Origin: Desulfurococcaceae archaeon
GTDB taxonomy: Archaea; Thermoproteota; Thermoprotei_A; Sulfolobales; Desulfurococcaceae
Direction: 5' to 3'
Assembly: GCA_038824035.1 (NCBI GenBank)
Contig: JAWBBW010000024.1
Span: forward strand, 1-15,155
Length of the DNA: 15,155 nt
Shown: positions 1 through 15,155 of the stretch, piece by piece
How the letters are laid out: each line of letters opens with the position of its first letter
How positions within the stretch are numbered: the first letter of the stretch is position 1
Notes under the pieces: generated by a model
What the model was told of the DNA's origin: nothing
What the model saw: the letters and a program-made list of their open reading frames with translations, nothing else
The model's database searches: none
Position numbers and translations under genes: made by a program

Positions 1-2
1 AT

Positions 3-173
3 ACAGTGAGTGGTAAAGTCGACGCAACGAGCTCTAGGGCGGCAGAAGCCGCTGGAACGGCCTCCACAGCGCTCTACCTAGGCGTGATAACATTGATATT
101 CGCATTATTGGCAACAGTGTTCGCGTTACTAGCATACATGACTGTTAAGAAATCAATAGCCGCTCCTAAATAA
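3..173 (+). CDS. 3' end (partial) of a C-terminally membrane-anchored surface protein, possibly S-layer/stalk-like
   Basis: Open frame from the window edge, not in the ORF track: TVSGKVDATSSRAAEAAGTASTA-LYLGVITLIFALLATVFALLAYM-TVKKSIAAPK*. Ala/Ser/Thr-rich helix, TM segment, basic tail, TAA at 171-173. Confidence 0.7.
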   Translation, partial: TVSGKVDATSSRAAEAAGTASTALYLGVITLIFALLATVFALLAYMTVKKSIAAPK

Positions 174-188
174 CCTGGTCTACATAAC

Positions 189-194
189 TTTTTT
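189..194 (+). terminator. Putative archaeal oligo-T terminator
   Basis: T6 run 16 nt after the stop at 173. Confidence 0.4.
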
Positions 195-341
195 CCTGAA
201 TCACACATATTTGTTTTCCCCAAGTCTCCATGGTCATGATTATCACATATTTTCATTACGTGGTTCATTCTCCTATTGATCACTAATATTTTAATACTCA
301 GTATCAGATTGTTTAATCGACAGGTTCAGGGGCTATTTGAA

Positions 342-1286
342 ATGGAGCTGAGAATAAGATTCGAAGCCAGGGATATCGCAATAATTACCGGGCTATTAGC
401 TCTAGTTGTAATGGGTATTTTCATGGTTTTAACAGATTATCGAACAGAGTATGTGTGGATTGTGCCATTAAATGTCCCTAGGAGTTTCTCATGGTATTAT
501 AAGACAAATATCGGCATTGGCGTGGTTAATCAAGTGAGTAATACAACCTCTCTCATAGTGTTCAACGGCATAGTACCAGGTATCCTACTAGGTGAATACG
601 ACGAAGGATATGCCGTGATCATATCGAGGGGGTTCAACGCATATGTCTTGGCAATAGTCGTAGTTGACTTAGCCATGTACATGGTGTTCTTGTTGAAGAC
701 GCGTAGATTAGCTATTAAAGGGGTTTTAGGAGCCCTATCACTGACATTGCTGGCAGTGCTATATGCTATGCCTTTATTAGCCCTAATGCCATATATCGAT
801 TATGGCCATGTGTATGGCAATCACGAGGTCGTAGAGCCATTACAACCACCTGTCCTGAGTATTCCACTCAGTGTTCTCAATTATACCGAGATCCCCGATG
901 CCCACCCAGCACTGAGGTATGTATACAGAGTGTCTGATGAAATAAGAGAGATCTCCTTGGTTCACGTTAATTTCCTTTTCAACGATACGTTGATGCCGGT
1001 AATGTTTGTGAGGGCATTGGTAGACGGCAATGTTGTGAGACAGGAACGCACATATAACACAGCTTTCTATATCTCTCGTGGAGTGGTCGAGATATACTTG
1101 TTTTCCCCACTGCCTTTAAACAACAGCGTATTACTTTATTATAAAGCCGAGTTCAGACAACTCGATCAAGGGATAACACCACTCTTATTCACGATGCCGC
1201 TCTCACTGGTGTTCATAGCAATAGTGCTCAGTGCCCTGCAATTACAGCTGATCAAAACGAGGACACATAGGTGGAATACTGGTTAA
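342..1286 (+). CDS. Hypothetical multi-pass membrane protein
   Basis: Long ORF with about 4 hydrophobic segments (N-terminal, two central, C-terminal) separating soluble domains. ATG 342 preferred over TTG 276 because a TATA-like TTTAATA lies at about 290-296. Confidence 0.75.
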   Translation: MELRIRFEARDIAIITGLLALVVMGIFMVLTDYRTEYVWIVPLNVPRSFSWYYKTNIGIGVVNQVSNTTSLIVFNGIVPGILLGEYDEGYAVIISRGFNAYVLAIVVVDLAMYMVFLLKTRRLAIKGVLGALSLTLLAVLYAMPLLALMPYIDYGHVYGNHEVVEPLQPPVLSIPLSVLNYTEIPDAHPALRYVYRVSDEIREISLVHVNFLFNDTLMPVMFVRALVDGNVVRQERTYNTAFYISRGVVEIYLFSPLPLNNSVLLYYKAEFRQLDQGITPLLFTMPLSLVFIAIVLSALQLQLIKTRTHRWNTG

Positions 1287-1325
1287 AACACTTCAATGGA
1301 TAATTAGGGTATTAAGGGATTTATC

Positions 1326-2279
1326 TTGGATATCATCGGCATAGACACACTCGTCGTGGAAAGGGTTGCAAGGATACTTAGGAAAAACAATTCACGGTTA
1401 AATCAAATAGATGTGTGTGACACAAGGTTTTACCCACCCTGTAGCGAGGACGTTGAAAACACATTGAGGTATTTCATAACAATGGTGGCCATGGATCACA
1501 GGCTTAGTAGGCCTGGTAAACCATACGAGGCGTGCATCGAGGATGGGTGTTTCAAGGGATCAGAGCTATTATATAGACTGGGTATGAAGAAATACGAGGA
1601 AGACATGGAGTTTTTCAATCCAGTGAGGCTTGCATCAATAACAATAGAGGATATCAAGAAATGGCTGAGTATGGGTAAAACATCTCCACCTGATATCGAG
1701 ATACGGGCCATATTACTAAGGGACCTCGGCCAGAAAATCACAAAACTATACAACGGCGAAGTCTCCAAGGTATTGGAGATGTCGGGCAACAGGGTGTACG
1801 GGGATATCTTATCACCAGGTTTCGTGGACAATTTACGTGTATTTAAAGCATACGAAGACCCTGTTGCCAAGAAACCCCTTTTACTGGCTAAATTCCTGGT
1901 GAAACGTGGCTTGTTCAATCCAGTGGACCAATTAGATGTGGCCGTGGATAATCACCTATGTAGGATAGCGTACAGGCTAGGACTAGTGATGGTGTCCGGT
2001 AATCTCTGGGAGAAGATCAAGAGGGGGATAGAAGTATCATGGGAAGAGGACGTATTGCTGAGGCTTTTCGTGAAAAGGTCCTATAGATTATTATCGCAAA
2101 GAGCTGGGATATCGCCGGATATCATAGATGACCATTTCTGGCTAATGGGTAGAGGCATTTGTCTAAAGGACATTGAACCCATGTGTGGTAGGTGTATGTT
2201 CAAGAACACTTGTAGAGCGAGAAACAACGCGTCATTCATGGTTAACGAACACGTGCACTACAATACATGGTATTACTAG
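1326..2279 (+). CDS. Queuosine-salvage (QNG1/DUF2419)-like, HhH-GPD glycosylase-fold protein with C-terminal Fe-S cluster Cys motif
   Basis: DPVAKKPLL, VAVDNHLCRIAYRLGLV (like EndoIII VDTHxxRxxxRLG), EEDVLLR...IIDDHFWLMGR (QNG1-like C-terminal pattern), and C-x7-C-x2-C-x5-C (CLKDIEPMCGRCMFKNTC). Start codon TTG uncertain. Confidence 0.65.
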   Translation: MDIIGIDTLVVERVARILRKNNSRLNQIDVCDTRFYPPCSEDVENTLRYFITMVAMDHRLSRPGKPYEACIEDGCFKGSELLYRLGMKKYEEDMEFFNPVRLASITIEDIKKWLSMGKTSPPDIEIRAILLRDLGQKITKLYNGEVSKVLEMSGNRVYGDILSPGFVDNLRVFKAYEDPVAKKPLLLAKFLVKRGLFNPVDQLDVAVDNHLCRIAYRLGLVMVSGNLWEKIKRGIEVSWEEDVLLRLFVKRSYRLLSQRAGISPDIIDDHFWLMGRGICLKDIEPMCGRCMFKNTCRARNNASFMVNEHVHYNTWYY

Positions 2280-2288
2280 GTGACCTGA

Positions 2289-2654
2289 ATGGACATGGAG
2301 AACACCAGGTCGCGTAGTATTCGTGAAATACTTGGATTGAGCAAACTCGAAAGAGTGATAATGGAGTATTTCATAAGACATATAAGTGTTGGCGAAATAA
2401 TTGCTCTTATAGATCTGAAGGAGGAGATCAAGAAAAGAATTAAGGATGGCGAAGAAGACATTGTGAGGGAAAGAGATGATATATTGATAGCTAAGGAAAT
2501 AGACATAACAATGGCTTTGCTTGTAAAAAAAGGTTTCCTTGTTTATAGGAACGGGGTTTATAGCCTTTCACAATGGATCATAGATATCATAAAGTCGAAG
2601 AAAGGGGGGTTATACCCGGGAATGGCTAAGTCTATTAATGAGTTGTTAGATTAG
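2289..2654 (+). CDS. Small hypothetical protein, winged-helix-like
   Basis: 121 aa; LSKLERVIMEYF...EIDITMALLVKKGFLVYRNGVYSL resembles wHTH helix 1, recognition helix and wing. GGTGA Shine-Dalgarno at 2279-2283 overlaps the upstream stop. Confidence 0.65.
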   Translation: MDMENTRSRSIREILGLSKLERVIMEYFIRHISVGEIIALIDLKEEIKKRIKDGEEDIVRERDDILIAKEIDITMALLVKKGFLVYRNGVYSLSQWIIDIIKSKKGGLYPGMAKSINELLD

Positions 2655-2701
2655 GACAATTGATCGTGGCCGAGTTCATAGCTCAATTAGTTCTGCAAAA
2701 T

Positions 2702-2715
2702 AAAAAATATATATT
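2702..2715 (+). promoter_or_regulatory. Putative BRE/TATA promoter of the sugar-binding protein gene
   Basis: AAAAAA followed by TATATATT in the intergenic gap. Confidence 0.45.
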
Positions 2716-2763
2716 TCCAAACCCCAAGAGTTAATAAAGGGGAGGGCCTCGAAAAGAGCAGAA

Positions 2764-4408
2764 ATGATGATCATAGTTGTCCTAACCATATTGTTGATCG
2801 TGAGCAATATCTTAACATATCAGTTCTCTGCAAGGGTTGAGAGAATAACTGAAACGACAACAATGATCACCACGCGCACGGAGACTATACTAGGACAGAG
2901 ATATCAACAACTACGTTGTTAACAACAATCCCCACAACTATAACCGTTCCGACAACAGTATCAACAACCACAACTATTACAACGACCACGCCCATCACGG
3001 TCACTAGGACGCTCACTGTCACGGAGACAAAGCCGGTCACAGTGGCAGAGGTTACAGGATTGCCATCTCCAGGTGAAATCCAGAGAATGTTCCCAACCAC
3101 TGTTACCATAGAAATACTTGACTCATTCGCAGGTATGCAGGAACACGCCTTCGAGGAGATCACCAGGGCATTCGAGGACTACACTGGTGGTAAGATAAGG
3201 ATTGAGAGAAGTTACACAGATGCTATTATATCGAAGCTAAGGCTACTAGCACTTGACGGTAGATTCGCGGAGATGCCACACATAGTGGGCATGATAGATG
3301 CCGATGTAGCCGCCCTCGTGGCGGCAGGTGCGTTGGAACCAATAGAGGAGTTCGTGATACTCGCGGGTCTTGATCCAAGCGATTTCCAAGCCGATGCATG
3401 GAGAGCGTCATTCATCAAGGATAGGCAATACTATGTGCCAATAGATATACAGCCGTTTGTATTGTATTTTAGGCTAGATTTCGCCAGGCAATACAATGTG
3501 TCACTACCACTGCCGGCTTGCCACTACTACGGCCTTCCATGTTGGAGAAAGCCCTTAGAGACAAGAGAAGACTTCATAGAATGGTTCATGGACGAGGTAA
3601 GTAAGAAAATGCCATTATGGCCGGCCACCCCTACCGGCATAGTTCCATTAGGTTTGCCAGGAGGCGGTTCATGGGAATTCTGGACAGTTGTTGAGACCAA
3701 TGTATTCGCGGGTGATGGGACAGACTGGGACCCGAAACCAGCGTTCACAAGTGAAGAGGCTAAAAAAGCCTACTGGTTCCTCAGAAAGATCGGGACAGTG
3801 CCAGATATCAGTTTGTTCATAGCTTGGTGGGTTCCAATGGATCGGTTGGATGCCTGTATGAGTAATCCACCATACGCTGGACAGGCCAGGGGCACATTTC
3901 TCTGGCCACATGGGACTTGGAAAATAGCGTTATGGGACTTCTACTCTACACAGCCATGTGAGTATGGCGTTATACCATGGCTTAGGGAGACTAGACCATT
4001 TGCCATGAGCCACGTGCTCGCTGTGACTAAGAGAGTGACAATGGCAGATGAATTGACTAAGAAGGCTATATCCATATTCCTGGCGTTTATGTTCCAGCCC
4101 AAATATCAGGGATTATGGGGTGTATACACAGCTCACGCCCCGCTACACTTAGCTCTCAGATATACTATATAACCCTTGCAAGGACAATGCTTGGCGAGAG
4201 AGAGGCTAATGCCAGGCTCATGGTAAGTTACCAAGTTCTTGAATATGGAGTTAAATATGCGCCAAGACATCCCAAGATTAGCACATTGTGGACTATACTA
4301 AATGACCAAATATGGCCAATGACATATCAAAAAGACGCTGACCCCGATTTCATGGCAGAGGTAATACAGGACAGGGTCTTCAGAGAGATGTTACCATTGA
4401 AATGGTGA
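2764..4408 (+). pseudogene. Carbohydrate ABC transporter substrate-binding protein (family 1) interrupted by two frameshifts
   Basis: ATG 2764 gives a signal anchor (MMIIVVLTILLIVSNILTY) and the start of a Thr-rich linker. A -1 shift near 2888 leads into ORF 2916-4172 (GALEPIEE, QYYVPIDIQPFVLYFRLD, typical SBP motifs). A second -1 shift near 4160-4169 leads into ORF 4115-4408 (APRHPKISTLWTILNDQI, SBP-like C-terminus). Confidence 0.75.
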
Positions 4409-4440
4409 TTTTTAACCTCAATCCCTTTTCATCTTTATTT
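4409..4440 (+). terminator. T-rich terminator region between convergent genes
   Basis: TTTTT immediately after TGA 4408, then CTTTTC and CTTTATTT. Confidence 0.4.
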
Positions 4441-4483
4441 AGACCTGAATTAGTTCTCTGGCATGGCTTTAAGGCCAGCGTGA

Positions 4484-5362
4484 TTACCGCGGTTTAAATG
4501 CTATAAACCCCATGGCCTTGTCGTCGAAATATATATTGATAAAGCCAGCTCGTTCAAGCCTGTTCTTCACTCCTTTGAATAAATTAAACCTGCCATGTTT
4601 ACCGGGTTCTCCCGTGTAATGAAATAATCGACCACCTTTTCTCAACACCCTGTATAGTTCTCTATAGAACTCCTCGCTGTACAATTGCCCAGTTGACCGC
4701 GTGAACCTGGGAGGATCATGTATGATCTTAGTGAAGAATTCGGAGGGTAGTTCGTAAACGGCTTTCGTGACATCGTCCTGGTATTTGACGATCCTATTGT
4801 CAGCCAGCGCCTTGCTCCAAGGGTTTCTCTCGGCTATCCACACAACGTTTTCATCGATTTCAAACGTGTATACAATTGATACCCCCTTACGTAGTGATGC
4901 TATCGATGTGTAGCCGAGCCCCATGCACGTGTCGAGGACAACGTCGCCCGGCCCTACGTTGATAGCTCTTATTTTCAATAACGTATCTTTCCAGGGATCA
5001 ATACCCATTATCCTATGCATGTGTATACCATTTATCTCTATTGTAGGGGCCTTGTCCATGCCTATTGCTTTTAACTTGTAATAACCATGCCCTGATGCCT
5101 TAACGACCTCGTATACACGTATCCCTGCATCACCTGTCTCGACAACCACGACTCCATCATCTTTACTGGGCCTTAGGTCGTCTATTTCCAACACAAGACC
5201 CCCTATTTCTACTACATTGCCACGAACACATATCTCTGACTCGGTGACTCCGAGATCCAATGTCGTTCTTACACATTTATTCAAGCCCCGTAAGCGATCT
5301 AGGAGGAAATTCGTGAACCAATACCCGTGGACCGGGTTAAAATCAATGCTTTTTACCAACAT
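4484..5362 (-). CDS. Class I SAM-dependent methyltransferase, archaeal COG2521-like
   Basis: Motif I VLDTCMGLGYT, motif II FEID, motif IV IIHDPPRF, LYRVLRKGGRLFHY, and the conserved-looking PTIEINGIHMH. ATG 5362 follows GGAAAGGT (alternative TTG 5380). Confidence 0.85.
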   Translation of the reverse strand: MLVKSIDFNPVHGYWFTNFLLDRLRGLNKCVRTTLDLGVTESEICVRGNVVEIGGLVLEIDDLRPSKDDGVVVVETGDAGIRVYEVVKASGHGYYKLKAIGMDKAPTIEINGIHMHRIMGIDPWKDTLLKIRAINVGPGDVVLDTCMGLGYTSIASLRKGVSIVYTFEIDENVVWIAERNPWSKALADNRIVKYQDDVTKAVYELPSEFFTKIIHDPPRFTRSTGQLYSEEFYRELYRVLRKGGRLFHYTGEPGKHGRFNLFKGVKNRLERAGFINIYFDDKAMGFIAFKPR

Positions 5363-5756
5363 CGCTACCTTTCCTTGCAATATGCATATCTAGTGGTAAG
5401 AATCTTGTCGCCTTGGAGAGTTTCAATAATTCTTTTCTGAACTCGATGATCCTGGTAGAGATCCCCTCGACCAGTATACTAGCCACATATCCATCTCCCA
5501 GTTTGAAAGTGCATTGCGCTTTCACGATATCAGCGTATTTCAATGTAAGATTGTTATCGATGGGTTTATTTGAATAGAACACTATGACCCCTGTACACAC
5601 ATGTTCCTCGATATCATGTGTGCTCTCGTGCATGTATTCCTCGATCGCGTTTGCCACAATGCTCGATCTATCGCACTTGAAATACTCAGCTAACTTGTCC
5701 AGTTTATCGGCTGTTACAGCCGGTATACTGATGCCGAATCTCCTCTTACAGCTCAT
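5343..5756 (-). CDS. CopG/NikR-like ribbon-helix-helix transcriptional regulator
   Basis: MSCKRRFGISIP...KLDKLAE...DRSSIVANAIEEY is an RHH domain, followed by a His/Cys linker and a NikR-C-like region. ATG 5756 overlaps the permease stop (ATGA). Confidence 0.85.
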   Translation of the reverse strand: MSCKRRFGISIPAVTADKLDKLAEYFKCDRSSIVANAIEEYMHESTHDIEEHVCTGVIVFYSNKPIDNNLTLKYADIVKAQCTFKLGDGYVASILVEGISTRIIEFRKELLKLSKATRFLPLDMHIARKGSDVGKKH

Positions 5757-6616
5757 CGTGGACTCCTCAATAAATATCCTATTATAAACATAGTTATTAA
5801 CACTAAGCCAGTCGTCCCCGTTGGGCTTAATCCAAGTATCAATGATAGGGAAAAGCCAGCAGAGCACGCGAAGATCGATACAAGTATTGTGGAGACCACG
5901 TGTTCTCTCAGATTATCCGCGTAATAAACAGCTGTGATCGATGGTAACAACACCATTACATGTTCCATTATGTAGCCACTGACCCTGAGCAAGGCTATTA
6001 CTGATAAGCCAAGTATAGTGTAGGCCAGCGCGTTAAGTAAGGATACCCTGACCCCGGCTATGCTCGCCGACACCTTGTCAATACTTGTGCTTATCAATTC
6101 ATATATGAAAAATGGCGTGGCTATTAACAACACTAATGCCAATGAAATGATTAAGATAACCTCTTCACTGGTTATTAAGAGAGGGTCTCCGAACACTATA
6201 CTGCTAACAGAGAACCTTACCGGTATACTTGTTAATACATAGTAGGATATTAGGACGCTTAGAGCAGATGTAGAAGAGACCAGGACAGCCGATGCCTTAC
6301 CAGGGTCGAAACCTCTCTCTATCAACATCATCGCCGAGTATATTATTACCAAGCCCATTAAAACAGCGTACACGTATAGATTAACACCTGTATAGTATTC
6401 CAACAAATACCCTAATACCACGCTGAGAAAGCCAGCGTGAGTGATGCCAGCGGCCATGAATTCCAGCCTCTTGTAGTAAACAATGACACTCGTGATCCCA
6501 AAGATTATGCCCATGGATATATATGCGAAGAACCTGCGTGGGTCGTGATAACATGTGATCGATAAAATCACTGACACAGATATGAACGCGATCAGTATTA
6601 ACCATTTCGATCTCAT
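5753..6616 (-). CDS. znuB: Metal (Zn/Mn) ABC transporter permease, ABC-3 family
   Basis: Highly hydrophobic; RLEFMAAGITHAGF, SIVFGDPLLI, SIDKVSASIAGV, LLPSITA motifs. ATGA overlap with the binding-protein gene. Metal specificity not provable. Confidence 0.85.
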   Translation of the reverse strand: MRSKWLILIAFISVSVILSITCYHDPRRFFAYISMGIIFGITSVIVYYKRLEFMAAGITHAGFLSVVLGYLLEYYTGVNLYVYAVLMGLVIIYSAMMLIERGFDPGKASAVLVSSTSALSVLISYYVLTSIPVRFSVSSIVFGDPLLITSEEVILIISLALVLLIATPFFIYELISTSIDKVSASIAGVRVSLLNALAYTILGLSVIALLRVSGYIMEHVMVLLPSITAVYYADNLREHVVSTILVSIFACSAGFSLSLILGLSPTGTTGLVLITMFIIGYLLRSPR

Positions 6617-7632
6617 TTTCTCCGCCTACCGAGTAAGCTCGGGATCATCGATATAGTCACTCCTATGATGACTCCGAGTAATAGTGTCAATGAAGTAGTG
6701 AAGTGGTCGACTGGTTTAAATGGGCATTGCCCGGCGCCCTGTATAGTCATGGTGATATTTCCTATGCCCATCTCCGAGATATTGCTGACCAGGTCTTTGA
6801 GTATACCTATCAACCCCTCTTCGTTACCCATGTCGATTGATATCAATGGCACATTATACCTCTCTGCTAGTTCTCTTAAAACACGTGATTCACTACTTGT
6901 AGCTGGGTACGTTGTGATGGCGAGTAACACTTTATTACTAGAGAACAATCTCTCCAATTCCTGGACGTGGTATGGAGTGGGTTCAATGCCCTCTTCTGGC
7001 TTAACAATCCACGTTGTCTTAAATCCCATCCATTCAACTAGGTATTGGAGCGGTGGCCTATCAATCACGACATTTCCTTTGAAAGTGCCCTTATAGGGCA
7101 ATATGTGGGTTGAGAGCTCTTTTATGACGGTGAGCATGTTTGATATATAGCACTCTGATTTACCCGGGTTAAGTTTTGACAATGTCTCGGAAATATTGAT
7201 CACGAATAACATATAGTTCAATGGATCTCTTATGGGTAGGTGTGGATTAGGTGTATTGGTAACCGGGTTTATCAATAGGGTCAATCCCGGTATCTCCATT
7301 AGATCTATCAAAATAGCCCTGATCTCGCCCTTCTCAACCAGCTCCCTTAGTCTGTGTTCAAACCCTGTGTGTCCAGTCGATACTATTAGATCAGCCTTTT
7401 CGAGCAAATCAATATCGTTTGGCCTTAATTGGTATTCATGTGGATCTATGCCCATTGGGATAAGCGATAAGACATCATCGCCTTGGCATAGTAATCGCTT
7501 GATCTCGATTGCGATTTCGGGGAAAGTGGAGACTATTATTAAGTCGTGATTACTCATCGCCGTGAGTGGCGCTGGCATTGATATTAGCATTATGGAGAGC
7601 ATAAACACCGGTATCAACACCGTCTCACCCAT
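6613..7632 (-). CDS. znuA: Metal ABC transporter substrate-binding protein, ZnuA/TroA family, with C-terminal TM anchor
   Basis: Signal peptide, LIPMGIDPHEYQLRPND, ADLIVSTG..FE, NPHLP, EPT; hydrophobic C-terminus ending in RRRK. ATG 7632 preferred (about 28 nt from a TATA) over GTG 7644. Confidence 0.85.
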   Translation of the reverse strand: MGETVLIPVFMLSIMLISMPAPLTAMSNHDLIIVSTFPEIAIEIKRLLCQGDDVLSLIPMGIDPHEYQLRPNDIDLLEKADLIVSTGHTGFEHRLRELVEKGEIRAILIDLMEIPGLTLLINPVTNTPNPHLPIRDPLNYMLFVINISETLSKLNPGKSECYISNMLTVIKELSTHILPYKGTFKGNVVIDRPPLQYLVEWMGFKTTWIVKPEEGIEPTPYHVQELERLFSSNKVLLAITTYPATSSESRVLRELAERYNVPLISIDMGNEEGLIGILKDLVSNISEMGIGNITMTIQGAGQCPFKPVDHFTTSLTLLLGVIIGVTISMIPSLLGRRRK

Positions 7633-7636
7633 TGAT

Positions 7637-7680
7637 TTGTGCACAATTATTTAAGGGGGTATTAAGTCTATTGTGCACAG
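7637..7680. promoter_or_regulatory. Compact divergent promoter with two palindromic operator-like sites (TTGTGCACAA / TTGTGCACAG)
   Basis: Palindromes at 7637-7646 and 7671-7680 flank TTTAAG (7650-7655, + strand TATA) and TTAATA (7660-7665, - strand TATA). Confidence 0.7.
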
Positions 7681-8448
7681 GTGGACTCATTGAAAATCAC
7701 TGTAAAAGACCTGGTAGTTAAGCGCGGCGATAAACCCGTGATAAGGGATATGAATGTTGAATTCCACGGACCAGGTATATATCAAGTGATAGGGCCCAAT
7801 GGTGTTGGCAAAACAACGCTTTTCCACACAATACTTGGTATTGTTAAGCCTGTGAAAGGAGAGGTTTTTGTCATGGATAGGAAAGTCGATAAATCAAGTG
7901 ATCTAAAGGGGGTGGTTGCATATATGCCACAGGATTTCATAATACCACCCGACATCGCTATCACGGTTTACGAATTCGTCGAGACCGGCTTAAAACTATA
8001 CACCAAGTGGCCAAGGCTTCTACGTAGTGCGCCCAGCACTGTCAACGTAGAGAACGCCTTGGAATCAGTAGGTATAAATAGGTATTTATGGGATAGGAAA
8101 TTATCCCATCTATCTGGTGGAGAGCTCAAGAGGGTTTTATTGGCTAGGGCCATAGCCGTCAACGCGCCGATAATGATCCTCGATGAGCCTTTCTCGGGCA
8201 TAGACCCTGGTGGTAGAATATCAATCGCGGAGGTCTTAGCCAATATCTCTAGGTCTAAGTTGTTATTAATATCTAACCACGACCCAGTGTTATTGCTTGA
8301 AAACACAAATAAGATCCTGGTAATGGGTTTTGGGGAATACATATACGGGGATCCAATTAGTGTATTGAATAATGAGGAATTAGCGAAGATCTATGGTGGC
8401 TGTGTCAAGGTTGTTGAAAAACATATGCATATATCTGATTGGCACTGA
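7681..8448 (+). CDS. znuC: Metal ABC transporter ATP-binding protein
   Basis: Walker A GPNGVGKTT, Q-loop YMPQ, signature LSGGE, Walker B ILDEPFSGID, H-loop SNHD; divergent from the znuA/znuB-like genes. Confidence 0.9.
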   Translation: MDSLKITVKDLVVKRGDKPVIRDMNVEFHGPGIYQVIGPNGVGKTTLFHTILGIVKPVKGEVFVMDRKVDKSSDLKGVVAYMPQDFIIPPDIAITVYEFVETGLKLYTKWPRLLRSAPSTVNVENALESVGINRYLWDRKLSHLSGGELKRVLLARAIAVNAPIMILDEPFSGIDPGGRISIAEVLANISRSKLLLISNHDPVLLLENTNKILVMGFGEYIYGDPISVLNNEELAKIYGGCVKVVEKHMHISDWH

Positions 8449-8575
8449 GCTCCATCCTATATACGTCTTTAATAACAGGCCATAATGTTTAAAAGCCTTT
8501 CAAATATCATTAATTTCAAAACAGTAATATATGACAATATATAGATGTAATAAGCTATTATATAGGCGATGATTT

Positions 8576-9826
8576 GTGAATATCAGGATATATAGCTCTA
8601 CTAGCAATATATATGAGAAAGGGAAGAGACTTTGGTACATGGAATCATCTCTATATAACTACTCAATAAACATATCAATGGGTATTGTGAACGCACTTGT
8701 CATAAAGATACTGGGTTACGGAGTGGTTGAGCTTGGTTTACTCACATTTCTGAGATTACTCGCCATAGCGTTGAGCCAGTTCCCGGCAGTTTATTTAACA
8801 ATGTTTCATAGGGATAAACGTAAATGGGTATGGTTCATCCTAGGCAGTGTCAACAGGGTTGGATGGGCATTAATGATTATCTCGATTTTCCTGCCGAGAG
8901 GAATAGACCTTGTTTACATCTTTACATTGACATTCATAGCTCAGTTTACCGGGGGTATTGCCGGGGTCGCCGCGTCAGACACCATTGGTGACTTGATCCC
9001 GCCATCCATGTCTACACTGGTTTTTGCACGTGTTAATCAATTCAATTACATGGCCACGGCGATGTCATATGTGACAACTGTTTTGGTTTTCATCTCGCCG
9101 TTCGATAGTGTGACAAGGTATATCATCGCGTACATGGTGGCGTTATCGGCCGCCATGGCCTCGGCTATTATATTATATTTTATCCCTGATCCCGAAATCA
9201 CGGATTCACCCAGGGTGATGGGTGTTAGGAATGGTGATGTGGTTTTATTCAAAGACATCATCGCTGAGAAGAAGTTGAGGAATTACCTGACAGTGATATC
9301 GATGTTCAATTTCGCTGTCAACATACCTGCGGCTTTCTGGGATTACATAGTCTTGAACGTGACAAATGGAATGGAGGTCTTCATAGTGTTGAAAAACATT
9401 GTAAACCTTGGCATAAAGTTCACTGGCATGAAATGGTGGCAGAGATATGTTATGAAAATAGGCGTTAAGAAGGCGTTTGTCCGTGGATTAGCTTTCACAA
9501 GCTTAATCCCGATCGCGTATATCGAGGTGATATCTCCAATGGAGATCATAGGAATAGAGGTCTACAGTGGGTTTACATGGATACCCGTGGATCTCGGGTC
9601 AATGATCTACAATATATACTTGCCACCAAGTAGTGCTAGGCCAGTTTATGTATCCACAATCAACTTGGCCACTAATCTAGTGTCTAGTATAGCGTCATAT
9701 GTCGGTACCTCGATAGCTATGTCCACGGGTAGTGTGATCCCGGTTTTAATAGCCTCCGGGGTTCTGAGGGGTGTAACAGCTGGAATCGCTAGTAGGATTT
9801 TGCCTGAAATAAATAAGGAGAAATAA
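8576..9826 (+). CDS. MFS transporter
   Basis: 416 aa, about 12 hydrophobic segments in two halves with a central hydrophilic loop; IGDLIPPSM and YLPPSSARPVYVS resemble MFS motifs. Confidence 0.8.
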   Translation: MNIRIYSSTSNIYEKGKRLWYMESSLYNYSINISMGIVNALVIKILGYGVVELGLLTFLRLLAIALSQFPAVYLTMFHRDKRKWVWFILGSVNRVGWALMIISIFLPRGIDLVYIFTLTFIAQFTGGIAGVAASDTIGDLIPPSMSTLVFARVNQFNYMATAMSYVTTVLVFISPFDSVTRYIIAYMVALSAAMASAIILYFIPDPEITDSPRVMGVRNGDVVLFKDIIAEKKLRNYLTVISMFNFAVNIPAAFWDYIVLNVTNGMEVFIVLKNIVNLGIKFTGMKWWQRYVMKIGVKKAFVRGLAFTSLIPIAYIEVISPMEIIGIEVYSGFTWIPVDLGSMIYNIYLPPSSARPVYVSTINLATNLVSSIASYVGTSIAMSTGSVIPVLIASGVLRGVTAGIASRILPEINKEK

Positions 9827-9845
9827 TTATAGGCCAAGACAACAC

Positions 9846-9874
9846 TTTAAACCCATATAGGTAAAAATGGGTTT
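9846..9874 (+). promoter_or_regulatory. TATA box and inverted repeat upstream of nreA
   Basis: TTTAAA 9846-9851, 28 nt before ATG 9879; AAACCCAT (9849-9856)-N10-ATGGGTTT (9867-9874). Confidence 0.5.
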
Positions 9875-9878
9875 GTGG

Positions 9879-11132
9879 ATGAGTAATCGTCTAGTTTTCA
9901 ATGGATCGATGTGTATCACATGCAGGGGAAAGGGTTTATGCGGTCTTGCATATTGCCCTGTCATAGCCAAGGCTAAGGCTAGTTTGAGGCTCAGGAACGT
10001 GGCTTTGTCAAATGTTATCGAGGGGTCTTCCCCACCCTCCCTTTTTGTGGGTAGAATTGGCTACCCATATGTGAGGGCTGGGCCCTCCACACCTCCTTTA
10101 ATAGGTGACACGGCTATTTTCGATTACCCCGAGAATTGGTTGGGGAAAAGAATTGAAGAGATCCTCGAATACAGGTGGCTACTTGTTACAGGGTTTAAGG
10201 TTGTCGATGTGAGGAAACCGAGTGATAAGGTCCTCGATGAATCCAGGTTAATAGCGCTTAGTTCTAGGCCAGTGGATGTCGTCATTGTTCTTAGCAAGCC
10301 TCCCAAACCCACGATCTCGCTTAACGATCACGAGCCACCACAGGGCCCTCGCTCAATGTTGGAGAACTTAAGGATTCTCAGTAACCCGGTTATCCCTAGG
10401 CCTGTTGACAGGGTTTACAATGATGTCGATCTACCGGCATCAGATGCCGTGGTGTATCTATATGAACACGGTATATCGGTTTCACATATACAGAAGATAC
10501 TAAGCATGGGTGGTCTAGGCGTTAAGGGGCAAAGAAGGCTTGTCCCAACTAGGTGGAGTATCACGGCAGTTGACAGTGTGCTATGTAAGCACCTGGCCAA
10601 GGAGATCAAGAGATATGGCGTTATCAACGAGATAATGGTTTTCGAGAAAAAGATCCACGATAACTTATTCATAGCAATACTGTATCCGGCTAAATGGAGT
10701 TATGAGTGGTTAGAGGCGTGGTGGCCCGGCTCTATTTGGAATCCTGGACAAGGCGATGTCGTCGTGGAGGGGGATTACGAGGACTATTTCGGTAGGACAA
10801 CGTATCCGGGTATAGGTGGTTGTTATTACGCCAGTATGTTGGCTACTCTGGAATACCTGAGGGGCGCTAAGAGACAGGCCTCGGCGATCTTGATGAGGGA
10901 GATCTACCCGGGTTTCAATATACCGATAGGTGTGTGGTTTGTTAGAGAGTCCTGTAGAGCCATGTTTAAATCAGGCCCTGTTCTCAGGACAAACGATCTA
11001 AGGGAGGTCTATGAATTCCTGGATAAGGAAACCAGGTTAGGAGCTGGTAAATGGTTTTCATCTTCAAGGCTGATCCAGAGGATCGCGTGGACTAGGAGGA
11101 TCGGTGAATATTTCAAGCCACGAGGCCCTTGA
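9879..11132 (+). CDS. nreA: Nre family archaeal DNA repair protein (DUF650/DUF651)
   Basis: N-terminal CITCRGKGLCGLAYCP, GSSPPSLFVGRIGYP, RRLVPTRWSITAVD, GGCYYA, REIYPGFNIPIGVWFVRE, and a PIP-like C-terminus. Alternative ATG at 9867. Confidence 0.9.
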   Translation: MSNRLVFNGSMCITCRGKGLCGLAYCPVIAKAKASLRLRNVALSNVIEGSSPPSLFVGRIGYPYVRAGPSTPPLIGDTAIFDYPENWLGKRIEEILEYRWLLVTGFKVVDVRKPSDKVLDESRLIALSSRPVDVVIVLSKPPKPTISLNDHEPPQGPRSMLENLRILSNPVIPRPVDRVYNDVDLPASDAVVYLYEHGISVSHIQKILSMGGLGVKGQRRLVPTRWSITAVDSVLCKHLAKEIKRYGVINEIMVFEKKIHDNLFIAILYPAKWSYEWLEAWWPGSIWNPGQGDVVVEGDYEDYFGRTTYPGIGGCYYASMLATLEYLRGAKRQASAILMREIYPGFNIPIGVWFVRESCRAMFKSGPVLRTNDLREVYEFLDKETRLGAGKWFSSSRLIQRIAWTRRIGEYFKPRGP

Positions 11133-11148
11133 AATCCAGGTGTTCACA

Positions 11149-11955
11149 GTGGTTTTTAGGAAATTCCTGGTTCACAGCGTTTTCGTTGACAAGGCTCTCT
11201 CTAAGTCGGGTCTACCGGATTTAACATATGCGTTAAACCCATATATCGGTTGTTCTCATGGATGTGTATACTGTTACGCCAGGCTATACACGAGGGATAA
11301 GAGGGTCTCCGAGAACTGGGGTAGAATCGTACTGGTGAAAGAGAATTTGCCGAAAGTGCTTGAGTGGGAAACGAGGGCGTTGAGAAAAGGAGTGGTTGGT
11401 GTTGGCACAATAACGGATGCTTATCAACCAGTGGAAGCGGTATACAGGGTTACGAGGAGGTGTTTAGAGATATTGTTGAAAGCTGGTTTCGAGATCAGTA
11501 TACAGACGAAAAACCCCCTTGTACTCAGGGATATGGACCTCCTAGCTGAGCACAGGGATAAAATAGACATAGGGTTCACGATAACCAGCCTGGATAGAGA
11601 GGTGGCTAGGTTTATAGAGCCGAACTCGCCATCGCCGATGTCAAGGGCTAATGCATTACGCGAGATCAGGGAGATTGGTATTAAGACCTGGTTATTCTAC
11701 GGCCCCATAATACCTGGTCTAAACGATGATTACGAAACCATGAAAGCCATTACCGAGATCGCCGCTGACACGGGTTCAACGCTATACTATGACCCGCTCC
11801 ACGTTAAAGCGTTCATGAGGGATCAAAAGCACCCACTTAACCCATATCTATACAGGATGACGAGTAATTGGAGAAAACAATTAGAAAAAAAGCTCATAAA
11901 CTTATGTATGAAACATGGGTTAACGTGTAAACCAGGTTTCAGGGGGGATGCATAG
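11149..11955 (+). CDS. Radical SAM protein, spore photoproduct lyase-like family
   Basis: LNPYIGCSHGCVYCYA (CxxxCxxC), GTITDAYQPVE, IQTK..LVLRD, EP...P..R, PIIPGLND. GTG 11149 has AGGTG 6 nt upstream (ORF track start 11104). Confidence 0.85.
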   Translation: MVFRKFLVHSVFVDKALSKSGLPDLTYALNPYIGCSHGCVYCYARLYTRDKRVSENWGRIVLVKENLPKVLEWETRALRKGVVGVGTITDAYQPVEAVYRVTRRCLEILLKAGFEISIQTKNPLVLRDMDLLAEHRDKIDIGFTITSLDREVARFIEPNSPSPMSRANALREIREIGIKTWLFYGPIIPGLNDDYETMKAITEIAADTGSTLYYDPLHVKAFMRDQKHPLNPYLYRMTSNWRKQLEKKLINLCMKHGLTCKPGFRGDA

Positions 11956-12053
11956 TTAAAACAGCTAGCACACTAGTGATCAGAGGTGTAACAAAGACTA
12001 TGAAGAGTTTCAAATAAATACCGATAATCAAAATCCTATAGACATGATATCAA

Positions 12054-12131
12054 GGGCCCGTCGCCTAGCCAGGATAGGGCGCCGGCCTCCGGAGCCGGAG
12101 GACCCGGGTTCAAATCCCGGCGGGCCCGCCA
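12054..12131 (+). tRNA. tRNA-Arg (anticodon CCG), intronless, CCA encoded
   Basis: Acceptor GGGCCCG/CGGGCCC, D arm GCCTAGCCAGGATAGGGC, anticodon arm CCGGC-CTCCGGA-GCCGG (CCG at 12089-12091), T arm CCGGG-TTCAAAT-CCCGG, G-CCA end. Confidence 0.97.
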
Positions 12132-12136
12132 GTTTT

Positions 12137-12227
12137 CAATCACTCAAGTAAAAAAGCTTGTTAACTTTAAATGTTTTAGTTTCATAGTGTATAGTGAACC
12201 ATTAGGTGTGATGGTTTTGAGTGATTG
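12137..12227. repeat. 11-bp perfect inverted repeat
   Basis: CAATCACTCAA (12137-12147) and TTGAGTGATTG (12217-12227). Confidence 0.75.
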
Positions 12228-13024
12228 TTGTTCTAAGTGGTGAAAAAGAGTAGATGTTTTGGAGCTGGATGAAGATTCTCGTTATAGAGTTTTCTATTAT
12301 ATTGTTGAGATGTATGAGTATGAAGGTGATGGAAGAGTTGGGGTTAGCCGTATAACACTGTAAAGGTTGTTAGAGCAGGAATCTCTGTCAAGCCAAAGTA
12401 CATAGCTCGACTACTGCGATTACTTACATTAGGTGAGTTTTAGTGTGCTGTAGGAGGCATGCTCAGGTCGCTTAGTATATTGAGGAATGATGAAACAATA
12501 CACTATAGCTTAATCTTAGAGATAGTGAATATGGTGAGAGGTAATGAGTATCTTAAGAACACTATACTGAGGTTTGTTATTCAAGAGTTTAAAGAAGATA
12601 TTAAGAAAATGCTTGGGATAAGCTTCATAAGCATAAAGTTTGAGTGAAGATTTTGAAAACTTTCTATCAAAGAGAAAAACGTAAAAAGGTAAGAGACCCA
12701 GAAACAATAAGCTACTATAGAAGTCTATTCAAGAAATACCTAGAGGAAAAAGAATTATCAGAAGAAATCGTAGAGTACGTAGCTAAGCATAAGAACGAGT
12801 GGCTTAGGAATGTGCTTAGACACTATATACAGTACCTATGCCATAGAATGAGAACCTCACCTTAAACATTTAGCTGAATAATGGAGGTAACTCCCTCAAG
12901 AAGATATAAACTAGATGTCAGACCATACCAAATCTTCCTGGAGAACGTTAGGAAGACCATAAGCTACCTAAAGGAAAACTACAAAATATACTACACAGCA
13001 TATAGAGCAATACTAGGGTTAAGG
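12211..13024 (+). pseudogene. Crenarchaeal tyrosine integrase pseudogene, truncated at the first catalytic box
   Basis: ATG 12211 after AGGTG. Stitched translation: W*KRVDV..DEDSRYRV, GVSRITL*RLLE, VKPKY, NEYLKNTILRFVIQEFKEDIKKMLG, SEDFENFL, KVRDPETISYYRSLFKKYLE, WLRNVLRHYIQYL, PSRRYKLDVRPYQI, YRAILGLR. Stops at 12241, 12361, 12441, 12863, 12875 plus frameshifts. Confidence 0.8.
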
Positions 13025-13029
13025 TATCG

Positions 13030-13207
13030 GGTAACAGCGAGAGGCTGTGTCAGAGTTTATGCTGATTATGCAAAGCATCACAGCCTCTCTAAAACCCTCA
13101 TAGAGTACTACTTCAACCTATCCCTATATCATCTTAGGAGAGGTGATGGATTTAAGGCAGGGTTCATGCTCAGGAGAGCTCTACACATCCAAGAAAGAGC
13201 TCCCTGA
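13030..13207 (+). pseudogene. Internal fragment resembling zinc-dependent phospholipase C / P1-nuclease family
   Basis: KHH...LIEYYFNLSLYHLRRGDGFKAGFMLRRALHIQE resembles a degenerate AGFxLGxALHYxQD motif; no own start, fused in frame to the integrase stump. Confidence 0.4.
13039..13089. repeat. 11-bp perfect inverted repeat
   Basis: GAGAGGCTGTG (13039-13049) and CACAGCCTCTC (13079-13089), 29-nt spacer. Confidence 0.7.
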
Positions 13208-13297
13208 ACATATTCGGCAATCTGAAGGATATCTATCCACCTACCATACCTAACCAGGCTTAAAGAGGCTACGAAAGAATTAAAGGGTTGGAATTCC

Positions 13298-13504
13298 TTA
13301 CTGCTCATCTCCATAATACTTGATCGCTGAGGAGGGGCAGATTTTCTGGCAACCCCTGCATAGCTCAACGCAGTTATCCGGTTTAACCACCACCGGCTTC
13401 CCGTCAGCGCCTAGGCCGTACACCCCGTGTGGGCAGAAGTTATAGCATGTTAGGCACCCACTGCACTTCTCGTAATTTATTATTGGATACCAGTTCCTAG
13501 TCAA
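13298..13504 (-). CDS. 2x[4Fe-4S] ferredoxin
   Basis: CSGCLTCYNFCP and CVELCRGCQKICP. TTG 13504 is preceded by a GAGGTG Shine-Dalgarno (ORF track start 13519). Confidence 0.9.
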   Translation of the reverse strand: MTRNWYPIINYEKCSGCLTCYNFCPHGVYGLGADGKPVVVKPDNCVELCRGCQKICPSSAIKYYGDEQ

Positions 13505-13515
13505 ACCTAAACACC

Positions 13516-13878
13516 TCACGCACTCATAGCTTCCTCAATAGCCTTGATGGCTTCCTCAGTACTCATGTTCCTTATTTCAACACCTCTAAACTTAGACTCA
13601 TCGAAACCCAACTCTCGGAAAACCCATCCGAACATCTTCTGCTGCATTACTGGATCGCAGCCAGCCACTATAACCCTTTCAACGTCCCAGTTACCGCTCA
13701 GCAACGCCCTCCAAAAGTTATCGCCATCGGTTGCGCAGAGTTGCGGGTGAATCACTACGAAGTCAACTTTCTTATTCCTTCTGAAATAGTTGACTACTTC
13801 AAAAACATTCATCTTATGAAACGACGGACACGTGCCTTGACAAACGCAAACGATTAAACCCTTTATGTGTACCACCAT
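13516..13878 (-). CDS. Stand-alone heterodisulfide reductase subunit A N-terminal-like Fe-S protein
   Basis: GLIVCVCQGTC, HPQLCATDG, RVIVAGCDP, GVEIRN parallel the HdrA N-terminal pattern (CxC, LC, VVAAC.P, NIRE); 120 aa, no FAD domain. Confidence 0.75.
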   Translation of the reverse strand: MVVHIKGLIVCVCQGTCPSFHKMNVFEVVNYFRRNKKVDFVVIHPQLCATDGDNFWRALLSGNWDVERVIVAGCDPVMQQKMFGWVFRELGFDESKFRGVEIRNMSTEEAIKAIEEAMSA

Positions 13879-13902
13879 TTATACGGATACATGGTATACT
13901 CA

Positions 13903-13910
13903 TATATAAA
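13903..13910 (-). promoter_or_regulatory. TATA box of the HdrA-like/ferredoxin operon
   Basis: TTTATATA on the minus strand about 25 nt upstream of ATG 13878 (leaderless spacing). Confidence 0.65.
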
Positions 13911-13924
13911 CCTTCTACACCATA

Positions 13925-14026
13925 GCACTCTATCTGAGATTGAGTTATGAAATAGCCTCCTGCGCTTCTAACGATTAAACCAGCTATCGCTAACGCTATT
14001 GAGATCTTTGAAGCATCTACTTTCAA
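13925..14026 (-). pseudogene. N-terminal remnant of a membrane-anchored protein
   Basis: MKVDASKISIALAIAGLIVRSAGGYFITQSQIE looks like a signal anchor, then runs into the HdrA-like promoter. Confidence 0.35.
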
Positions 14027-14070
14027 AAATACTAAGAAGTACGTAAAGTAGTGATACAGAGGGGGTTTGA

Positions 14071-14895
14071 ATGAGGAGAAACCCGGTTTCAGTCTTAGTT
14101 ATGCTGACCTTAGCTTTGGGTTTAATGGTGTCCTCCGGATCGCTCGGCTTAGGCGATCCACGCAACCGATTCTCGCTCCAGAAAACTTCACAGTTACTTC
14201 AGGTGATAGCCTTACGTTTACAGCCACCTTGCTTTTGGATGGCGTATCCCTGGCTGGTAAAACCACCATCTTCTCGGCTACTCTTGGGATCATTAATCCA
14301 TCCGTAGGCGTGACGGACGCCAACGGTAAGGCTTCGTTTGTCTACACGGCTCCGCAAAACTAGTTGGGATCTACGTGAACATCACAGCCACCTTTGCTGG
14401 CTCTTCGCAATACGAGGGCAGTACTGCGGTTGCCTCAGGAATCGTTGAGCCCGCGCCTTCGCTAGCACCTCTACCAACACTTCCGTCGATGACCCTTATA
14501 GGAACTTCATTCGCCGTTCCTGAAACGCTGGAGGATGATATATCCTCATACAGGAACTTCGCTCCAAGTGATATTATGAAGGCACTGTCAACCAGTTTAC
14601 CTTCAGAAGCCTTCCCGCTGGCAACTAATGAAAGCCTCTACTTGGTTTTTGCTGAGCAAAGCAGTAATGGGGCTTAGCCAAAGTGAATGGTTGGCTTTTG
14701 CCGACGCACATTCAGCTTGCAGGTTTAAACATAGCTGTTGTTGTTGCTAAACAGGTCACCTTTATGAAAGAAGGTCCACCAACAATTCTTAGTGAAATCT
14801 TAGCAAATCCGGAAGGTTTTCATATTTCAACATCGTTTGTACAACACACCACAAAGCTTATAAAGTTCACCGAACTAGCGGAGCCATCCCACTAA
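14071..14895 (+). pseudogene. Secreted Ig-like (Big_1/invasin-type) domain protein, three frameshifts, probably truncated
   Basis: Signal peptide MRRNPVSVLVMLTLALGLMVSSG; shift near 14158 to SLTFTATL..DG..LAGKT..FSATLG...TDANGKASFVYTAP; shift near 14360 to VNITATFAGSSQYEGS; shift near 14670 to GLAKVNGWLLP. Confidence 0.7.
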
Positions 14896-15039
14896 TTATG
14901 GCGATGACGCCTAAGACTGTTGAGACTACCGGAATAACTATAGGCGCCAGCATACAAACCCCAAGCAAGAACAGTCCAGCTAAAGCCAGCAGGGGCATCT
15001 TAGGATTCCAACGACAAAAATGAGGATTTCCTTCAACAT
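14867..15039 (-). pseudogene. Small membrane protein remnant with one frameshift
   Basis: AGGAGG (15047-15052) then ATG 15039 MLKEILIFVVGIL; -1 shift near 14995 into LLALAGLFLLGVCMLAPIVIPVVSTVLGVIAIISG. Confidence 0.45.
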
Positions 15040-15155
15040 TTCTTAGCCTCCTTTTAGGTATAAGTTTCTGAAGCCTACACACGCATTTAGACGGTGGTTT
15101 AGAGCTGGGCAATCGCAGGAGCAATCTACTGGCTTAGAAGAAGGAAGGAGAAGTA

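Follow-up and report, generated by a model that had tools for sequence, protein, structure and literature searches.

The gene analysed here, from a window of 15,155 nucleotides (the whole stretch of DNA under study) of a Desulfurococcaceae archaeon, belongs to a distinct archaeal clade of a wide and unnamed superfamily of Qng1-like proteins bearing a predicted Fe-S loop. According to its structure model, the encoded protein fits the Qng1/DUF2419 fold far better than that of any DNA glycosylase. By analogy with Qng1, the chances are roughly even that it is an N-glycosidase whose substrate is a free nucleotide with a guanine-type base. As to the base, a 7-deazaguanine (archaeosine or a preQ0/preQ1-type nucleotide from tRNA turnover) is the favoured, if tentative, candidate.

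To our knowledge, the only role known for Qng1 is queuosine salvage, in eukaryotes and a small number of bacteria. The literature searches, supplements aside, turned up no Qng1 homologue from archaea or with an Fe-S cluster. The presence of a Qng1 fold together with an Fe-S-type loop in archaea that make no use of queuosine forms an evolutionary bridge between base-excision-repair and nucleotide-salvage enzymes.

Sequence family, fold and conserved residues

The reading frame is open throughout and ends in EHVHYNTWYY followed by the stop codon (Table 1). A search at E<=0.001 gave 354 related proteins; their start position and length agree with those of the query, 317 aa being a frequent size. 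Conservation was assessed on an alignment of 27 sequences with 45-65% identity to the query, and on a wider superfamily set of 93 sequences, with 92 representatives of single-domain size. The annotations seen among the relatives are "iron-sulfur cluster loop", "hypothetical protein" and, once, "queuosine salvage family protein"; no NCBIfam model or family matches the protein, and a PDB sequence search with the single protein returned nothing meaningful. The sole Pfam match is PF10343 (Q_salvage; E 6e-5, aa 89-155), whose 23.2 bits lie below the cut-off of 25 bits and count against a free-nucleotide mechanism. Among 40 more distant representatives, 20 reach at least 25 bits, with a maximum of 57.3 bits. 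Neither PF00730 (HhH-GPD) nor PF09171 (AGOG) matches the protein at E<=10, and ordinary base-excision-repair enzymes are found elsewhere in the genome, namely AGOG (171 bits) and an Nth-type HhH-GPD protein (76 bits).

Table 1. Features of the gene and its surroundings, in window coordinates
Feature	Position	Strand	Description
Gene of the Fe-S Qng1-like protein	1326..2279	+	317 aa, TTG start, stop 2277-2279; ORF and translation
D57-H58-R59-x-S61-R62 clade signature and beta-hairpin (residues 61-78)	1494..1559	+	alignment, model
Interrupted helix-hairpin-helix (HhH): P164-G165, 16-residue insert, D178-P179, K182-K183	1815..1874	+	alignment
AKKP, K182/K183	1869-1874	+	invariant in 27/27
D208-N209-H210 (VDNH), predicted catalytic Asp at start of helix 209-218	1947..1955	+	invariant in 27/27
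D268-D269-x-x-W272-x-x-G275-R276, predicted base-binding helix	2127..2153	+	invariant in 27/27
Four-Cys loop CLKDIEPMCGRCMFKNTC, C279-x7-C287-x2-C290-x5-C296	2160..2213	+	predicted [4Fe-4S] cluster loop
C-terminal tail E308-H309...T314-W315-Y316-Y317, ends at last residue	2247..2276	+	alignment
PBP2 (PolB1-binding protein 2)	2289..2654	+	PF22511, E 3.3e-11; 9 nt downstream of the query gene
"DPPRF"-motif SAM methyltransferase	4487-5380		homologues in 23/80 loci

The structure model (pLDDT 94) has its nearest neighbours among Qng1/DUF2419 proteins, which take all of the best ten places of a Foldseek search of the PDB (E 3e-13 to 3e-11, TM 0.74-0.78), MutY and EndoIII following far behind at TM 0.42-0.52. 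The QNG1-like character proposed in the original prediction is thus borne out by the fold as well as by the PF10343 match, the latter below cut-off. In pairwise comparison with VIA-align, residues 2..317 of the model superpose on residues 22..323 of untagged StQng1 (7uk3; Z 31.8, rmsd 2.1 Å, 279 aa), while Z is 30.3 for human QNG1, 17.0 for EndoIII, about 15.5 for MutY and 15.5 for AGOG. Qng1-specific elements block or fill the DNA cleft, according to the Qng1 paper (PMC9881137). Their counterparts in the model are an N-terminal strand paired with residues 221-223, the hairpin 68-77, the HhH insert, a short helix (226-233) and the C-terminal tail; of the five insertions that the paper names, four are recognisable in the secondary structure of the model, the HhH insert being present yet without beta-hairpin form. 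The family profile also matches EndoIII chains by sequence (E 3e-5) through "PVDxHxxRxxxRxG" and the Cys stretch, which is aligned with the cluster loop of chains 8a5f and 4unf. Qng1 architecture is therefore combined with an Asp helix and a Cys loop of EndoIII type, much as expected of the intermediate between EndoIII and QNG1 that had been suggested. The protein does not group with ordinary Nth/MIG glycosylases having an intact HhH, since PF00730 is unmatched, the HhH is interrupted as in Qng1 and separate AGOG and Nth-type genes exist in the genome.

The Lys (AKKP) and Asp (VDNH) first singled out as a catalytic pair, and the C-x7-C-x2-C-x5-C motif, correspond to K182/K183, D208 and C279/C287/C290/C296, all invariant in the alignment; with this invariance, and with the Cys loop and the aromatic end retained in most of the 92 representatives, the motif set exceeds chance. 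In the interrupted HhH, G165, D178 and P179 are likewise invariant in 27/27, and the two Lys, placed at the start of the helix following the insert, are retained in 91/93 (K182) and 92/93 (K183) superfamily sequences. From this position and from the Pro-to-Lys spacing, 18 residues in the query vs 17 in StQng1 (P182 to K199), we infer that K182/K183 are equivalent to StQng1 K199. D208, retained in 91/93 sequences, aligns with "PVDTHVHRV" of EndoIII and, via the relative P0166, with "FADYRL" of human QNG1. Towards the N-terminus, all 27 sequences agree on D57, H58, R59, S61, R62 and G78, and the hairpin 61-78, with strands 68-71 and 74-77 in the model, is the counterpart of the beta2-beta3 insertion specific to Qng1. 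Positions 79/80 are [A/S][D/E] where Qng1 has Y93/W94, as judged from alignments to StQng1 62-94 via P0166 and P0252.

Regarding the base-binding helix, W272 is retained in 90/93 sequences, while position 268 is Asp in 70/93 and His in 18/93. D268 and W272 are predicted to be the counterparts of StQng1 D298 and W302, on the basis of a low-scoring HMMER segment ("LDDLLWTYGR" of P0166 aligned with "VDWLLWDEGQ" of StQng1) and of the overall fold alignment; D269 then replaces W299 and R276 replaces Q306. The roles of these four StQng1 residues are given in PMC9881137, where D298 and W302 hold the 7-deazaguanine ring.

The four Cys are retained in 81-83 of the 93 superfamily sequences and the four-Cys loop in 81/92 single-domain-size representatives, a retention that a free-nucleotide substrate leaves unexplained and that counts against such a mechanism. 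The x2 spacing is not universal, because some relatives have a 16-residue insert with more Cys between the second and third Cys. At the C-terminus, E308, T314, W315 and Y317 are invariant in 27/27 and all 27 sequences end at one column with T-W-[YF]-Y; in the superfamily, T314 is kept in 83/93 and a final Tyr or Phe in 89/93, and two terminal aromatics occur in 80/92 representatives. Residue 317 of the model is aligned with the last residue (323) of StQng1 7uk3. As described in PMC9881137, StQng1 has its terminal carboxylate at the active site and loses activity when tagged at the C-terminus. A fixed aromatic C-terminus of this kind would be expected if the terminal carboxylate is functional.

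The proposed reaction and the origin of the base

If the protein is a Qng1-type glycosidase, a free nucleoside 5'-monophosphate (or nucleoside) would enter the closed cleft between the two lobes. By homology with Qng1, we infer that the guanine-type ring would be held by D268 and W272 and the ribose positioned by K182/K183 together with the Y317 carboxylate at the C-terminus, while the phosphate would possibly be held by H210 and R276; D208 would then break the glycosidic bond, so that base and ribose 5-phosphate are released. A structural Fe-S cluster, a legacy of an EndoIII-like ancestor, would be held by the four Cys. Since the aromatic cyclopentenediol pocket of Qng1 is replaced by [A/S]79, [D/E]80 and D269, the putative site would favour a substituent that is small or carries a positive charge. 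As the host has arcTGT only, queuosine is unlikely as the natural substrate. A PfkB kinase piece fused to the distant relative P0269 suggests a phosphorylate-then-cleave route.

A further-reaching and doubtful proposal is that the gene provides the missing base-releasing enzyme of archaeal 7-deazaguanine salvage, Desulfurococcaceae and their kin being deazaguanine auxotrophs that re-insert the archaeosine or preQ0 base. The base would be freed from nucleotides of own or foreign tRNA and then re-inserted; the charged formamidine group would be read by the acidic D269 and D/E80, and the ancestral Fe-S cluster would have been kept. Such salvage, if true, would parallel eukaryotic queuine salvage by Qng1, and the gene is a concrete candidate for how arcTGT archaea without detected QueD/QueE obtain the 7-deazaguanine base. 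The family being conserved, compact and thermophile-derived, its members should lend themselves to expression and assay.

The hints at a 7-deazaguanine are indirect. One is that D268 and W272 retain the Asp and Trp by which Qng1 holds its deazaguanine ring. Another is the gene content of the genome, which is 99.67% complete: TgtA (arcTGT) is present (516 bits), while PTPS/QueD, QueF and a YhhQ-type transporter were not found in it, and the search for QueE (TIGR03365) gave just generic radical-SAM matches of 22 bits or less. The QueE result is provisional, as TIGR03365 is weak and generic radical-SAM matches appeared in all 14 control genomes. PTPS is also absent from 13/15 other genomes of the family, and 26 of the 27 PTPS-negative genomes of the order carry the query gene, which likewise counts in favour of a 7-deazaguanine. 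The same holds for f19, where a QueD-like gene (23-27 bits, cut-off 89) adjoins the homologue in 3/3 loci examined, and for the transporter adjoining bacterial qng1, which, according to PMC11130926, unexpectedly carried preQ0/preQ1.

Across the phylum, co-occurrence with deazaguanine synthesis, a check put forward with the original prediction, gave no association, and this counts against a 7-deazaguanine. The gene is present in 98/401 sampled genomes, and with PF01242 (PTPS/QueD) as the proxy for de novo preQ0 synthesis, 39 genomes hold both gene and PTPS, 59 the gene alone, 128 PTPS alone and 175 neither, so that PTPS is lacking in 59/98 carriers vs 175/303 non-carriers. PTPS stands in for QueD imperfectly, since in one genome (G046) it adjoins MptA, a beta-RFAP synthase and a dihydropteroate-synthase-like gene, i.e., pterin synthesis; TgtA is nearly universal (360/401) and so cannot discriminate. 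Two groups of families also stand against a 7-deazaguanine. f16, f20, f23 and f30 are almost all arcTGT-positive (TgtA in 71/73) and nearly all without the query gene (present in 1/93) and PTPS (10/93), while f3, f19 and f27 hold both genes. A last point on that side is that canonical arcTGT makes no use of the archaeosine base, as reported in PMC5485725.

Genomic context and competing readings

The query gene is directly followed by that of PBP2, which belongs to the replicative polymerase of crenarchaea; the two are probably co-transcribed, and no other PF22511 match occurs in the genome. PBP2 is also the steadiest neighbour, found within 2 kb in 66/80 named loci: immediately downstream on the same strand in 32, downstream on the opposite strand in 13, upstream on the same strand in 11, downstream on the same strand but non-adjacent in nine and otherwise placed in one. 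Within 1.5-kb flanks it occurs in 20/30 loci, and the next most frequent neighbour families reach just 38 and 35 of the 80 loci. The latter figure is that of a "TRM5/TYW2" BLAST cluster which merged two unrelated methyltransferase groups and was set aside; true TRM5/TYW2 is present in 12/80 loci and TYW3 in 16/80, in the Acidilobaceae/Aeropyrum-type arrangement. In 20 further loci beyond the order, no universal neighbour was found. A complex prediction of the protein with PBP2 (two alignments, without controls) scored 0.00, which is no evidence either way. The gene environment of PBP2 is called variable in the paper describing it (PMC5418573), which also reports a PBP1-ribokinase adjacency; no PBP1-like small acidic-tailed ORF was found beside the PfkB kinases of this genome. 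The conserved link to a replicative-polymerase subunit is unexpected, and that the steadiest neighbour is PBP2, and no nucleotide or tRNA gene, counts against the free-nucleotide mechanism. So does the GIY-YIG nuclease domain (64 bits) fused to the distant relative P0251.

Together, the PBP2 linkage and the GIY-YIG fusion keep alive a damaged-DNA alternative that is possible without being probable, namely a glycosylase acting on a polymer (DNA, possibly RNA/tRNA), perhaps tied to replication, that would remove a guanine-derived lesion or modification with the PolB1 holoenzyme. The Fe-S loop of EndoIII/MutY binds the DNA backbone; that of the query, which with the Asp helix matches EndoIII by sequence and is widely kept, would contact it likewise, while the C-terminal tail would either be displaced or take part in recognising the flipped base. 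The several arrangements in which PBP2 accompanies the gene, and the fact that the sole PBP2 of the genome adjoins it, favour this reading. Against it, the Z score of the fold with Qng1 is about double that with the best-scoring DNA glycosylase (31.8 vs 17.0), the elements that fill the DNA cleft in Qng1 are present with a fixed extreme C-terminus, and the HhH is interrupted and unmatched by PF00730. In addition, a single conserved basic residue precedes a conserved acidic one in the cluster loop (CL[RK]D, 27-sequence alignment), and the family is mildly basic (median pI 8.4, net charge +3 vs +11 for the AGOG of the genome), properties that discriminate weakly. An AP_endonuc_2-type TIM barrel lies directly downstream in f29/f47 and would suit repair, but it scores best as CbiR-like (40 bits) and reaches 24 bits with nfo, whose cut-off is 130. 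Distribution also argues against a replicative role: family f4 of the same order lacks the gene (0/15 genomes), and Sulfolobus acidocaldarius, a control genome searched for PBP2 alone, has PBP2. Thermoproteales are reported to be without PBP2 (PMC5418573), while the gene is carried by 21/23 genomes of f19 and 12/12 of f27, as found by a search for the gene alone in families that are not equated with Thermoproteales.

The same free-nucleotide chemistry could also serve to clean the pool of another modified or damaged guanine nucleotide from RNA turnover at high temperature, e.g., N2-methylguanine, wyosine-type, N7-methylated or oxidised guanine nucleotides, with recovery of ribose 5-phosphate. 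This is unlikely; it overlaps with the free-nucleotide mechanism and competes solely with its 7-deazaguanine part. It would agree with the lack of a phylum-wide link to PTPS/QueD absence and with a predicted substituent pocket that is polar and acidic, unlike that of Qng1. In several lineages the neighbours of query homologues would also fit, as they include the DPPRF methyltransferase, TRM5/TYW2, TYW3, ThiI and, in f31, a HAD phosphatase; however, none of them is general, each being limited to one lineage or arrangement. We know of no house-cleaning enzyme of this kind, so that the proposal has no precedent. In StQng1, D298 reads N1-H and the free N2 amine (PMC9881137), and D268, predicted to read them in the same way, would be a poor fit for N2-methylated or tricyclic wyosine bases. 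Finally, it is highly improbable that the protein is a binding or regulatory protein, or one of different chemistry, in which the fold was merely kept: the annotations named above and the missing NCBIfam model leave room for this, but the Lys, the Asp, the base-stacking Trp and the C-terminal tail are invariant in 27/27 and nearly so in the 93 sequences, which is hard to explain without catalysis.

Comparison with known systems

The query and AGOG (PF09171; Pa-AGOG, 1xqo/1xqp) have a fold in common (Z 15.5 over 232-234 aa) and are both counted as purine-directed members of the HhH superfamily; some relatives of the query even carry a precomputed PF09171 match. The query itself has none, and the true AGOG of the genome is a separate protein.

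With EndoIII and MutY (PDB 2abk, 1p59, 8a5f and MutY entries), the core fold is common (Z 15-17 over 210-224 aa), and the likeness to EndoIII extends to sequence in the Asp helix and in the loop "GRxxCxxxxPxCxxCxxxxxC". Unlike these enzymes, the query is without PF00730, has a 16-residue insert between hairpin and Lys and is longer by about 100 residues, which correspond to Qng1-type insertions and the tail. The first Cys spacing is x7 in the query vs x6 in EndoIII/MutY, and the loop of the query places its single conserved basic residue beside the acidic one.

Qng1/QNG1 (PF10343; Sphaerobacter thermophilus and human; PDB 7uk3, 7u07, 7u91, 7ugk) matches the query in its two-lobe fold along almost the entire chain, and also in an interrupted HhH with a putatively equivalent Lys, invariant in the query clade, a catalytic Asp, an Asp-x3-Trp motif and a conserved C-terminal aromatic tail. 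In contrast, identity is just 16-18% and the PF10343 score stays under the cut-off, and the query inserts, ahead of the tail and after the last helix, a four-Cys loop of about 24 additional residues; the term "iron-sulfur" has no occurrence in PMC9881137. Regarding the substrate pocket, Y93, W94 and W299 of Qng1 correspond to [A/S]79, [D/E]80 and D269, a comparison that covers three of the four cyclopentenediol-pocket residues (W48, Y93, W94, W299). Elsewhere in the site, Y232-K233 becomes N209-H210 and Q306 becomes R276. The host of the query is an archaeon with arcTGT, i.e., with archaeosine at position 15, and no queuosine user.

With the other prokaryotic clades of Fe-S Qng1-like proteins, the query has several features in common: most of the 93 sequences display the K-K pair, the Asp, the Trp, a pair of invariant Arg, the Cys4 loop and a T-x-aromatic-Tyr end. 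The superfamily also includes forms of about 700 aa without the Cys loop, PfkB-kinase fusions and a long membrane-anchored form. The archaeal clade is set apart by its signatures DHRxSR, DNH, DDxxW and a TWYY-COOH end, whereas the other clades have CHQT or N/L-F-x-F for DHR[LT], DYH for DNH, and H-Y or D-x for D268-D269.

Fold, family and conservation of the Qng1-like protein

The translation of the gene at issue, whose product is here called the Qng1-like protein, holds K182 and K183 in AKKP, D208 in VDNH, a C-x7-C-x2-C-x5-C motif (CLKDIEPMCGRCMFKNTC) and the C-terminal end ...EHVHYNTWYY. A word-indexed search (E<=0.001) returned 354 homologues, the best 120 of which are 306-348 aa long; among the matches listed, named hosts include Desulfurococcus, Staphylothermus, Thermogladius, Thermosphaera and Ignisphaera, and the names given by the sources are "iron-sulfur cluster loop", "hypothetical protein" and, once, "queuosine salvage family protein". 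When 27 homologues with 45-65% identity to the query are aligned, K182, K183, D208, N209, H210, the four Cys, D268, D269 and W272 are invariant, likewise G275, R276, E308, T314, W315 and Y317, and all 27 proteins end at one common column. The Lys, the Asp, the four-Cys motif and the QNG1-like C-terminus of the original prediction are all present, and the invariance of the key residues (27/27) lies far beyond chance.

The sole Pfam match is PF10343 (Q_salvage; 23.2 bits against a cut-off of 25, aa 89-155), and an NCBIfam search with the protein gave no match. For an AlphaFold2 model (27-row alignment; pLDDT 94, pTM 0.92), the top ten Foldseek matches in the PDB are Qng1/DUF2419 chains (E 3e-13 to 3e-11, TM 0.74-0.78), MutY and EndoIII ranking after them (E of at least 2.6e-5, TM 0.42-0.52). 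With VIA-align 2, model residues 2..317 pair with chain residues 22..323 of untagged StQng1 from Sphaerobacter thermophilus (PDB 7uk3) at Z 31.8 (rmsd 2.1 Å, 279 residues), while Z is 30.3 for human QNG1, 17.0 for EndoIII, about 15.5 for MutY and 15.5 for Pa-AGOG; Qng1 is by far the closest of QNG1, Nth and AGOG, three of the families previously named for comparison. In contrast, the family profile searched against PDB sequences finds EndoIII chains best (E 3e-5), over the Asp helix "PVDxHxxRxxxRxG" and the cluster loop, and Qng1 chains reach at most E 0.3 (aa 41-154). With its structure closest to Qng1 and its sequence profile closest to EndoIII, the protein therefore combines the architecture of Qng1 with an Asp helix and a predicted Fe-S loop of EndoIII type, and to this extent the suggested Qng1/EndoIII intermediate stands. 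It is a Qng1-superfamily enzyme that retains a predicted Fe-S cluster loop and occurs in archaea lacking queuosine; literature searches returned no description of such proteins. Separate AGOG and Nth-type genes lie elsewhere in the host genome.

HMMER, run exhaustively against 1.84 billion representatives, gave 372 clusters at E<=0.001. Of the representatives listed, 92 are of single-domain size; the four-Cys loop is kept in 81 of these, and 80 have two aromatic residues at the C-terminal end. R127 and R246 are invariant in a 93-sequence superfamily alignment, where K182 is kept in 91, K183 in 92, D208 in 91, W272 in 90, the Cys in 81-83, T314 in 83 and the final Y/F in 89. The clade of the Qng1-like protein bears the signature DHR[LT] / DNH / DDxxW; others differ, e.g., CHQT / DYH / HYxxW. 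One form, about 700 aa long and bearing transmembrane helices, lacks the Cys loop: in several relatives of about 650-840 aa (P0148, P0159, P0163, P0173 and others), several N-terminal transmembrane helices and a Pfam-unmatched domain of about 250 aa accompany a Qng1-like domain in which K-K, Asp, Trp and the aromatic C-terminus are kept. Fusions point in two directions, one relative (P0269) being joined to a PfkB kinase piece and another (P0251) to a GIY-YIG nuclease domain.

Occurrence and gene neighbourhood

Features of the window around the Qng1-like gene
Feature	Position	Strand	Remarks
Qng1-like gene	1326-2279	+	open frame, 317 aa, start TTG
PBP2 (PF22511)	2289-2654	+	9 nt downstream of the Qng1-like gene
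SBP_bac_8 solute-binding protein	2916-4172	+	long Thr/Val/Pro-rich N-terminal stretch
DPPRF-motif SAM methyltransferase	4484-5380	-	298 aa
Ribbon-helix-helix/NikR-like regulator, ZnuB (ABC-3), ZnuA, ABC ATPase	5343-8448		cluster
NreA	9867-11132	+	Nre_N and Nre_C, E 1e-101
Radical SAM	11104-11955	+	PF04055, weak DUF1848; start overlapped 29 nt by NreA
tRNA-Arg (CCG)	12054-12131	+	

The gene occurs in 98 of the 401 genomes of the phylum sample. By family, it is found in 14/15 genomes of its own (f1), 13/13 of f2, 5/5 of f3, 3/3 of f7, 21/23 of f19, 12/12 of f27, 4/4 of f22 and 5/5 of f29, and in 0/15 of f4, from the same order, and 0/56 of f10. Named loci carrying it come from Desulfurococcaceae, Thermosphaera, Staphylothermus, Thermogladius, Ignisphaera, Pyrodictiaceae, Aeropyrum and Acidilobaceae.

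PBP2 (PolB1-binding protein 2), of which the window holds the only copy in the genome, is present in 20 of 30 Qng1-like loci with 1.5-kb flanks and, in several arrangements, within 2 kb of the gene in 66 of 80 named loci with 6-kb flanks (L059-L138); the linkage spans Desulfurococcaceae, Ignisphaera, Pyrodictiaceae, Aeropyrum and Acidilobaceae, and the neighbour families next in frequency reach 38/80 and 35/80. Since the passage quoted from Yan et al. (PMC5418573) terms the gene environment of this PolB1 holoenzyme subunit variable, the linkage appears to be unreported there. A polymer-directed glycosylase, possibly replication-linked, is an unlikely but serious alternative.

The other neighbours are lineage-specific. 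Homologues of the DPPRF-motif methyltransferase, which itself has only weak Pfam/NCBIfam matches (DNA methylase, E 3e-4; polyamine aminopropyltransferase, about 30 bits), adjoin PBP2 in 23/80 related loci; true TRM5/TYW2 is found in 12/80, TYW3 in 16/80, and ThiI also occurs. In 5 of the 6 loci from families f19 and f27 (L037-L039, L041, L042), the Qng1-like gene is followed directly, in the same orientation, by DUF711 (PF05167); in f19 it is flanked on the side away from DUF711 by a ThiS/Urm1-like gene and a weak QueD-like gene. Neighbours are an AP_endonuc_2-type TIM barrel in f29/f47 and, in f31, a HAD hydrolase. Compared with the arrangement in relatives, the SBP_bac_8 gene is an insertion between PBP2 and the methyltransferase. 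Many Desulfurococcaceae loci show the ZnuA/ZnuB cluster in synteny with the Qng1-like/PBP2 block. NreA and the radical SAM gene possibly form a DNA-repair pair.

Substrate and the 7-deazaguanine question

That the protein works as a Qng1-like glycosidase with a free guanine-type nucleotide as its substrate is about as likely as not. An archaeosine/preQ0-type base as its substrate, as originally proposed, is overall doubtful. In the host genome (completeness 99.67%), TgtA (arcTGT) is present (516 bits) together with a QueC-like gene (G000:C17:26428-27117; L032 1438-2229) scoring 120 bits with PF06508 and 91.7 bits with the QueC equivalog model (cut-off 150). This gene, stand-alone with a Staphylococcal-nuclease-like ORF upstream, may act in forming preQ0 from a salvaged intermediate or in making archaeosine. 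No PTPS/QueD, QueF or YhhQ-type transporter was found in that genome, where the QueE model gave generic radical-SAM matches only; TgtA with QueD/QueE not found fits a need for salvage.

Comparison across the 401 genomes nevertheless gives a weak signal for the co-occurrence proposed as a check: both the Qng1-like gene and PTPS (PF01242, the QueD proxy) are found in 39 genomes, the gene alone in 59, PTPS alone in 128 and neither in 175. TgtA is present in 360/401 genomes, and several lineages have it without either. Within its own order the contrast is sharper, the gene occurring in 26/27 PTPS-negative versus 12/33 PTPS-positive genomes, which represent few independent lineages. The sole PTPS homologue of family-mate G046 (L148, G046:C1:1326500-1339000) clusters with MptA, beta-RFAP synthase, a dihydropteroate-synthase-like gene and a flavoprotein, i.e., a pterin pathway, and PF01242 matches therefore need supporting context before they are taken for QueD. 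In f19, a weak QueD-like gene adjoins the homologue in 3/3 loci examined. By the account in PMC5485725, the archaeosine base is no substrate for canonical arcTGT; models of crenarchaeal arcTGTs leave such use open (PMC5485725, PMC5699537). Other substrates or roles take the remaining probability.

Comparison with StQng1

In the active-site account of Hung et al. (2023; PMC9881137), D231 of StQng1 is the nucleophile, with K199 setting the orientation of the ribose; D298 and W302 bind the 7-deazaguanine ring, the cyclopentenediol pocket consists of W48, Y93, W94 and W299, and the phosphate is contacted by R80, K233 and Q306. By the same account, the Y323 C-terminal carboxylate extends to the active site, and insertions specific to the family block the DNA cleft. 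Equivalences were taken from HMMER alignments of two intermediate relatives (P0166 and P0252) with PDB sequences and from family alignments. On these alignments, D231-Y232-K233 would correspond to D208-N209-H210, and D298 and W302 probably to D268 and W272, the supporting HMMER segment being low-scoring for both. Pocket residue W299 would be replaced by D269, Y93/W94 by [A/S]79/[D/E]80, and Q306 by R276. Y323 corresponds to Y317. Several Qng1 elements recur in the secondary structure of the model, namely a strand at the N-terminus, a hairpin at 68-77, a further strand at 221-223, a helix at 226-233 and the tail, and the hairpin-to-Lys spacing is 18 residues versus 17 in StQng1 as described. 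The predicted Fe-S loop, about 24 residues long, is inserted after the base-binding helix and ahead of the tail.

Follow-up and report, generated by a model that had tools for sequence, protein, structure and literature searches.

Gene order at the importer locus

The window, a stretch of 15,155 nucleotides, carries a gene for a ribbon-helix-helix (RHH) protein within a set of genes resembling a Znu/Tro-type metal importer. The genes and features considered here are as follows.

4484..5380, minus strand: methyltransferase-like gene (weak Pfam N6_N4_Mtase and Cons_hypoth95 matches; synteny)
5343..5756, minus strand: gene of the regulator, a protein of 137 aa (codons at 5346-5756, start ATG at 5756) with an RHH domain and a NikR-type C-terminal domain
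5487..5510, minus strand: residues 83 to 90, the lost H-x-H-x4-C site, with T83, K85, and Y90 (from alignments)
5595..5630, minus strand: codons of H43, H47, H52, and C54 (H-x3-H-x4-H-x-C), the proposed sensing site (from family conservation)
5753..6616, minus strand: ABC-3 family permease, znuB-like (Pfam ABC-3, E = 7.3e-27)
6613..7644, minus strand: first operon gene, encoding a metal-binding protein of the ZnuA/TroA family (cluster A-I; Pfam ZnuA, E = 6.3e-25)
7638..7645, no strand: left half-site, 8-bp palindrome, conserved in 29/31 loci
7646..7671, no strand: AT-rich spacer of 26 bp with two outward-facing TATA-like boxes (from the sequence and orthologous spacers)
7672..7679, no strand: right half-site, identical 8-bp palindrome, conserved in 29/31 loci
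7681..8448, plus strand: ABC transporter ATPase, znuC-like, divergent (Pfam ABC_tran, E = 9.8e-25)

The genes of the operon run in the order znuA-znuB-regulator on the minus strand, with znuC divergent on the plus strand. The binding protein has a membrane anchor at its C-terminus, and the top NCBIfam match of the ATPase is AztA (2.6e-33, under the AztA cut-off). The znuA and znuB frames overlap by 4 nt, and the permease stop shares 4 nt (ATGA) with the regulator ATG at 5756, a start position that agrees with the starts of the orthologues. These overlaps and the gene order confirm a first-pass annotation of the window, made from the sequence alone, that had described a regulator translationally coupled within a znuA-znuB-like operon divergent from znuC. 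The linkage to ABC-3 genes, which that annotation proposed to check among homologues, is near-universal: the regulator gene immediately follows the ABC-3 permease gene in 31/32 loci. The same holds for 11 of 12 additional loci, a set that includes three from genomes already in the 32-locus count and four from other orders. The methyltransferase-like gene overlaps the 3′ end of the regulator gene, a position that is kept across the taxonomic family of the window, and is possibly cotranscribed with it.

Paired palindromes at the divergent promoter

Two TGTGCACA palindromes, separated by a spacer of 23 to 27 bp, flank two TATA-like boxes at the znuA/znuC promoter in 29/31 loci, where a pair was accepted upstream of znuA if no more than 2 of its 16 positions were mismatched and its spacer was of that length. 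In the window, TTGTGCACA is present at 7637-7645 and again at 7671-7679, and the two copies make up a perfect inverted repeat with arms of 10 nt (7638-7647/7670-7679). The GTG that opens the longest znuA frame (7642-7644) falls within the left half-site, which lies 6 nt upstream of an alternative ATG (7630-7632), and the right half-site ends 1 nt short of the znuC GTG at 7681. TATA-like runs occur in every orthologous spacer (23 to 27 bp). Judged by the usual archaeal distance between TATA box and start, the two boxes are probably the divergent promoters of znuC and of znuA-znuB-regulator. The palindrome pair was also found in seven more promoters, namely, those of genomes G009 and G038 and five of five others; G038 keeps the pair at its znuA orthologue even though its regulator gene is not linked to the locus. 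The intergenic element can thus be regarded as a strongly conserved putative operator, as had been supposed from the single sequence.

The 1.33-Mb genome of the window contains 18 exact copies of the 8-mer, among which the znuA/znuC pair is the sole exact pair; the remaining 16 single copies lie mostly within open frames. When one mismatch per half-site and a spacer of 20 to 30 bp were allowed, three pairs were found genome-wide, compared to 0 to 6 in 20 shuffled sequences, and chance is thus far from explaining such a pair in a single specified promoter of 40 bp. The pair is present at only one divergent promoter in this genome, so the term "regulon," under which the locus had been described, is not supported.

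Co-occurrence and position point to the RHH regulator as the protein that binds the palindromes. Alternatively, they could be the operator of another regulator, such as the DtxR-family protein with a FeoA domain that is encoded in the genome of the window, and the RHH protein could have another role (e.g., as a metallochaperone, as an antitoxin-like protein, or in the regulation of another target). Tro/Znu-type importers elsewhere are under DtxR-family control, including in two genomes of the window's order that lack the RHH regulator (G026 and G027): their ZnuA-ATPase-ABC-3 operons have a DtxR-family gene last, which places a classical regulator in the same terminal slot. However, two genomes that are 99% complete (G025 and G034) possess the regulator, the transporter, and the palindrome pair but yielded no DtxR homologue at E ≤ 1e-5 with the query used. 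Conversely, G026, G027, and G036 possess good DtxR orthologues without the RHH regulator, and either the motif is not found at their ZnuA paralogues or there is no ZnuA match. In five genomes that lack the regulator, ZnuA paralogues are either missing or of just 22 to 28% identity, and the palindrome motif is absent. No FUR-family gene was found at E ≤ 0.1 in the genome of the window, which is 99.67% complete. Finally, the residues of the DNA-reading strand of the regulator (K4, R6, F7, G8, and S10) are nearly invariant in the family, to the same degree as the operator. Control by another regulator is, in our estimation, very improbable.

A NikR-like fold with a different ligand cluster

The AlphaFold2 model of the regulator (mean pLDDT, 88.7) shares its two-domain architecture and fold with NikR of Escherichia coli, Helicobacter pylori, and Pyrococcus horikoshii (PDB 2bj1/2bj3 and 2hza), and the proteins are of similar size (137 aa versus 138 aa in NikR). 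The predicted model aligns from residue 2 onward with NikR, with Z scores of 12.9 and 11.8 against the NikR structures (for P. horikoshii NikR, VIA-align Z of 12.9 and rmsd of 2.8 over 125 residues) and Foldseek TM scores of 0.71 to 0.73 against full-length 2bj3/2bj1. Its C-terminal domain, a beta-alpha-beta-beta-alpha-beta, ACT-like unit, matches isolated NikR C-domains with a Z of 10.3 and an rmsd of 1.6 to 1.7. At the level of single-sequence profiles, the sole Pfam match is a sub-threshold one to RHH_3 (E = 0.0027), and Pfam NikR_C gave no match to the regulator of the window even at E ≤ 10. Among 31 family members, RHH_3 matched 27, RHH_1 matched 23, and NikR_C matched 17. The family profile recovers P. 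horikoshii NikR (PhNikR) at E = 5.6e-12 and H. pylori NikR at 1e-8, and hhalign relates the regulator to the canonical NikR of the same genome with a probability of 97.9. Pfam Fe_dep_repress, Fe_dep_repr_C, and FUR did not match the regulator; the fold is that of NikR, not of DtxR/TroR. The structural match, together with the failure of the NikR_C profile, supports the earlier view of a noncanonical NikR-fold RHH protein.

To delimit the family, 151 genomes of the window's class were searched. In total, 79 matches in 78 genomes all scored at least 103.9 bits, and the remaining matches scored at most 69.6 bits, including the canonical NikR of the window's genome at 52.6 bits; this bimodal distribution separates canonical NikR (≤70 bits) from the regulator family (≥104 bits). 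Among 1.84 billion proteins, an exhaustive HMMER search recovered just 82 representative clusters with E ≤ 1e-3. By these scores, the regulators are best described as a compact, well-delimited Thermoproteota sister family of NikR, the members of which carry only "CopG family" or "nickel-responsive" as public labels.

NikR binds nickel in a square-planar His3Cys site (PMC11672702, section 3.2.8). In the regulator of the window, all four ligands are replaced, with T83, K85, and Y90 at the H-x-H...C positions and K73 where NikR has its fourth, trans-subunit His. His/Cys chemistry is common to both proteins, but the family ligands H47, H52, and C54 are located at the pole opposite the NikR site, at the RHH junction of the domain, and this cluster is found neither in PhNikR nor in the canonical NikR of the window's genome. 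In the secondary structure of the AlphaFold2 model, it runs from the last part of helix 2 through the linker into the beginning of strand 1 of the C-terminal domain. The linker His/Cys residues, whose conservation had been named as a check, are the most conserved feature of the family: C54 is present in 111/111 sequences, H52 in 108/111, and H47 in 103/111. H43 is present in 47/111 sequences overall and in 24/25 of the window's clade. The H-x-H-x4-C motif is kept alongside the new cluster in 86/111 members, and the trans-subunit His is kept in 2/111; the first-pass claim that the NikR nickel ligands are absent is thus correct for the window's clade but not for the family.

The two ligand sets covary. 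H43, C124, C115, and H107 are found in 23, 4, 51, and 38, respectively, of the 86 sequences with H-x-H-x4-C, versus 24, 20, 0, and 0 of the 25 sequences without it, 24 of which fall in one clade (SH-aLRT, 92). The pattern indicates that the window's clade underwent a single loss of H-x-H-x4-C, fixed H43 instead, and gained a C-terminal Cys; the window's own regulator has M124 in place of that Cys, with H125 adjoining. Position 124 and H43, H47, H52, and C54 would lie close together, as deduced from the order of the strands in the model.

The RHH protein could repress the locus in response to a signal other than the transported metal, with a structural His/Cys cluster. Clusters of invariant Cys/His residues where domains meet often have a structural role. 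H. pylori NikR is responsive to pH as well (PMC11672702, section 3.2.8). Against this reading, the covariation suggests that one site took over the function of the other, the NikR scaffold is a dedicated metal sensor, and the regulator gene occupies the slot of metal-sensing regulators in tro-like operons. A structural cluster is therefore considered improbable.

Proposed autorepression and the sensed metal

We propose, with a probability of about 0.7, that the regulator is a divergent NikR-fold, metal-dependent autorepressor of its own ABC-3 importer locus. The metal would act as a corepressor. When plentiful, the imported metal would bind the site formed by H43 and H47 at the end of RHH helix 2, H52 in the linker, and C54 in strand 1 of the C-terminal domain, joined in most of the window's clade by the Cys that ends the last strand. 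Because this site would bridge the DNA-binding and regulatory domains, bound metal would fix their relative orientation, and the RHH dimers could then enter the two TGTGCACA palindromes. With the back-to-back TATA boxes between them, these palindromes would cover both transcription start regions, so occupancy would block initiation of both znuC and znuA-znuB-regulator; since the latter unit includes the regulator gene, the regulator would be autoregulated.

In being encoded beside an ABC importer that it presumably represses, the regulator resembles NikR. The importers under the nickel-responsive NikR are NikABCDE or NikMNQO, whereas the presumed target here is of the ZnuA/ABC-3 kind. TroR/DtxR-family repressors share its operon slot and its inferred job, namely, to repress a cluster A-I importer in a metal-dependent and autoregulated manner, but the folds are unrelated (winged helix and DtxR metal domain versus RHH and ACT-like domain), and both the operator and the gene order differ, znuC being divergent at the regulator locus. 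Zur, a Fur-family protein and the usual zinc-uptake repressor of znuABC, is not homologous and would be the physiological counterpart of the regulator if the metal were zinc.

The first-pass annotation had named zinc, and zinc is weakly favored over other metals, at slightly under an even chance; Fe(II) or Mn is a less likely candidate, and Ni or Co is less likely still. By sequence, the binding protein is closest in the PDB to proteins that bind Mn, Zn, or Fe. Its ligands are His, His, and then, in most orthologues, Asp/Glu at the third position, where zinc-type proteins have His; the fourth ligand, Asp, is not conserved. This ligand set gives no clear pointer to zinc, and zinc is thus not established. 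What stands of the original hypothesis of a repurposed NikR scaffold is the scaffold, the new His/Cys cluster, the linkage, and the operator, without the zinc assignment or the regulon.

A further alternative is that the regulator has remained a nickel or cobalt sensor, i.e., a divergent NikR controlling an ABC-3/ZnuA-type nickel importer in archaea without NikABCDE or NikMNQO. The new cluster has the His3Cys composition of the NikR site, the H-x-H-x4-C motif is widely kept, and one public source labels members "CopG family nickel-responsive transcriptional regulator." In PMC2667541, one of four Desulfurococcales has an assigned Nik/CbiMNQO-type transporter and one more has an unassigned one (Table 3), and three of the same four use Ni-Fe hydrogenase (Table 5). 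However, the genome of the window encodes a separate, canonical NikR (NikR_C, 84.4 bits) in which all four ligand positions are filled and which adjoins a second ZnuA/ABC-3 cluster; a second nickel sensor would be superfluous. The entire canonical-type site is lost in the window's clade, and the fourth His is nearly always missing even where H-x-H-x4-C is kept. The nearest solved relatives of the binding protein, as noted above, also argue against nickel. Nickel or cobalt sensing is accordingly judged unlikely. The regulators may instead constitute a non-nickel NikR-fold family that senses Zn (or Fe/Mn), with the site moved to the domain junction and the ancestral site discarded in one lineage; we hold this tentatively, at not quite even odds, and are similarly cautious about such a sensor filling the TroR/DtxR or Zur role.

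NikR is the textbook metalloregulator family devoted to one metal. Its members are described as sensing "nickel only" (PMC11672702, section 3.2.8), a view that also appears in a 2026 preprint (bioRxiv 10.64898/2026.05.01.721428), where the family is regarded as functionally complete. If the non-nickel reading is true, the regulators would be the first NikR-fold family other than nickel sensors, and, across a large group of hyperthermophilic archaea, they would supply the missing regulator of Znu/Tro-type importers. Relative to NikR, the family has a different and better-conserved ligand cluster and a different transporter class, and the loss of the old site is a natural experiment. Two questions thereby become testable: how a metal-sensing scaffold changes its site and possibly its metal, and how two paralogous RHH regulators in one cell escape cross-talk. 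An annotation rule is also gained for members that now carry the "CopG family" or "nickel-responsive" label.

Known NikR operators in E. coli and H. pylori consist of two dyad-related half-sites spanning roughly two helical turns. Two separated, symmetric half-sites are present at the regulator locus, but here they are 8-bp palindromes with centers 31 to 35 bp apart. NikR is an obligate homotetramer built around a core of regulatory domains; at the wider spacing, the regulator might bind as a single stretched tetramer, as two tetramers, or to bent DNA. Alongside the canonical NikR gene of the same genome, two copies of the core hexamer (GTGCAC) are found with centers 21 bp apart. With the GTGCAC core common to both promoters, the regulator may be kept separate from the coresident NikR by half-site spacing, of approximately three versus two helical turns.

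Layout of the transporter locus and its operator

The regulator is the third gene of a minus-strand operon in a genome of 1.33 Mb that is 99.67% complete, and the ATPase gene of the importer is transcribed divergently from this operon.

Genes of the transporter locus (window coordinates)
6613-7644 (-): ZnuA-family metal-binding protein, first gene of the operon
5753-6616 (-): ABC-3 permease, middle gene of the operon
ATG at 5756, end at 5343 (-): regulator, open frame of 137 amino acids, third gene of the operon
7681-8448 (+): ABC ATPase (znuC), 36 bp away from the ZnuA-family gene

Consecutive genes overlap by 4 nt at each junction of the operon, the permease stop and the regulator ATG being contained in a common ATGA. 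The association with ABC-3 genes that the first-pass annotation had noticed in the window extends to the homologues: the regulator gene directly follows an ABC-3 permease gene in 31/32 loci of relatives and in 11 of 12 further loci (3 of which repeat earlier genomes and 4 of which come from other orders). The exceptions are L035 (genome G038) and L075 (G160), both from taxonomic family f3, where the regulator gene is located away from the transporter; its neighbors in G038 are the genes for an Hjc resolvase and a CBS-domain protein. In the ∼3 to 5% that was read of each of three metatranscriptome runs from the same study, 0 reads fell on 4300-9000.

Several neighboring genes were also recorded. 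A methyltransferase-like gene with weak N6_N4_Mtase and Cons_hypoth95 matches (4484-5380, -) overlaps the 3′ end of the regulator gene; most genomes of the taxonomic family to which the window belongs keep it in this position, with 48 to 62% identity, a level above that of the transporter genes. Immediately downstream of znuC is an MFS-type transporter (8576-9826, +; MFS_1 at 32.8 bits against a cutoff of 33.4 bits), a homologue of which is also found near the locus in genome G002. An archaeal Nre protein (9867-11132, +; Nre_N, E = 1.5e-101; Nre_C, E = 1.9e-32) is likewise encoded close to the transporter locus in several relatives, and the end of its gene is overlapped by a radical-SAM gene (11104-11955, +). 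A tRNA-Arg (CCG) gene (12054-12131, +) is located in a stretch of lower GC content (0.38) with few long open frames.

The operator resides between znuA and znuC. The sequence TTGTGCACA occurs twice in the window, at 7637-7645 and 7671-7679, and the copies constitute a perfect inverted repeat whose 10-nt arms are 22 nt apart. The 26-bp spacer between the palindromic 8-mers is AT-rich and includes two outward-facing TATA-like boxes. The right palindrome stops 1 nt short of the znuC GTG; the left one overlaps the GTG that opens the long znuA frame, at a distance of 6 nt from an alternative ATG. Taking the usual archaeal spacing from the putative promoters, each palindrome would cover the start region of one divergent gene.

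An operator pair with at most 2 mismatches over 16 positions and a spacer of 23 to 27 bp was detected just upstream of znuA in 29/31 loci, the remaining two being L023, where the contig is cut, and L038, which has one half-site; flanking bases were judged by eye from the aligned rows. The pair is present in genome G009 and, despite the unlinked regulator gene, at the znuA orthologue that G038 retains elsewhere. It was also found in 5/5 further promoters, of which four belong to genomes of other orders. Exact 8-mers number 18 in the window's genome, mostly within open frames apart from the operator, which is the sole exact pair. With up to 1 mismatch per half-site, 3 pairs were counted genome-wide, compared to 0 to 6 when the whole 1.33 Mb was shuffled 20 times. 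The first-pass annotation had spoken of a regulon; extension beyond this divergent promoter was rejected, since the exact operator pair occurs nowhere else in the genome. In the literature, the 8-mer was matched by primers and unrelated text only.

A regulator family with the NikR fold

By sequence, the regulator gave a subthreshold match to RHH_3, and NikR_C was not matched even at an E value of ≤10. An AlphaFold2 model built from an alignment of 31 orthologues (mean pLDDT, 88.7) comprises the RHH helices and, after them, a beta-alpha-beta-beta-alpha-beta domain, and its best structural matches, along the whole length, are full-length NikR structures. Foldseek aligned it to Pyrococcus horikoshii NikR with a TM score of 0.71 to 0.73 (E = 1.8e-8) and VIA-align with a Z score of 12.9 (rmsd of 2.8 over 125 residues), with Escherichia coli NikR following at a Z score of 11.8. 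The family profile matched PhNikR at an E value of 5.6e-12, and hhalign related the regulator to the genome's own canonical NikR with a probability of 97.9 at ∼19% identity. Because the structural matches, the profile, and hhalign all point to NikR, the RHH plus NikR-C-like architecture proposed from the sequence alone was right.

Nevertheless, the regulator belongs to a separate family and is not merely a poor NikR. The canonical NikR of the same genome (contig C8, 46113-46541) scores 84 to 86 bits against NikR_C, with all four ligand positions occupied. When 151 genomes of the class were searched with the profile, the score distribution was bimodal, with 79 matches in 78 genomes (by row count) at 103.9 bits or more and all remaining matches at 69.6 bits or less, this canonical NikR among them at 52.6 bits. 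Within the window's taxonomic family, 28/29 of the genomes searched have a member, and members also occur in several other families and in two families belonging to other orders of the class; no family-level match was found in the genomes of f13 (0/34), f14 (0/7), and f18 (0/9). A word-index homology search returned one relative only, two scans of genome contigs with a single protein gave no match, and more relatives were recovered through exhaustive and genome searches. Among 1.84 billion representatives, exhaustive HMMER identified only 82 clusters at an E value of ≤1e-3. Members are publicly named "CopG family transcriptional regulator" (Desulfurococcus amylolyticus and MAGs, the organism names being those of the cluster records) and one source calls members "CopG family nickel-responsive transcriptional regulator." The Atlas places the regulator among those Thermoproteota CopG clusters where 65 to 77% of members carry NikR_C.

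Candidate ligand residues and the proposed metal

Ligand residues were counted in 111 sequences, kept from 33 genome-derived and 82 representative ones after exact duplicates and sequences outside 100 to 200 amino acids were dropped.

Residues at candidate ligand positions (window numbering)
C54: 111/111
H52: 108/111
H47: 103/111
H43: 47/111
H83, H85, and C90 (NikR-type H-x-H-x4-C): 86, 85, and 86 of 111
Residue 73 (fourth, trans-subunit His of NikR): His in 2/111
Members with H-x-H-x4-C (n = 86): H43, 23; C124, 4; C115, 51; H107, 38
Members without H-x-H-x4-C (n = 25): H43, 24; C124, 20; C115, 0; H107, 0

The His/Cys linker reported by the first-pass annotation is conserved among the aligned homologues at C54, H52, and H47, with H43 in fewer than half. 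The absence of the NikR nickel ligands, reported by the same annotation, holds for the window's regulator, which has T83, K85, Y90, and K73 at these positions, but not for the family at large, most of which keeps H-x-H-x4-C. The two ligand sets covary across the 111 members. A quick maximum-likelihood tree places 24/25 sequences lacking H-x-H-x4-C in a single clade, which branches from within the members that keep it, with an SH-aLRT branch support of 92, under the 95 mark. Because these sequences group together, the NikR-like site was lost once in the window's lineage, where the family-specific site was reinforced. The window's regulator is atypical within its own clade, with M124 and H125 replacing C124 and with an additional C82 (5508-5513, -). 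A Cys at this position, which immediately precedes that of the lost first His, occurs in 11/25 members without the NikR-type site and in 0/86 others.

In the model, helix 30-49 is followed by strands 53-62, 78-86, 89-99, and 116-125 and by helices 68-73 and 100-113. Ferredoxin/ACT-type sheets have the strand order 4-1-3-2. In that order, C54 at the start of strand 1 would adjoin residue 124 at the end of strand 4, and H43 and H47 would be on the final turns of the RHH helix leading to strand 1. The NikR-type site would lie at the opposite pole, formed by the end of strand 2, the beginning of strand 3, and the C115-bearing loop that leads into strand 4. From the modeled elements and the sheet order together, the conserved cluster is predicted to lie where the DNA-binding and regulatory domains meet.

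The importer is of the Zn/Mn/Fe class. The closest solved relatives of the binding protein bind Mn, Zn, and Fe, and the NCBIfam matches of the transporter are mixed and far under their cutoffs. Among the ZnuA orthologues, two ligand His residues are invariant, the third ligand position, a His in zinc-specific proteins, is Asp or Glu in 27/31 rows (by row count), and conservation does not extend to the fourth Asp. From coordination chemistry, an invariant Cys in the sensor speaks against manganese and is compatible with Zn, Fe(II), Ni, or Co. Nickel is less likely, because a separate true NikR is present in the same genome. Zinc, which the first-pass annotation had named alongside the option of another metal, is placed first as a tentative choice, judged somewhat less likely than not.

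The candidate operator-binding protein and its relation to known systems

Two genomes of the same order that lack the RHH gene have tro-like operons ending in a DtxR-family gene. In these operons, L062:1510-4665 (G026) and L063:1836-4893 (G027), the genes are arranged as ZnuA, ABC ATPase, ABC-3, and DtxR family, so that a classical regulator takes the position held elsewhere by the RHH gene. The operator motif is absent at the ZnuA paralogues of all five near-complete genomes without the regulator (G026, G027, G030, G033, and G036), where such paralogues are 22 to 28% identical or absent altogether. Searches with the genome's own DtxR-family protein found no homologue at an E value of ≤1e-5 in G025 and G034, both of which are 99% complete and possess the operator, and no FUR-family gene was found in the window's genome. 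In the RHH strand, residues K4, R6, F7, G8, and S10 are nearly invariant, paralleling the invariant half-site. Co-occurrence across genomes therefore favors the RHH protein as the putative operator binder, and we assign a probability of roughly 0.7 to the reading that it is a metal-dependent repressor of this locus.

As a putative RHH repressor whose metal domain is ACT-like and whose gene adjoins those of the importer, the regulator resembles NikR; as the last gene product of a tro-type operon, it resembles TroR. It lacks the nickel site by which the NikR family, strictly taken, is defined. The locus represents a NikR-fold regulator family in which the putative metal site is relocated and better conserved, tied to a Znu/Tro-type importer and to a deeply conserved bipartite operator. 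Overall, what the first-pass annotation observed was confirmed, and its interpretation was supported in part only. No description of this NikR-like family was found in the literature searched, although an earlier in silico mention is possible, for instance in Rodionov et al. (2006), which reportedly deals with transporters for nickel and cobalt and with NikR sites, or in Leyn and Rodionov (2015), reportedly on archaeal DtxR regulons.

A second NikR-plus-importer locus was noted outside the window at C8:45370-49476 (L009 and L053). Its canonical NikR (NikR_C, 84.4 bits) is followed by genes for a ZnuA-family protein, an FmdE-domain protein, an ABC ATPase, and an ABC-3 permease and preceded by a BPD_transp_1 permease and another ABC ATPase; no such importer genes adjoin the canonical NikR at the two loci examined in other genomes (L043 and L044). 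The hexamer GTGCAC, which forms the core of the operator in the window, is found twice after the stop codon of the canonical nikR gene and ahead of the ATG of the gene that follows (L009:1783-1809, equivalent to C8:46557-46583), with 15 bp between the copies and 21 bp from center to center. The 151 copies of GTGCAC in the genome include three pairs only with a spacer of 8 to 32 bp, namely, the canonical nikR site, the window's operator (28 bp), and one within a coding frame. Because GTGCAC pairs are present at both promoters with different spacers, the two paralogues may share a half-site and differ in its spacing.
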